Shown: positions 1 through 64,000 of the stretch, piece by piece
Position numbering within the stretch: position 1 is the first letter of the stretch
How the letters are laid out: every line of letters starts with the position of its first letter
Notes under the pieces: model-generated
Database searches by the model: none
Told to the model about the DNA's origin: nothing
The model's input: only the letters and a program-made list of their open reading frames with translations
Program-made: the position numbers and the translations under genes
Assembly: GCA_963734545.1 (NCBI GenBank)
Contig: CAVTHO010000003.1
Coordinates: 445,593-509,592, forward strand
Reading direction: 5' to 3'
Source of the DNA: an uncultured Spirochaetota bacterium
GTDB taxonomy: Bacteria; Spirochaetota; Spirochaetia; SZUA-6; Fen-1364
DNA: 64,000 nt

Positions 1-54
1 GCCGGCGCGGTGACTGCCCGGGCGCGCGAGGCGGGTTTCACCGGCAGTGGTTGA
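1..54 (+). CDS. 3' end of upstream gene (partial; possibly a heme-pathway gene such as ferrochelatase)
   Basis: Frame 1 open from window start (AGAVTARAREAGFTGSG) to TGA at 52-54, just before hemY; identity is inferred from context only. Confidence 0.3.
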   Translation, partial: AGAVTARAREAGFTGSG

Positions 55-58
55 CCTC

Positions 59-1523
59 GTGAAGAGGCTCGTGATCATCGGCGGAGGCATTGCCCGGGCT
101 TTCCGCGGCCTGGCAGGCAGCACGGCGGGGCGCGGCATCCCGGGGCCCGGCATCCCGGCCGGACCTGCAGATCACGCTCATCGAGCGTGACGAGCAGGTG
201 GGCGGGAAGATCCAGTCCGAATCGATCGACGGCTTCGTCCTGGAAGGAGGGCCGGACAGCTTTCTCACGACCAGGCCGGAGGCCCTGCGGCTCTGCGAGG
301 ACCTGGGCATTTCGGCCAGGCTGATTCCCCGGACCCCGCGCAAGGTCCATTCCTTCATCATGCACAATCATGTCCTCTCGCCCCTGCCGCAGGGATTTTC
401 GGGCATGGTGCCCATGGACACCGCCGCCCTGGCCGCCAGTCCCCTCCTGTCCGAGAGGGGCAAGCGACGCGCGCTGGAGAAGCCTGCGCAGGAGTGGACT
501 GACGGGGACGATGAATCGGTTGCCGCTTTCATGATCCGAAGGTTCGGCGAAGAGGCGTACCAGCTTCTCGTCGAGCCCCTCGTGGGGGGCATCCACGCGG
601 GAGACGCGTCCCTGCTCAGCCGTGACGCCATCCTGCGCCCTCCTCGAGGGTCCGCCGAGGCAGGCACGGCCGCCGGGCCGGGCAGAGCACCCGAGCCGGG
701 CAGAGCAGCCGAGCCGGGCAGAGCACCCGAGCCGGGCAGAGCAGCCGAGCCGGGCAGCGGCAGCACTCCGCCGTTCCTGTCATTTCCACGCGGGACCGCG
801 GAGCTTGTCCACGCGCTGGAAGATCAGCTCGCGGGAGTCACGATTCTCCGTGGGACCAGGGTGGAATCGGTGAGGCGGCACGAAGCCGGCTTCCTTGTCG
901 AAACAGCAGGCAGGGCGCGGCACGAAGCTGATGCGCTGATCATCGCCACCCCGTCGCATGTTACTGCCCGGCTGGTCGCGCCGTTGGACTCGGCCCTGCG
1001 GGAAGCGCTCGGGCAGATTCAGTCTGCCTCCACCGTCGTCATCCATCTGGCCTACCGGCGCGCGGATGTCGCGCACCCGCTGGACGGCTACGGATACCTG
1101 ATACCGGACGTCGAGCACAGTGACCTGGTTGCCTGCACCTGGAGCTCGCAAAAGTGGGAGGGCCGCGCGCCTTCGGAACACGTGCTGCTGCGGCTCATGG
1201 CAGGCCGGTTCGGACGCCGGGATCCTCTGGGCAGGTCCAACCATGAGCTCTTCGCGCTCGCCCGCGGCGAGCTGTCGGCGACGCTCGGAATCACAGCGGT
1301 TCCGGTCCTGCAGCGGGTTCACCGTTGGGAGCGCGGAATGCCGCAGTACACTGTCGGTCACGTCGGCCGGGTGGACGCCATCAACGCGCGTGTCGCAGCC
1401 CTTCCCGGGCTGTTTCTTGCCGGTTCGTCGTACGGAGGCGTCGGGATTCCCCAGTGCGTGGAATCCGGGGCCCGGGCGGCAGAGGGCGCATGCGCCTATT
1501 TCAAAAGACAGGGGGAGCACTAA
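59..1523 (+). CDS. hemY: Protoporphyrinogen/coproporphyrinogen oxidase (HemY family), one indel near the 5' end
   Basis: GTG at 59 gives [12 protein letters not shown], then a +1 shift at 92-95 into GLSAAW (GxGxxG FAD motif); [32 protein letters not shown]. Confidence 0.92.
675..757 (+). repeat. In-frame 18-bp tandem repeat inside hemY ([12 protein letters not shown], about 4.5 units)
   Basis: Alternating gagccgggcagagcaccc / gagccgggcagagcagcc units. Confidence 0.9.
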
Positions 1524-2831
1524 ATGGGCTCACAGAAATCGCCATTGAACGTCGAAAGGTCCCGCGCGCTCTTTGCCGAGGCCGTCACGCTTCTCCCCGG
1601 GGGAGTCGATTCTCCTGTTCGGGCATTCAAGGCAGTCGGCGGCGAGCCCCTCTTCATCGAACGGGGGGAAGGGCCCTGGCTCTTCGACGTGGACGGCAAC
1701 CGCTATATCGACTACGTCCTCTCGTGGGGACCCCTGGTGCTCGGGCACGCGCACCCGCGCGTGGTCTCCGCGCTGATCCAGGCGGCATCCCGCGGCACCA
1801 GCTTCGGCGCCCCGAGCCCCCTGGAGCTGGATCTGGCCCGGCTCGTTCGCGGGCTCATGCCGAGCGTCGAGCTGATCCGGTTCGTCAATTCTGGAACAGA
1901 GGCGGTGATGAGCGCGCTGCGCCTTGCCCGGGCGTTCACCGGCAGGGACAAGATCGTGAAATTCGCCGGCGGCTACCACGGTCACGCCGACATGCTGCTC
2001 GTGCAGGCCGGCTCCGGGGCCGCGACTCTCGGATTGCCCGATTCGCCGGGCGTGCCGGCCGCGGTCACGGCAGACACCCTCTCCTGCGCCTACAACAACC
2101 TTGAAGCAGTGGAGGAGGTCTTCCACCGCCAGCGGGGCAGGATCGCGGCGGTGATCGTGGAGCCTGTTGCGGGCAACATGGGCGTCGTTCTGCCGGAACC
2201 GGATTTCCTGCAGGGCCTCCGCGCCATCACGAAAGCGGACGGCGCGCTCCTGATATTCGACGAGGTGATGACCGGGTTCCGGGTCCACCTGGGCGGCGCC
2301 CAGGCCTTGTACGGGGTCACGCCGGATCTCTCGGTGCTGGGCAAGGTCATCGGGGGCGGCATGCCGGTGGGCGCCTACGGGGGACGCCGTGACATCATGG
2401 GGCTGGTGGCGCCGGCAGGCCCGATGTACCAGGCCGGAACCCTCTCGGGGAATCCCCTCGCCATGAGCGCGGGGATCGCGACCCTGAAGGAGCTCAGCCT
2501 CCCGGGAGTCTGGGACCGGCTGGCGAAAACGACGCAGGAGCTTGCCGAGGGATTGTCTCGCGCAGGGCGGTCAGCAGGGGTGCCCCTCCAGGTGAGCCAT
2601 GTCGGCTCGATGTTCGGCCTTTTCTTTTCCGCGGAGCCTGTCAGGGACTGGGACAGTGCAAAGAGATCGGACACGGGCCGGTTCTCCCGCTACTTCAGGA
2701 GGATGCTCGAAGCGGGTGTCTACCTTGCGCCGTCGCAGTTCGAAGCGGGTTTTGTCTCGACCGCGCACGGCGCGGCGGAGGTGGCGGCCACGGTGAAGGC
2801 CGCGGAGCGGGCATTCGCCGGTCTGGTCTGA
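1524..2831 (+). CDS. hemL: Glutamate-1-semialdehyde 2,1-aminomutase
   Basis: [62 protein letters not shown]. Confidence 0.97.
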
Positions 2832-2837
2832 GCCCCG

Positions 2838-4362
2838 CTACCGGGCGGGCAAAAGCGCCCCGGCCAGCTTGTCGTACATGCTTCTATTCTCGTCCACGAT
2901 CTGCCGGCCCAGCCGGAGGGCTTTCTCGACGGCCTCGGTCTCCCGGTCGTACCAGTCCTTCAGATCCTCGAGGTCGGCAACCGTCACATTCGGCGCGGAC
3001 TCCCCCAGCGCCGGGTCCACGTTTCTCGGCATTGTCAGATCGACTATCAGGACCTTCCTTGCACCATCGAACGAGGGCGCATGCTCCTTCATCAGGACGA
3101 GATGGGGGCTGAAAGTCGCGCAGACGATCACGTCCGTTCGGGAAAGGCTGCTTCGGAGGTCGTTGATCCCGCAAAGGGTGACCTTCCCGGCCCATGATTC
3201 CGGCAGCTCCGGACGCTTTATGTGGTAGCACCAGTCGCAGCTCAGACCCATGCGGACGAGCTTTTCAACCATCGTTGACCCGACCACGCCGGAGCCGAGC
3301 ACGAGTATCCGCGCGTGTTCCAGATCTGCGCGCTTCGCCTGCAGGTAGCTGATGCACAGATCTTCGATTTCCAGGTCTTTCAGAAACTGCCCGGTCGTGT
3401 TGCGGATCTCCTTGGAGATATGAAGCGCCGTGGAGACCCACTCCTGCATGACGCCGCCCGCCCAACCGGCGCGCACCGCGTACCCCAGGGCTTCTTTCAC
3501 CTGGGAAACGATGTGATACTCCCCCGGTGATTGTGAGAAGAGTCCGGCGCTCAGCATTGCGGCGTGCGCAAATGCATCAAACTGGCGCTTCACGTAGTAG
3601 TCCCCGGCCCCGAGCTGATCGAATCCCAGCACCCGGCCCAGGAGTGCCGTCATGTCGCTCTTGTCCGACACGAGCGCATGGAGCTCCACGCGATTGCAGG
3701 TGTTCAGCAGGATGAACTCCTGGACGCCGACGAGCTGCATCAGCATGATTCCGGTCCGCTCCAGGCGCTGGCCGACCAGGTGGTACGGCTCTCTCCTGTC
3801 GATGGACAGGTATTCGTGGCTCGTGCCGATCACGAGAACGGAGGTCGAATCAGCGTGCTCGATCTGCCGCGAAAACTGATCCCTGATCATGCGCGCGCGC
3901 CTGCTCGGGCGGCCGCCCGTGGAGATGGTGACCGTGAGATCGTCCTTGCGGAGTATCACGGGCACCGCAAAGTCTCCTGCCGCCCAGTTGCCGTCCACCG
4001 AGGAGCAGAGGATGCCGCGCGCGCGGCACAGGTCCACGACGCGGCTGTTGAGGATCCGGTCATCGGACGCCGCGAACACCAGGAAGCTGCCGTCCAGGTC
4101 CGACTCCATGAGCTCGCGCCGCAGGAATGTGACGGACGCCTTCTCCGGTCAGAGCCTCGAGGTCCTCGCACATCTCTGCGCTGACGACTGTCACCTCGGC
4201 GCCGGCGTCCCGCAGCAGCCGGACCTTGTCCAGCGCCACCCTGCCGCCGCCTGCCACGAGTGTTTTTCGGCCGTCGAGAAGCAGATTCACGGGAAAGGCC
4301 CGCTTGTCTGGTGCGCGCGAATCCCTGGCAGGTCGGGCAGACTCCGGTCTTTTCTCTATCAC
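2838..4362 (-). CDS. hemA: Fusion of precorrin-2 dehydrogenase (SirC/CysG N-terminal type) and glutamyl-tRNA reductase; one indel near 4120
   Basis: N-terminus FPVNLLLDGRKTLVAGGGRVALDK...FAASDD...DFAVP...ISTGG is SirC-like; same frame continues into HemA motifs GTSHE, LNTCNRVE, GEYHIVSQVKEA, GSGVVG, DLTMPRNVD; GTG start overlaps the upstream TGA. Confidence 0.85.
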
Positions 4363-5480
4363 AGGCTTGCTCTGTAGGGACAGGCCGGATCCTCCTGGTA
4401 GGGATCCTGGAACTCCGCGTACGCCCGGGACCGCGAGCCGCCGCAGATCACCTTGTGCTCGCATTCCCCGCAGCGCCCCTTGAGATTTGCCGGGTTCCGC
4501 ATGCCGACGAGCAGGGGATGGGTCGTGTAGATCGACTTCAAGGTCTCCTCTTTCACGTTGCCCAGGGACAGGGGCAGGAAACCGCTCGGGTAGACTTCAC
4601 CGTCATGACGCGATGAAGATAATGCCTTTTCCGTCTCCCGTCGCGTTTATCCTCAGCGAGGGAGTGTTCGTCGGCTCCCCCTCCAGCTCTCGCAGCCTGC
4701 GCGAGAGGTGACCGTACAGCTCGCCCCGGGGAGCCTCTCCGCCGTTCTGGCGCTGCACGTACACGCGCCTGAAATGGGGGCCCTCGGAGGTGCGCACCGG
4801 GATGCCGTACCTCGTGGAGTCGTAGAGGAAATGCGCAACCTCCTCGCACTCCCCGGCTTCAGGATTCTCGAGGGACGACCCGCGCCCCGTGCGGATCAGA
4901 AAGAACACTTCCCAGGCAACCGCGCCCCTCTCCCGGGCCAGGTGGAATATGTCGGCCAGGTCGCGCAGGTTGCTCCTCATGACGGTCGTATTGACCTGGA
5001 GCCTCATCCCGCAGGACGTGGCGGTTTCGATTGCCTCGAGGGTCGCCCGCCAGGTCCCCGGGATGTCCCGGATCCTGTCGTGGATTTCGGCTGACGCTCC
5101 ATCCATGCTCACGGACATTATCTCCACGCCGAGGTCTCTCATGAGCTCGAGCTTTTCCCTGGTCAGGAGGGGCGTGACGCTCGCCGCCACCGCCGTGTAG
5201 ATGCCCTGGCTGCTTGGCGTGCCGGATCGAGGTCGAAGATATCCGGGCGCATGAGCGGGTCCCCGCCGGTCAGCAGCAGGGCGGGGTAGGGCTCTCCGAA
5301 CTCCCGCAGCTGGTCGATGAGCTGCTTCCCTGACTCGTAGTCGAGCTCATCCGGAAGGCTGTTTCGTATGGCTGTTGCCCTGCAATGTCTGCAGGAGAGA
5401 AGGCAGGATTTCGTGGTTTCCCAGCAGACAAAAATGGGTTTCGTGGAGTAGTCCACGATCTTGGTCCATGGCGGCTGCAT
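4359..5480 (-). CDS. Radical SAM/SPASM protein, AhbC/AhbD/NirJ-like (heme biosynthesis); frameshifted
   Basis: WETTKSCLLSCRHC (CxxxCxxC), LLTGGDPLMRPDIF, SMDGA...HDRIR, C-terminal CGECEHKVICGGSRSRAY...DPACPY; spread over ORFs 5163-5480, 4603-5190, 4359-4556. Confidence 0.85.
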
Positions 5481-5598
5481 CTGCGGATGCCCCTTTCATC
5501 AAAGCGCTGATGAAGTGAAGTCCGATAGTCCACCGGCACGGCGATTTGTGTCAAGACTCGACAGCGCAGGATCCGGCCTCGTCTTCGCCGGTTTCCCG

Positions 5599-7620
5599 CT
5601 AGTCCTTGATGCGCGTTTCCCGGGCGAGGTCCTGCAGGTATTTCTTCATGTCCTCCTCGGCGACCATCCCCTCCTTCGACGCAAAGAGCGTATATGCGAA
5701 GTCCTTTTTGATCACGACTTTGTCACCCACGATGTAATCAGGATGAAGAAAGCCCACATTCATCCTGCCGTTCTCCGCGTAGACCCTCCCGGTATAAGGG
5801 TGCCCGCGCTCGAGAACCAACTTTTTCCACTGATCCTTTGTCCGCTCAGGGAGGGAGCGGGTTGGTTCCGGCCAGCGGTAGATGGTGAAGAAATTGTTGC
5901 GGCTTGCCCCTCCCGTATCGACGGTCAGCTTGCGGATATCCCAGACCGGACTCCCGTTTTTCAGAAAGACGCTGCATCCGAGGAAAAGACCGGAATCCTT
6001 CGTGATCTCCACCAGGCCTTCTCTCACGCGCGCGGATACGCTGGGCGTGTCGATGTCCGCGAAAGCGCCTGCCTGGTAGGAGACAGAAACGTGTTCGAGG
6101 GCTCCGAACCGGAAATCCTTCTCCTGCAGGTACGCACCCCACTCGTCCAGGGTGCCGTTGTAGGAGATGTTCATGAAGTCCGGGATCCTCCTCATATCAT
6201 AGAGCGCCGCGTCTCTGTTCGTGGACGGGATGACGGCATAGATAAGCGAGAGGCCCGCGGGTGTCGGCGTGGCGCAGGTCATCACCAACTGATCGGAGTA
6301 TTCCACGAGGTAGACATTGATCCGCCAGATGCGGCCGAACCGGTCGGTGAGCGGGATGCTCTGGATCGGCGCGCCCAATGAAAGCACGCGCGAACCCTGG
6401 TCGCTGGCGGAAAGCTTCCTCGTGATGTTGATCCCCTTCAGCAGGAGATCCATTGCCCTGCGGGGATTGTCCCAAAGCTCGCGGACGGACACGTCGCCGG
6501 GCCGGCGGAGGCGCAGGAGCCACACGCGCGCGTCCTTGTAGATTTCAGCCGAGCTGACGGCGCCATCGTTGTCGATATTCGTCGTCTCGACCTTGAGATC
6601 AGTCAGGTACCAGGAACCGTTCGTTGGATTCCTCAGGAATATCTGCGGGAAACTCCCATTCACGAATTGGAACAGCGCCTGCGCGGAGCCGGGCCCGTCG
6701 GGAAATAGATCCTGCCTGTTTTCCGCGAAAAGCCTGTCCATGCCGCCCTTATAGAACTCCTGGAGAGCTGTGAGGTACTTGTTCGTGAGCTCGCCGTAGG
6801 GAAGGGGAAGGTCCCAGGCGGCCTCCATTGTCATCATCTTCCGCATATTGAACACCGGAAAGGTGAAAGTGATCTTCCTGTGTATCATCGCTTTTCCCGG
6901 GAGAATCTCCTTCATCGGGAGCGAATAGCAGAAATCGTCCTTCCGCGACAACACGAGGCCGATGACGTCCCCATTTCTGTTCAGGAGCGGGCCGCCGCTG
7001 CTGCCGGGATTCGTCGCGATGGAGCTTTTCAGAAAATGCCAGGCGCCATTTTCCGGTTCCGGTACCTCATCCAGCAGCACCCCTTCACGGATGACAATCC
7101 CTTCGCCGTACGCATCTCCCGCGGAAAATACCTGCGCGTTGAATTCATTGCGAGGTTCGATCTTCAGCCACGTGTCGAAGGTCCTGCCTTTGACGGTCAG
7201 CACGACATAGTCGCGATTGTCGCTGAAAGCGCTTATGTTTTCGACCTCGTACACACGCTCGACTGGCTGCGCGCCTTCCCTCACCTTTTCACGGATGAAG
7301 CGGGTCGTGTAGATCTGGGATCCCGGGTTGAGCACGTGAGCCGCGGTGACAAGCTCCCTGTCGCTGACGGCGAATGCCGTTCCCAGCGGGATATATCTGT
7401 CGTTCCGGACTGCAAAGTCCAGGAGCTCCCAGTTCAAAGGCTTGTCGTATGTCAATGAATCCTGCGTCGTCTTTTCCGCCACGACTTCAAAGCAGGCGGC
7501 GCGGATGTTCTTGAGCTTCTCATCGGTCAGGAGGACGCCTGACCCGGTGCCGGCCTGCTGCGCGCCGGCGCGGCAGAGGACGAGGCATACGAAAAACCCT
7601 ATGGCCAACGCCTGTTTCAT
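5599..7620 (-). CDS. Secreted trypsin-like serine protease with long C-terminal extension
   Basis: Signal peptide MKQALAIGFFVCLVLC; catalytic triad motifs TAAHV, NRDYVV, NPGSSGGP. Confidence 0.8.
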   Translation of the reverse strand: MKQALAIGFFVCLVLCRAGAQQAGTGSGVLLTDEKLKNIRAACFEVVAEKTTQDSLTYDKPLNWELLDFAVRNDRYIPLGTAFAVSDRELVTAAHVLNPGSQIYTTRFIREKVREGAQPVERVYEVENISAFSDNRDYVVLTVKGRTFDTWLKIEPRNEFNAQVFSAGDAYGEGIVIREGVLLDEVPEPENGAWHFLKSSIATNPGSSGGPLLNRNGDVIGLVLSRKDDFCYSLPMKEILPGKAMIHRKITFTFPVFNMRKMMTMEAAWDLPLPYGELTNKYLTALQEFYKGGMDRLFAENRQDLFPDGPGSAQALFQFVNGSFPQIFLRNPTNGSWYLTDLKVETTNIDNDGAVSSAEIYKDARVWLLRLRRPGDVSVRELWDNPRRAMDLLLKGINITRKLSASDQGSRVLSLGAPIQSIPLTDRFGRIWRINVYLVEYSDQLVMTCATPTPAGLSLIYAVIPSTNRDAALYDMRRIPDFMNISYNGTLDEWGAYLQEKDFRFGALEHVSVSYQAGAFADIDTPSVSARVREGLVEITKDSGLFLGCSVFLKNGSPVWDIRKLTVDTGGASRNNFFTIYRWPEPTRSLPERTKDQWKKLVLERGHPYTGRVYAENGRMNVGFLHPDYIVGDKVVIKKDFAYTLFASKEGMVAEEDMKKYLQDLARETRIKD

Positions 7621-7842
7621 GCAGATCGGCCAGGGACGAGTTCTGATGAGGGACGCGGCTCGAATAAAGCACTGCACTGCGCGCACTTCCTTATGGGGTG
7701 CACTTTTCCAACATGATATCCCGGGCTGCGCGCCGGGGCAAGAGATCGGGGATGCAGGAACTTTGCGAGTCATTCCTTGTGTCGCCTTCCTAAAGCGAAC
7801 CGATGTCGCACAGCGACGCGCTTCCCGGGGAAGGCTGCGCGT

Positions 7843-7885
7843 CCCTGCAACTTTCGTGTCATTGATGCAACGTAAGTTGCAGGGG
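7843..7885 (+). promoter_or_regulatory. Putative bEBP enhancer (tandem TGCAAC...GTTGCA sites)
   Basis: cccTGCAACtttcgtgtcattgaTGCAACgtaaGTTGCAgggg; last TGCA ends 78 bp upstream of a sigma-54 motif; same layout at 19916-19958. Confidence 0.7.
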
Positions 7886-7958
7886 CAGGGAATTTGACTT
7901 CCGCCCTACGGAAAAACAAGTTCTTTAGTTGAAAGGAAATAACGTCCGAGTCCTTGAT

Positions 7959-7974
7959 TGGCACTGTGCTTGCA
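7959..7974 (+). promoter_or_regulatory. Sigma-54 (-24/-12) promoter
   Basis: TGGCAC-tgtgc-TTGCA matches TGGCAC-N5-TTGCW. Confidence 0.8.
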
Positions 7975-8040
7975 TAAAGAAAGTATGGTCGAAACCCGGT
8001 CAGCATGCATCGTCGTTCTGATGATAGAGGAGAACGGGAA

Positions 8041-9492
8041 ATGAACAGGAAACGTTTTTTTTTGTCAGGGACTGCTGCGGGAATGACTCCCGGCAAGGTC
8101 ATAAGACCGGAGTCCATTCACGGTCTCATTGCCACTGCACTGCTTCTGACCCTTCTATTAACCGGCTGCATATCTACACAGCTGACCAAGGATGCCTTTC
8201 TTTCTCCTGAGAAGAAAGGAAGCGTGCGGACAATAGGCGTTGTTCCTGGCGGAGATCCTCGGTTCGCCATGAAAGCATACAAGAACGACCAGCAAGCCAG
8301 GATCGTCGGAACGACTGCTATTGGCGGACTTGCCGGATTTGGATCTGCAGGCACGTTTGCGTTGGCTGGAGCTATGAGCATGGGAGTATTGTTTTTGCCC
8401 CTGGGTGGAGATGCAGCCTCTTCCGCATCCAATTGGGCGCTCGCCGAGCTCTTTCCTGCGATTCTGGCCTGCACGGCCATCGGGGCAGGAGTCGGTCTGG
8501 TCTCTGCCGCAGCAAACTCCGTACCCGCCGGAAGGGCGGAGGAGATCGAAGCAAATGTATTCCCATCGCTTTCTGATTTCCCCTTTCAGGAGAGAATGGT
8601 TGAGCAGATCATAGCGGCCGGAACCGGCAATACTGAATACACCTTTCTGGATTTGCATCGCGCCGATGCACAGGATCATCTCTTCGAAGGAGTAGATGCG
8701 ATGCTCGAGATGAGCGAACTGAACATAGGTCTTCGGGATCTGGGGAACCGTCTTCAGCTCTCCGCAGTCGCAAGCGCGCAGCTGATTGAGAAGGACACGG
8801 GAACCATACTCGCAGAGCGGACTTTCTCGCATGTGTGGAGGACATTCGGCAGGAACAAGCCCGAGGCTGGGGACGAGCCGCTGACGAAGGAAGAAATCGA
8901 CGGCTGCCTTCATGTGCTTTCTGAGGACATAGTCGATACGCTTTGCCTCATGGAGGATTTTCCGTCGCGCTTCATTGATGGAGTTTTGGTTCCGCGAGGT
9001 ATATACACCTTCGCACTGCAGCCCAGGAACCCAAAACCGGAGGGCAGTTTTTTCTGGATGAAATGGAAGTCAGGCACTGTCGATTCTATCCAGCCCAGAC
9101 TGGAGTGGGCGCCGTTTCCCAGTCAACCAGAGTTGAACACCAAAGGACGCCTCACGGAAATCGGGCAGGTGTCATATGACCTGAGGATCTGGAGGTTGGC
9201 CGAAGAAATGCATCACCCCTCGGAGCGGGTGTATGAACGCAAAGGTCTCGTCGATCCCTGGCATACCGTCGAGCGACCGCTCGAGTATGGGAGGACTTAC
9301 TATTGGGCTGTTCGTGCAAGGTTTGTGAGTGAAGGACATGCGGCATTGACTCCATGGACAACATGGCCCGGCTATCTCCCCCTCGTCAGCGAAGAAGGAA
9401 CCGGCACAGGAAGGGTCTCCGGCCAGTACAAATTCTCGACTCCCGCGCTGCCCGTTGAATTGAAATTCTATCGCCCTGGCAGCACACGGTGA
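8041..9492 (+). CDS. Hypothetical lipoprotein (Gly-rich hydrophobic segment; C-terminal beta-sandwich/FN3-like domain)
   Basis: AGGAG RBS; lipobox LLTGC; C-terminal YDLRIWR...RPLEYGRTYYWAVRARF; start may be 8041 or 8083. Confidence 0.7.
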   Translation: MNRKRFFLSGTAAGMTPGKVIRPESIHGLIATALLLTLLLTGCISTQLTKDAFLSPEKKGSVRTIGVVPGGDPRFAMKAYKNDQQARIVGTTAIGGLAGFGSAGTFALAGAMSMGVLFLPLGGDAASSASNWALAELFPAILACTAIGAGVGLVSAAANSVPAGRAEEIEANVFPSLSDFPFQERMVEQIIAAGTGNTEYTFLDLHRADAQDHLFEGVDAMLEMSELNIGLRDLGNRLQLSAVASAQLIEKDTGTILAERTFSHVWRTFGRNKPEAGDEPLTKEEIDGCLHVLSEDIVDTLCLMEDFPSRFIDGVLVPRGIYTFALQPRNPKPEGSFFWMKWKSGTVDSIQPRLEWAPFPSQPELNTKGRLTEIGQVSYDLRIWRLAEEMHHPSERVYERKGLVDPWHTVERPLEYGRTYYWAVRARFVSEGHAALTPWTTWPGYLPLVSEEGTGTGRVSGQYKFSTPALPVELKFYRPGSTR

Positions 9493-9535
9493 ACCGGGAG
9501 TGCTGCAAGAAGTTGAAAGCCTGTCGCGAGTCCCG

Positions 9536-10537
9536 TCATCCACCGTGGAAGATGGCCAGGACCTCCTTCAGCCACACCACAAACTCCGCGGTAGATGAAG
9601 CTGTCGGCATGCCTCCCCTCTCCCAATAGCCGCCAGGCTGTTGATCGCGGACGAGGAATTCGCATGACTTGCGAGCTGCCTCTGCATATTCCTGTTTGCC
9701 CGTAGTCTGATACAGATATGATGACCCAAGCCCCACCTTGCCCGTGCCGTCCGTCAGAAACACATCGGGATGGCAACCGCGGGCGATCTTGAAGATTTTG
9801 CGGGCAGTGCGCAGGTGCCGTTGTTGACCTGTAATGGCGTACAGCTTGGCCAGGAATACGATCCCCGCGCCGAGATAATAATAGTACTGCTGCGGCGCGG
9901 GCGGCTCCAGGAGATAGTAGCGTGGTTCAGCACAACCCGCGGGAACCGCTGTGAGTAGCTTCCCTCCGTCTCCTTTCCGCAGCCATAGCCTCTTGCCCAC
10001 CTCTGGCTGTTGCGCAAGCAGATCGTCGATCCACCGGGCAGCTGCCTTCGCCTCTTTCACGCGGCCAAAGCTAAGACCCACGAAGGAGGTAAAGGCGGTG
10101 CTCAACAGGTCCTGCTCGCTGCTTCCCGATCCATAGGTTGCTTCGGAGCAGTAGCCACCGGTTCCCGGGTGCCTGAACCGCAGCAAGTAGTCCATGCCCG
10201 GGTACGACATGTCGAAGCGCCCCATTGTCTGGGCGGCCCAGACAAACCAGCAACTGGAGTATGTATAGTGGGCTTGATGGAAGCCGGCCCGCTCGGCCTT
10301 GAAATCGCCCTCCGGAGTGAATATCTCGCGTCTTGCCCAATCCAGCAGCCTGCCGGCCTCCTCGAGATGCCCGGTGATCGCCAACCCCTTGGGGACCTTG
10401 TAGTATGTCAGTGGACCCCTGTCCGCGGGATTGATTGACCCATCAGGGTTCTGGATGCTGAGCATCCATTTCGTCGCCGCCTTCACTGCTTTGACATAGC
10501 CCGCAATGTCGGCTGCCGTCATCACTGCCTGTGCCAT
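9536..10537 (-). CDS. Hypothetical alpha/alpha-toroid protein (prenyltransferase/squalene-cyclase QW-like repeats)
   Basis: WMLSIQNPDGS and FLVRDQQPGGYW motifs; 333-aa ORF coupled to the ROK gene stop. Confidence 0.6.
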   Translation of the reverse strand: MAQAVMTAADIAGYVKAVKAATKWMLSIQNPDGSINPADRGPLTYYKVPKGLAITGHLEEAGRLLDWARREIFTPEGDFKAERAGFHQAHYTYSSCWFVWAAQTMGRFDMSYPGMDYLLRFRHPGTGGYCSEATYGSGSSEQDLLSTAFTSFVGLSFGRVKEAKAAARWIDDLLAQQPEVGKRLWLRKGDGGKLLTAVPAGCAEPRYYLLEPPAPQQYYYYLGAGIVFLAKLYAITGQQRHLRTARKIFKIARGCHPDVFLTDGTGKVGLGSSYLYQTTGKQEYAEAARKSCEFLVRDQQPGGYWERGGMPTASSTAEFVVWLKEVLAIFHGG

Positions 10538-11590
10538 TACTCGGCTGCTCCTCTCTGTCCCTCATGTCTCTTGCCTTCCGCCAGCATCTCCCAGGCGATG
10601 CGAGCAGCGCCGATCAGAACAGCGTCGCTGCCGAGCGCAGCCGGAACTATCGGGGTTTGCAGATACTGGAAAAGCTCGTCATGCGCCCTGACGGACTCGC
10701 GCAAAGGCTCGAAAAACAGGTCCCCTGCTTCAGCCAGGCCGCCTCCGACTATGACAATCTCCGGGTCGAGCAAGTGGATGACATTCGATATCCCGATTCC
10801 CAGATACCAGGCCGCCTCGCGAAGAATCCTCCGGCTCACCTCATCTGCTTCTCGCGCGGCCTGGCACACCATTCTCGCGTCAACAGCATCCGGTACCCCG
10901 CCGGCCAGCTCCCTGAGCGACGTATCGGCCCCTTCCTGAATGGCGCGAATGGCCTTTGCCCGGATAGCCGGTCCTGACGATAATTGCTCAAGGCATTCCC
11001 AGCCGGCGCTCCCGTCCCTCCGGTTGCCTGCAAGGATCGCCATGTGCCCCAGGTTTCCCGTCCCGCAGTGCGCGCCGCGGAAAATCCGGCCGTTCAGGAC
11101 CATTCCCATGCCGATCCCTGTCCCCACCGTAATGCACAGTAGATGATCCTTGCCTCTGCCCGGCTCCGTATTCCTTCTCCGCCAGCGCGGCCAGGTCCAC
11201 ATCGTGTCCGATGACCGCCGGCCGGCCGAACTCATCCTCTAGAATCCGGGCGAGAAACACATCCTTCCAGTCGGGGAGGTGGGCGGCGAAACGAACTATG
11301 CCCTCCTCAGGACACACAAAGCCTGGGGACCCTACCCCGAAGCCGCCGATACCGGCCAGTCCCTTTTGAAACGCATCCGCAACCTCCCGGATCGACTGCT
11401 TCATGGTTGCGAGCACATGGGAAGCCCCCAGAGACCCATCGATGAGCCTGCTGGTTCGACTGATGATTCGGCAATGCCTGTCGACAACCGCACATGCGAT
11501 GTGGGTCCCGCCCACATCCACGCCGATCACTTTGTCCCTTCGCTCGGCCTGCATGCGGCGTAAACGCTCATGGAGTGCGGTTCGGCGCAC
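10537..11590 (-). CDS. ROK family sugar kinase (glucokinase-like); one indel
   Basis: IGVDVGGT, GVGSPG, HDVDLAALAE, ITVGTGIGMG, GNLGHM, CLEQLSSG, LDPEIVIVGGG. Confidence 0.88.
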
Positions 11591-11609
11591 GGATTTCAGC
11601 GCACAGGAC

Positions 11610-12074
11610 TTACTGCATCCTGAAGCTCGCCAGGGTTGGTTTCACCAGCCGGGCGAAGTCCAGGTAGGAGAGCTGGATCAGCTCCGAGTGCGAGCATGCG
11701 TTGAAGGCGATTTCGTCATCCTCTGCAAGAGACTTCTCGACGTACACGGGAACGCCGTAGAGATTCCCGAAGGGAGGCATTGCCCCTTCTTCGCAGCCGG
11801 GGAACGTCTTCGCGAAATCATCCTCCGTCGCCAGTTCCACGGAGCCCGCGAGGCTCGCCGTGCGCAGCCGCTCGAGGTCCACGCGGTACTGGGAGGGAAG
11901 CACCGCCATGGTGATCTTCCCGTCGAGCTTGACGATGACAGACTTGGCGAGGTTCCTGCCTTTCACGTGTGCGGATGATGCGACTGCCGAAGATGTGTAC
12001 GCCTTGGAGTGCTGGATGGTCACGTACCTGACCGCGTTCTTGTCCAGATAATCCTTGAGTTTTTGTACTGGCAT
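11610..12074 (-). CDS. YbaK/EbsC family aminoacyl-tRNA deacylase
   Basis: AKSVIVK, FPGCEEGAMPPFG, FNACSHSELI. Confidence 0.9.
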   Translation of the reverse strand: MPVQKLKDYLDKNAVRYVTIQHSKAYTSSAVASSAHVKGRNLAKSVIVKLDGKITMAVLPSQYRVDLERLRTASLAGSVELATEDDFAKTFPGCEEGAMPPFGNLYGVPVYVEKSLAEDDEIAFNACSHSELIQLSYLDFARLVKPTLASFRMQ

Positions 12075-12180
12075 ATGCTATTCCCCCCTGGCCGTCATTC
12101 TCCTCCTCACTTGATCAATGCATTGTATCACCGGTGTCAAATGCCCTGGGGGCAGAGCCGCTGGCCTCACAGACACCACT

Positions 12181-12217
12181 TTGCACGCAGAAGTGCAATA
12201 ATGCACACCCCTTCGCG
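12181..12217 (+). promoter_or_regulatory. Putative bEBP enhancer (TTGCAC-N6-GTGCAA plus a degenerate second site)
   Basis: Perfect inverted repeat at 12181-12198; second TGCAC 20 bp later; ends 78 bp upstream of a sigma-54 motif. Confidence 0.6.
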
Positions 12218-12294
12218 ACGCGACATTCGGCGGCGCCATCGACTTTATCGCGGAATTTCCCGCCATTATTGCGGTCTTCCGACATTTCCGCGCA

Positions 12295-12310
12295 TGGCAC
12301 GATAGTTGCT
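12295..12310 (+). promoter_or_regulatory. Sigma-54 (-24/-12) promoter of the MCP gene
   Basis: TGGCAC-gatag-TTGCT. Confidence 0.82.
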
Positions 12311-12359
12311 TGTAAAAGTGTCAGAACGAGAAAACAGATTTTTCAAATGGAGGTTAGAA

Positions 12360-14174
12360 ATGAAAACCATGCGCAGCAAGCTTACTCTGACGATGATGCT
12401 GCTGGCCCTGCTGGCAGCCGGCATCAGCGGGTTCACCGTGCTCTGGCAGTACAACGCCTACGTGAACCAGACAACGGACTCGACCTTGCGCCGCGCCGTC
12501 CAGGCTGCCGGCCTTGCGGCCGATGTCTCGCAATGGCAAAGCCTGTACGAGCCTGACGCTGAAAAGTCCGGATACCACCTTGGCAATCTGCGACGGCTGA
12601 AGATCGTGCAGGAAACGTTCGGCCTTGCCTATGCGTATGTCATGGTCAAGGACGACAAGGGGAGCATCATCTTTATCTTCGACACGGGGAACCTGGATGG
12701 TACGAACGAGGAAAGCACGTTTCTGAAGGAATATGTCGACTTTCCAAATGAGCTGACGGAAGCGTTCGCCGGAAAAGACGTTGTCGTTTCCGCGCAGCCT
12801 TATACCGATGAGTTCGGAACATTCCGTTCGGCATTCCTTCCCATCCTGGACGCCGAGAGCAAGGCCACCGCAGTAGTAGGGGTTGACCTCAACATCTCCT
12901 TTCTTACGGATTTGCGCATGAAAACGCTTATGTCCTTTGGCATTGCCCTGCTGGCGTCGCTGGTCGCCGTGGCCCTGCTGGTCGTGCTTCTGGCCGGTCG
13001 CCTTGCACGTCCCTTGCGTATCCTTGCACAAGCGGCCAACCAGGTTGCGGAAGGCGACCTTCGCCGGACAATCAGCGTCAAGGCGCACGACGAGATCGGA
13101 AAGCTTGCCGCGAGCTTCAACTACATGAGAGAGCGGCTCAGCACCGTCATCGGTCAGATCCTGGACGCCTCGGGTCAGGTGGCCAGCTCGAGCGAGCAGC
13201 TGACGGTCACTGCGCAGGGCCTGTCCGAAGGCGCCCAGACCCAGGCCTCGACTCTCGAGCAGACGTCCGCTTCCGTGGAAGAGCTCACCGCATCTGTGGA
13301 CCAGGTCGCGGATCACGCCCAGAACCAGGCGGCCTCGGTAGAGCAGGCGTCTGGCAACATGCAGCAGGCCCAGCATGCCTCCCAGCAGGTCTCTCGGAGC
13401 CTCCAGGCGGTCTCCGGCGCGTCGCAGGAAACCATGGAGCGCGCCAGGAGCGGCGCTGAATCGGTCAACAGGACCGTGGAAGCCATCAGGTCGATTTCTT
13501 CGAACTCCGACCGGATCGCCGGCATCGTCAACGTCATCTCCGAAATCGCCGATCAGACCAACCTTCTCGCCCTCAACGCGGCGATAGAAGCGGCTCGGGC
13601 CGGAGAGCACGGCCGCGGATTCGCGGTGGTCGCGGACGAGGTTTCCCGGCTCGCGGAGCGCAGCTCCAATTCCACCAAGGAGATCGAGAGCCTCATCAGC
13701 TCATCCAGCCGCAGCGTCACCGCCGGAGTGGAGATCGCACAGAGCGCGCTGGGCGCGATGGACGGCATCATGGAAGGCGCGCGGAAAACAGGCGACACGG
13801 TGGCCGCCCTGGCAGCAGAAGTGGGGCAGTCCCTCGATGCCCTGGGTGAGGCGGGAAAGGCGACCGCAACCATTGCCGAGATGAGCCAGTCCATCTCCGC
13901 CGCTACCCAGGAGCAGAGCACGAACACGCGGCAGGTGGCCAAGGCCATCGACAACGTAAACGGTCTTACCCAGTCTGCAGCTTCAGCCGCCGAAGAGATG
14001 TCCGCGGCAACGCTGCAGCTATCGGGCCTCGCCGTGCATCTGCGGTCGCTGGTCGAACAGTTCCAGGTTGCTTCGGACTCAGCGGCCCCCGCGGCAACGA
14101 CAGGTGCGCGTGTTCTTGACTCCAAGCCCAGGCACGCCGTGATGCTGCACGAAAGAACTGCCGTCAGCGCGTAG
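12360..14174 (+). CDS. Methyl-accepting chemotaxis protein (TM, Cache-like sensor, TM, HAMP, MCP signal domain)
   Basis: GGAGG RBS; two TM segments; DEIGKLA HAMP; [33 protein letters not shown]. Confidence 0.95.
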
Positions 14175-14305
14175 TTGTGAGGTGCGCCCGGGCGCAGCGT
14201 CGTCCGAGCGCACCATCAGTGGTTCGCGGACCGCACCGGCAGGCTCACGAGGTGGCCGTGCCCTGGAGATTGACAGCCGAATTGTCAGGGTTCATGATTG
14301 AACAA

Positions 14306-15616
14306 ATGTTGTCTCCTCACGATCGAGACAAGGTGGTGCGGGCTGTCGAAGAGGTCCGCGACGAGATGGTTGGTTTTCTCCAGCAGCTCGTACGGATCGA
14401 CACGGTTGCACCTCCGGGCAACAACTACCGCGAATGCGCGCAGGTGATTCTGAAGTTGATGAAGTCCTTCGGCTACGATGCGCGTCTCGTGGAGGTTCCA
14501 CCGGAGCATTTCGAGGGGATTGTGCGCGCCATAGGGTTTCCCATTCCCGAAAGCGGTTTGCTCCCACGCGTCAATGTGTTCGCGCGAAAGGAGGGAAGTC
14601 GCGCGGGAAAGGTCGTTCATTTCACCGGCCATTTCGACGTGGTCCCCCCAGGGGAAGGGTGGACCGTCGATCCTTTCGGGGGAGCTCTGCGGGACGGCAG
14701 GGTGTACGGAAGGGGCTCGACCGACCAGAAGTCAGGAATCGCGGCATCCCTCTTCGCTATCGAGGCGATCCGCAGGGCCGGGCTCACGCTGCCGGGCACA
14801 GTCGAGCAGTCGGCCACTGTCGACGAGGAATGGGCAGGCGAGGCGGGCCTGGGCTACCTGGTGGAGAAGGGCTATATCGGCCAGGGGAAGCAGGACTACG
14901 TGGTGATCACCGAGTGTCTCGACGTAGACGGGATCTGCCTGGGACACAGGGGGGCGCTCATCTTCGAGCTGCGGACTACCGGCAGGGTCGGCCATGGCTG
15001 CATGCCGCAGCTGGCCGTCAACGCGGTGGACAAGATGGCTTTCGTAATGGGCGCGATTGCAGCAGAGTTGCGGCCGAGGGTTGAATCGAGGATCTCACGG
15101 CAGCCGATCATGCCCGAGGGTTCCCGGCAATCGAGCATCTCTCCCATATGGATCGATGGATCGGCACGTGAAAAGCCTGGTGCGACGATACCGGCACTCT
15201 GTACGTCTTTCTGGAACAGGTGGTTCAATCCCGAGGAGAATATCGACGAGGTGAGGAAGGAGATCCTGGATTTCCTGGAAACATTGAAGAAGCGGGATCC
15301 TGAGTTGCGCCTGGAGATGGTGGAGCACTATTCGGCCGAGCCGGTCTCTGTGCCCGCGGACAGCGAGCTCGTCACCACCTATCAGGAGGAGATCAAGTCG
15401 ATTCTCGGCCGCGAGAGCCATTTGCTGCTCAGCCCGGGCTTTGACGATCAGAGATTTGTCGTTCTGCATGGAAAGATCGACACCTGCATCCTCCACGGCC
15501 CCGGAGTCCTGCAAATGGCGCACGCCCCCGATGAGTACGTGCCTGTGGATGACCTCGTGAACGCAGCCAAGATCATGGCCCTCTCCACCCTCGACCTTCT
15601 GGGAGCAGGCGAGTAG
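14306..15616 (+). CDS. M20 family metallo-deacylase (ArgE/DapE-like)
   Basis: GHFDVVP, YGRGSTDQKSG, DEE, GHG, AHAPDEYV; TTGACA-17-CATGAT-7-ATG upstream. Confidence 0.9.
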   Translation: MLSPHDRDKVVRAVEEVRDEMVGFLQQLVRIDTVAPPGNNYRECAQVILKLMKSFGYDARLVEVPPEHFEGIVRAIGFPIPESGLLPRVNVFARKEGSRAGKVVHFTGHFDVVPPGEGWTVDPFGGALRDGRVYGRGSTDQKSGIAASLFAIEAIRRAGLTLPGTVEQSATVDEEWAGEAGLGYLVEKGYIGQGKQDYVVITECLDVDGICLGHRGALIFELRTTGRVGHGCMPQLAVNAVDKMAFVMGAIAAELRPRVESRISRQPIMPEGSRQSSISPIWIDGSAREKPGATIPALCTSFWNRWFNPEENIDEVRKEILDFLETLKKRDPELRLEMVEHYSAEPVSVPADSELVTTYQEEIKSILGRESHLLLSPGFDDQRFVVLHGKIDTCILHGPGVLQMAHAPDEYVPVDDLVNAAKIMALSTLDLLGAGE

Positions 15617-15659
15617 CGCTTCCGCGGGGAACCGTGAGGCTCACTTACGGCTGCCAAGG

Positions 15660-15684
15660 AAAAGCCCCCGGTTTCCCGGGGGCC
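15660..15684 (-). terminator. Intrinsic terminator for the lipoprotein pair
   Basis: gcccccgg-tttc-ccgggggc hairpin with an A-run on its left (U-tail on the minus strand). Confidence 0.65.
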
Positions 15685-15726
15685 TCTATGCTCTCCGCTC
15701 TGGCGCGGGAAAGGCTGGTAAGCAGG

Positions 15727-17664
15727 CTACTGGCGTGAAAAGATCTGGTACGCCTCGCCAGCAGGGTCTATGGACGCCGGGTAATCCGGAGGGTTAGTAC
15801 TGTTGGCCTCCATTGTGTTGTTGTTGTTGCTTACGCGCAAGAGAGCATCTCTGTAGCTGACGGAGGGAGGCGGCGAAACCTCGACGAGCGCCTTGAAGTA
15901 GTGAGCGCCGCTGTCAGTCCAATCACCTGTTAGGGTGAAAGGGTATGTTGCTATCGGCGTAGTGTCAGTATCGTTGAGGTAGAGCGTAATCGAATTCACC
16001 GTGGTGACAGCTTTGCCCGGAAGCTGGGGGCCGTTGCCGTTGTACGCGGGATTGACCCACGTCCCCACGTAGACCGGACCCTCAGTCACCAGGAATGAAT
16101 AATCCCCCGAGCCCAAAGGCCCAGGTATCGCGGCAATATAGTAGGTCTGGTACGGCGTGAGGGCCACGGTTTCTGTGCTCTTGGACATCCTATCCACAAA
16201 CGTCTGTTGATCACTCTCGTACATATAGAGCTGGGCGACACCGGTCAAGGAAAAGACGGTATTCTGAGCATACGGGCCAGCTACGTACTGATAGAGAGCC
16301 AGACCGTCGCTTGGCAGGTTGCCTTGGGCTGGCGTGTCCCTGACGAGTGCTATGGGGGGATACTTGGGATTGTTGAACAGGTAGCCGTCGGGTTCGAAGC
16401 CTTTTCGATAGAACGTCACGTTTGCGGGAGGGTCCGACATGATGCACTGAGCTTGGTTTGCGTTCACCCACGTCAAGGTGCCACTCAAAGAGACGCCGGC
16501 CCCGGGTCCCCCGTGACTAAAAGTCATCGTAAAAGTGCTCCCGGCCAGAGACCAAGTGCCATTATTGTTCTCGATTGTTTCTGCGTAATCCTCCCAACCT
16601 ATGAACGTTCCGTCGGCTGCGAATTGGTTAACGGGATTGATATTCTTGAACCAGGCGCGATAGAAGTTCCAGGATCCCACGAGGCTAGGAGGGACGCTGG
16701 CCCCCACCTGGAAGCTTGCCGTGGCGCTGCCCGCGCGTATCCCGTCCGCAGTGAAGGCCGTCACGTCCAGCCGATAGTACCCCCTGTTGAGAGTGCTCCC
16801 AAAACTATAGCTTTCCCCTGTCCCCTGGCTCACCCCGTTCAGGTACCACACGTAGAGCACATTCGCCGTTCCATCACTCACCGACGCGGTTGCCGTCAGG
16901 CTCGTCCCTACCCCCACCGTGGCAGGTACCCCGCTGATGTCCACAGCTATCGGATTGGCCATCGCAGGGGTGATGTTCACCTCGATCGTGCCCATGTTGA
17001 CATTCGAGAAGTCATAGCTGCCCGACGTGGTTTGGCCTGAGACAATCCGCACCACCTCCACCGCGCCCATCACCGGGATGTTGTTCTCCCGCAGTTGCAG
17101 CGTCAGGGTGTAGTAGCCCGCCGCTATCGTGTAGCCGGAATAGTCGGCCTGGTTGCCCGAGACCCCAAAGTCCAGGCCTATCGCCGGGCCGCTGGGCGGC
17201 ACCAGAGACGCCTGGATCGAGGGGAACTGCAGGGAGGCCGTCCAGCTCACCGATAGATTCAAGTCCCCTGTCCCGCCAAGGGGTATGACGGTGATGGCCA
17301 GGGTGGTGTCCTGCCCCACGCTGAGGGTGGCCACATCCTGCCCCTGGCCGATGACGGTGCCCTCCGCGTTCAGCGCGCTGACCGTGACGGTCCAGGTCCC
17401 GAAGGTCAGTCCTTCCACGGTCACCGGCTCTCCGCCGCTGGACTGGGAGAATGAGGCACCGTTGGGACCTGCCCCGTCCACGGTGTAACTTGCCGCATCC
17501 ATGCTGATGGGTGGCAGCAGGGTCCTGGGGTTGATGTTGTTGTTGATCGATACGGTCAGCGATGCGCTCTTGACCGACGACTTTGGGAAGGGGCAGCCGG
17601 CCAGCAGCACGACAAGGGACGCTGCAACGCAGACGGCCAATAGTGCGAGACGTCTGTTTCTCAT
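15727..17664 (-). CDS. Surface lipoprotein, paralog 1 (beta-rich/Ig-like domains)
   Basis: Signal MRNRRLALLAVCVAASLVVLLAGC (lipobox LAGC); GAGGAGG RBS; 645 aa. Confidence 0.85.
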   Translation of the reverse strand: MRNRRLALLAVCVAASLVVLLAGCPFPKSSVKSASLTVSINNNINPRTLLPPISMDAASYTVDGAGPNGASFSQSSGGEPVTVEGLTFGTWTVTVSALNAEGTVIGQGQDVATLSVGQDTTLAITVIPLGGTGDLNLSVSWTASLQFPSIQASLVPPSGPAIGLDFGVSGNQADYSGYTIAAGYYTLTLQLRENNIPVMGAVEVVRIVSGQTTSGSYDFSNVNMGTIEVNITPAMANPIAVDISGVPATVGVGTSLTATASVSDGTANVLYVWYLNGVSQGTGESYSFGSTLNRGYYRLDVTAFTADGIRAGSATASFQVGASVPPSLVGSWNFYRAWFKNINPVNQFAADGTFIGWEDYAETIENNNGTWSLAGSTFTMTFSHGGPGAGVSLSGTLTWVNANQAQCIMSDPPANVTFYRKGFEPDGYLFNNPKYPPIALVRDTPAQGNLPSDGLALYQYVAGPYAQNTVFSLTGVAQLYMYESDQQTFVDRMSKSTETVALTPYQTYYIAAIPGPLGSGDYSFLVTEGPVYVGTWVNPAYNGNGPQLPGKAVTTVNSITLYLNDTDTTPIATYPFTLTGDWTDSGAHYFKALVEVSPPPSVSYRDALLRVSNNNNTMEANSTNPPDYPASIDPAGEAYQIFSRQ

Positions 17665-17698
17665 AATTCCTCCTCAACTTCTAAATCCACGTGATGAC

Positions 17699-17722
17699 TC
17701 AGAAAACGATCCGACTATTCAT
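17699..17722 (-). CDS. Putative 7-aa upstream ORF MNSRIVF
   Basis: AGGAGGAG RBS then ATG AAT AGT CGG ATC GTT TTC TGA; conserved in front of paralog 2. Confidence 0.4.
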   Translation of the reverse strand: MNSRIVF

Positions 17723-17807
17723 GTCCTGCTCCTCCTTTCCGAATTGACGTTTCCCGCACATCGGCGGCATAAGACCGGAGCAGCCGCAGGGCTGCCCCGG
17801 GAAGCTA

Positions 17808-19701
17808 CTAGCGAGCAAAGATGACGTAAGACTCTGAAGTCGGGTCCATGGACACCTGGTCCACCGTGCTCTTGGTGTCCACTTCCAGTGTGTTGCCATT
17901 GTTGCTCACGCGCATGAGAAAATAGCCGCCGCTGCCAATGCCTTTGAAGTAGCGATCCCCACCACTAGTCCAATCATTCACTATGGCGAAGATCTCGCTC
18001 TTATAAGGCGTTGTGTCGTAGTCGTTGGTGTAAAAGGTGTTCGAAGTCGCCGTCAGCACAATCTTGCCAGCCCCGCCGTTGTACGCGGGATTGACCCATG
18101 TCCCGACGTAGGCAGTCTCGGTCATCATTATGGAATAGTCTCCTGAGAGTCCGCTGCGATTTGACACAACGATGTAATAGGTATGGCCCGGCACAAGAGC
18201 TACAGCGTTTTGGGTACCGCCAGACCACCTTGGATGGCCCGGTTCAATCGTCGTCTGCTCATCCACATAAAACCAGATCTGAACGTTAATGCTCCAAGAA
18301 AGACGGGCATCCTGGGCATTCTGGCCTGCCACGTATTGATAGAGCGCCAGACCATCGCTCGGCAGGTTGCCTTGAGCTGGCGAGTCTCTAGCAAGCGTTA
18401 TTGGAGGATACTTGGGGTTGTTGAACAGGTAACCGTCTGGTTCGAAACCTTTTCGATAGATTGCTACGGTCTCCTGACCCGGTATCGAAAGCTGAACCTG
18501 GTTTGCATTCACCCATGTCAGAGGGACGCTCAGAGAGCCCCCGGGCCCCCCCTCACTAAAGACTAACGTCAAAGTGTCCCCGGAGAGAGACCAAGTGCCG
18601 TTAGCGCCGCTCATCGTTCCGGCGTAATCCTCCCAATTGTTGAAATTTCCGTTGGCGTCGAACTCCATCAAACCCGAATACTTGGCCCAGGCGCGATAGA
18701 AGTTCCAGGATCCCACGAGGCTAGGAGGGACGCTTGCTCCCACCTGGAAGCTTGCCGATGCACTGCCGGCGCGTATCCCGTCCGCAGTGAAGGCAGTCAC
18801 GTCCAGCCGATAGTACCCCCTGTTGAGAGTGCTCCCAAAACTGTAGCTTTCCCCTGTTGCCTGGCTCACCCCGTTCAGGTACCACACGTAGAGCACATTC
18901 GCCGTTCCATCACTCACCGACGCGGTTGCCGTCAGGCTCGTCCCTACCCCAATCGGGGAGGGCACCTCGCTGATGTTCACCGGTATCGGATTGGCCATCG
19001 CAGGGGTGATGTTCACCTCGATGGTGCCCATGTTGACATTCGAGAAGTCAAAGGTGCCCGACGTGGTTTGCCCTGAGACGATCCGCACCACCTCCACCGC
19101 GCCCATGACGGGGATGTTGTTCTCCCGCAATTGCAGCGTCAGGGTGTAGTAGCCCGCCGCTATCGTGTAGCCGGAATAGTCGGCCCGGTTGCCCGAGACC
19201 CCAAAGTCCAGGCTTATCGCCGGGCCGCTGGGCGGCACCAGAGACGCCTGGATCGAGGGGAACTGCAGGGAGGCCGTCCAGCTCACCGACAGATTCAAGT
19301 CCCCTGTCCCGCCAAGGGGTATGACGGTGACAGCCATGGTGGTGTTCTGCCCCACGCTGACGGTGGCCACATCCTGCCCCTGGCCGATGACGGTGCCCTC
19401 CGCGTTCAGCGCGCTGACCGTGACGGTCCAGGTCCCGAAGGTCAGGCCTTCCACGGTCACCGGTTCTCCGCCGCTGGACTGGGAGAATGAGGCACCGTTG
19501 GGACCTGCCCCGTCCACGGTGTAACTTGCCGCATCCATGCTGATGGGTGGCAGCAGGGTCCTGGGGTTGATGTTGTTGTTGATCGATACGGTCAGCGATG
19601 CGCTCTTGACCGACGACTTTGGGAAGGGGCAGCCGGCCAGCAGCACGACAAGGGACGCTGCAACGCAGACGGCTAACAGTGAGAGACAGTCTGTTTTTCA
19701 T
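17808..19701 (-). CDS. Surface lipoprotein, paralog 2; one extra base in the signal-peptide region
   Basis: N-terminal half almost identical to paralog 1; removing one base near 19688 restores MKNRRLSLLAVC...LAGC. Confidence 0.85.
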
Positions 19702-19736
19702 AATTCCTCCTCAACTTCTAAAATCCACGTGACGAC

Positions 19737-19760
19737 TCAGAAAAGGATCCGACTATTCAT
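19737..19760 (-). CDS. Putative 7-aa upstream ORF MNSRILF
   Basis: AGGAGGAG RBS then ATG AAT AGT CGG ATC CTT TTC TGA. Confidence 0.4.
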   Translation of the reverse strand: MNSRILF

Positions 19761-19824
19761 GTACTGCTCCTCCTTTCTGAATTGACGATTCCAACATGTG
19801 TCTCGATGACTCTTGCTCGGATCA

Positions 19825-19840
19825 TGCAAAGGGGATGCCA
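19825..19840 (-). promoter_or_regulatory. Sigma-54 (-24/-12) promoter of the lipoprotein pair
   Basis: Minus strand reads TGGCAT-cccct-TTGCA. Confidence 0.78.
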
Positions 19841-19915
19841 AGAATGAGCGGGTAGTGTTTATTCGTTTGAATGAAATGACTTATCGCTCTTTGCGGGAAA
19901 GACGTGACATCTCCA

Positions 19916-19958
19916 CCCCTGCAACTCAGGTTGCATTAGCAACCTATGGGTTGCAGGG
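19916..19958 (-). promoter_or_regulatory. Putative bEBP enhancer, same layout as 7843-7885
   Basis: Minus strand cccTGCAACccataggttgctaaTGCAACctgaGTTGCAgggg, 80 bp upstream of the sigma-54 motif. Confidence 0.7.
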
Positions 19959-19982
19959 GGGCGTCAACAACTGCCTGGCGTG

Positions 19983-20222
19983 TCAGCCGCGTTCGAGCGC
20001 GAGCCCGGCTGCGAGCACCGTCTCATCGTGAGGGGCTACGAGCTGGAGGTCCTCGATCGCCGAGTACGCGGCGGCGACTTCGCCCGGGTCCAGCTTCAGG
20101 GTGGCCTCGAGCTTCTCGCGCATCACGTCGGAGTACTCGTCCGCGCGCTTCGGAAATGTGGCCGCGTCTCCGCATCGGGAGCCGCCACCTGTGTAATACT
20201 CTTGCTTAGCGACGACGTTCAT
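19983..20222 (-). pseudogene. Small ORF, possibly a PIN/VapC-like fragment
   Basis: DEYSDVMREKL...AIEDLQLVAPHDETVLAAGLALE loosely resembles the middle of a PIN domain; no N-terminal DTN motif. Confidence 0.25.
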
Positions 20223-20319
20223 CCTCTGACATTCCGTGAAAGCAGCCCCCATCGTGGTGAGCCGTGGCGCGGTCCGCGAAGGGTGTGCCGCCTATCGGGC
20301 TGCCACAGGGTGCAGCAGC

Positions 20320-21174
20320 TTACTGACTGCCAACCCCTTTTACCCGGCTGCGGATGGCATAAAGGCGATTGAAGCCGGTGATGAAGAGAGTCTGGAGGTC
20401 CTTCCCCCCAAAGCACACGTTTGTGGTCGAGGGTGGTGGGACTTTGATGTGCTCGATCCGCTTGCCTGTCTTGTCATAGACGTAGACGCCATACGTCGTT
20501 AAGTAGACATTTCCCTCGTCGTCGATCGTCATGCCATCCGAGGCCATTGAGCAGAATAGCCTTTTGTTGGTCAGCGTTCCGTCCGGCTTGATGTCGTAGG
20601 CATAGGTTCCGCTCCCGCCATAGCTTGCGACATAAAGGATCTTGCCGTCGGGCGTGCCGATGAGGCCATTCGGGTTTATGAGGTCGTCAATGACTCGCAC
20701 CAGTTTCTGGCGATCGGGCGATAGGTAGTAAACTGCCTCCCGGTCCTGCTCGGCCCCCCCCCACGCGGTTCGTGACATTAATAAAGTCAGGGTCGGTGAA
20801 GTAGAGGCCGCCATCGGGCCGGACCCAGACGTCATTCGGGCCGTCCAGACGCTTACCCTGGAAGCACCAAAGCTCCCCTCGCTCTTCTGCGCAGGCCACA
20901 GGTTGCCTTGGAGTCAAGAGGCCGAGGGACTCCCCGCAGGGTGCAGAAAAGTGGAAAGCGTGCCGTCTACGCTCCACCGTGATACAGCCTTTCACGCGAC
21001 GGTGAAGAAGACATTTCCTGAGGCGTCAGCGGTCGGGCCTTCCGTGAACCAGAATCCGCCAGCCACCTTCTCGAGTGTCGCACCCACAGCGAGGATACTG
21101 CGGTCGGACGCCCAGCCAGTGATGCATCCCGCCATGACGACAACGGCAAACATGCTGAGCAGGACCTTTTTCAT
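20320..21174 (-). pseudogene. SMP-30/gluconolactonase family protein, disrupted (frameshifts and apparent internal deletion)
   Basis: MKKVLLSMFAVVVMAGC signal; FWFTEGP, GPNDVWVRPDGGLYFTDP, PNGLIGTPDG, SDGMTIDDEGN, TNVCFGG in different frames. Confidence 0.75.
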
Positions 21175-21309
21175 AATGCCTCCAGATTGCACTTTCTGAC
21201 GCGAGTCTATCACGCCTCGCTCTGAACCGTCACGCGTGGCGCCCCGTCGTGAGACTTGGGATCCCTCGAGAGCGCGCCCATGGTATACTCCTCCTTCCGC
21301 AAGAGGAGG

Positions 21310-21867
21310 ATGGGGATGAGAATCATTATTCTGAGCTCGAGTCCCAACACCGACGGGCTCACCGCGGCCTGCGCCCGCGCCGCCATCGAGGGCGTACAAA
21401 GGGAAGGAGCTCATGCGTCGGAAATCCGGATCAATGACGCCGACATCGGCATGTGCAAGGCATGCGATAATGGTTGGGGGACATGCAGGGACGAGCATCG
21501 CTGCAAGGTTGAGGATGGGTTTCAGAAGGCGCACAAGGACATCGTTGAGTCCGACGCCCTCGTGCTCGTGACACCTGTCTATTGGGGAGAAATGAGCGAG
21601 TCCGCAAAGGCGCTGACCGACCGTCTGCGCCGTTGTGAGGCAACGGCCGGGGAAAAAAGCCGGCTGCAGGGGAAGCCTGTCATCGCAGTTGCCGCAGCGG
21701 GAGGCTCAGGCAACGGCGCCATCAGCTGCCTGACGAGCATGGAACGGCTGATCCAGCACGTCGGGGCGCAGCGGTTCGACATGATCTCCGTCAACCGATG
21801 GAATCGTGAGTACAAGCTCAGCACCATCGGGCAGTCCGCTGCCGCGATGGTTCGTGGAATGAGGTGA
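21310..21867 (+). CDS. Flavodoxin family / NADPH-dependent FMN reductase (iron-sulfur flavoprotein-like)
   Basis: SSSPNTDGLT, CKACDNGWGTC, TPVYWGEMS. Confidence 0.88.
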   Translation: MGMRIIILSSSPNTDGLTAACARAAIEGVQREGAHASEIRINDADIGMCKACDNGWGTCRDEHRCKVEDGFQKAHKDIVESDALVLVTPVYWGEMSESAKALTDRLRRCEATAGEKSRLQGKPVIAVAAAGGSGNGAISCLTSMERLIQHVGAQRFDMISVNRWNREYKLSTIGQSAAAMVRGMR

Positions 21868-21886
21868 GTTGTCTTGTTAAGGAAAA

Positions 21887-21961
21887 TCGGGCTGGGCGGA
21901 TTTGAACCGCCGACCCCTTGCACCCCAAGCAAGTACGCTAAACCAACTGCGCTACAGCCCG
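21887..21961 (-). tRNA. tRNA-Pro (GGG)
   Basis: CGGGCTGTAGCGCAGTTGG...CTTGC-TTGGGGT-GCAAG...GGTTCAAATCC...CAGCCCG cloverleaf. Confidence 0.95.
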
Positions 21962-22210
21962 ATTTTGTGTGTCGGAATCTATCACTCGTCGAGGGCCCGT
22001 GTCAAGGTGGCGATGTCTTCGGTGGACGGCGTAAATGCCGTTCAGGCAGACGATAACAGAGCAACATGCTCAAACGTACGTTTGAGCATGTTCATGATTC
22101 ATACACCGGCCAGACCTGGACGATTCTGGCCCTGCGGCCGGCGGCGCCCCGGGGCCGGCAAGGCCGCTGGGTCTTGAAAGTGCGCATGCTTGTCCACTAC
22201 CTTGATCCTC

Positions 22211-23806
22211 ATGAGGATCGGGCTGAAAACGCGGCTTCTTCTCCTGGTGCTCCTGTCATCCGTGCTCTTCCCCCTGGCCCTTCCAAACGAGTTCTTCGGC
22301 GCGGCCATCAGGCTGCTCGGTCTGCGGCCTGACGAGAGCTTCTACTGGGGCAACGCGATACTGGGCCTCATCTGCATCGCCCCTGTTTTCTATGCAGTCT
22401 CCCGCGCCCCCACGTTCGGATTCGCGTCCAAGCTCGGGCTGATTTTCGGAGCGATTTCCACAGGCCTTTCCAACTACTGGCTGATATTTTTCCAGGGCTA
22501 CTCGGTGTGGACATTCGGCGCTCCGCTTGTCGGGTACACGGCCGTCAATGCCCTGGTATTTCCCTTCCTGCGCGGCTTTTCCCGCATGAGCGGCCGGTTC
22601 CGTCCGTTCGTGCTTGCCATCGCCTGGGCCGGTTACGAGTATTTCAAGTCAGTGGGATTCTCCGGCTACCCGTGGGGCCTTATCGCTTACCCCATGGGGA
22701 ACGTCCTGCCGCTCATCCAGTTCGTGGACACGACAGGGATCTGGGGACTGTCTTTCCTCATGGCGCTCGTGAACGCTCTTATTGCGGAGTACGCGCTCGA
22801 GGGGAACCGGATCCAGTACTTCCGGCAGGCGGTGTTCGGGGCTTTTCTGGTCGCGTGCGTCCTCGTGTACGGCACGTATCGGCTGGCCCGGCCGATTCCC
22901 TACGCCTCCACCGCGTCACTTCTCCTCGTGCAGCAGAATACCGACCCGTGGGACGAGGGGAGCGCGAACAACGACAGTCTCAGGGTCAACGTCGACCTGA
23001 CGCTGAAGGGCCTTCAAGGCTCGAACCCCGCACCGGATCTCGCCGTGTGGAGTGAAAGCTCCGTCACCAGCGTGTTCGTCGAGCACAACCAGTTCACACC
23101 TGCCAGGAACGCGCTCGTCCCCGCCGTCCGGATGATGGGAGTGCCGGTGCTGTTCGGCGGGGTGGTGATACTGGATCGTCAGAAGCAGGAAGCGTGGAAC
23201 GCATCGGTGCTCGTTTCCCCGGAGGGGGATATTCTCGACACCTACGGGAAAATTCACCCCGTCCCCATGGCGGAAAGCATTCCCTTCTACGAGTTCGAGC
23301 CTGTCCGGCGGTTCTTCAGAAACGTGGTCGGCATCTGGAACCCGTGGGTGAGCGGCACCCGGCATACGGTATTCAGAGTTCCCCTGCGCGCGGGCGGGCA
23401 GCTCGCGTTCGGGACCCCGATCTGCTTCGAGGATGCCTTTTCGGATCTCTGCAGGACCTACATCGTGAAGGGGGCGGACATGCTGGTCAACATCACGAAT
23501 GATTCGTGGTCGAAGACCTGGTCCGCCGAGATCCAGCATTTTGCGGTGGCGCGCTTCAGGGCGGTGGAAAACCGCCGCGTGCTGGTGCGCTCCACCAATG
23601 GCGGGGTGTCGGCCGTGGTCGGGCCCTGGGGGGAGGTCCACAGCCGCATGCCGTTCTTTGAAAAGGCGTGGCGCACAGTCGACGTTCCGGTCTATCGCGA
23701 GGCGCGCTTCACACCGTACACGCGCTTTGGTGACTGGTTTCCCCGGCTGTCCATCGCTTTCCTCTTCGTCGTTCTCGTCGTCGCGCGCATCCCAAAAAAA
23801 GGGTAG
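22211..23806 (+). CDS. lnt: Apolipoprotein N-acyltransferase
   Basis: GYPWGLIAY, VWSES, YGKIHPVPMAE, ICFED, ITNDSW, RAVENRR, RSTNGGVSA, YTRFGDW. Confidence 0.95.
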   Translation: MRIGLKTRLLLLVLLSSVLFPLALPNEFFGAAIRLLGLRPDESFYWGNAILGLICIAPVFYAVSRAPTFGFASKLGLIFGAISTGLSNYWLIFFQGYSVWTFGAPLVGYTAVNALVFPFLRGFSRMSGRFRPFVLAIAWAGYEYFKSVGFSGYPWGLIAYPMGNVLPLIQFVDTTGIWGLSFLMALVNALIAEYALEGNRIQYFRQAVFGAFLVACVLVYGTYRLARPIPYASTASLLLVQQNTDPWDEGSANNDSLRVNVDLTLKGLQGSNPAPDLAVWSESSVTSVFVEHNQFTPARNALVPAVRMMGVPVLFGGVVILDRQKQEAWNASVLVSPEGDILDTYGKIHPVPMAESIPFYEFEPVRRFFRNVVGIWNPWVSGTRHTVFRVPLRAGGQLAFGTPICFEDAFSDLCRTYIVKGADMLVNITNDSWSKTWSAEIQHFAVARFRAVENRRVLVRSTNGGVSAVVGPWGEVHSRMPFFEKAWRTVDVPVYREARFTPYTRFGDWFPRLSIAFLFVVLVVARIPKKG

Positions 23807-23847
23807 TGTCCTTCGGATAAAAAAGGGCGGGTCCTTCGGACACCGCC

Positions 23848-23896
23848 AAAAAAAGGGCTGTCGTGTCGCAGCTTGCGCCGTAACAGGACAGCCTTT
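23848..23896 (-). terminator. Intrinsic terminator after the RRM gene
   Basis: Minus strand aggctgtc...gacagccc followed by a T7 run. Confidence 0.55.
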
Positions 23897-23917
23897 CAGG
23901 CTCAGCGAGCTGGCGGC

Positions 23918-24196
23918 TCACTGGTCCTCGTACCCATCCCTTCGGGGCTCCTTTGGCTTGGCAAAGTTCACCTTCAGGTTGCGTCCGTCGAGAGCGGTCT
24001 CATTCAGGGCCTTGATGGCCGCCTCTGCTTCAGGCTGGCTTGCCATCTCGATGAATCCGAAGCCCTTGGACCTCCCTGTCTGTCGATCCTTGATGACCTT
24101 GCTCGTCTCGACATTCCCGAAAGGGGCGAACAATTGACGCAGGGAATCCTCGTCAATCCGGTAGGGAAGGTTCCCTACGTACAGATTCACAGCCAT
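23918..24196 (-). CDS. RRM (RNP-1) RNA-binding protein
   Basis: LYVGNL (RNP2), KGFGFIEM (RNP1). Confidence 0.95.
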   Translation of the reverse strand: MAVNLYVGNLPYRIDEDSLRQLFAPFGNVETSKVIKDRQTGRSKGFGFIEMASQPEAEAAIKALNETALDGRNLKVNFAKPKEPRRDGYEDQ

Positions 24197-24434
24197 AGAC
24201 ACTCCTTTTCCGAGAAATTGGGAACTCTGGGGAAACGTGAGCGGACGAGAAATCGGAAAGCAGAAACCCTAGTGACCAAAGCAGGACGATTTTAACATGT
24301 TTTTTTTTCAGGGCGCAAGCATTTTTTTCCGATTGAGATCACAGTTTTGCCGTAGCTCGAAAGCAAATCAGCAATTGATGGCTGAGAAATGCCGATGCGA
24401 GCCCTGAGCGGCCCGCATCGGCGTGGCATCGACC

Positions 24435-25638
<1,204 letters not shown>

Positions 25639-25658
25639 GTTTGCCGTTTTGCCTTCGC

Positions 25659-26876
25659 TCACTGCAGTGCCTCCTCTATGATGTCGATGCCTTTCTGGAT
25701 TTCCTTCTTCGTGATGACGAGCGGCGGGGCGATCCGCAGCATGTTCGCACCCGACCGCAGGGCGAGCATGCCCTTCTGCCTGAAGCCGGGCCAGCAGGTC
25801 CTTCACCTCCCCGCCGGTGTATTCGAATCCCCGCAGGAGCCCGCGGCCGCGGATTGCTCCCACGCTTGCGTGGCGCGACTTCAGCTCTTCGAGGCCCTGG
25901 CACAGGAATTCGCCGGCCTCCCTGACCCGGTCGAGGAAGCCCGGCTGGCTGACCGTCTCCCACACCTTGAGCGCCACCGCGGTGGTGACCGGGCCGCCGC
26001 CGAAGGTGGTGCCATGGTCGCTGTGGTGGATCAGCTCGTGGATCTTTTCCGGGATCAGGACCGCGGAGAGCGGCAGACCGCCTGCCAGGGGCTTGGCCAG
26101 CGTGATGAGGTCCGGCACCAGTCCCACGCCCTCAGACGCGTAGAACGTGCCCGTGCGGGCGATGCCGGTCTGCACCTCGTCGACGATCAGCATGGCGTTC
26201 GTCTTCCGGCAGAGCGTCGTTCAGCGCCTGGGCGAACTCCGGCGTCATGCAGGCGAGACCGCCTTCGCCCTGGATCACCTCAACGATCACCCCGGCAAAC
26301 TCGTCCGTGAGGGTACGCGCGCAGCGCCGCCGCGTCGTTGTACGGTGCCACGACCACGCCGGGGAGGAGGGGCAGGTAGGGGTCCTGGTACTTCGGGGTG
26401 GGCGTGCAGGAAAGCGAGCCGAGCGTCCTGCCATGAAATGCACCGGAGAAGCAGAGGAGCTTCTCGTGACCCGGGCCCTTCGTGCGCAGCGCATAGCAGG
26501 CGCGCGTACTTGAGCGCTGCCTCGTTGGCTTCGGTCCCGCTGTTTCCGAAGAAGACCGAGGAGAATTTCCAGGGGCCCTTCGCGAGCATGGCCCGGGCCA
26601 GCGCGAGCGCCGGCTCGGTGGTGAAGAGGTTGGAGATGTGGGTGAGCCTGCGCATCTGCCGGTAGGCGGCTCTGCGCAAGATCGGCGCGGCCGTAGCCCA
26701 GGGCGTTCACCGCGATCCCGCCGGCAAAGTCCAGGTACTTCCTGCCCGCGATGTCCTCCAGCCACACCCCGTGACCGCTGCGCAGCACGAGGAGCTCGCT
26801 CGCCGTACTGCGGCGGGAAGGGGAGATTCGCGTCCACCCCCTCGCGCTCCTGGCGCGGTTGATGAACCTTCTTCAT
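25659..26876 (-). CDS. argD: Acetylornithine aminotransferase (several indels)
   Basis: [62 protein letters not shown]. Confidence 0.9.
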
Positions 26877-27653
26877 TTCCATAGTCGCGTCCCCTGTTTT
26901 CCTTCCAGGAGCCGGCCGAGGGAACCGGCGCCTTCGTACTGCCCGATGATCACCTTGTGCACGCCCCCGTCCATTGCCTCCAGGGAAGCGGTGACCTTCG
27001 GTATCATGCCGCCCGTGATCACGCCCTTTGCGATAAGCGCCCTGGCCTCGTCAGCCGAGAGGGCCTGGATGACGCTGCCTTCCGAGAGGATGCCCGGGAT
27101 GTCGGAAAGGAACACCAGTGCGGAGGCGCCCAGGCGCGCTGCCAGGCCGAAGGCCGCCGTGTCCGCGTTGATGTTGAGGCCCCTGCCTTCCGCGTCCATG
27201 GAGGTGAGAAGAGACCACGGGGAGGTAGCCGTTTGACAAGGAGAAGGATCAGGAGCCGTTCGTCCAGGTCGGTGATTTCTCCTGTGCGGGTGTGCGCGGA
27301 AGTCCGTGGAGCGCTCATGGCGCGGCCGGTGAAGATGCCGCCGTCCGATCCGCTGAGGCCGACGGCATTCAAGCCCCGGGTGCGCAGCAGCCGCACGAGC
27401 TGTTTGTTGATCTTGCCCGCGAGCACCATGTCCACGATGTCCATCTCCTCGGGCGAGGTCAGGCGCACGCCGTCGTGAAAGACCGCCTCGATGCCGAGCC
27501 TCCGGGAAACCGCCGTCACCTCCGCTCCTCCGCCATGCACGAGAATGACCTGGTGCTCGCGGGACAGGGCGAAGCATCTCGTCGCACAGGGCGGCACAGG
27601 TCTGCCGTCCGCTCCGCGGCCCTGCCGCCGATCTTTACGAGGATCGTTCCCAC
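26873..27653 (-). CDS. argB: Acetylglutamate kinase (indels)
   Basis: VKIGG, VHGGG, NINADTAA, SDIPG, GGMIPKV. Confidence 0.9.
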
Positions 27654-27654
27654 C

Positions 27655-28716
27655 TTACAGCTCCGCACCCAGGGGAAGCCCCGCGGTCTCGGGCAGGCCG
27701 AACCGGATGTTCATGTTCTGCACGGCCTGGCCGGAGGCGCCCTTCACGAGGTTGTCGATGACGGAGAAGAGCATCAGGTGCTTTCCTTCCACCTTCCACC
27801 CGATGTCGCACCGGTTGGAGCCCCAGACCTCTCGGGTCTGCGGGATACTGCCGCCCGTCAGGCTGATGAACGGCCTGCCCCCGTAGTATTTCTGAAACAC
27901 TTCCGCAATGCTTCCCGGCCCGGAGTCCGGCGGCTCCCGGGAGAGCTCGACCACGGTGGTCACGGCCATTCCCCGGCGCAGCGGCGCCATGTGCGGCGTG
28001 AACAGGAGCGAGAGGGCTCCGTGCGCCGCCGTCAGCTCCTGGGCGATCTCCGGCGCAGTGCCGATGGCTCGTGCCGGCGTTGTACGCGTTCGCATTCTCC
28101 GAGCGCTCGCAGAAGAGGAGGTCTGCCTTCTCCTTGCGGCCCGCACCCGAGATCCCGGAGATTGCGTTCACGATCACGGTGCCCTTCAGCAGCCCTTCCC
28201 GCGCCAGCGGCAGGAGCGGAAGGAGGGTCGCGGTTGGATAGCAGCCGGGGATCGCGATGATGTCCGCCATCCGGATGGACTCCGTGTGCCATTCGGCAAG
28301 GCCGTAGACCGCCTTGTCACGCAGGTCGGGATTCGGCATGGGCGCGCCATACGCGCTCTGGAACACCGCGGGGTCATGCAGGCGGAAATCCGCGGAAAGG
28401 TCTATGACGACCGTCTTTCCAAAAAGGGGAGCGCACACCTCCGCGGACTTCAGGTGGGGAAGCGCTGAGAAAACCACGTCCAGCGCGCCGGACTCCGCGG
28501 CCCGCACCGCCTCAGCCATGCTCGCGAGCTTTCCACCTGAAGAGCTCATTCTGTCCTCGATGCCGGGGGGAAGTCCGGGGTCCGCAGTCCCGCACCTTCG
28601 TCCCCGGCTGGGAGGAGGAGACGGCCATGATGTCCTGCACCTGCGGGTGCTGCCCGAGGAGGCGGAGGAGGACCATGCCCGTGTATCCTGTTGCGCCCAG
28701 ATACGGCTGTCTTCAA
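27655..28716 (-). CDS. argC: N-acetyl-gamma-glutamyl-phosphate reductase (indels)
   Basis: GATGYTG, FSALPH, IDLSADFR, PGCYPT, SGISGAGR, IDNLVKGASGQAVQNMN. Confidence 0.92.
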
Positions 28717-28727
28717 TCCTTCTCCTT

Positions 28728-29340
28728 TCAGAAACCGGGGCCTTGCGGCCAAAACCGGGGCCCCGAGGGGCAGAACCGGGGCCCGGGGGGCAATTGCCGG
28801 GGCCGCTGGCCAGAACCCCGGGATGCGGGCGCTGACCGCCCGGGTGAGCCGGGCGGGTGCCACACCATTGCGGGCAACGACGAGCACCGTGTCGTCTCCC
28901 GCGATCGTGCCCAGGACCTCCCGGATGCGAAGGTTGTCCAGGGCGGAGGCCACGCTGCTCGCGTGGCCGGGAAGGGTCCGTATCAGACCCAGGCTCCCCG
29001 AGAACTCGATGGACAGGAACCCGCGCATGAAGTCCTGCACGTAGGTGGCGTCGGAACCCGGCTTGACCTCGCCCTCCGAGAGGATGTAGGTATAGCCGCC
29101 GTCAGTGCTGGGCGCCTTGCCGATGCCCAGCCGCTTCAGGTCCCGGGAGAGGGTGGCCTGCGTCACCGCGAATCCTTCACGGCGCAGGAGCTCGGTGAGC
29201 CGCTCCTGGCTGTCCACGGGGGTCTCCGCCACGATCCGGCGGATGGCGGCCAGGCGCGGGTTCCGCGATCCGCCCCGGGGAACCCGCGGCCCTCCCCGGC
29301 TGCGGGCCCGGGCGGTCTTGATAGTATATTTATCCAACAT
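28728..29340 (-). CDS. argR: Arginine repressor (start and stop uncertain)
   Basis: SQERL...TQATLSRDLK, IRTLPGHA, GTIAGDDT. Confidence 0.92.
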
Positions 29341-29360
29341 GACTGCATATATATACAGTC
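29321..29360. promoter_or_regulatory. Tandem ARG boxes at the head of the arg operon
   Basis: AT-rich island; minus strand gacTGTATatatATGCAgtc and tTGGATaaatATACTa resemble the TG(A/C)AT-W4-AT(T/G)CA ArgR box. Confidence 0.75.
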
Positions 29361-29406
29361 AGATTCCTTTCGTGTCAAGCGGGCGCCGGCGGAAAGGTGG
29401 AGGGTC

Positions 29407-29977
29407 GTGAAAGTCTGCGTGTTCTGTTCTTCCAGTGACGCCGTGGACGGCGACATACCTCGCCGCGGCGGCGGAGATGGGGGCCCTGATCGGCGGCGGC
29501 GGGCACACGCTGGTGTTCGGCGGGGGCAGGGTGGGGTTGATGGGCGCCACGGCGCGGGCGGTCCATGAAGCCGGCGGCCGCGTGATCGGCGTCATTCCGA
29601 CATTCATGAACCGGCCCGGGGTGCCCTACCTCGAGTGCGACGAGCTCACCTTCACGAAGGACATGCGGGAGCGCAAGGCTCTCATGATGGAAATGTCGGA
29701 TGCGTTCATTGCCCTTCCCGGAGGGTTCGGGACCCTGGAGGAGATCTCCGAAGTCATCACGCAGAAGCAGTTCGGATTCCTCAAGGCGCCTCTCGTCGCG
29801 GTGAACACGGAGGGCTTTTTCGATCATCTCGCCGCGTTCTTCGAGAAGTTCTACGCGCTGAGCTTCGCCAAGCCGGTCTTCCGCGACACCTGTCCGTTCG
29901 TGGCCACGCCGGCGGACGCCATGGCCTACATCAGGGGCTACACCCCGCCGACCGTGACCAGCAAGTGGTTCACATGA
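29407..29977 (+). CDS. LOG family protein (TIGR00730-like); one indel
   Basis: KVCVFCSSS, GGGRVGLMG, MRERKALM, PGGFGTLEE. Confidence 0.92.
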
Positions 29978-30761
29978 GCCCGCACTCCTCCAGGAGGCGC
30001 CTCATCTCCCGGGCGTTCTTTGCCGCGCTTCCCCTCCAGTGGTTGTTGAAGAAAAGAAGGAGGACCGGCACACGGGCGAGGATCTCCCTTATCCGATCCA
30101 CCCACTCGCGGAGCTCCCCGACACTGTACAGGTAGTCGTAGCGGGACGCGTTGTCTCCCGTCCACCAGTTGGCCGCGTTCCGCCCGTGGAACCGGACGTA
30201 TCCGAAGTCTCCCGTGATCTCGCTTGTCGGCCGGAGGAGACGGGGAAGATCAGGCTCGTCCACGCTCACCAGGCTGACACCCCTCTCACGAAGTCCCTCG
30301 TAGACCTGCTCCCTCAGCCAGTCACTCTTGCGGAACTCGACGGCGAGGGGCAGCCCCGCGAGCTTCTCGCAGAGAGCAGCCAGCCGCGCGCGGGACTCCG
30401 CCGAGTAGGAGAAGCTGTACGGAAACTGGAGAAGGACGGCGGCCAGCCGCCGGGAATCCACCAGGGGCTGTATCCCCGCGCGGAAGGCCGCGACGTCCCT
30501 GTCCCAGCTCTCCCCGATCTCGTGCGTCATGCTGCGGTGCGCCTTCAGCGCGAAGAGAAACCCGTCCGGTGTGGAGGCGACCATCCGTTCCAGCGTGCGC
30601 ACGCTCGGCTGCGCGTAGTAGGAGAAGTTCAGCTCCACGGTCGGGAACTCACGGGAATAGAGGGAGAGGAACTCCTGCTTCGACGTGCCCGGCGGGTACA
30701 CCGGGCCCACCCAGTCCTCGTACGAGTAACCGCTCGTGCCGATCAGCACCCTCGGTGTCAT
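29970..30761 (-). CDS. DUF72 family protein
   Basis: IGTSGYSY, VELNFSYY, LLQFP, AVEFR, YVRFHGRN, YDYLYS, FFNNH. Confidence 0.92.
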   Translation of the reverse strand: MTPRVLIGTSGYSYEDWVGPVYPPGTSKQEFLSLYSREFPTVELNFSYYAQPSVRTLERMVASTPDGFLFALKAHRSMTHEIGESWDRDVAAFRAGIQPLVDSRRLAAVLLQFPYSFSYSAESRARLAALCEKLAGLPLAVEFRKSDWLREQVYEGLRERGVSLVSVDEPDLPRLLRPTSEITGDFGYVRFHGRNAANWWTGDNASRYDYLYSVGELREWVDRIREILARVPVLLLFFNNHWRGSAAKNAREMRRLLEECGLM

Positions 30762-30775
30762 GGTTTCAGGGGCCC

Positions 30776-31738
30776 TTAGTACCCTGCATTCCTGTCCACC
30801 ACGTTATCAAGGGGCTCTCCGCGCACCCACCTGCCGAGATTGGCGAGGAAGACGTCGAACGCTTCCTCCTCGTAGCCGGGGTGCACTCCTCCGTAGTGCG
30901 GCGTGATCACGACGTTCGGCATGCTCCAGAGGGGATGGCTTTTCGGCAGCGGCTCGGGGTCCGTCACGTCAAGACCCGCCCCGCGGACATTCCCCGCGCG
31001 CAGGGCGTCGACGAGCGCCGCGGTGTCCACGGAAGTGCCTCTCCCCGCGTTCAGAAGGAACGCGCCCTGCATGGCGTCCAGCTCTTTCTTTGCCACGAAC
31101 AGGCGCGTGTCCCAGGTGTCGGGAAGGAGGAGCATGATGACCCGGGACCGGGCGAACGCCTCACGCCGCTTCTCCGGCCCCACTACCTCGTCCGCCACGG
31201 GGCTCGCCCCCGGGTGCCGTTTGATGCCGATTACGCGCATGCCAAGGGTGCGTCCCATGGCGGCGCACTGTTCGCCTATGGTGCCCAGGCCGGCGATGCA
31301 CAGTGTCCGGCCCGCCAGGGAAGAGAGGCCCTCGGTGAGCGGAGCGTTGTTCCAGACGCCCTTCTCCTGGGCGAGCACGGCGCGATGGAGATTGCGCGTC
31401 AGCATGAGCGTCATGCCCCAGAGGTGTTCGGCCACGCAATTCCCATGGATATGCACGTTCGTAATGAGGGCCGGGTGCGCCGCGATCTCCGCCATTTTCA
31501 GGAGGGAATCCACTCCCGCGATGTCCGACTGCAGCCACTGAAGGTTGGTGGCGCCGGTCCAGAGCTCACGCGGAAGGCGTGGATAGCAGATCTCGATCCG
31601 GGCAAGGAGACCCGGGTCCTCGGCAAGTCGTGCTTTCTCGACGATCCGAGCGGCAGGAGCCACGGACCTGAGCCGTGTCGCCTGGTCCTCGGTAAGGGCC
31701 TGGGTGAGAAGGATGTAGGGACTGGTTGATCGCTGCAT
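30776..31738 (-). CDS. D-2-hydroxyacid dehydrogenase
   Basis: VAEH, GLGTIG, NAGRG, LDVTDPEPLP, ITPH. Confidence 0.92.
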   Translation of the reverse strand: MQRSTSPYILLTQALTEDQATRLRSVAPAARIVEKARLAEDPGLLARIEICYPRLPRELWTGATNLQWLQSDIAGVDSLLKMAEIAAHPALITNVHIHGNCVAEHLWGMTLMLTRNLHRAVLAQEKGVWNNAPLTEGLSSLAGRTLCIAGLGTIGEQCAAMGRTLGMRVIGIKRHPGASPVADEVVGPEKRREAFARSRVIMLLLPDTWDTRLFVAKKELDAMQGAFLLNAGRGTSVDTAALVDALRAGNVRGAGLDVTDPEPLPKSHPLWSMPNVVITPHYGGVHPGYEEEAFDVFLANLGRWVRGEPLDNVVDRNAGY

Positions 31739-31828
31739 TGCTCAGAAGTGACCGCTGATTGAGACGAAAGTCAAGCCGGTTCGTCCGCCGCATTGACCTG
31801 CGCCGCATACGTCGGAATAATCACCGCA

Positions 31829-32851
31829 ATGACTGCCCTTGAGGGCCCGCGGTTCACACGTGCAACCTCCGACTGGACTCCCGCGGACCGCCTGGGGGCG
31901 CTGCGCTGCCGCCTGGGAATGTTCCGGTCGCCGCATCGCGTGGAGCCGGGACTGTACTCTCTCGGAAGACCCGGCACGGACTCACCGGTCCTCGCGACGG
32001 GAAATTACCGGCTCACCTTCGATCTCCTCAGGACGGGCCTGCGCGGCTGCGATTGCTGGATCCTCGTCCTGGATACGGACGGGATGGACGTTGCCAGCGG
32101 CGCGGCGACCGGCAGGTTCGGCACGGATGAGCTGATCACGAGGATGCTGAAGACGCGCCTCCCGGAAGTGGTGCGCCACCGCGCGGTGATACTGCCGCAG
32201 ATCGGGGCGCGGGCAATAGACGGCGGGGCAGTACGAAGGGACACGGGATTTGACGTCCTTGCCGGCCCTGCGCGAGCGGAGGACATTCCCGGCTATCTCG
32301 CGCGGGGCAGCAGCCCGACCACGGAGATGCGCGCTGTCCGGTTCACGCTGCGGGACCGGCTGGGCGTCAGCCTCATGGAAGTGGGACGGTCGCTGCTGAT
32401 CTTTCCCGTCTTCGCGTTCGGGGCGCTGATCGTCGCGGGACTGGGTCCCGGCGGGGTATCCCTCGAGAGAGCCTGGACCCATGTGTGGCCGCTCTTTGCC
32501 CTGGGGCTGGGCAGCGTCTGCGCCGGCTCTTTCCTCGTGCCGTCCGCCCTTCCCGGGATTCCGTTCGCCGCGTATTCCGCGAAAGGATGGCTGATGGGTG
32601 CCGCGGTGACTGCCCTCTTGCTGCATGGCGCCGGCTTTGCGCGCGGCATGGATCCCTTCCTCACGGCCGCGTGCTACCTGTTCTTCCCCGCGGCCAGCGC
32701 CGCGCTCGCGCTGCGCTTTGCCGGCGCCACTCCGGCGGGATTCTTTCCCGCGGCACGAACCGAGATCCGGCGCGCGTGGCCTTTTTTCGCGGCCGCCGCC
32801 CTGCTGACAGGCGCAGCGCTCGCCTTGTCCCGGCTCGGTCCGTGGGCATGA
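31829..32851 (+). CDS. HgcA-like corrinoid (CdhD-type) membrane protein lacking the cap-helix Cys
   Basis: VEPGLYSLG...SPVLATGNYRLTFD, ILPQIGA, GPARAEDIP, EMRAVRF and C-terminal TM helices match HgcA architecture; GMDVASGAATGRFG stands where HgcA has GINVWCAAGKGTF. Confidence 0.8.
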   Translation: MTALEGPRFTRATSDWTPADRLGALRCRLGMFRSPHRVEPGLYSLGRPGTDSPVLATGNYRLTFDLLRTGLRGCDCWILVLDTDGMDVASGAATGRFGTDELITRMLKTRLPEVVRHRAVILPQIGARAIDGGAVRRDTGFDVLAGPARAEDIPGYLARGSSPTTEMRAVRFTLRDRLGVSLMEVGRSLLIFPVFAFGALIVAGLGPGGVSLERAWTHVWPLFALGLGSVCAGSFLVPSALPGIPFAAYSAKGWLMGAAVTALLLHGAGFARGMDPFLTAACYLFFPAASAALALRFAGATPAGFFPAARTEIRRAWPFFAAAALLTGAALALSRLGPWA

Positions 32852-32893
32852 CGTTGAAAACAGCGTATTATTGAGAACAACGAGGATGCATCC

Positions 32894-33841
32894 GTGAAGA
32901 GAAGAGCTGTCTTCTTCCTGGGCCTTCTGGCCGCGTCTCAACTGGTCGCGCAGGATATATTCGAGCTTGCCTCGCGCGGCGCGCCGGGGCAGATCCCGGC
33001 CGGGCGGGATGCGGGGGCGAGCGTGAACGCGCAGGACGAAAAAGGAAGAACGCCGCTCATGTACGCGGCCAGTGACAACCCGGACGCCGGGATGATCGAT
33101 GCCCTTCTGAAGGCCGGGGCGAGGATCTCGGACAGGGACGGCAAGGGCATGTCCGCTGTCATGTGGGCGGCTTCCAACAACGGCAATCCGAACGTGATCG
33201 CCGCCCTTCTGAAAGCGGGAGCGAAGATCGACGACCGGGACAATTTCGGCCTCACCGCGCTCATGGCCGCGGCCACGGGAAACCAGAATCCCGAGGTGAT
33301 CACGATGCTCGTGAATGCGGGTGCGAGCGTGAAGGGCGGCAATATACTGGGGTGGACTCCGCTCATGCACGCCGTGATCTACAACAGGAACCTGGAGGTG
33401 ATCGCCGCGCTGGTAAAGGCCGGGGCGGGGATCTCGGACAGGGACGAGCAGGGGATCACCCCTCTCATGTGGGCGGCGAGCAAACGGGACCCCGCGGTGG
33501 TGGACCTCCTGATGAAGGAAGGGAGCAGGATCGACGACCGGGACGAAAACGGCCTGACCGCGCTGATGCATGCCGCGCGGGACAACCCTCTGCCCGCTGT
33601 CATCACGGCGCTGCTTGCCGCGGGGGCCGCCATTGACGCGGTGGACGAGAGCGGGCAGAGCGCGCTCATGTGGGCCGTGCAGAGCAACCAGAACGCGGAT
33701 TGCATTTCCGCGCTCCTGGAAGCGGGGGCGGACGGAGCGTTGAAGGACAAGACCGGGAAAACGGCATTCGAGTACGCCAAGGACAATCAGAAGTTGAAAG
33801 GAACAAAAGTGTATTGGCAGCTGAACGACGCGCGATTCTAG
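32894..33841 (+). CDS. Secreted ankyrin-repeat protein
   Basis: Signal peptide; about 8 repeats of G.T(P/A)LM.AA...LL.AGA.I. Confidence 0.92.
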   Translation: MKRRAVFFLGLLAASQLVAQDIFELASRGAPGQIPAGRDAGASVNAQDEKGRTPLMYAASDNPDAGMIDALLKAGARISDRDGKGMSAVMWAASNNGNPNVIAALLKAGAKIDDRDNFGLTALMAAATGNQNPEVITMLVNAGASVKGGNILGWTPLMHAVIYNRNLEVIAALVKAGAGISDRDEQGITPLMWAASKRDPAVVDLLMKEGSRIDDRDENGLTALMHAARDNPLPAVITALLAAGAAIDAVDESGQSALMWAVQSNQNADCISALLEAGADGALKDKTGKTAFEYAKDNQKLKGTKVYWQLNDARF

Positions 33842-33855
33842 GCTACAATCGAGCC

Positions 33856-34425
33856 GTGGACGGCATTTCCATACAGGTGTTCGGCGAGCAGGAGCTTGTG
33901 CAGCACCTGGCGAGCGGCGGCGCGCACTACAGCCACTGCATCTCGATCAGGAACCCGGATGAAACCATGCCGGGGATCATCAAGGACAAGTTCCGCGCCA
34001 TCCTCGAGCTCAGGTTCTATGACGCGGAAGAAGTCGAGCAGCTCGGGCCGGCGCAGACGATCAAGCGCGTCCCCGAGCACAGGGACGTCAAGGGAATCCT
34101 CGAGTTTTTCCGCATGACGGCCGCGGAAGCGACCGGGTATACGATTCATTGCTGGCAGGGCATCTCGCGGTCCCCCGCCGTCGCGCTGGGCCTCCTGTAT
34201 CTCATGACGGGCTCGGAGGACGAGGCGGCATGGCATTTGAAACGGCTCCGGCCCGATGCGAGGCCGCACCGGAAGCTCGTGAGGTTCTTCGACGATCAGC
34301 TTGGATGCAGGCTCTCCCGCGTCAATGAGAAGCTCCGCGCCGAGGCGCTGGCAGCGCCGATGCAGGATTTCACACCGCCCTCCGGAGGCCTCCTGACGCG
34401 CGCGAAGAGAATGAGGGCGTCATAG
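33856..34425 (+). CDS. Protein tyrosine phosphatase-like (CX5R) protein
   Basis: IHCWQGISRS P-loop; LRFYD; RPDARP. Confidence 0.82.
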   Translation: MDGISIQVFGEQELVQHLASGGAHYSHCISIRNPDETMPGIIKDKFRAILELRFYDAEEVEQLGPAQTIKRVPEHRDVKGILEFFRMTAAEATGYTIHCWQGISRSPAVALGLLYLMTGSEDEAAWHLKRLRPDARPHRKLVRFFDDQLGCRLSRVNEKLRAEALAAPMQDFTPPSGGLLTRAKRMRAS

Positions 34426-34429
34426 CGAA

Positions 34430-35723
34430 ATGCAGATCATTGTAGGGCATACCAACATGGACCTGGACTGCCTCGGCTCCATTGCGATTGCCCGCGTGCT
34501 GTTCCCGGGCGCACGCGCCCTGCGCAGCCGGTTGATCCACCCGGTGGCGCGCAACCTCTACAACCTCTACGCGGATCACCTCGACCTGGGCTCCGTCGCC
34601 GAGCTCGCGGGAGAGCGCGTCGAGAGCATCGTGGTGGTGGATACCCGCTCGATGGGCAGGGTGAAGGAGTTCTTTCCCGCGGCGGACGATCTGCCGCCCA
34701 TCGAAGTGTGGGACCATCACCCGGCCGAATCCTCGGACATTCCCGGCGCGGTGGTGCACGAAGCACCTGTCGGGGCAAATACCACGCTGCTCGGCATGGA
34801 GGGGATGAAGCGCGGCATTCGTCTCTGCGCGGACGACGCCACCATCGCACTTGCCGGCATATACGCCGACACGGGGAATTTCACGCATGAGAACGTGAGC
34901 CTGGCGGACTTCGAGGTGGCGGGGTGGCTCAAGGGTCAGGGCGCCTCGATCGTCCTCGTCAAGAGCTTTCTGCAGACCCTCCAGGAAGAATCGCAGGTCA
35001 CGCTCTTTCACGAGCTCCTCAACAGGGTCACGTATCAGACCGTGCACGGCCACCTGGTGGTCACCACCTACATGGAAATGGAGAGGCAGATCGGAGGGCT
35101 GGCCGCCGTCGTGGAGAAAGTGTTCGAGGTGGAGAACCCGGACGCGATTTTCTGCGTCTTCTTTTTCGGCCGGGAGAACGAGACCCTGATCATCGCGCGC
35201 AGCCAGCAGCGCAGTCTCGACGTGGCGCGCGTGCTTAGCGTCTTCCGCGGAGGGGGCCACCCGCAGGCGTCTTCGGCCCTGCTCAAGGGCGCCGACCGGG
35301 AAGAAGAGCTTTCATGCGCTGCAGGCGTGTCTGAAGACGATGCTGACAGACGCGACGAACGCCGCCGCGATCATGAGCAGGGAGGTGGTGACCCTGCTCG
35401 ACAGCTGGACCTTGAAGGATGCGTCTCTCTTCCTGGAGAAGGCGGACAGGAGCGGTGCGCCGGTCGTCAATGCCGGCGGCGAGCTCTGCGGATACCTCAG
35501 CCTGCGCGACATCGTGAAGGGCGGACGCGGGAACCCGATGAGCGCGCCGGTGCGCTCGCACATGGTCCGCAAGGTGGTATCAGGAACCCCGCTGATGTCT
35601 CTTCGGGAGATCGAAGGCCTCTTCTTCTCGCACACGATATTCGACCTGCCTATAGTGGAAGAGGGCCGCATCGTGGGCATTGTGACCCGGGAAGGGTATC
35701 TCAGGGCCCGCGCGGGAGAATGA
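34430..35723 (+). CDS. DHH/DHHA1 phosphoesterase with a C-terminal CBS pair; one indel
   Basis: HTNMDLDC, VVVDT, WDHH, GIYADTGNF, GGGHPQAS; CBS pair in ORF 35340-35723. Confidence 0.85.
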
Positions 35724-35781
35724 GCGGGCCCCGAATTGAAGCGCCGGTGTACGCGCTATATATTCGGATCTGAGGTTTCGC

Positions 35782-36862
35782 ATGATCAGGACCCTTGCGC
35801 TCACCCTTTGCTGGGCTCTCGTTTCCGCGTCCTCCTGGGGGGTGGGCGGCGTCAGCATCGACTCCCCTCGCGTCGACGTTCCCTTTGACAGCGACATCAC
35901 CAGCCCGGGCCTGGTCATCCATTCCATCCGGGTCAGCACGCACGACGCAATGACCTCGTTCTTCATGGACTACGAAAGCGATGTAACGCGCGGGTTCCTG
36001 CTCTTCGATCCGCCTGATGGGAAAGCGGTCCGGATCGAGGGAGCCGAATCCCTGCCCCCGGGGCGGCACGAGGCGCGCATCGATGTCGAGACTGCCCGGC
36101 TTGCACCCGGTCGAGCGAATCTCGATCTGGATACTGGGCGGGGGGGCTGACTCGGTTTCCTTCGTCTGGACGGCGATGCCGGAAAATCCGCCGAGTACGG
36201 CGATGCCGGAAAATCCGCCGAGTACGGCGATGCAGCAGCCATCAGAGGTGCCGGAAGGCCCGCGAGGCCGGCTCCAGGCATCGGACGCGCTGGCTCTGGC
36301 GGGAAGCAGCGTGACGCTCGGCGCTTTCACATTTCAGCCCCGGGCGGACGGCGAATTGATCGCCCGCGAGTACGTCCGAAACGGCATCTCGAGCGCGGAG
36401 ACGGCGCGCCAGGAGCAGGCAGCGGCCGGCGGCCTTGATTCGCTCCATGCGCGCATGCCCTCCCTGAAGACCATTGTCAAGGAGCTCGGGCCGCCGACCC
36501 GGGTCGTGGTGCGCGACGATGTGGGAACGAGATCCTACAGCATCTCCTACGGCAGGGTGCAGTTCTCTTTCACCGATTCTCTCGATCGCCTGCAGGAGAT
36601 TCGTCTTCAGTCCGCCGAGCCCGCCTGGCACCTGGCGCAGAATATCGGCGTGGGCTCATCCCTGGAGGAGGTGCTCGCCGCGCTCGGACAACCCCTGGCG
36701 CGCTCAGGGGACAGCCAGGTCGACTTTCCCGGTGTGCGCTTCTTCTTCGAGAACGGCGTCGTGACCGCGATGTCCCTCGTCGCGCCGCAGGGGGGCTCAT
36801 CGGGCAGTGACCAGGAAGGCTCCGATTCCTGGGGCCCCGAGGACATCTTCACGATCCCCTGA
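35782..36862 (+). CDS. Hypothetical secreted protein (probable indel near 36140)
   Basis: Signal peptide in 35782-36150; continues in the 36017-36862 frame (GIGVGSSLEEVLAALGQP-like motif). Confidence 0.55.
36170..36232 (+). repeat. 27-bp tandem repeat (TAMPENPPS x2.3)
   Basis: acggcgatgccggaaaatccgccgagt twice, then acggcgatg. Confidence 0.85.
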
Positions 36863-36939
36863 CGGCTTTGGCTTGACTCGCGGGGGCGCCGTCGCTATCA
36901 TGGCGGCCACATTCGCGTTCAGATTTCAGTGGAGGAATA

Positions 36940-37146
36940 ATGGGCAAGACCCATAGAGGAAAAGGGTTGAAGGAGCAGGTGCGTCAGGGTCGGAGCGTCT
37001 GCCCCGTGTGCAAGAGATCGGCCGTCAAGGTCGTGTTCGAGGCACAGGTGAAGGAAAAGACCATCAAGGTCTGCAAAACCTGCAAGGCGGCAATCAGCCA
37101 CGGCAAAATGCAAAAGGAAGTGGAAGCGCTCGTTCCTGCGTCGTGA
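36940..37146 (+). CDS. Small basic zinc-ribbon-like protein (2x CxxC)
   Basis: GGAGG RBS; TTGACT...TATCAT promoter; MGKTHRGKG...CPVC...CKTC. Confidence 0.8.
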   Translation: MGKTHRGKGLKEQVRQGRSVCPVCKRSAVKVVFEAQVKEKTIKVCKTCKAAISHGKMQKEVEALVPAS

Positions 37147-37156
37147 TGAGCCCGTA

Positions 37157-37300
37157 CTAGTTCTTTCGGGAGGCTTTCTCAACTTCACGGGATATGAGTC
37201 TGACGATTTCCTTTTCCATGCTCGTTTGCTTCGTCTGGCAAAGTTTTTTAAAACCCTTGTGGATGGGATCCGGAACCTGCCGAATCAGTATGCTTCCCAT
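37157..37300 (-). CDS. 47-aa ribbon-helix-helix (Arc/FitA-like) DNA-binding protein
   Basis: MGSILIRQVPDPIHKGFKKLC...SMEKEIVRLI; TTGACG-17-TAGAGT-7-ATG promoter. Confidence 0.7.
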   Translation of the reverse strand: MGSILIRQVPDPIHKGFKKLCQTKQTSMEKEIVRLISREVEKASRKN

Positions 37301-37332
37301 GGGGTAGACTCTACCACCCCCCCGGCGAGGCG

Positions 37333-39189
37333 TCAAGAAATTTCCCTTTTTTGAACACTCCGGGTGATCGCCGAGGCGTCGGCAGCCGCACGGCCCGCAA
37401 CGTGCGCGACCTCCGCGGCGAGGGACCCGATCCGCGCGACGACGCGCGCGAACCCTTCCAGGGCGGACCGCCCCCGATCCGTCGAGGAGGCGTCGTCCTT
37501 CAGCCGCGCGGCGCTCGCGTTCGCGTTCTCCGACTGGGAGAGAAGCTGCGTCACTTCCTCCCACGCGCCCCCCACGGCCCGCGCGGCATCCGCTGATGCC
37601 TCGTGCACGACGCGGCCCGCTTCCTGTGCCGCACGCGACGCGCCTTCTACGCTGCCTCCCGCTTCGGTGAGCGCCGCGGAAAGGGCCCGGGCGCGGGCCG
37701 CGGTCTCGTCCGCCATGCCTTTGACCTCGTCCGCAATGCGCGCAAAGCCCTGCCCCTGCCCGGACCCGCGGGCCGCTTCCAGCGCGGCGTTCAGGCACAG
37801 CAGTCGTATCCGCTCCGCCGTTTCCCCGATGGCGCTGCCCGTCCTGGCCGCCTTGTCCACGGCATGGGAGGTAGAGGCGCTGAAGGTGATGACCCGGCTC
37901 AGCTCCTCCTCCGCGCGCGACGCGCTTGCCCCCAGGATCCGGGCCGCATCCTCCGTCTGCCGGGAGCGATCAACCGCTTCCCGCACGGCGGCAGTGAGCT
38001 TTCCGAACAGCGGCAGGCGGCCGGCGATTCCGGCGCGCAGCTCCGTCTCCCGCGCCTCCGCGCGCGCGAACAGCGCGTCCGCTTCCGCGCCCGCCGTCGC
38101 CGCGGCGGCCGCCTCGGCGCCAAGTCGTTCCGCCAGCGCCTGGAGCTGCGCGGCGGCCGTCTGCGCCCCGCGCGCGGAGGCGCCGATCAGGGCGAGCTCC
38201 TCCCCGGCAGCGCGGAGGTCCTGATCGCGCCGGGCGAGAAGGGCGTCGGCGGCACGCATGCGGCGTCCCGCTGTCAGCATGAGGACCAGGAGCAGCAGCA
38301 GGAGCGTTGCGGCGGGCACACCGGCGAGCCAGAGCAGGCGGAGCGGGGACAGGGAGGAGGTGAGCGCGGATGAGACGAACAGGTACCAGCCGGGAGCGGG
38401 AGCGCGAACAGCAACGCTCATGCCGGTTTCAGGGCCCATCGCCTCCATGAAGACCACAGCCTGGTCGGTGCTGACCAGGGACTCCAGCGCCCCTGACACC
38501 GCGGCGCGTGAAGGTGCCGGGTACAGGTCGAATATGGTCCCGCCTCCCGCTGCCTCCCCCGCGGCGCTCACGAGCGCCGCCATGGTCCCCTGCGCCGTGG
38601 ATCCGTTCGAGATGACGATCGACGCAAGCGCGGAGACATCGCTCAGAAAGCACACGGCTCCCCATACCCGGCCGTCGTCCATGACGCGCGCGCTCGTGCG
38701 GATCCCCCGCGCGTCGCTCGTGACGAGCACCTCGTCGCCTTTCAAGGTGGAGAAATACCAGGCATCCTCCGCATCGCTTTCCGTGAGTCTCTTCACCGCC
38801 GCTCCGCCCTTGTAAAGGGTCCGCGTGTTCTCGCTGGCCAGGTAGATCTGCGCGAAGGGGAGGAGCCTGCCGTAGTTTTCGATCTCTTTCAGCGAGATGT
38901 CCTCGTGCGCCCTGTTGGAAGGGGTCAGCCGTTCGCCCTGGAATTTGACCCACAGCCAGGCCAGCGGCGACTGGCTCAGGTATTCAGCCGCTTGTTTCTG
39001 TCGCTCGATGGACTCCCCGATCTCTCTGTCGATTGCGGCTGCAGAATCCTTCACCCGGGCCGACAGCGCGGTCCGTGCGTCCGCCGCCTGCCATGAGGAG
39101 ACCATCACGAACAGAAGCATGCCGCCCAGCAGCACCAGGACGATCGCAGGTAGGAGCAGGGACACCACGCCCGAACGTTTTCCTGGCAT
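37333..39189 (-). CDS. Divergent methyl-accepting chemotaxis protein
   Basis: Two TM segments; RLLCLNAALEAARGSGQGQGFARIADEVKGMA is a degenerate MCP tip. Confidence 0.75.
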   Translation of the reverse strand: MPGKRSGVVSLLLPAIVLVLLGGMLLFVMVSSWQAADARTALSARVKDSAAAIDREIGESIERQKQAAEYLSQSPLAWLWVKFQGERLTPSNRAHEDISLKEIENYGRLLPFAQIYLASENTRTLYKGGAAVKRLTESDAEDAWYFSTLKGDEVLVTSDARGIRTSARVMDDGRVWGAVCFLSDVSALASIVISNGSTAQGTMAALVSAAGEAAGGGTIFDLYPAPSRAAVSGALESLVSTDQAVVFMEAMGPETGMSVAVRAPAPGWYLFVSSALTSSLSPLRLLWLAGVPAATLLLLLLVLMLTAGRRMRAADALLARRDQDLRAAGEELALIGASARGAQTAAAQLQALAERLGAEAAAAATAGAEADALFARAEARETELRAGIAGRLPLFGKLTAAVREAVDRSRQTEDAARILGASASRAEEELSRVITFSASTSHAVDKAARTGSAIGETAERIRLLCLNAALEAARGSGQGQGFARIADEVKGMADETAARARALSAALTEAGGSVEGASRAAQEAGRVVHEASADAARAVGGAWEEVTQLLSQSENANASAARLKDDASSTDRGRSALEGFARVVARIGSLAAEVAHVAGRAAADASAITRSVQKREIS

Positions 39190-39306
39190 TCCGCAAGTAT
39201 AGGGGCGTCATTTTTACGCCGTCAAGGCGTGGCGGGCCGAGCGCCGCCACGCCGCCCCATCTCGTGTCCTTTCTTCTTTCCGCCGCCTCTGATACAGTGA
39301 CTCACC

Positions 39307-39702
39307 ATGCCCGAGCCCGTGTTTGTAGCTCTGCTTCTCGCCGACAGGGTGATTACCGAGGACAACCAGAAGAAGGCGATCATCGGGACCTTCACTCAGT
39401 TCACGGTCCGCCAGGTGCCGGCCGGCCTGCCGCCGTGGTTCATCTATGCCGCGGTCACGAACCTTGCCGGGGAGCACCCCTTCTCGGTCAACCTCGTGCT
39501 CGACAAGAGCCAGCAGGTCGTTTTTTCCGCCGGGGGCACTCTCTCGGTGGATGACCCGAGGCGCGTCGTGGAGCTCGTGATCCCCGTGCCCAATGTGATC
39601 TTCCCGCAGACGGGAACCTACGTTGTTTCATTCCATGTGGGCGGGGAGCAGATCGGATCGCGCATCCTCGACGTGGTCATCCCGGAAAGCAAGAGTCCTT
39701 GA
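39307..39702 (+). CDS. Hypothetical protein (DUF6941-like)
   Basis: LLLADRVITED...KKAIIGTF...FPQTGTY; 131 aa. Confidence 0.6.
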   Translation: MPEPVFVALLLADRVITEDNQKKAIIGTFTQFTVRQVPAGLPPWFIYAAVTNLAGEHPFSVNLVLDKSQQVVFSAGGTLSVDDPRRVVELVIPVPNVIFPQTGTYVVSFHVGGEQIGSRILDVVIPESKSP

Positions 39703-40998
39703 ACCGGCAGCGGCGGGCGCAGTGGCTCCGCCGCGTCTCCAGGGCCGAGATGTACTCCGGGATGTCGAGAGTCTTCCGCGCCGTGCCTGTCTCCATGGCC
39801 GCCTTTGCCACGGCAGGGGCCACCCAGAAAAGTATCCGCGGGTCCAGCGGCTTGGGGATCAGGTAGTCCTGCCCGAAGGCGAGCCGCTCTTCCGCGAACG
39901 CCTTCATTCATGCACTCCGGAACCCCTTCGTGCGCCAGGTCGGCAAGCGCACGCGCGGCAGCGAGCTTCATGTCTGTCATTGATGGCGCGCGCGCGGACA
40001 TCCAGCGCCCCGCGGAAGATGAAGGGAAATCCCAGCAGATTGTTGATCTGGTTGGGGTAGTCGCTGCGCCCCGTGCCCACGATCACGTCGCTGCCGCGTG
40101 GCCCGCGCCAGCTCGTAGCCGATCTCGGGATCGGGATTCGCGCAGGCAAACACGATCGGCCGCTCCGCCATGGAAGAGAGCATGGCCGGGGTGAGCAGGT
40201 CCTTGCCGGAGAGGCCGAGGAAGACGTCGGCACCGCGCACCGCATCGGCGAGCGTCCGTTCGTCGGTTTCCACCGCGAATCGCTCCTTGTACGGGTTCAT
40301 GTTCTCCTGCCTGCCCTTGAACACCACCCCCTTGGTGTCCACGAGGCGGATGTGCTCCCGCGCCGCGCCCAGAGTCACGTAGAACTCCGCGCAGGCTATC
40401 GCGGCCGCCCCGGCGCCGCAGGACCACCACCTTGACCTCCCCGATCTTCTTCCCGGCGATCTCCAGCGCGTTGAGGAGGGCGGCGCCGGTGATGATGGCG
40501 GTGCCGTGCTGGTCATCGTGGAACACGGGAATGTCGAGCATCTCCTTCAGCCGCTGCTCCACCTCGAAGCACTCCGGGGCCTTGATGTCCTCCAGGTTGA
40601 TGCCGCCGAAGGTGGGCGCGATGCGCCGCCACCGCGGCCACCATCTCGTCCGGGCTCTTCGCGTCCAGCTCGATGTCGAATACGTCGATGTCGGCGAACC
40701 TCTTGAAGAGGACTGCCTTGCCCTCCATGACGGGCTTCGCGGCAAGGGGACCCCGGTCTCCCAGCCCGAGGATGGCGGTGCCGTTGGTCACCACCGCCAC
40801 GAGGTTGCCGCGCGCCGTGTAGTCGAATGCCTTCTCCGGGGCGCGCGCGATCTCCTCCACCACCCGGGCAACTCCCGGCGTGTAGGCGAGCGAGAGGTCA
40901 CGCTGCGTGTCCACCTTCTTTGTCGGCACCACCTCGATCTTTCCGGGCCTGCCGGTGGAGTGGTACGCCAGTATCTCTTCCAGGGAAAAGTTCGCCAT
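39677..40998 (-). CDS. NAD(P)-dependent malic enzyme, without PTA domain; indels
   Basis: [64 protein letters not shown]. Confidence 0.92.
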
Positions 40999-41011
40999 AT
41001 CGGGCCTGTCC

Positions 41012-44000
41012 TTACTTCACGATCCTGTACACCGCGCCCGCGGTGCGGCCGAAAACCTCCGGCTGGTACATGAGCTCCGCCTGCACGGGCGGGGTGGGGT
41101 AGACGCCCGGTGTGGTTGTTCGGAAAAGGAAGCTCACCTCGTGCCTGCCCCGGGACGCCTGATCGAAGAAGAACCGCACCTCGTTGTCGTAGATACGGGT
41201 CGTGTAGCCGGTGTGGCCGTAGTCTCCCACGTAGCCGGTGTCCCCCTCTTCGGATTCCGCCTGCGCCCCCTGGCCGGAGGCCGGCTTGACGATCTGAGAC
41301 GTCAGCGAGAGAGCCGTCGATCGGCTCCGCGCCCGAGGGCAGGGGGGCCCGCAGCGCAAGGAACGTCCTGTCGCGAGAGGAATAGAACACGACCTTCATT
41401 GTGTACACCTGCCCGAGACCGAGGTCGGTGCCTGAAACGACCGCTCCTTTTTCATCCAGGATCTCCGTTGCGATCCCGATGCCCTCGTCCCGAGGCTCGA
41501 CCCCTGCCGCCGGGATCGAATACCGCAGCTCAGCCGTGTAGTACAGGGTCCCTCTCCCCTTCAGCGCAAAGGTGAGGGGAAGCAGCTTTCCGCCGGATAC
41601 GGCCTGTCCCTGCTCCTTCCCCGCAATCGACGTCAGGTCCCGGGCAGGCACCTGGCGGGCAAAGGGGGCTTTCGAGAATCCCTTGAATCCGCGGCGGGCG
41701 ATCTCGGAATTGCCCAGCCTGACGCTCGCCGTGAAATCGGCGTTTGCCTCGCCGCCCCGGGTGACGATCTCGGAAAAGGCCTGGAGTGCCCAGCCCGCGT
41801 TGCTCGTGTTCTCCCAGTAGCCCGTCTTGTTGGATGCAAGGAGGTCGTTGGCGAGACCCAGCACGAGCTGGGAGTCCGGCTGGATACGCGCGTAGAGCAT
41901 GAGGAGCAGCGCCTTGGCCTGGATGTCCCCGCCGTACCACAGCCAGTCGTTCACCGTGCCGACGAGGGTGACGGTCCGCGTGCCCACGCGCACGAAGTTC
42001 TTCAGTCGGGCGAGCACCGTCTGCGCGCTGCCCGTGTCCCCCATTGCGTCGTAGGACAGCCCGAGGAAGCCGTAGCCGAACACTCCGATCTCGTCACCCA
42101 TCTGCGCCAGGGAATCCACCCTCGCTTTCACATTTTTCCCGAATGCGGAGAGAACGTATGCCGCGTATGCGCTGCAGGTACGTGTCGCGGCTCTCCCAGC
42201 CCTTGTCGATGTAATCAAGCAGCGCGCCGAGGTCGATCTCGTCAGGCAGCCTCATTCCCTTGCCTTTGGCCGCGGACAGAAGGTGCGCGACGCGCAGCGA
42301 CACGTAGTAGTTCGATCTGCGCGGCGCGGGATCGTCCCAGTAGGAGAACCCGCCGTCCGAGTTCGCGAACCTCGCCACGGTGGACAGGTCCGCCTTCCCG
42401 CCTGCAAGGCCGGGGAAGAGCACGCGGGAGAAGAGCTTGCTCGTGACCTGCTCCAGGCAGTCATAGGGGTAGATGTCGAGGAACTTGATCGCGCCCGCCA
42501 GGGAGGAGGCGATGGTGGAGTCGATCGTGAGGTAGAGCCCTTCTTCCGGAGTGCCGAGGAATGCAGACGGCACGGCGATGCCTTCCTTTGCCGCGTCATT
42601 CGTCTTGCCGACGATGGTGAAGGATTCGCGTCAGGTGCTCCGCGCCGACGGGCAGGGCGTCCTCGCAGCCTTTCCCTCAGGATGTCGGAATCCACGCTGA
42701 ACGTGAGCTGCGCGCTCCCCGGCTCCGGCGCGGAAAGGTCGAACGCGACTTCGGCGGTTTCTCCCGGTTTCAGCGTCACGTTCTTTCGCGCGGGTCCCTG
42801 CAGCGAAACACCCCGCGCCGCAAGACCGATCTGGACGGCGTGCTGCTTCACGTCGAGGTTCGTGAGCACGACCCCCGCGCTCGCCGCGTCACCGACTCTC
42901 ATGCGCCGCGGGAGGGCCGTCCGCACGTTGATGGGATTCTGCACGAGGATCTCTCCCTCGCCTATTCCGAACTTGTCCTCTTTCACCGCCACGGCCGTGG
43001 ACCGGAACCGGGTGAGCAGATCCGGGAGCTTGAACCGCACGGTGACGGTGCCGTCCCTGCCCGTGACAAGACCGGTCCGGAATACCGCGGTGGGGTTGAA
43101 GTTCTTGCGCAGCGCCGACACCGGCCCCGGGGGCCGACTCCCCCTTCTCGTCCCCGCCGGGCAGGTCCCTGCTCTTCCATGTCACCGGATCGAGGAGCAG
43201 GTCGCGCGAGTCGTAGTGGGCCACCTTGTCCGGGTAGTTGCCGCGGTTGTAGAAGAAGTCGACGGGGTTGGGGATGCGATAGTCGATGAGGTCCAGCACG
43301 CCGCGGTCCGCCGCCACGAGGGCGATCTCCGCTCCCTGCAGCGGCTGGCCGTTCCACGTGGCCTTCAGGGTGACGAGACGCGTCGGAGCCCGGCAGGTAG
43401 CTGTCCTTCGAGTTGGAGATCGAAAGCGTGATGGTCCGCGAGCCGGTTGCCACCGGTATCTCCAGCAGTCCCGAGTATCCGCGGGGCTTGCCGAAGTCCG
43501 GAGCGTCCGGGGTCTCCGCGGGAGGCAGCGTCCTGCCCGTGGAGGTGGAAACAAACACATAGACCATGGGAACGTGCTCTTCCCGGATGTCGATGTCGAT
43601 GGTCGGCGCGCTGCCCGCCAGATCGAGGGTCTTCTTCTCCAGAACACCGTCCCGCTCCACGCTGACCAGATACGTGCCGCGCGCCAGCGGGCTCTTGATG
43701 AGGAGCTGCGCGTGGTCCCCCGGCGCGTACAGCTTCTTGTCCGGCACGATCTCCAGCCTTCGCTCGTCCGATCTCTCCCAGACTGATCTCGTCGAGACCC
43801 GTCGAATAGAAGGAAATCCTCGTGAGGCTGTCCCGCTCTTTCCGTCTTTTCCCGAGATCTCGACGGCGTACGAACCTGCTTTCTGCACGGCAAGCTGTGC
43901 CGCTCCCCGGGCTGCCGCGGGGAGAGCGTGAAGCTCTTTTTCCACGACGTCCTGCTTCTCGTAGTGCGTGTCCACCATGCCGCCCACCGTCAGCTGGCGC

Positions 44001-46650
44001 ACCAGCTTCCAGTCCTCCCGGATGAGCCGGCCCTTGACCGCGCCCGGCGGGTAGGGCTTCCCGTCCGGGTCCACGGAGACGACCTTCAATGTGAACGGCT
44101 GGCCCTTCTTCACGAAATACAGTGAATCCTCCGAGCGCGCGTCCGACGTGATCTTCGCCCCCAGGAGCTGCTCGGAGGAAAAGACAAGGCGCGATCCGGT
44201 TTTCGAGATCGCCTGCCTGTCGATGTCCTCGACCGTCGCAGCCACCTCGTAGGAGTACACCCGCCCGGCTTCCGCGTCTCCCAGCTTCTGCGAGGCCACC
44301 GTGGTTCCCGCCCTGCAGGGCGCCGGAGTCAGAGCCGAGGTCCTCGGCCCAGCCTTTCTGGACCACGCCGAATGAGTAGTCGGCGAAAGCCTCTCCGGGG
44401 GGCTGATACCAGGTCTCCCGCCTCGTCCAGAACCAGCTCCACTTTCCCTTTGTCACGGCCCCTCCGGCAAGGTAGGCGCCGGAGAAGCGCGCGTCCAGGG
44501 TGTCGCCGATGAACTTGCGTTCGTCGGGCAGGCTGAGGTCCACCGAGAAGGTCACGCGCCGGAAATTCGCCACCTGCACGTACGCACTCCCCGTGCGGGT
44601 GTCCGTGCTGCCGGCCACGCGATGGAAAACCAGGAACCAGTCGCCCGGCGCGACGTCCTTTCCGAGTGCGATCTGGCCCGAGAAGCTCCCGGACGGGGAG
44701 ACTGTCCCATTCACCGACGCGAGCGGTTCCGTGTCCTCCGATCCGTTCACGAGATCCACGCGATACTTGCCCTGCACCGGGGCGAGCCGCCCCACCACGA
44801 GATCGCGGTCCGCTCCGGCAAAGGACAGCGTCTCTCCCGGTCGATAGATGCCCCTGTCGGACCAGATGTACGTGAGGGGACGGGCAATCTCGGCCTCGTA
44901 GGGCTCGTTCGCGTTCCACGACAGGCTCGGCAGCTCTGACGGGTGAAGGACAAGCCTGTCCTTGCCCTTCGCGATTTCGAGCTCCGCCTTGCCTTCATTT
45001 CCGCGGAACGCATTCGCGAGCACTCCGGCGGACAGCGGGACAGCGGCGAGCCCGGTCTCGTCCGTTCGCGCCGTGCCCAGAATCCTCGCATCCTTTCGAA
45101 GAGTGACCGCGGCGCCCGTCACCGGGTCTCCCGTGCTGAGAGAGCTGGCCAGCACGAGGAGGGAGTTGTATCCCACCGTGACCGAGGCGCCGATGTCGGT
45201 GACCTGGACCACGAGGTCTTCCTTGATTTCCTCCGGAGTGTCGCTGCCGTAGAACAGGCCCTTGAAGCTCCAGGCGAGATATGCGGCGCCCTTCCCCGCG
45301 TCATTGAGGTAGCGGGCGAGATCGAAGAGCTCGAAGTGCCGCGTGTTGCGCGGAATCTTCGCGGTGTCGATGGCCGTGCGAGGAAGGGTCGGCGTCTTTC
45401 CGAATGGGTTTACGATCCGCCCGATTGCGTAGCTCCCCGAATCCACGTTCTGCATTTCCACCGCGACTTTCGGGGGGAACTGCGACTCCAGGATCTTCTG
45501 CCCCGTGCCGCGGAACCCCACGTAGCTGGCCGCGGGGCCCACGTCGAAGCTCACCGTCTGGTCGGTGCCGAGGGTCTGCCCGTAGGCGTCGGTCATGCCG
45601 CCAAGGACGTCGAGGGAGAACGAGGAATCGAAATCGGCCGGTACCTGGTGGAGGATCACCCACGCGCCGGAAACCTCCAGGTTCTGCTCGATGGAGTAGT
45701 CACGCATCTGCAGACGAAGGCTCGCTGCAACGCTGTCCGCCTTCAGGGGGTGGTTGAACCTGATCTCCGCGGTCGCGCCGGTTCTTCCCGCGTACACGTA
45801 GCTGTCCTCCAGGGCGAGGGGGAGCAGCGTGTGAAATCCGGCTGACAGCTCCGCGTCGGTGCCGTAGTTCTCGGGCCGGGGTCTGGCGCCGGGGAGGATG
45901 CGCACCTTCACGTCGGCATTGCGGGGAAGGTCCTTCCCGGGCTTCAGCGAAACCATCCTGTCCGTGTTCTCGTAGGGACCGAGCTGCCTCCTGTCGGTGA
46001 TTGCGGGACGCGCGGCCTTGAAGGGCACGTCGACGCCGCCCGCCTGCAGCCGGATGAACGGAAGGATCGTCTTCAGGTCCACGGGGAAATTGAACGTCAC
46101 GATCACCTCGGTGCTGGCTTCCGGCCTCACGTCGGGACCGGAAGGGGTGACCGAGACGAGCTCCAGGGGCTCGGTGCGGAAGCTGAACTTCGTGTCGCCG
46201 GTGAGCAGGTCTCCCCTCCAGGGACTGGAGGGACCTGCTGACGCGTGAACGTGTACTCCGTTGCCGGCGCGAGCTGTCCCTTGGGCTCGAATGAGAACAG
46301 ACGCGAGCCATACCAGCGGTAGATGCCCTCCACCCGGGGAGAAATGGCGAGCAGGGGGGAGGAGGTCGCAGGTTTCGCGAGTGTCTTCAGGGCCACGACC
46401 GGCTTGTTGAAGAGGACCCAGATGCCGCCTTCGAGGTTCTCGTGCGGAACGACTCCGGAGGGGCCGACCTCCGCGACGGCGAAAGACTGATCGCCGGCAT
46501 CAGGGGCAGTCGGTGTCCAGGGAAGCGAGCATGGCAGGGACCCGCGGTGCCGCTGGCACGCGGCCCCTGGTTGGGGCGCTCACCGGCGCAGGCGGACAGG
46601 GCAAGAAACACAACGGCGGCCGCGAGGCCCGCCGGGAGCATTCTTTTCAT
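41012..46650 (-). CDS. Bacterial alpha-2-macroglobulin lipoprotein; several indels
   Basis: Lipobox LSAC; [10 protein letters not shown]; [11 protein letters not shown]; LRKNF...LPDLLTRFR; thioester YPYDCLEQ; [24 protein letters not shown]. Confidence 0.9.
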
Positions 46651-46759
46651 CGATGCCTCCGTAAAGAAGCCAGATTGTAGCGCGCTTTCCCGTGCCGAGT
46701 ACACCGACTACGCTCGGATTGACAAACCACGGTTCTTTGGTCATATTTCTTCGGCGCAC

Positions 46760-46833
46760 GGTGGGTGTAGTTCAATTGGCAGAGCACCAGACTGTGGATC
46801 TGGAAGTTGTGGGTTCGAGACCCATCACCCACC
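46760..46833 (+). tRNA. tRNA-His (GTG)
   Basis: G-1; GTGGGTG/CACCCAC acceptor stem; CCAGA-CTGTGGA-TCTGG. Confidence 0.95.
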
Positions 46834-46925
46834 CATAGCACGGCCGCGAGCGCGCGCGAGCCGGCAGCTGGCCGCGAGCGGACGCGAGAGCTCGAGGGGA
46901 GAGCCGCGACGCGGGATGGGGTTGG

Positions 46926-46999
46926 GCGTTCGTAGCTCAGTTGGATAGAGCGCCGGGCTTCGAACCCGTAGGTCGCAGGTTCGAGTCCTGCCGGACGCG
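46926..46999 (+). tRNA. tRNA-Arg (TCG)
   Basis: GCGTTCG/CGGACGC acceptor stem; anticodon loop CTTCGAA. Confidence 0.93.
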
Positions 47000-47012
47000 G
47001 TATTGTTGAAAC

Positions 47013-47085
47013 GGGCCGCTAGCTCAGTTGGTAGAGCAGAAGACTCTTAATCTTCGGGTCGCAGGTTCGAGTCCTGCGCGGCTCA
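47013..47085 (+). tRNA. tRNA-Lys (CTT)
   Basis: GAAGA-CTCTTAA-TCTTC; GGTTCGAGTCC. Confidence 0.95.
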
Positions 47086-47148
47086 ATGACGGTTGCGGGC
47101 TGCGAAGCCAAACCTTGACGTTGCCCGGCCGTCGTGCATACTATCCAG

Positions 47149-47232
47149 GCGAGAGTGGTGGAATTTGGCAGACACGCCAGACTTAGGATCTGGTGCCGAA
47201 AAGGCTTGAGGGTTCAAATCCCTTCTCTCGCA
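47149..47232 (+). tRNA. tRNA-Leu (TAG)
   Basis: CCAGA-CTTAGGA-TCTGG; long variable arm. Confidence 0.95.
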
Positions 47233-47246
47233 GTGGTAGAAGACAC

Positions 47247-47319
47247 GCGGGAATAGCTCAGTTGGTAGAGCTCCACCTTGCCAAGGTGGATGTCGCGGGT
47301 TCAAGTCCCGTTTCCCGCT
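47247..47319 (+). tRNA. tRNA-Gly (GCC)
   Basis: CCACC-TTGCCAA-GGTGG; GCGGGAA/TTCCCGC acceptor stem. Confidence 0.95.
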
Positions 47320-47467
47320 CGTGAAAATCGGCATCCGGCGCTCATGATCCCGGCAATCATAGGGCGCCGGACGGTGCCGCACTCCTCCGCATTCAGGCTG
47401 GCTTGACTCGCCCCCCGGCGGTGACTACGTTTTCATGCCCTACTAAACACGGAAAGAGGTCATACAG

Positions 47468-48830
47468 GTGAACGCTACCAAGGAAGTGGAGCTTCTCGAC
47501 AACTCACAGGTCAAGCTCAAGATCAGCATCCCGACGGACGACGTGACGAAGGAATACGACGCCATCGTCAAGGAGTATTGCGAGAAGGCCCACCTCAAGG
47601 GCTTCCGCAAGGGCAAGGTGCCGGCCGACGTGATCATCCGCAAGCTGGGCCCTCCCTCATCGACCAGACGCGCACCGAGGTGCTGGAGAAGAGCCTCTCG
47701 GAGGTATTCGAGAGCGTCGAGAAGAAGCCGCATCCCCTATGCGACACCCCGAGATCAAGTCGGAGGAGGCGCTGGAGCTGGGAAAGGACTTCTCCTTCGA
47801 GGTGATCTACGACACGTGGCCCGCCATCGAGCTGGGGCCGTACCTCGGGCTGGAGATCGACCAGCCCGCGTGGGAGATCACGGACGAGGACCTCGGCCGC
47901 GAGCTGAAGGGGATCCAGGAGCAGAACGCCCTCTTCACCGACAAGGAGAGCGGGGTCGTGGAGAAGGGCAACATCGTCAACATCGACTACGTGGAGCTCG
48001 ACGAGGCGAGGCGCGGAGCAAGCCCGGGCACGAAGCGGGAGGCGTTCGTGTTCGAGGTGGGCACCGGCTACAACGTCTACAAGATGGACGACGACATCGT
48101 CGGGCATGAAGAAGGGCGAGACGAAGACCATCACCAAGATCTTCCCCGAGGACTTCGAGACAAAGGCCCTGGCGGGAAAGACGGTGATCCTCCGGGTCAC
48201 GCTGAACAGCATGCAAGGAGAAGAAGCTCCCGGAGATCAACGACGAGCTGGCGCAGGACATCAGCGAGAAGTTCCAGACCCTGGACGATCTGAAGGCGGA
48301 CATCCGCAGGAAGCTGGAGGACGCGGTGAAGTCCGCGCCTGCGGTCCCAGCACCGTGACCCGCGTGCTGGATTCCGTGGTGGAGACCTCCACGATTCCCG
48401 CTTCCCTTCGTCCATGGTGGACTACCAGCTCGAGGCGATGTGGCAGGACTACGCCAACCAGCTCCGCATCGACGAGAAGCACCTCGTGGCCCTGCTGGAG
48501 GAGCAGGGCAAGAGCGTCGACGATCTCCGCAAGGAGTGGACGCCCGTCGGCGGAAAAGCGGGCGCGCCTGCAGCTGGTCGTCTCCGAGATCGCGAAGAGG
48601 GAAGGCATCGCCATCGAGGACGCAGACCTGGACGCGGAGATCGGCGAAGATGGCGGAGGAGCGCAAGGTCACGCCGGCGGAGCTCAAGGAGAGCCTCGCG
48701 AAGAACAACCTGGTGGATTACATGCGCAGCAATCTCCGGATGGACAAGCTCTACGACTTCCTCCTGTCGAAAACGACCATCCGCACGGCGGGAAAAGAGA
48801 AAAGTATTGGACATACTCCAGGGGAATTAG
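47468..48830 (+). CDS. tig: Trigger factor (several indels)
   Basis: GFRKGKVP, NIVNIDY, LAGK; lies upstream of clpP. Confidence 0.92.
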
Positions 48831-48872
48831 GTACCATTAAGGATGAGAAAGGCAGAGGCAAGGACGGCGCTG

Positions 48873-49472
48873 ATGAATGAGATGGACACGAACCTCGTTC
48901 CCATCGTCATCGAGCAGACCGGCCGCGGGGAGCGCTCCTACGACATCTACTCACGGCTCCTCAAGGACCGGATCGTCTTCGTGGACGGCGAGATCTACGA
49001 CGTGAACGCGGACCTCGTGGTGGCGCAGCTCCTCTTCCTGGAGTCGCCAGGACCCGGAGAAGGACATCCATCTCTACGTGAACTCCCCCGGGCGGCACGG
49101 TCACGGCGGGGCTCGCCATCTACGACACCATCCAGTACATCAAGCCGGACGTGCAGACCATCTGCCTCGGCCAGGCCGCCTCCATGGGGGCGCTGCTCCT
49201 GGCCTGCGGCACACACGGCAAGCGCGTGGCGCTGCCCTCGTCCCGCATCCTGATCCACCAGCCCTGGGGCGGCGTGTCGGGCCAGGCGGTGGACATCAGC
49301 ATCCAGGCGCGCGAGCTCGTCCGGATCAAGAAGCTCATCGTGTCCTACTTCGCCGAGCACACGGGCAAGACCGCGGAGACCGTGGAGAAGGACCTGGAGC
49401 GGGACTACTACATGTCCGCGGAGGAGGCGCTGGAGTACGGGCTCATCGACAAGATCCTGAAACGGGGAAAGA

Positions 49473-49495
<23 letters not shown>
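48873..49495 (+). CDS. clpP: ATP-dependent Clp protease proteolytic subunit (indels)
   Basis: [41 protein letters not shown]. Confidence 0.95.
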
Positions 49496-50731
<1,236 letters not shown>

Positions 50732-50740
50732 AGCCGGGCA

Positions 50741-53389
50741 ATGAAGCTTCTGCTGAAGAAGCACGAGCTGTTCATGGTCCCCCTGAAGGACCTCGTCGTT
50801 TTTCCGCGCATGGTCGTGCCCTTCTTCGTCGGCCGGCGCCGCTCGGTGCACAGCGTGGAGGAGGCGACGCGGCTGGGACGCCCCTCGTTCCTCGTCGCGC
50901 AGAAGAAGACCGCGGTGGAGGAGCCCGGGAGAACGCGACGTGCACCCGGTCGGCACCATCGCCCGGGTCCTCCAGATGATGAAGCTGCCGGACGGCAAGA
51001 TCCGGCTCCTCGTGGAGGGCGTGGAGCGGGCGGCCATCGGGAGGTACACGGAGACCCGCGGACTGCTTCCGGGTGCATGGTGCGGCCGCTGCAGAGGATC
51101 TGCCGAGATCACCGCCGCAGATCGCCGCGCTCATGCGCACGACCCTGTCACAGTTCATCCAGTACAACGAGATCTCGAAGAAGGTCCCCCCGGAGGCGGT
51201 CGACCGCCATCGAGGCCGCGGACTCGCCGGATGCGCTCGTGGACCTGATCGCCGGGAACCTTCCGCTGAAGATCGAGCAGAAGCTGGAGCTTCTCTCCCT
51301 GGAGGACCGACAAAGGAGCGCCTGGAGAGGTGCGCGGCCATCGTCGCCTCCGAGATCGAGGTGCTCAGCCTGGAGCAGGAGATCACCGGCAAGGTCCGCC
51401 GGAAGCTGGAGAAGACCCAGAAGGACTACTTCCTCAACGAGCAGCTCAAGGAGATCCAGCGGGAGCTGGGCGCGGAGGGAGACGATCCCACCGGCGCGCG
51501 GGAGCTCGAGGAAAAGGTCAAGGCCAAGGGGCTTCCGGCCGAGGTGGCGGAGAAGTGCCAGAAGGAGCTCAAGCGGCTCGGGCGCATGCAGCCCATGTCC
51601 CCGGAGTCGGCGCTGCTGCGCACCTACCTGGAGTGGATCGTGGACCTCCCGTGGAAGGAGACGACGCGCGGACAACCAGGACATCGAGCGGGCCCGGCAG
51701 ATCCTCGACGAGGACCACTACGATCTGAAGAAGGTCAAGGAGCGGATCCTGGATTTCATTGCCGTGCGCCAGCTCAAGAGCCGGGTCAAGGGACCCATCC
51801 TCTGCTTCATCGGCCCCCCCGGGACGGGCAAGACCTCGCTGGGCAGGTCCGTGGCGCGTTCGCTCGGCCGGAGCTTCGTGCGCGTTTCCCTGGGCGGCGT
51901 GCGCGACGAGGCGGAGATCCGCGGCCACAGGAAGACCTACGTCGGCGCCCTGCCGGGAAAGATCATCCAGTCCATGCGCAAGGCAGGCTCCCGCAACCCC
52001 GTCTTCCTCCTGGACGAGATCGACAAGATGAGCTCGGACTGGCGGGGAGACCCCGCCTCCGCGCTCCTCGAGGTCCTGGACCCCGAGCAGAACCACACGT
52101 TCATGGATCACTACCTCGAGGTGCCCTACGACCTTTCCGACGTGATGTTCATCACCACGGCCAACTCAGTGCACAACATCCCCTATCCGCTGCGCGACAG
52201 GATGGAGGTCATCGAGATCTCCGGCTACACGGAGTTCGAGAAAGAAAAGATCGCGGAGAAGTTCCTCGTGCGGAAGCAGATCCAGGAGAACGGCCTGGAG
52301 TGGGCGGACATCACATTCCAGAAATCGGCCATCCTGCGGCTCATCCGCGGGCTACACCCTGGAGGCGGGCGTGCGCAACCTCGAGCGCGAGATCGCCAAC
52401 ATACTGCGAAAGATCGCGCGCGAGGCAGTGAAAGACGGAAGGCTTCCGCCGCCTGTCGCAACTGCGCCGGCCGTGCCCGCTGCCGGCGAGCCGGATCCGG
52501 TGAATCCCGCGGCGGACGGCGGGGCGGCTGCAGCCGAACCGGTGCCTGCTTCCCCGATTACCGCGGCGCCTGAGAATCCGCGGAGTACCGCGGCGCCGGT
52601 GGCGCCGGTCCCCCTCGTCCCCGCCGCGCCTGCTGAGCCCTACAAGGTGGCGGTCACCGGCCGCAGCGTGGAGAAGTACCTCGGCACGGAGAAGTTCTCC
52701 GAGAACACGTTCTCCCAGGACATGAAGCCGGGCCTCGCCTACGGACTGGCGTGGACGGAGCTGGGCGGCCAGCTCCTTGCCGTGGAGGTGGCCATCGTCG
52801 CCGGCAAGGGTGAGCTGATGCTCACCGGCAGCCTCGGCGACGTGATGAAGGAAAGCGCCCAGGCGGCCCTCACGTTCCTGCGCGCGCACCACGCGGCGCT
52901 CGGCATCTCGCCGGACTTCACGAAGGACCGGGACATCCACATCCACGTGCCCGAGGGAGCGATCCCCAAGGACGGTCCCTCGGCAGGCATCACGCTGACC
53001 GCGGCGCTGCTCTCCGCGGTTGCGGGCGTCGGCGGTGAAGCGGGGTTTCGCCATGACCGGTGAGATCACGCTGACCGGCCGCATCCTCCCGATCGGCGGG
53101 AGTCAAGGAAAAGGTGCTCGCCGCGCACCGCTACAAGATGACGCACGTGCTCCTTCCCCGGCGGAACGAGAAGGACCTGGAGGAGATCCCGCCGGAGGTT
53201 CTTCAGGACCTGAGCTTCGAGTTTGCGGATTCCATTCCGGATGCGCTGACGATTCTCTTCCCCGAGCGGAACTTCGGTCACAGCGACGAGGTTCCCGCCG
53301 CTGCCCGGGCCGCGGACCCGGCAGCCCCCCTCCTTCACACGCCTGAGCTGCCCGCGGTGGACGCCCCTTCGCACCAGCCCGCGCTCTGA
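50741..53389 (+). CDS. lon: Lon protease (indels; Pro/Ala-rich insertion)
   Basis: [37 protein letters not shown]. Confidence 0.96.
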
Positions 53390-53470
53390 CCGTCCTGCCG
53401 CAGACCGGGCTCCGCCGCACATAACAGCATTTTATTGGACGAGAGAGCCCTGTCGCTTTAAATTCTCCCC

Positions 53471-54076
53471 ATGAACATAAGAATCATGCGATTTCTTGTC
53501 GCTTTGCTCGTTTTTGCCGCCGGCGCCATCGGCGGGTACGCGCAGGCCATGACGACCACGATCGCGGTAGACGGGACAATCGCCGCGGTGAAAGCCGGCG
53601 TAATCACCCTTACCCTGGCAGACAACAGGACGAAGACCATAGCCCTGCAGGAGAAGACTCTCATCCTCGGGCGGCAGGCGGTCGGATTGGACCAGATCAC
53701 GCCCGGAGCTGCCATGGGTGTCGCGTCCCGCCGTGATTCCGACGGCTCGATGGTCGCGATCAGCATCAACATCTTCGCCCCGGAAATGTGGGACGGGGTC
53801 CGCAAGGGGCAATTTGCGATGACGACCGGCGACACGATGACGAACGCGGTGGTCGCGCAGTACGCGGCGGGAGTGAAGGGGCGGGTGGTCACGATGAAAT
53901 ACGCGGAGGGCACGTCGGCAATCACCGTGCCCGATGGAACGCAGATCCACAAGCTCGTTGCCGCCAGGCCTGCCGCGCTGACCGTGGGCCTTCATATCAC
54001 GGTGCGCGGGACCGCGAGCCCGGACGGGAGCATAAAGGCCGGTTCGGTCAGCTTCGACCAGCCCGCGAAGGGATAA
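53471..54076 (+). CDS. Secreted protein with two OB-like repeats (DUF5666-like)
   Basis: Signal peptide; INIFAPEM...GQFAM...TMTNA; YAEG...VPDGT. Confidence 0.65.
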   Translation: MNIRIMRFLVALLVFAAGAIGGYAQAMTTTIAVDGTIAAVKAGVITLTLADNRTKTIALQEKTLILGRQAVGLDQITPGAAMGVASRRDSDGSMVAISINIFAPEMWDGVRKGQFAMTTGDTMTNAVVAQYAAGVKGRVVTMKYAEGTSAITVPDGTQIHKLVAARPAALTVGLHITVRGTASPDGSIKAGSVSFDQPAKG

Positions 54077-54105
54077 CACGGAAGACGAGCCGGGTCTCGG
54101 ATAGG

Positions 54106-54150
54106 CACGCGGAAGCCGGCTGCGTGAGGGACGCGAAAGCCGGCTGCGCG
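54106..54150. repeat. Two copies of a short imperfect palindrome (REP-like)
   Basis: acgcggaagccggctgcgt and acgcgaaagccggctgcgc. Confidence 0.5.
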
Positions 54151-54156
54151 CGCCTC

Positions 54157-55230
54157 CGTAGGCCGTCCCACCGTTTCTGATTTGATATAAGCGTCATCCC
54201 CATATTCCGTTATAGAAATGCAAGCACATTCAGTCATTCCATAAGCTGCACTGATATTACACCCCATATCGTCTATGACGGCCTTCACCAGTTCGATAGG
54301 GCAGGAGGACCCAGACATATAACCTGTCCTCAACGTTTTAAGATTATATTTCCTATAGTTGGGATGATTCAGCATCAGGACAAACATGGTTGGAACTCCA
54401 TAAAGAATCGAGATTCCTTCTTGCTCAATCAGGCGCAGAGCTTCCTCAGGTTCGAATACATCCATGATGACCACCTTACAGCCACCCATAATGGCGTTGG
54501 TGAGTAAAACTGAAGAGGCAAAGATATGAGAGAGTGGAAGCATCATTAAGAAAGAATCCTTATCAGCAATGAGAAGTCTTTCATTCACACGAATGGAATC
54601 CCATATAAGATTTCGGTGGGTGGACATCACTCCCTTCGGCGTTCCCGTAGAGCCTGAAGTGTATAAGATCGTGGCAACATCATTGTGATCAATGGGGTCG
54701 GCCTCTAGAATCACCGGTTGGGAATGTTTTTCAACTAATTCCTTTAAGTCATGTGCACTAGGAGGAACGGATTTCCCCCATACCAAAAGAATTTTCAGAT
54801 CAGGCAGTTCTTCTTTAATCTCATTCAGAAGGTTGAGGAAGTTTATACCCAAGAATTCATCTATGAGTACGAGCATCCTGGTACCTGAGTGCTTAAGCAT
54901 GTATGTCAGTTCAAATTTACGATACCTCGTGGAAAGAGCGATAAAAACCGCTCCGATCTTCAGGATGGCATACTGGATATAAATAAATTCAAATGAATTT
55001 GGTAACAAAATCGCGCAGCGATCACCTTTTTTGATTCCAATTTTCTTCAGTTCTAAAGCTAACTGATCTACCTTTTCATTGAACTGTTGGTAAGTTATCC
55101 TTCCTTCTTTATAAACCAAAGCCTCTTTCTTAGGGTATTCTCGAGCTGTTTTTTCAAGAAGCTGTTTGAAATTAAGACCGTCAAAAACATTATAGTTCGG
55201 GACAATCCATTCTTTGCCTTTTATCTCCAC
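54157..55230 (-). CDS. AMP-binding acyl-CoA ligase, truncated at its 3' end by the junction
   Basis: YTSGSTGTPKG, LPLSH, YGMTE, TVGRP; C-terminal GD/KDxI motifs missing, and the ORF runs into unrelated GC-rich sequence. Confidence 0.88.
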
Positions 55231-55320
55231 TACAGTACCCCCCTCTCAAATCTTCTGAGCGCCTTCAACAAAAAATAATTCCTACCCCCAAAAATAGGCT
55301 TGTAAATATATTACAAAATC

Positions 55321-56091
55321 CTAGTGTGCTAAGTATCCTCCGTCAACGACGATAACCTCCCCCGTTACGTAGCTGGAAGCCTGAGAAGATAAAAATAGTA
55401 CAGCCCCGATAATCTCCTCCGGTTTTCCAAAGCGACTCATTGGTATATCTTTAATGAGTCCATCGAAAACTTTTTCTGACGCTCTCAGTCCCCTTGTTAA
55501 TTCAGTTTCCAAGTAGTGAGGAGCAATCGCATTGACCCGGATACTATATTTGGCCCACTCGATAGCAAGACTCTTTGTCAAAAGGATAATCCCTGCCTTT
55601 GATGCGCAGTATGCTGGGGCACGAGGAACACCACTGATTCCCGCAGTTGTTGAAATGTTGATAATACTTCCGTTCCCGCTCCCGATCATTTCTTTACCGA
55701 CGTATTTGCTACAAAGAAAAGTTCCTCTCAGATTCACCCGAATAATTTTGTCCCATTCTTCAACTGGTGCGTCCTCAGTGGGTATGTAGCTCAATTGAGA
55801 AATTCCAGCATTATTAACCAAAATGTCTATTTTTTTAAACTTCGAAACAGCTTCTCTTACCAAATGTTTTACTTCTGCTTCATTGGAAATATCCGTTTGT
55901 GCAGAGATACAACGACACCCCATCTCTTTAATTTGTTTCGCCGTATCGGTAGGGTAAACTATGTCAGCCAAAACTAAGGAGCAACCGTTCTGGGCAAGAC
56001 TTATCGCAATCTCTTTCCCCAGTCCTTGGGTACAGCCCGTGACAACAGCAATTTTTCCATCTAATCTAAACAACTTCGAAGAGTCAATCAT
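55321..56091 (-). CDS. SDR oxidoreductase (FabG/gluconate 5-dehydrogenase-like)
   Basis: TGCTQGLG, NNAG, YCASK, VDGG. Confidence 0.93.
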   Translation of the reverse strand: MIDSSKLFRLDGKIAVVTGCTQGLGKEIAISLAQNGCSLVLADIVYPTDTAKQIKEMGCRCISAQTDISNEAEVKHLVREAVSKFKKIDILVNNAGISQLSYIPTEDAPVEEWDKIIRVNLRGTFLCSKYVGKEMIGSGNGSIINISTTAGISGVPRAPAYCASKAGIILLTKSLAIEWAKYSIRVNAIAPHYLETELTRGLRASEKVFDGLIKDIPMSRFGKPEEIIGAVLFLSSQASSYVTGEVIVVDGGYLAH

Positions 56092-56192
56092 ATATTCCCT
56101 CTAACACAGTTTGATCCTTCATTTCATTTGCCACCCATTCTCTTCCCGTATTCGTCAATGATTATTCCTCCATTGAGGTTTTCATTAGGGCG

Positions 56193-56783
56193 TCACTTTT
56201 TGGTCTCAAATATCCCGTGGAAAATCAATTCGCTTACTTCGGCGTAATGCTCCATCAAATCATACTTTTCTCCTTTGAGCAGCCACCGCGTGACCATATG
56301 TTCTAAAACACCTAAGATCATTTGCCTAAGCAGATATACATTTGCATTTTTTCTAATGACACCAGCTCTTTGCCCTTCTTGGATAATGTCTAACATTCCC
56401 GAAGTAAATGGTTTAAAGGATCTATATCCAGCATGTTTGGCAAAGTTTTTACTTATCCGCATCTCCAGCATAAGAGTCCTTGCATATTTAGGGTTCGTTT
56501 TAAAGAAGTAAAGATAATACCAAATAAATTTCTTGATTTTATTAAGCGAACCATCAATTCCCTGCGAATGCAATTCAAGTTCCCTACAAAATTCTTTGGT
56601 CTTCTCGACAGGAATCGAGAAAAATAAATCCTCCTTGCTTTTGAAATATTTATAAATTGTCCCCTCGGCCACATTTGCCTTTCCAGCTATCTCAGAAATG
56701 GTCGAATTCGCAAACCCTTTTTTACTAAAAATCTCAATCGCTGATTGGATGATTGCGTTTCTTGTAACGGTCGTCTTCGCCAT
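56193..56783 (-). CDS. TetR/AcrR regulator (FadR/YsiA-like)
   Basis: IIQSAIEIFSKKGF...IAGKANVAEGTIYKYFKSKEDL. Confidence 0.95.
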   Translation of the reverse strand: MAKTTVTRNAIIQSAIEIFSKKGFANSTISEIAGKANVAEGTIYKYFKSKEDLFFSIPVEKTKEFCRELELHSQGIDGSLNKIKKFIWYYLYFFKTNPKYARTLMLEMRISKNFAKHAGYRSFKPFTSGMLDIIQEGQRAGVIRKNANVYLLRQMILGVLEHMVTRWLLKGEKYDLMEHYAEVSELIFHGIFETKK

Positions 56784-56799
56784 TAGAATTCCATCCTCC

Positions 56800-57199
56800 G
56801 TGAACGTCGCTCACAATTATCAGGTTCCAAAGCATTTGTCAAGCACTTTTTTCTCAAATATATCATGTAGACAAATAAGTGAATAACGTTCACTACGTAC
56901 TTCCATTTATGATGTACTGGGTTTAGACAAATAGACCCATCCTGATCATAGAATAATGGATAACAATTTCCTTGTCGGCATTCTACTCAGATGAGTTTCA
57001 TAACTAATTGATTTTGCATTATAAATATTTACTAGTATTTTTAATTGGTAGCTTAATGGAAGGAATTGTCCAACAATCGATATCGATTTTGTAACCCGAT
57101 CCATTGTGAACGTCGTTCACTATTGTTCCATTTTGATCGTGTGCTAAGAATGGTTAGTTCTTACATATTTTGGCTAGATACAAGGTGAATGATACTCAC
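56800..57199. promoter_or_regulatory. Four 15-bp GTGAA-N5-(T/C)TCAC palindromes (probable TetR operators)
   Basis: 56800-56814 gtgaacgtcgctcac; 56879-56893 gtgaataacgttcac; 57106-57120 gtgaacgtcgttcac; 57185-57199 gtgaatgatactcac. Confidence 0.8.
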
Positions 57200-57697
57200 T
57201 TTTACATGTTAAATTCGGGGACTTTTGGTTAGGAAGCCTTTAAGGGTGATAACGTTGAAACATTATCAATGCAGTATGTTGAAGAAGAGTTGTTCCTCGG
57301 TTAGCCCTTCAGTCTATTGGCCACGCCAACTATGAAGCATGATCTTCGGATTATTGTGGTTACTGCAGAACAAGTTTAGAAGTTTTTGGGCAGAAGGCGG
57401 ATTCTAAGATAGTGAATGGCTGGGTAGGTTATTATGAAGCTGTTTGGAGCAGGCTGGTCTATTATTCAAGGTGAGATAAGGCAATAATGTGAATCTCACG
57501 CAAAATAAGTTCAAGCTTTACCATTCTTAATTGGGACAGCATGTTTCTGGGGAAGTTGATTCTCAACCGCTCGAACACCTGTTCGAAATAGGAGTAAGCT
57601 CAGTTTACAAGGCAAAACTCCAACTAATTTTTGAAACCAGTGATTTAGGGTCATTATAATTTGGGTTTTGTGTGGCGGCGCTGTGTGTGTCCAATCA

Positions 57698-59431
57698 CTA
57701 TTTGCTTGTCTTCATTAACTCTTTTGGAGTCAAGTTCATAACGTAATCCTCATCTTCTTTATCCAGCCTGTGCCACTCCCATGGTTTGTCGCCATGAGGT
57801 GGATGGAGAACTCGCATGAATTCTTGGTTACAAATGTCGCCCAGCTCTTTTTTAGCCAGCCTACACATTAAAGCGAATTCAGCCAGTCGCCGACCATTCA
57901 ATACTGCAAGGGAACGAGATCTCTCATCGTTTTTAACAGTAATTATTTTTTCATCATTGTGTGCAACGATAGACCCATATGGGGGGCCACTTGTCGCTGG
58001 GGTCCCAATCGGCCACGAAATCGGTATTAGCTCTATGCCCCGTTGAATGGTGTTCATCGCGTGGAGGCATGTTTCCTGGCCGCTATTGAGGCCGTATCCC
58101 ACAGCAATGTTAGTTGTTGGTTTGCCTGAGATGTCCCCCCTGAACATGTTACTGGCGAAACGCTCCAAGAGCAGCCTGAACTTAGCAGAGAATGTATATG
58201 TGGACACTGGCGAGCCAAAGACAAAACCATCGGCCTCCCCTATCCTTGGCAGCAACTCACTGGCCATATAGTCATTCTTGATAATGCAGCCAAAATCCTG
58301 AGGCATTTCACGTCCTTTCCAAGATATACCACGGTTGGGAATGTCATACCGTTGATTACAATTGAGGCAAGGTCTGATTTCTTTATCAGCAATGTCGATG
58401 AATTCGGTCTCGAAATCAGCCACACTTGCAACGCGCCGGCCAAACTTCTCAATTGCCTTAAGCGCATAAAGCGTCAGCCAGGCAGTGTTTCTTCCTTTCT
58501 TGTGACTACAGGATAGGCCCAAAATCTTGCACCTCGTCCTTTCTCCTTGTCTCGTTTCCGGTCGGATCACTACTCCATCTAGATCTTTAACCGCATCAAT
58601 ATCCAAACTCAGGACGTAATCTTCATCCCTCGCATCCAGCCTATCCCATTCCCAAGGAGATCCACCGTGGGGTGGATGATAAAGTTGAATAAATTCCTGT
58701 TTATAAAGACTACCTAGCCGTCGCTGCGCTACCTTTTGGATTAGTATTACCTCAGCTACCCGCCTACCAACAAGTGCTGCCAAGAATTGTGCCATTCTGT
58801 CTTTCTTAACCCCGATTTGCGTTCCGTCATCATCAGCGGGCAGAGGTCCGTTGGGCGGGCCACTAACACCAGTGGCTCCATTTAGCCACGGAACGGGAAT
58901 CATTTCCAACCCCTGAATGCCCATATTCATAAATTCAAGGCAGCTCTCCTGACCTCCCATTGGAGTGGCACCTACTGCGACTGCTCCTGCCGGTTTATTA
59001 GTAAAGTAACCTAAACGAACATAAGCTCTAAGACGATCAAAGAGAGATCTGAACTTGCTCGTATAACCCAAGTTAAATACCGCTGAACCGAAAATGAAAG
59101 CATCCGCTTCACGTATTTTGGGAAGCAGCTCTTTTGCGAGGTAATCATTTTCAATAACGCAACCAAAATCATGTGCCATTTCAGGCGTTTCCTCCGACAA
59201 ACCCATATTAGATACCCCGCATCGCTTGTCGCAATCAGGACAGAGTTTTATTTCTTTGTTAGGAAGGGAAAGGTCAATGAATTCGGTTTCTATTTCAGCT
59301 ACACCGTTTATCCTTCGACCAAATTTCTCTATTGCCTTAAGTGTATATAGCGTTAACCAAGCGGTGCTTCTCCCGCCTCGATGGCCGCAGCTAATCCCCA
59401 TTACCTTGATTTTCACCTTCTCAACAGTCAT
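57698..59431 (-). CDS. Internally duplicated flavodoxin / NADPH-FMN-reductase family protein (two domains)
   Basis: Both halves carry SC.H..GR.TAWL.LY.LKAIEKFGRR, FGC.I.NDY.A.ELLP.I.EAD.F.FGS, HPPHG..PWEW.RLD. Confidence 0.85.
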   Translation of the reverse strand: MTVEKVKIKVMGISCGHRGGRSTAWLTLYTLKAIEKFGRRINGVAEIETEFIDLSLPNKEIKLCPDCDKRCGVSNMGLSEETPEMAHDFGCVIENDYLAKELLPKIREADAFIFGSAVFNLGYTSKFRSLFDRLRAYVRLGYFTNKPAGAVAVGATPMGGQESCLEFMNMGIQGLEMIPVPWLNGATGVSGPPNGPLPADDDGTQIGVKKDRMAQFLAALVGRRVAEVILIQKVAQRRLGSLYKQEFIQLYHPPHGGSPWEWDRLDARDEDYVLSLDIDAVKDLDGVVIRPETRQGERTRCKILGLSCSHKKGRNTAWLTLYALKAIEKFGRRVASVADFETEFIDIADKEIRPCLNCNQRYDIPNRGISWKGREMPQDFGCIIKNDYMASELLPRIGEADGFVFGSPVSTYTFSAKFRLLLERFASNMFRGDISGKPTTNIAVGYGLNSGQETCLHAMNTIQRGIELIPISWPIGTPATSGPPYGSIVAHNDEKIITVKNDERSRSLAVLNGRRLAEFALMCRLAKKELGDICNQEFMRVLHPPHGDKPWEWHRLDKEDEDYVMNLTPKELMKTSK

Positions 59432-59737
59432 TCAATGGCTCCTCTGCTTTCGTCGTTCTTTCTATTAGGTCCTGGTCATACGTTTGTCCATCTTTTGCTT
59501 ACCCACCTCCCAAGTCAAAGCAAATCCACCCGCTCCTCTGGAATTCTGATTCCTCTAGGGAAATAGGCAACTAACCAGGCTCGTTCATATTGTCATAGAA
59601 AAAGCTAATTTACTGCATTTCCCCTTTGCGTTTAATGGGTCGGCTTACTGTTTTGTCGTTTTGGCCTAATGGATCCGAGACCATCATTTGTCTCATAAAA
59701 CCCGTTTTGTAGAACGTCTGATAAATTCTTCTACCGA

Positions 59738-60100
59738 CACTCTTGCCCAAATTAGGTTTTAAAAAAAATAGGCCCCAAATTACTTTTGTGGTAGAGTAAT
59801 TTCCGCCAAGAAACCTCAATCACAAAAGGAGGGCCTCCGATGAATCGATTTAGTAGCATATTTACCCAACTTTTACAACTATTTCCTCGGACCTATTTCC
59901 TCGGACCGAGTTTCAACAGGCAGTCAAAGAAACCCGAACGGAATGCCATACTCGGGGCTTTACGTGCTGGGATCAATTCGTATCCATGCTCTTCTACCAA
60001 TTAGGTCGAGCCCATTCCCTCAGAGAGATTATCGGAGGACTAAGAAGCTGTGAGGGGAAGCTGAAACATCTGGGCATTACTGCGCCCAATCACTCCACTT
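59738..60100 (+). mobile_element. IS4-family remnant: left end plus truncated, frameshifted transposase N-terminus (DUF4372-like)
   Basis: AGGAGG RBS, ATG 59840 MNRFSSIFTQLLQLFPR; after a 14-bp tandem duplication (59879-59906) ...RGFTCWDQFVSMLFYQLGRAHSLREIIGGLRSCEGKLKHLG; cactcttgcccaaat at 59738 resembles an IS4 end. Confidence 0.8.
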
Positions 60101-60335
60101 CAGAATCAAGCAGAAAAAGAAGTTACGGGGTCTCCTACGCCAAAATGGATAGCAACATTTGACCAAAAACCGCCTACCCAATAAAGAGATGGCTCGAAAG
60201 AATATCTTTCCAGAAGGGACTTGATATCCCCTGCGGTTCTTCAAGCGTTTGACATTCCGTAACTTTTTGAAACGGTGTAATTATAATGCGTCTGTCTCTG
60301 GCCCCCTTAGTCTATTTTTCTGAAGCCTAATAAAG

Positions 60336-60520
60336 CTAAGAGGATGGAAAATCACCCAGAACTTTCTCTAATCTCTCAAAGTATTCCTTGATTGGCTTGG
60401 TCCTCCCCTTCTCCCAGCTGACTATGGTCATCTCACTCACTCCAATCCTCTTGGCCAAGTCCACTTGAAATAACCCCCGTTCCAACCTCCATTTTTTGCT
60501 ACGATCTCATAAGGTTCGTT
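60336..60520 (-). pseudogene. XRE-family HTH regulator remnant
   Basis: TL*DRSKKWRLERGLFQVDLAKRIGVSEMTIVSWEKGRTKP...; in-frame TGA near the N-terminus. Confidence 0.7.
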
Positions 60521-60604
60521 CAGGGTGAAGCGGGAGCCGGAACGTAATGCTTGACAAAGGAAGTGAAAAAAGATTATTCCAAATCTATGGGAGGAATGGA
60601 TTTC

Positions 60605-61297
60605 ATGGATGAAAATAGAAACGAGATGATCAGGGATCTCAAGTCTTATCTGGAATATCTCAAGGGAATGGGGATTGTTTCTCTCCCAGTTTCTGACCCA
60701 GTTTCTGAGATAAAACCTGAAGAACCCAGTCCATCTCGCATAATAACACTGGAGGAAGTGCGAAAGGAATTAGGGGACTGCAAGAGATGCAAGCTCCACC
60801 GGACACGGCGGACGATCGTGTTCGGGGAGGGCAACGAAAAAGCAACCCTGATGTTTATTGGAGAGGGCCCTGGGTATGACGAAGATGTCCAAGGAAGGCC
60901 CTTTGTGGGAAAGGCAGGTCAACTCCTAACGAAGATTATCGAATCGATCAACCTTTCGAGAGAAGAAGTTTACATTGCCAACATCGTTAAGTGCCGACCT
61001 CCACAGAATCGAAATCCGGAACCTGATGAGATCCAGAACTGCAATCCATTTCTGATGAGCCAGATCCGTGTGATTCAACCAAAAATCATCTGCGCCTTGG
61101 GGACTTTTGCTGCCCAAACCCTGCTCAAGACCGATACTAAGATCTCGCAGCTCCGCGGGAAATTGTTCGATCTCGAGGGAATCACGGTGATCCCTACCTA
61201 CCACCCTGCTTTTCTATTGAGGAATCCTGAACGAAAGAGAGAGGTCTGGGAGGATATGAAAAAAATCGCAGAATTATTACGTCCGACCAGCACTTGA
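60605..61297 (+). CDS. Uracil-DNA glycosylase, family 4
   Basis: CKRCKL, GEGPG, GRPFVGKAG, KCRPPQNRNP, TYHPA; GGAGG RBS, exact start uncertain. Confidence 0.95.
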   Translation: MDENRNEMIRDLKSYLEYLKGMGIVSLPVSDPVSEIKPEEPSPSRIITLEEVRKELGDCKRCKLHRTRRTIVFGEGNEKATLMFIGEGPGYDEDVQGRPFVGKAGQLLTKIIESINLSREEVYIANIVKCRPPQNRNPEPDEIQNCNPFLMSQIRVIQPKIICALGTFAAQTLLKTDTKISQLRGKLFDLEGITVIPTYHPAFLLRNPERKREVWEDMKKIAELLRPTST

Positions 61298-61310
61298 TTT
61301 AACGGATATT

Positions 61311-61354
61311 GGGGAGGTTCCCCTCGGCATATGCTGAGGGAAGCCTCCCCAAAA
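61311..61354. terminator. Long GC hairpin between convergent genes
   Basis: ggggaggttcccctcggca-ta-tgctgagggaagcctcccc followed by aaaa. Confidence 0.55.
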
Positions 61355-61393
61355 GGAGTTATTTCTTTAGTCTCGCCCTTTTGTGAGTTTGTT

Positions 61394-62377
61394 TTAGTGA
61401 TGAAAGTTCTTTGTCAGACTATTGAAGCAACCTTTGCTAATGCTTACGGCGCCGTGTAAACCATGGAGGTCCCCTAGAACGCCATCCACATACCCTCCGA
61501 TGGAGCAGCTGAGGCCCTTGTCCCCGTTAGTTCCGGAATTTGGTAAGATAAAAATCGTTGCTAATGTATCATCATTCCCCAGGTTGACGCCAGATCCTTG
61601 AGTCACAAATATTCCATCTTTACCGTTACCGTCGATGAGATTGTCGGCGATATAGGCTACGGAGCCTTCTACAACCTGAATCCCATCGTCCGTGTTGTTA
61701 CTGATCTCATTTCCTACGATGGTAGCACAAGCAGAGCGTCTCACTCTGATGCCATTCTGGTTGTTCCGAATGACATTACGGCTAGGCACCGTATTAGTAG
61801 GGGAGGAAACTCCTATCCAAGCAGAAGCGTTATCATTGACTTCAATCCCAGTCGTATTAGGGTAGTTTGGGTTTACCCCCGTATCGTGTATCGTGTTATT
61901 GAGAATAGTAGCATTGCTACCCCCTGCTACAAGCATCCCGTTCTTTTGAGTACCATAGATATTGTTTCCGTCTATCGTTGCACTAGCTCCTTGAACAATC
62001 TGAATCGCAGCCATGCCCCCTGTAATGTTGAACCCTTTTATTGTTATCGTTTTCCCAAGTATCACAACATTACCCGTGGTAGCACATGGGATCGGGTCTT
62101 GGCAAGTGATTGTTGCGGTTCCGCCACCATTCAAAGTAATATTACTTTTGTTCGCTAATATATAGACAGTCTCACTACAGGTGCCCGACACATTTATAGT
62201 ATTACCAAAAACAGCTGCGCTCACTGCAGCCATAATGGTTGGGTAGGAAGTTTGAATCGGAGGTTGCCCGGTAGTGATAGAAACGGTACACTGTCCTAGC
62301 CCCACTGATGGGAGAAAACAAAGAAATGTTCCCACAGCGATTAAACTACATATTTTCCAAATTCTTATCTTTTCCAT
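61394..62377 (-). CDS. Secreted right-handed beta-helix (NosD/pectin-lyase-like) protein
   Basis: AGGAGG RBS; signal peptide; repeated I.GN.I..N..DGI turns. Confidence 0.85.
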   Translation of the reverse strand: MEKIRIWKICSLIAVGTFLCFLPSVGLGQCTVSITTGQPPIQTSYPTIMAAVSAAVFGNTINVSGTCSETVYILANKSNITLNGGGTATITCQDPIPCATTGNVVILGKTITIKGFNITGGMAAIQIVQGASATIDGNNIYGTQKNGMLVAGGSNATILNNTIHDTGVNPNYPNTTGIEVNDNASAWIGVSSPTNTVPSRNVIRNNQNGIRVRRSACATIVGNEISNNTDDGIQVVEGSVAYIADNLIDGNGKDGIFVTQGSGVNLGNDDTLATIFILPNSGTNGDKGLSCSIGGYVDGVLGDLHGLHGAVSISKGCFNSLTKNFHH

Positions 62378-62508
62378 GGTGATTTCCTCCTTCAAAAATC
62401 AAGAGTTTATTTCTTTTGTAGTCATTATCCGCCGCCTCTGCTGACTCGTAAACCTCCAGGTGCCCTCTAATGGGTGTCCCCATTAACTCGTTCAAGGTTA
62501 CTAAATTG

Positions 62509-63123
62509 CTACTTCAATTCATAAGAAATCAGTTCCGCATCATTCATTTTCATTTCGACCCAATAATCTGATTTTTCATATTCTCGCTTTACCCATGCTT
62601 TGACCTCTGGTGAATACCAACGACGCATCCAACCATATCTTCCTCCGTAGGCTGGAGTTCCCTGTTTTAAATAAATCACATAGGCCTTAAACGTTCCTGC
62701 CGGTGTTTTAACCTCTGCAATATCCTCTACTGTTAAATCACACAGTATGGTCAGCTCCTGTTGCATGCCACGGCGGGATTCTACGGTGAAGCTATCTGTC
62801 CATTTCTTACCAACAAATAGCGGAAAGTCATTAACTTTTTTAAGAACCCCTGTGGCCCCCATTTTCCTGCCCTCCGGTCCAATGAAGAACTTGAGGTTCA
62901 TAGTTTTCCTGTCAATAGCTACTACACTTTTAGGTGCCTCATTTTTCAGGACAAACACATCTTCTTTGACATCCAAAACCTCGCTAGAAAAGGTTGCCCC
63001 TGTGGCATCCTTATATGTCCATTTATCTCCTACTTTCCAAACCGGTGCTTCGCATTTTTCCTGGCTCCATGTTTGTGAAACCAAAAACAGAAATAGAAAA
63101 CCTAAAATAATTATCTTTTTCAT
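62509..63123 (-). CDS. Hypothetical secreted protein
   Basis: MKKIIILGFLFLFL signal; APVWKVGDKWTY, VKTPAGTFKAY, WYSPEV. Confidence 0.75.
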   Translation of the reverse strand: MKKIIILGFLFLFLVSQTWSQEKCEAPVWKVGDKWTYKDATGATFSSEVLDVKEDVFVLKNEAPKSVVAIDRKTMNLKFFIGPEGRKMGATGVLKKVNDFPLFVGKKWTDSFTVESRRGMQQELTILCDLTVEDIAEVKTPAGTFKAYVIYLKQGTPAYGGRYGWMRRWYSPEVKAWVKREYEKSDYWVEMKMNDAELISYELK

Positions 63124-63231
63124 TTCACCCATCCCCTTTCTCCCTTTTCTGAATAATAACCCTCCTGTTCTTTATTCGATTGGCCGACGAGGCATCACCT
63201 CCTTTCAGACTGACGGCAACTGTCTGCTTTT

Positions 63232-63267
63232 AAAATCCCCATCTATCCCCCTTTGCCAAAGGAGGAT
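63232..63267. repeat. REP-like element
   Basis: aaaatccccatctatccccctttgccaaaggaggat with a cctttg-c-caaagg hairpin. Confidence 0.35.
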
Positions 63268-63445
63268 AAAAACCCTGTAACTGAGGCATTACCTTTAGTT
63301 CCATTCTGAGATGTTGCATTTTGAGATTGACGCCATTTTAGGCATATGATATGGTTTGTGACGGTACGTACCGTCACACTTTTTTGATTACTTCCGGTCG
63401 TGATAAAATCTCCCGTCTTTTCAATGAGTTTTTGGGGGTGTAAAA

Positions 63446-64000
63446 ATGGCGAAAAACGCCAACCCTCATCCCATCACCATCGACCTCAATCAGTTCAAGC
63501 TCCATATTGAACTCAAAAATAGAATTGAACTGACCCTTCATTTCAACTCGCCTTCCCGAAGGTTTTACCTCTCCGTGATTGCCTTTGTCGTTAACGAGAT
63601 GAAAAGACTGGGGAAAATCACATCCATCCCCCTGGAAGGACATCATGACCTTCTTGCTTTGCTGAACGAGACCATCGGAGGTTCTGCCGGGTCGTCAGAG
63701 ACAGAGAACTTGCTTTCAAGGATCTACAGGAAATGGCAACATGCCCTGCCCAACCTGGAAGAAGCTCCGCTTTTCGTGGTTCTCGGAAGGAAAAAGGGAT
63801 ATGAGGAAGGGACCGGCAAAACCTATCCTTTTACCGAGTCTGAAAAGGATAGCTGGGCAAATCTTTTTGAGTACAAAGGGAGCCATGAAAATGTCAGGCT
63901 CAAGTTCGCTGTAGATAAAATAGGAGCAACTTTAGATGACATTTCAATCATCTACGAGGATTCTTTGAACGGGGAAGCATGGGAGAAATTCATATCAAGT
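63446..64000 (+). CDS. Hypothetical protein, open at the window end (absent from the ORF track)
   Basis: ATG 63446 MAKNANPHPITIDLNQFKLHIELKNRIELTLHFNSPSRRFYLSVIA... with no stop before 64000. Confidence 0.75.
   Translation, partial: MAKNANPHPITIDLNQFKLHIELKNRIELTLHFNSPSRRFYLSVIAFVVNEMKRLGKITSIPLEGHHDLLALLNETIGGSAGSSETENLLSRIYRKWQHALPNLEEAPLFVVLGRKKGYEEGTGKTYPFTESEKDSWANLFEYKGSHENVRLKFAVDKIGATLDDISIIYEDSLNGEAWEKFISS

Follow-up and report, generated by a model that had tools for sequence, protein, structure and literature searches.

The window (the whole 64,000-nucleotide stretch of Spirochaetota DNA analysed here) contains, at the ancestral and syntenic hgcA locus of its family, an hgcA paralogue that has lost its hgcB partner and the characteristic cap-helix residues of HgcA, and that is nevertheless under purifying selection. 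We consider it likely that the gene product is a membrane corrinoid protein that descends from HgcA, has been maintained, works without HgcB and does not methylate mercury; its cofactor binding and its failure to methylate are predicted from the retained and the lost parts of the protein, respectively. This reading builds on direct observations: paralogy, synteny, the missing hgcB, the succession in which the motif residues disappeared, the signs of selection and the preserved fold.

On the plus strand, an uninterrupted ORF for an HgcA homologue occupies positions 31793–32851 (352 aa if counted from a TTG, with no stop inside), and its translation bears out a preliminary description of the DNA in which HgcA landmarks were seen in order: VEPGLY, SPVLATGNYRLTFD, ILPQIGA, GPARAEDIP, EMRAVRFTLRDRL and a C-terminal RFAGATP...TEIRR tail. 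The same description gave the gene a promoter of its own as well as the TTG start, which cannot hold together. The promoter-like site is indeed present (the 1.6-kb region has two such sites, where shuffled sequences average 0.2), and it is found also in the two closest genomes, G014 and G002, the -35 hexamer CATTGACC being invariant and the -10 reading GGAATAAT in G014 and GGAATACT in G002. However, the supposed TTG start codon is made of the first three bases of the -35 hexamer TTGACC, so the two features are mutually exclusive and the likely start is the ATG at 31829. This ATG lies 8 nt past the -10 hexamer, is kept in G014, and is where a database protein of 340 aa with 100% identity (P0002) begins. 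All 23 of the listed sequencing runs were of DNA, so none provided RNA with the gene (the best contained 0.32 of the sampled words). The gene and its upstream site are therefore given as follows:

31829..32851, plus strand: coding sequence of the orphan HgcA paralogue in its most likely form (340 aa and a stop codon; the ORF as called mechanically starts at 31793)
31793..31821, plus strand: promoter-like site TTGACC-17-AATAAT (10 of 12 positions match)

The neighbouring genes are these:

30776..31738, minus strand: gene for a D-2-hydroxyacid dehydrogenase (2-Hacid_dh_C, 5.8e-46), divergently transcribed, the conserved upstream neighbour and a marker of the ancestral locus
29970..30761, minus strand: DUF72 gene (DUF72, 2.4e-64), the second conserved upstream neighbour
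32894..33841, plus strand: gene for an ankyrin-repeat protein (Ank_2, 4.7e-46), downstream, starting 43 nt after the orphan gene

The dehydrogenase gene adjoins the hgcA copy in eight genomes of the genus (G014, G002, G007, G006, G008, G015, G003 and G020) and in G024, from a sister genus; DUF72 is syntenic in the same nine, and in a further sister-genus genome, G023, it lies near the gene. At this lineage's gene, both G024 and G023 have (A/G)INVWCAAGK plus hgcB. On the downstream side of the window gene there is, as had been pointed out from the sequence, an ankyrin protein and not a ferredoxin: no hgcB or 2x[4Fe-4S] ferredoxin gene follows the orphan, and there is no CxxCxxCxxxC ORF at the locus. 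The ankyrin gene has a promoter-like site of its own (32843–32871), is found in G014 (89% identical) and is absent from G002; it is not a conserved partner. Nor did the compared loci yield any conserved neighbour gene that might hint at a new function. The locus of G007 has an MFS transporter gene upstream and a SAM-methyltransferase gene downstream, neither of which occurs in the window.

The source genome (a metagenome assembly in 10 contigs, 89% complete and with 4.9% contamination) has a canonical hgcA on contig 6 (399 bits, NVWCAAGK), with a 107-aa hgcB 11 nt downstream; no other protein encoded in this genome exceeds the HgcB family cut-off. The suggestion that the window gene is a paralogue was thus well founded. 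The two HgcA proteins are only 40% identical, and a protein search of this genome found no further hgcA-type genes. Most genomes of the genus likewise have a second, distant hgcAB operon elsewhere. In three (G010, 89% complete; G020, 78%; G004, 70%) only the orphan type was found, with no canonical copy and no HgcB above the cut-off, although the absence of the canonical copy from these genomes is unproven because they are incomplete. The association with hgcB is sharply divided: hgcB is beside none of the 11 fetched genus copies of the orphan type and beside all 19 loci of the other kind (18 of them with a readable canonical cap). Among 80 metagenome loci, hgcB accompanied 46/46 canonical-cap genes with at least 300 nt of downstream sequence but only 4/19 of those with non-canonical caps, all four being mild K to E or R variants that retain Trp and Cys; in the other 15, the downstream sequence was too short for hgcB to be judged.

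In trees built with the cap columns removed and without a CFeSP outgroup (a FastTree analysis of 290 rows agreed), all the degenerate caps fell into one clade of 56 rows (SH-aLRT 89), adjoining the canonical hgcAB of sister genera and lying inside a clade of 67 rows (SH-aLRT 99) that also contains canonical hgcAB genes; the window protein nests there. The other copy of the genus belongs to a distant clade (support 100). Support for the 56-row clade is moderate, and many forks in the tree are unresolved. The degradation of the cap in the genus is stepwise, first Lys, then Trp, then Cys, with minimum numbers of changes on the tree of 3, 5 and 6, respectively. The Cys has thus been replaced on six or more occasions, nearly every time with Ser (the site has C 89, S 15, T 2 and A 2). 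Cys-less clades, which the preliminary description had suggested looking for, do exist. The terminal branch of the window protein is about twice as long as those of its neighbours (0.19 vs 0.10).

Within the coding sequence, we distinguish the following parts:

31925..32317, plus strand: corrinoid-binding domain with the CdhD / CFeSP C-terminal-domain fold (residues 45–175, 352-aa numbering)
32081..32122, plus strand: rewritten cap helix GMDVASGAATGRFG (residues 97–110, 352-aa numbering; canonical HgcA has G(V/I)NVWCAAGKGTFG)
32096..32098, plus strand: Ser102 codon AGC at the position of the Co-ligating Cys, one base away from TGC
32360..32833, plus strand: membrane domain of five hydrophobic helices (residues about 190–347 from hydropathy; modelled helices H174–339, 340-aa numbering)

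The accepted cap-helix motifs take the form N(V/I)WC(A/S)(A/G/S)GK, with a Co-ligating Cys (PMC10087281, in the text available). The Co–S(Cys) bond in HgcA has been confirmed by spectroscopy (PMC11588087, available text), and C93A and C93T mutants of HgcA lost all mercury methylation (PMC7305189, available text). A rewritten cap helix had been reported for the window protein at about 32081–32122, and this is what we find: the eight motif positions read DVASGAAT, with Asn, Trp, Cys and Lys all replaced, so that the HgcA motif is absent. Since the codon is AGC and the frame contains no internal stop, neither selenocysteine nor recoding of a stop codon can account for the residue at the Cys site. 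Ser102 aligns with a Thr of the CFeSP structure 2h9a. No relative in the 17-row subclade of the window protein has the Trp or Lys of the cap, and the subclade has a cap pattern of its own (T106 in 86%, G107 and F109 in 100%). The closest relatives (62–79% identical) still carry the Cys, and so its loss in the window is recent and polymorphic among strains. This was followed on assembled contigs from sequencing runs, which contained no exact-strain match and in three of which (X1, X2 and X4) the gene was partly uncovered. A contig of 1323 nt from a different study (run X3), 94% identical and with 74 differences from the window, keeps the A at 32096; a 112-nt contig from run X1 has T there (= Cys), and comes from another strain, since it differs at eight positions and agrees with the Cys-bearing relatives. 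The Ser of the window is a strain-level variant, and Cys and Ser are polymorphic among close strains; one further protein, P0012, carries Ser at this position independently.

The homology with HgcA far exceeds what chance would give. The protein shares with HgcA (NCBIfam HgcA_corrinoid, NF040863) a CFeSP-like corrinoid domain, a C-terminal membrane domain of about five transmembrane helices and a place inside the HgcA tree, and differs from it in the missing cap residues, in having no hgcB in its operon, in two changes (T310A, T316G) to the conserved FTG..T..T loop in its last membrane segment and in scoring 271.2 bits (E 1.2e-80; 270.9 bits in the genome search), below the 275-bit equivalog cut-off. 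The Pfam CdhD profile matches residues 45–168 (9e-16, 58 bits), corresponding to the last ~125 of its 387 positions, and the CFeSP chains 2h9a and 4c1n match the corrinoid domain at E 2e-16. An AF2 model (pLDDT 94.1) has long membrane helices and retains the cap as a helix (residues 88–94 of the 340-aa form, 100–106 of the 352-aa form); among its Foldseek matches the HgcAB model 9a0b_A ranks first, aligning over the full length (334 columns, E 5e-17), and CFeSP chains come next at E 2e-8 to 6e-6. Beyond the cap, most of the residues that are invariant in HgcA remain. Counting from the Cys, the two Thr that match T60 and T66, described as B12 contacts by Cooper et al., are kept as well. Extra changes of the window protein at otherwise conserved positions (A70G, N99D, L137I, G141A, V160A and R259A) are a reason for thinking that the window allele may be sliding further than its clade.

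Selection was estimated by pairwise NG86 dN/dS, without a codon model on the tree and with high dS for many pairs; the more distant genus members (G007, G006, G015, G003 and G008) were saturated and gave no estimate. For the whole gene, dN/dS was 0.299 between the window and G014 (bootstrap 0.21–0.41) and 0.267 between the window and G002 (0.20–0.35), and median values were 0.24 both for the window subclade (20/21 pairs usable) and for the Ser clade (36/36 pairs), compared with 0.16 in the K-less clade and 0.19–0.20 in canonical clades. Values of 0.27–0.30 for the window and a median of 0.24 for the clades indicate that the gene is under purifying selection and not decaying, in agreement with the earlier opinion that its changes were not random. 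Constraint is strongest in the membrane domain (0.21–0.23 in the window pairs, vs 0.38–0.43 for the corrinoid domain). On the window branch itself, the corrinoid domain gave 0.54, vs 0.32 and 0.29 in Cys-keeping sisters (from few sites, without a separate confidence interval), and the bootstrap upper bound for the whole gene was 0.53. None of the 11 fetched genus copies (48–79% identity) has an interrupted frame.

How might such a gene have arisen? The ancestral locus would have been a canonical hgcAB, as it still is in sister genera. In this genus hgcB was deleted, and most of its genomes have the second hgcAB operon elsewhere, which may have been acquired by the genus or lost from its sisters. 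On our reading, residues serving Co–S chemistry were then freed from constraint, disappearing in the order Lys, Trp, Cys (the last repeatedly to Ser), and purifying selection kept the fold, the threonines that contact the corrinoid and, most strongly, the membrane domain. The corrinoid would still be bound without a thiolate ligand, with a small hydroxyl residue under the cobalt like the Thr of CFeSP, and the protein would have a membrane-associated role needing neither HgcB nor a Co–S bond. As both the ferredoxin partner gene and the cobalt-binding Cys have gone, the orphan probably has a function different from methylmercury synthesis, and the reported inactivity of the C93A and C93T mutants leads us to predict that mercury methylation has been lost. 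It is conceivable, and we put it forward tentatively, that the clade without hgcB constitutes a functional family in its own right, made up of corrinoid proteins anchored in the membrane and in a CFeSP-like, thiolate-free state, with Ser or Thr under the cobalt and no dedicated ferredoxin.

Several other explanations have to be set against that of a maintained, non-methylating HgcA derivative. The gene could be redundant and in early decay, having become purposeless after the loss of hgcB and the takeover by the second hgcAB, and being intact by chance. The raised dN/dS of the corrinoid domain on the window branch, the long terminal branch, the extra substitutions at conserved sites, and amino-acid identities to G014 (79%) and G002 (71%) that are below those of neighbouring genes (82–96%) could all be read in this way, as could the broken-looking matches reported in G009 (split over two frames) and G034 (one TGA). 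We think it unlikely in view of the whole-gene dN/dS and its upper bounds, pairwise and on the window branch, the still lower values for the membrane domain, the open frames throughout the fetched genus copies, the persistence of the Ser clade under constraint, the conserved promoter and the cap pattern peculiar to the subclade. Decidedly unlikely, too, is that the protein continues to act as a mercury methylase or as a functional subunit of the HgcA type, borrowing the HgcB of the canonical copy, with Ser or another group replacing the thiolate. The abolition of methylation by C93A and C93T in the model organism (PMC7305189, available text) argues against it, as do the additional loss of Trp and Lys and the three incomplete genomes in which, as far as their sequence goes, only the orphan type is present; it has on its side the retention of the full HgcA fold and membrane domain, the presence of a canonical HgcB in the same genome, the Cys of the closest relatives, and the hgcB genes kept with mild caps at four metagenome loci.

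A sequencing or assembly error, in the Ser codon or in the entire cap reading, might be imagined for a fragmented and slightly contaminated metagenome assembly in which a single A-to-T change would give Cys, especially as the short X1 contig has that T. The preliminary description had named this possibility, but the independent X3 contig keeps the Ser codon, the X1 contig is attributable to another strain, no relative in the subclade has the Trp or Lys, and P0012 arrived at Ser independently, making an error very improbable. That the gene encodes an ordinary Wood–Ljungdahl corrinoid iron–sulfur protein subunit (CdhE/AcsC or CdhD) and no relative of HgcA is hardly credible at all, even though Pfam sees only CdhD, Ser102 aligns with the CFeSP Thr, and some relatives are labelled 'acetyl-CoA decarbonylase/synthase complex subunit gamma' in sources. 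The CFeSP model NF003195 gives 85.7 bits (cut-off 306) and matches only at model positions 307–445 of 450, far below the score with the HgcA model, and the CdhD match is similarly partial. The large subunit (AcsC/CdhE; 2h9a, 4c1n, 4djd) has in common with the window protein the corrinoid fold, the cap helix and a hydroxyl residue at the Cys site of HgcA, but has N-terminal 4Fe-4S and TIM-barrel domains (profile searches found neither in the window protein), a small-subunit partner and a Wood–Ljungdahl role, with no membrane domain. The five-helix membrane domain, the nesting in the HgcA tree, the Foldseek result and the restriction of the genome to two hgcA-type genes all place the window protein with HgcA, as had been proposed from the landmarks.

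Among described groups, the 'hgcA-like' genes of surveys (Hg-MATE moderate or low stringency; marine Nitrospina-type) come closest. As far as the available texts of PMC10087281 and PMC4646819 go, these match HgcA HMMs but lack the six accepted cap motifs, some have no hgcB on their contigs, and their capacity for methylation is not established; they are handled as a filtering class or discarded, as they are in 10.1101/2020.04.01.018762. The window protein is similarly an HgcA homologue without an accepted motif or hgcB, but here such sequences form a single clade without hgcB, in which residues were lost in order, Cys gave way to Ser repeatedly, purifying selection has been measured and a canonical hgcAB is co-resident. 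The fused HgcAB-like proteins (NF043039; Pyrococcus furiosus type), reported in the same partly available sources to be non-methylating in culture, also belong to an HgcA-related lineage, but the window protein has no ferredoxin domain and no motif, and reaches only 161.7 bits with their model (cut-off 285), at model positions 12–182 of 350. In the literature covered (without most subscription journals or supplements), we found no paper that describes, for Spirochaetota, an additional hgcA lineage lacking hgcB, or an HgcA clade in which Cys has become Ser, and the text of PMC10083202 does not mention paralogs, duplication, the cap helix or Spirochaet-.

Genes of this kind can mislead surveys, as the preliminary description anticipated: relatives without Trp or Cys score 279–301 bits on the NCBI HgcA model (cut-off 275), orphan-type genes from wetland, soil and sediment metagenomes score 195–376 bits, and NCBI already gives the name HgcA to some Cys-less relatives, one with Ser at the Cys position among them. 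Counts of Spirochaetota 'mercury methylators' can therefore be inflated, or doubled for each two-copy genome, a risk that is avoided by examining both the cap helix and the presence of hgcB.

Mercury methylation is generally viewed as incidental to HgcAB, for which we know of no established native cellular role. In this context, the orphan lineage is a natural dissection of HgcA, in which the ferredoxin and the cobalt thiolate have been shed but purifying selection has preserved the corrinoid fold and, most of all, the membrane domain. It thereby reveals which parts of HgcA are needed beyond Co–S chemistry, and supplies candidates for expression and spectroscopy. If the clade should prove to be a distinct family, the strongly conserved five-helix domain would carry out what HgcA originally did in the cell (for example, membrane traffic linked to corrinoids or methyl groups), and the Cys-bearing form would methylate mercury only as a side activity that can be dispensed with.

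The reading frame of the HgcA homologue (31793-32851, forward strand) has no internal stops, and every HgcA landmark listed in the preliminary description is present in its translation. That description had also given the gene a TTG start at 31793 and a promoter of its own; these are mutually exclusive, because that TTG is part of the -35 hexamer. The promoter-like site stands (10 of its 12 positions match, and shuffles average 0.2 sites), with its hexamers kept in both closest genomes (G014 and G002); the TTG start probably does not. The database form of the protein (340 aa) begins at ATG 31829, 8 nt past the -10 hexamer, and if translation starts there, as we take it to do, the leader would be very short or absent. 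With the start so corrected, the observation is confirmed, including the rewriting of the cap helix (the HgcA motif NVWCAAGK, whose Cys ligates cobalt):

31793-31821, forward strand: promoter-like site TTGACC-17-AATAAT
32081-32122, forward strand: cap helix, residues 97-110, reading GMDVASGAATGRFG
32096-32098, forward strand: codon AGC (Ser102) at the position of the cobalt-ligating Cys
32843-32871: promoter-like site of the ankyrin gene, from a promoter scan
32894-33841, forward strand: ankyrin-repeat gene, 315 aa, 43 nt downstream of the HgcA homologue

The ankyrin protein has a hydrophobic N-terminus resembling a signal peptide; its gene is found in G014 but missing from G002, and is therefore not a partner of the HgcA homologue. 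As to the Ser codon, the exact window strain was not found among the sequencing runs searched. Another study yielded a 1323-nt contig that differs from the window at 74 positions yet keeps the A at 32096; in a 112-nt contig of a third study the base is T, and with seven further differences that contig resembles Cys-bearing relatives. Since independent contigs carry either base, the Ser/Cys difference is variation that occurs naturally between close strains.

In Pfam the protein matches CdhD alone, and of that profile just the C-terminal part (58 bits, residues 45-168); the NCBIfam model HgcA_corrinoid gives 271.2 bits, slightly below its cut-off of 275. Two other identities were rejected, the family models for CFeSP (corrinoid iron-sulfur protein) and for fused HgcAB-like proteins scoring 85.7 bits (cut-off 306) and 161.7 bits (cut-off 285), respectively. 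Five hydrophobic segments follow residue 190. In an AlphaFold2 model (84 homologues; pLDDT 94.1, pTM 0.87) the cap is still helical, and the structure most like it is 9a0b_A, a published integrative model of HgcAB (E 5e-17, 334 columns), followed by five CFeSP chains. Ser102 aligns with a Thr of the CFeSP 2h9a (residue 374, counted from the printed alignment); in CFeSP this Thr lies under the cobalt, which is not known to have a protein ligand there. Beyond the cap, the window's subclade retains the majority of HgcA-invariant positions; the losses are W101, A103, G105 and K106, together with T310 and T316 of the last membrane loop. Two threonines (T69 and T75) align with those of the canonical copy and, matched by offset from the Cys, correspond to the HgcA B12 contacts T60 and T66 used by Cooper et al.

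The same genome (G000) has a second, canonical HgcA, 40% identical, so that the gene is indeed a paralogue. This copy, on contig 6 (399 bits, cap VNVWCAAGK), has 11 nt downstream a ferredoxin of 107 aa with two clusters and a terminal CC, the sole protein of this genome to pass the HgcB family cut-off; the window gene, as originally described, has none beside it, its downstream neighbour being the ankyrin gene. Before the canonical operon (locus L001, contig 6, 159017-162973) come genes for a MarR-family regulator and for a SPASM-domain protein, and an LMW-phosphatase/ArsC-like gene lies just past hgcB on the opposite strand.

Matches occur in 19 of the 20 other genomes of the genus, most of which, by bit score, hold both kinds. 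Among the loci compared, hgcB is directly downstream in all 19 of the distant kind (cap canonical in all 18 readable) and in none of the 11 of the window's kind from this genus, none of which has a canonical cap. The latter kind occupies a fixed chromosomal place, with DUF72 and 2-hydroxyacid dehydrogenase genes upstream in eight genomes of the genus and in a sister-genus genome (G024); in G024 and in G023, the gene of the window lineage has (A/G)INVWCAAGK and hgcB. The window gene thus represents the copy at a conserved, syntenic locus, hgcB having been lost from it within this genus. Three genomes (G010, 89% complete; G020, 78%; G004, 70%) have the orphan type only and no HgcB above the cut-off, which argues weakly against HgcB being borrowed in trans.

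ArgR (arginine repressor) and LOG/lysine-decarboxylase-like genes (window 28546-29977), upstream of DUF72, are syntenic across the genus. In G007 (L017), an MFS transporter gene (8679-9971, forward strand) immediately precedes the orphan hgcA in the same orientation, and a SAM-dependent methyltransferase gene (11024-11857, reverse strand; Methyltransf_31, 1.2e-37) lies downstream in convergent orientation. In L006, L017, L019, L020 and L043, mechanical ORFs (520-678 aa) enter the hgcA frame from upstream; that of L017 has a Pfam domain in its C-terminal hgcA part only. Matches in G009 (C16:262489-263503) and G034 (C3:351330-351984) are split over two frames or contain an internal TGA and look like broken copies of the window lineage, unlike the intact window gene. 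A canonical-type hgcA with hgcB downstream (L039, G016:C301) has one in-frame TAG, leaving ORFs of 224 and 88 aa, and G014, the closest relative, has a second, partial orphan copy at a contig end (L048, contig 22, 1-310), which covers the C-terminal third and shares 74% identity with residues 237-340.

For the wider family, the best 120 of 464 matches from a search of 5.8 billion proteins were used, and a representative library gave 1352 matches at E<=0.001. The cap is canonical in 184 of 290 aligned sequences, the remainder forming graded classes. Trees built without the cap columns (FastTree, and IQ-TREE in a quick search on 108 rows) agree in placing all degenerate caps in one 56-row clade (SH-aLRT 89) within a 67-row clade (99) that also contains the sister genera's canonical hgcAB, and in placing the genus's other copy far away in its own clade (100). 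On both, Lys went first (as in NVWCAAGAG and NVWCAAAEG), Trp next (MNVACG.xTG.F, the 17-row subclade that includes the window gene, support 99) and Cys last; on the IQ-TREE tree the minima are three, five and six changes. Clades of Cys-less homologues, which the preliminary description had suggested looking for, do exist inside the HgcA tree, Cys having changed at least six times. The Cys site among tree rows is C in 89, S in 15, T in two and A in two, and the window protein and P0012 lost Cys independently within a subclade otherwise keeping it. Isolated cap variants (P0199, P0263, P0254, P0231, P0092), one bearing Arg in place of the Cys and several bearing Glu in place of the Lys, lie in otherwise canonical regions of the HgcA tree. 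Among 80 metagenome loci, hgcB follows 46 of 46 canonical caps with at least 300 nt downstream (eight had too little sequence) and four of 19 non-canonical ones (seven had too little), all four keeping Trp and Cys; because the rows share ancestry, the contrast is descriptive and not a test.

Pairwise dN/dS (NG86; bootstrap ranges in brackets) for the window gene is 0.299 (0.21-0.41) against G014, with 0.23 in the membrane and 0.43 in the corrinoid domain, and 0.267 (0.20-0.35) against G002, with 0.21 and 0.38. Between these same genomes the values are 0.14-0.15 for the canonical copy, 0.16-0.17 for the dehydrogenase and 0.06-0.10 for DUF72. Clade medians are 0.24 in the window subclade (20 of 21 pairs usable), 0.16 in the K-less clade (41 of 66), 0.24 in the Ser clade (36 of 36), 0.20 in the sister canonical clade (6 of 6) and 0.19 for the genus's canonical copy (50 of 66). 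The hgcB-less genes are therefore under purifying selection, relaxed only mildly. A three-taxon split gives the window branch 0.30 (0.18-0.53), and 0.54 in the corrinoid domain against 0.32 and 0.29 on Cys-keeping branches; constraint on that domain may be somewhat looser in the window allele.

Survey papers grade or discard 'hgcA-like' matches without accepted motifs (PMC10087281; 10.1101/2020.04.01.018762; PMC4646819), and PMC4646819 mentions a single read with Cys replaced. In full-text searches of article texts, mostly from non-subscription journals, no description of the clade, the hgcB-loss link or the selection regime was found. Under the NCBI HgcA model (cut-off 275), the K-less form of G007 scores 376 bits, G014 301, the Trp-Ser form of G012 279, the window 271 and a Ser-clade member (G010) 195; P0077, with Ser at the ligand site, carries the NCBI name HgcA. 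The anticipated false positives in hgcA surveys do occur.

According to reported mutagenesis, C93A and C93T abolish methylation and C93H retains part (PMC7305189); a Co-S bond has been observed by XAS, with SAM as methyl donor (PMC11588087). Because of the two abolishing substitutions and the Co-S bond, a protein without Cys, Trp, Lys and HgcB would be very unlikely to methylate mercury. The original proposal of a maintained, non-methylating paralogue is supported, and the product preserved by selection would best be seen as a membrane protein that binds a corrinoid and acts with no thiolate ligand.
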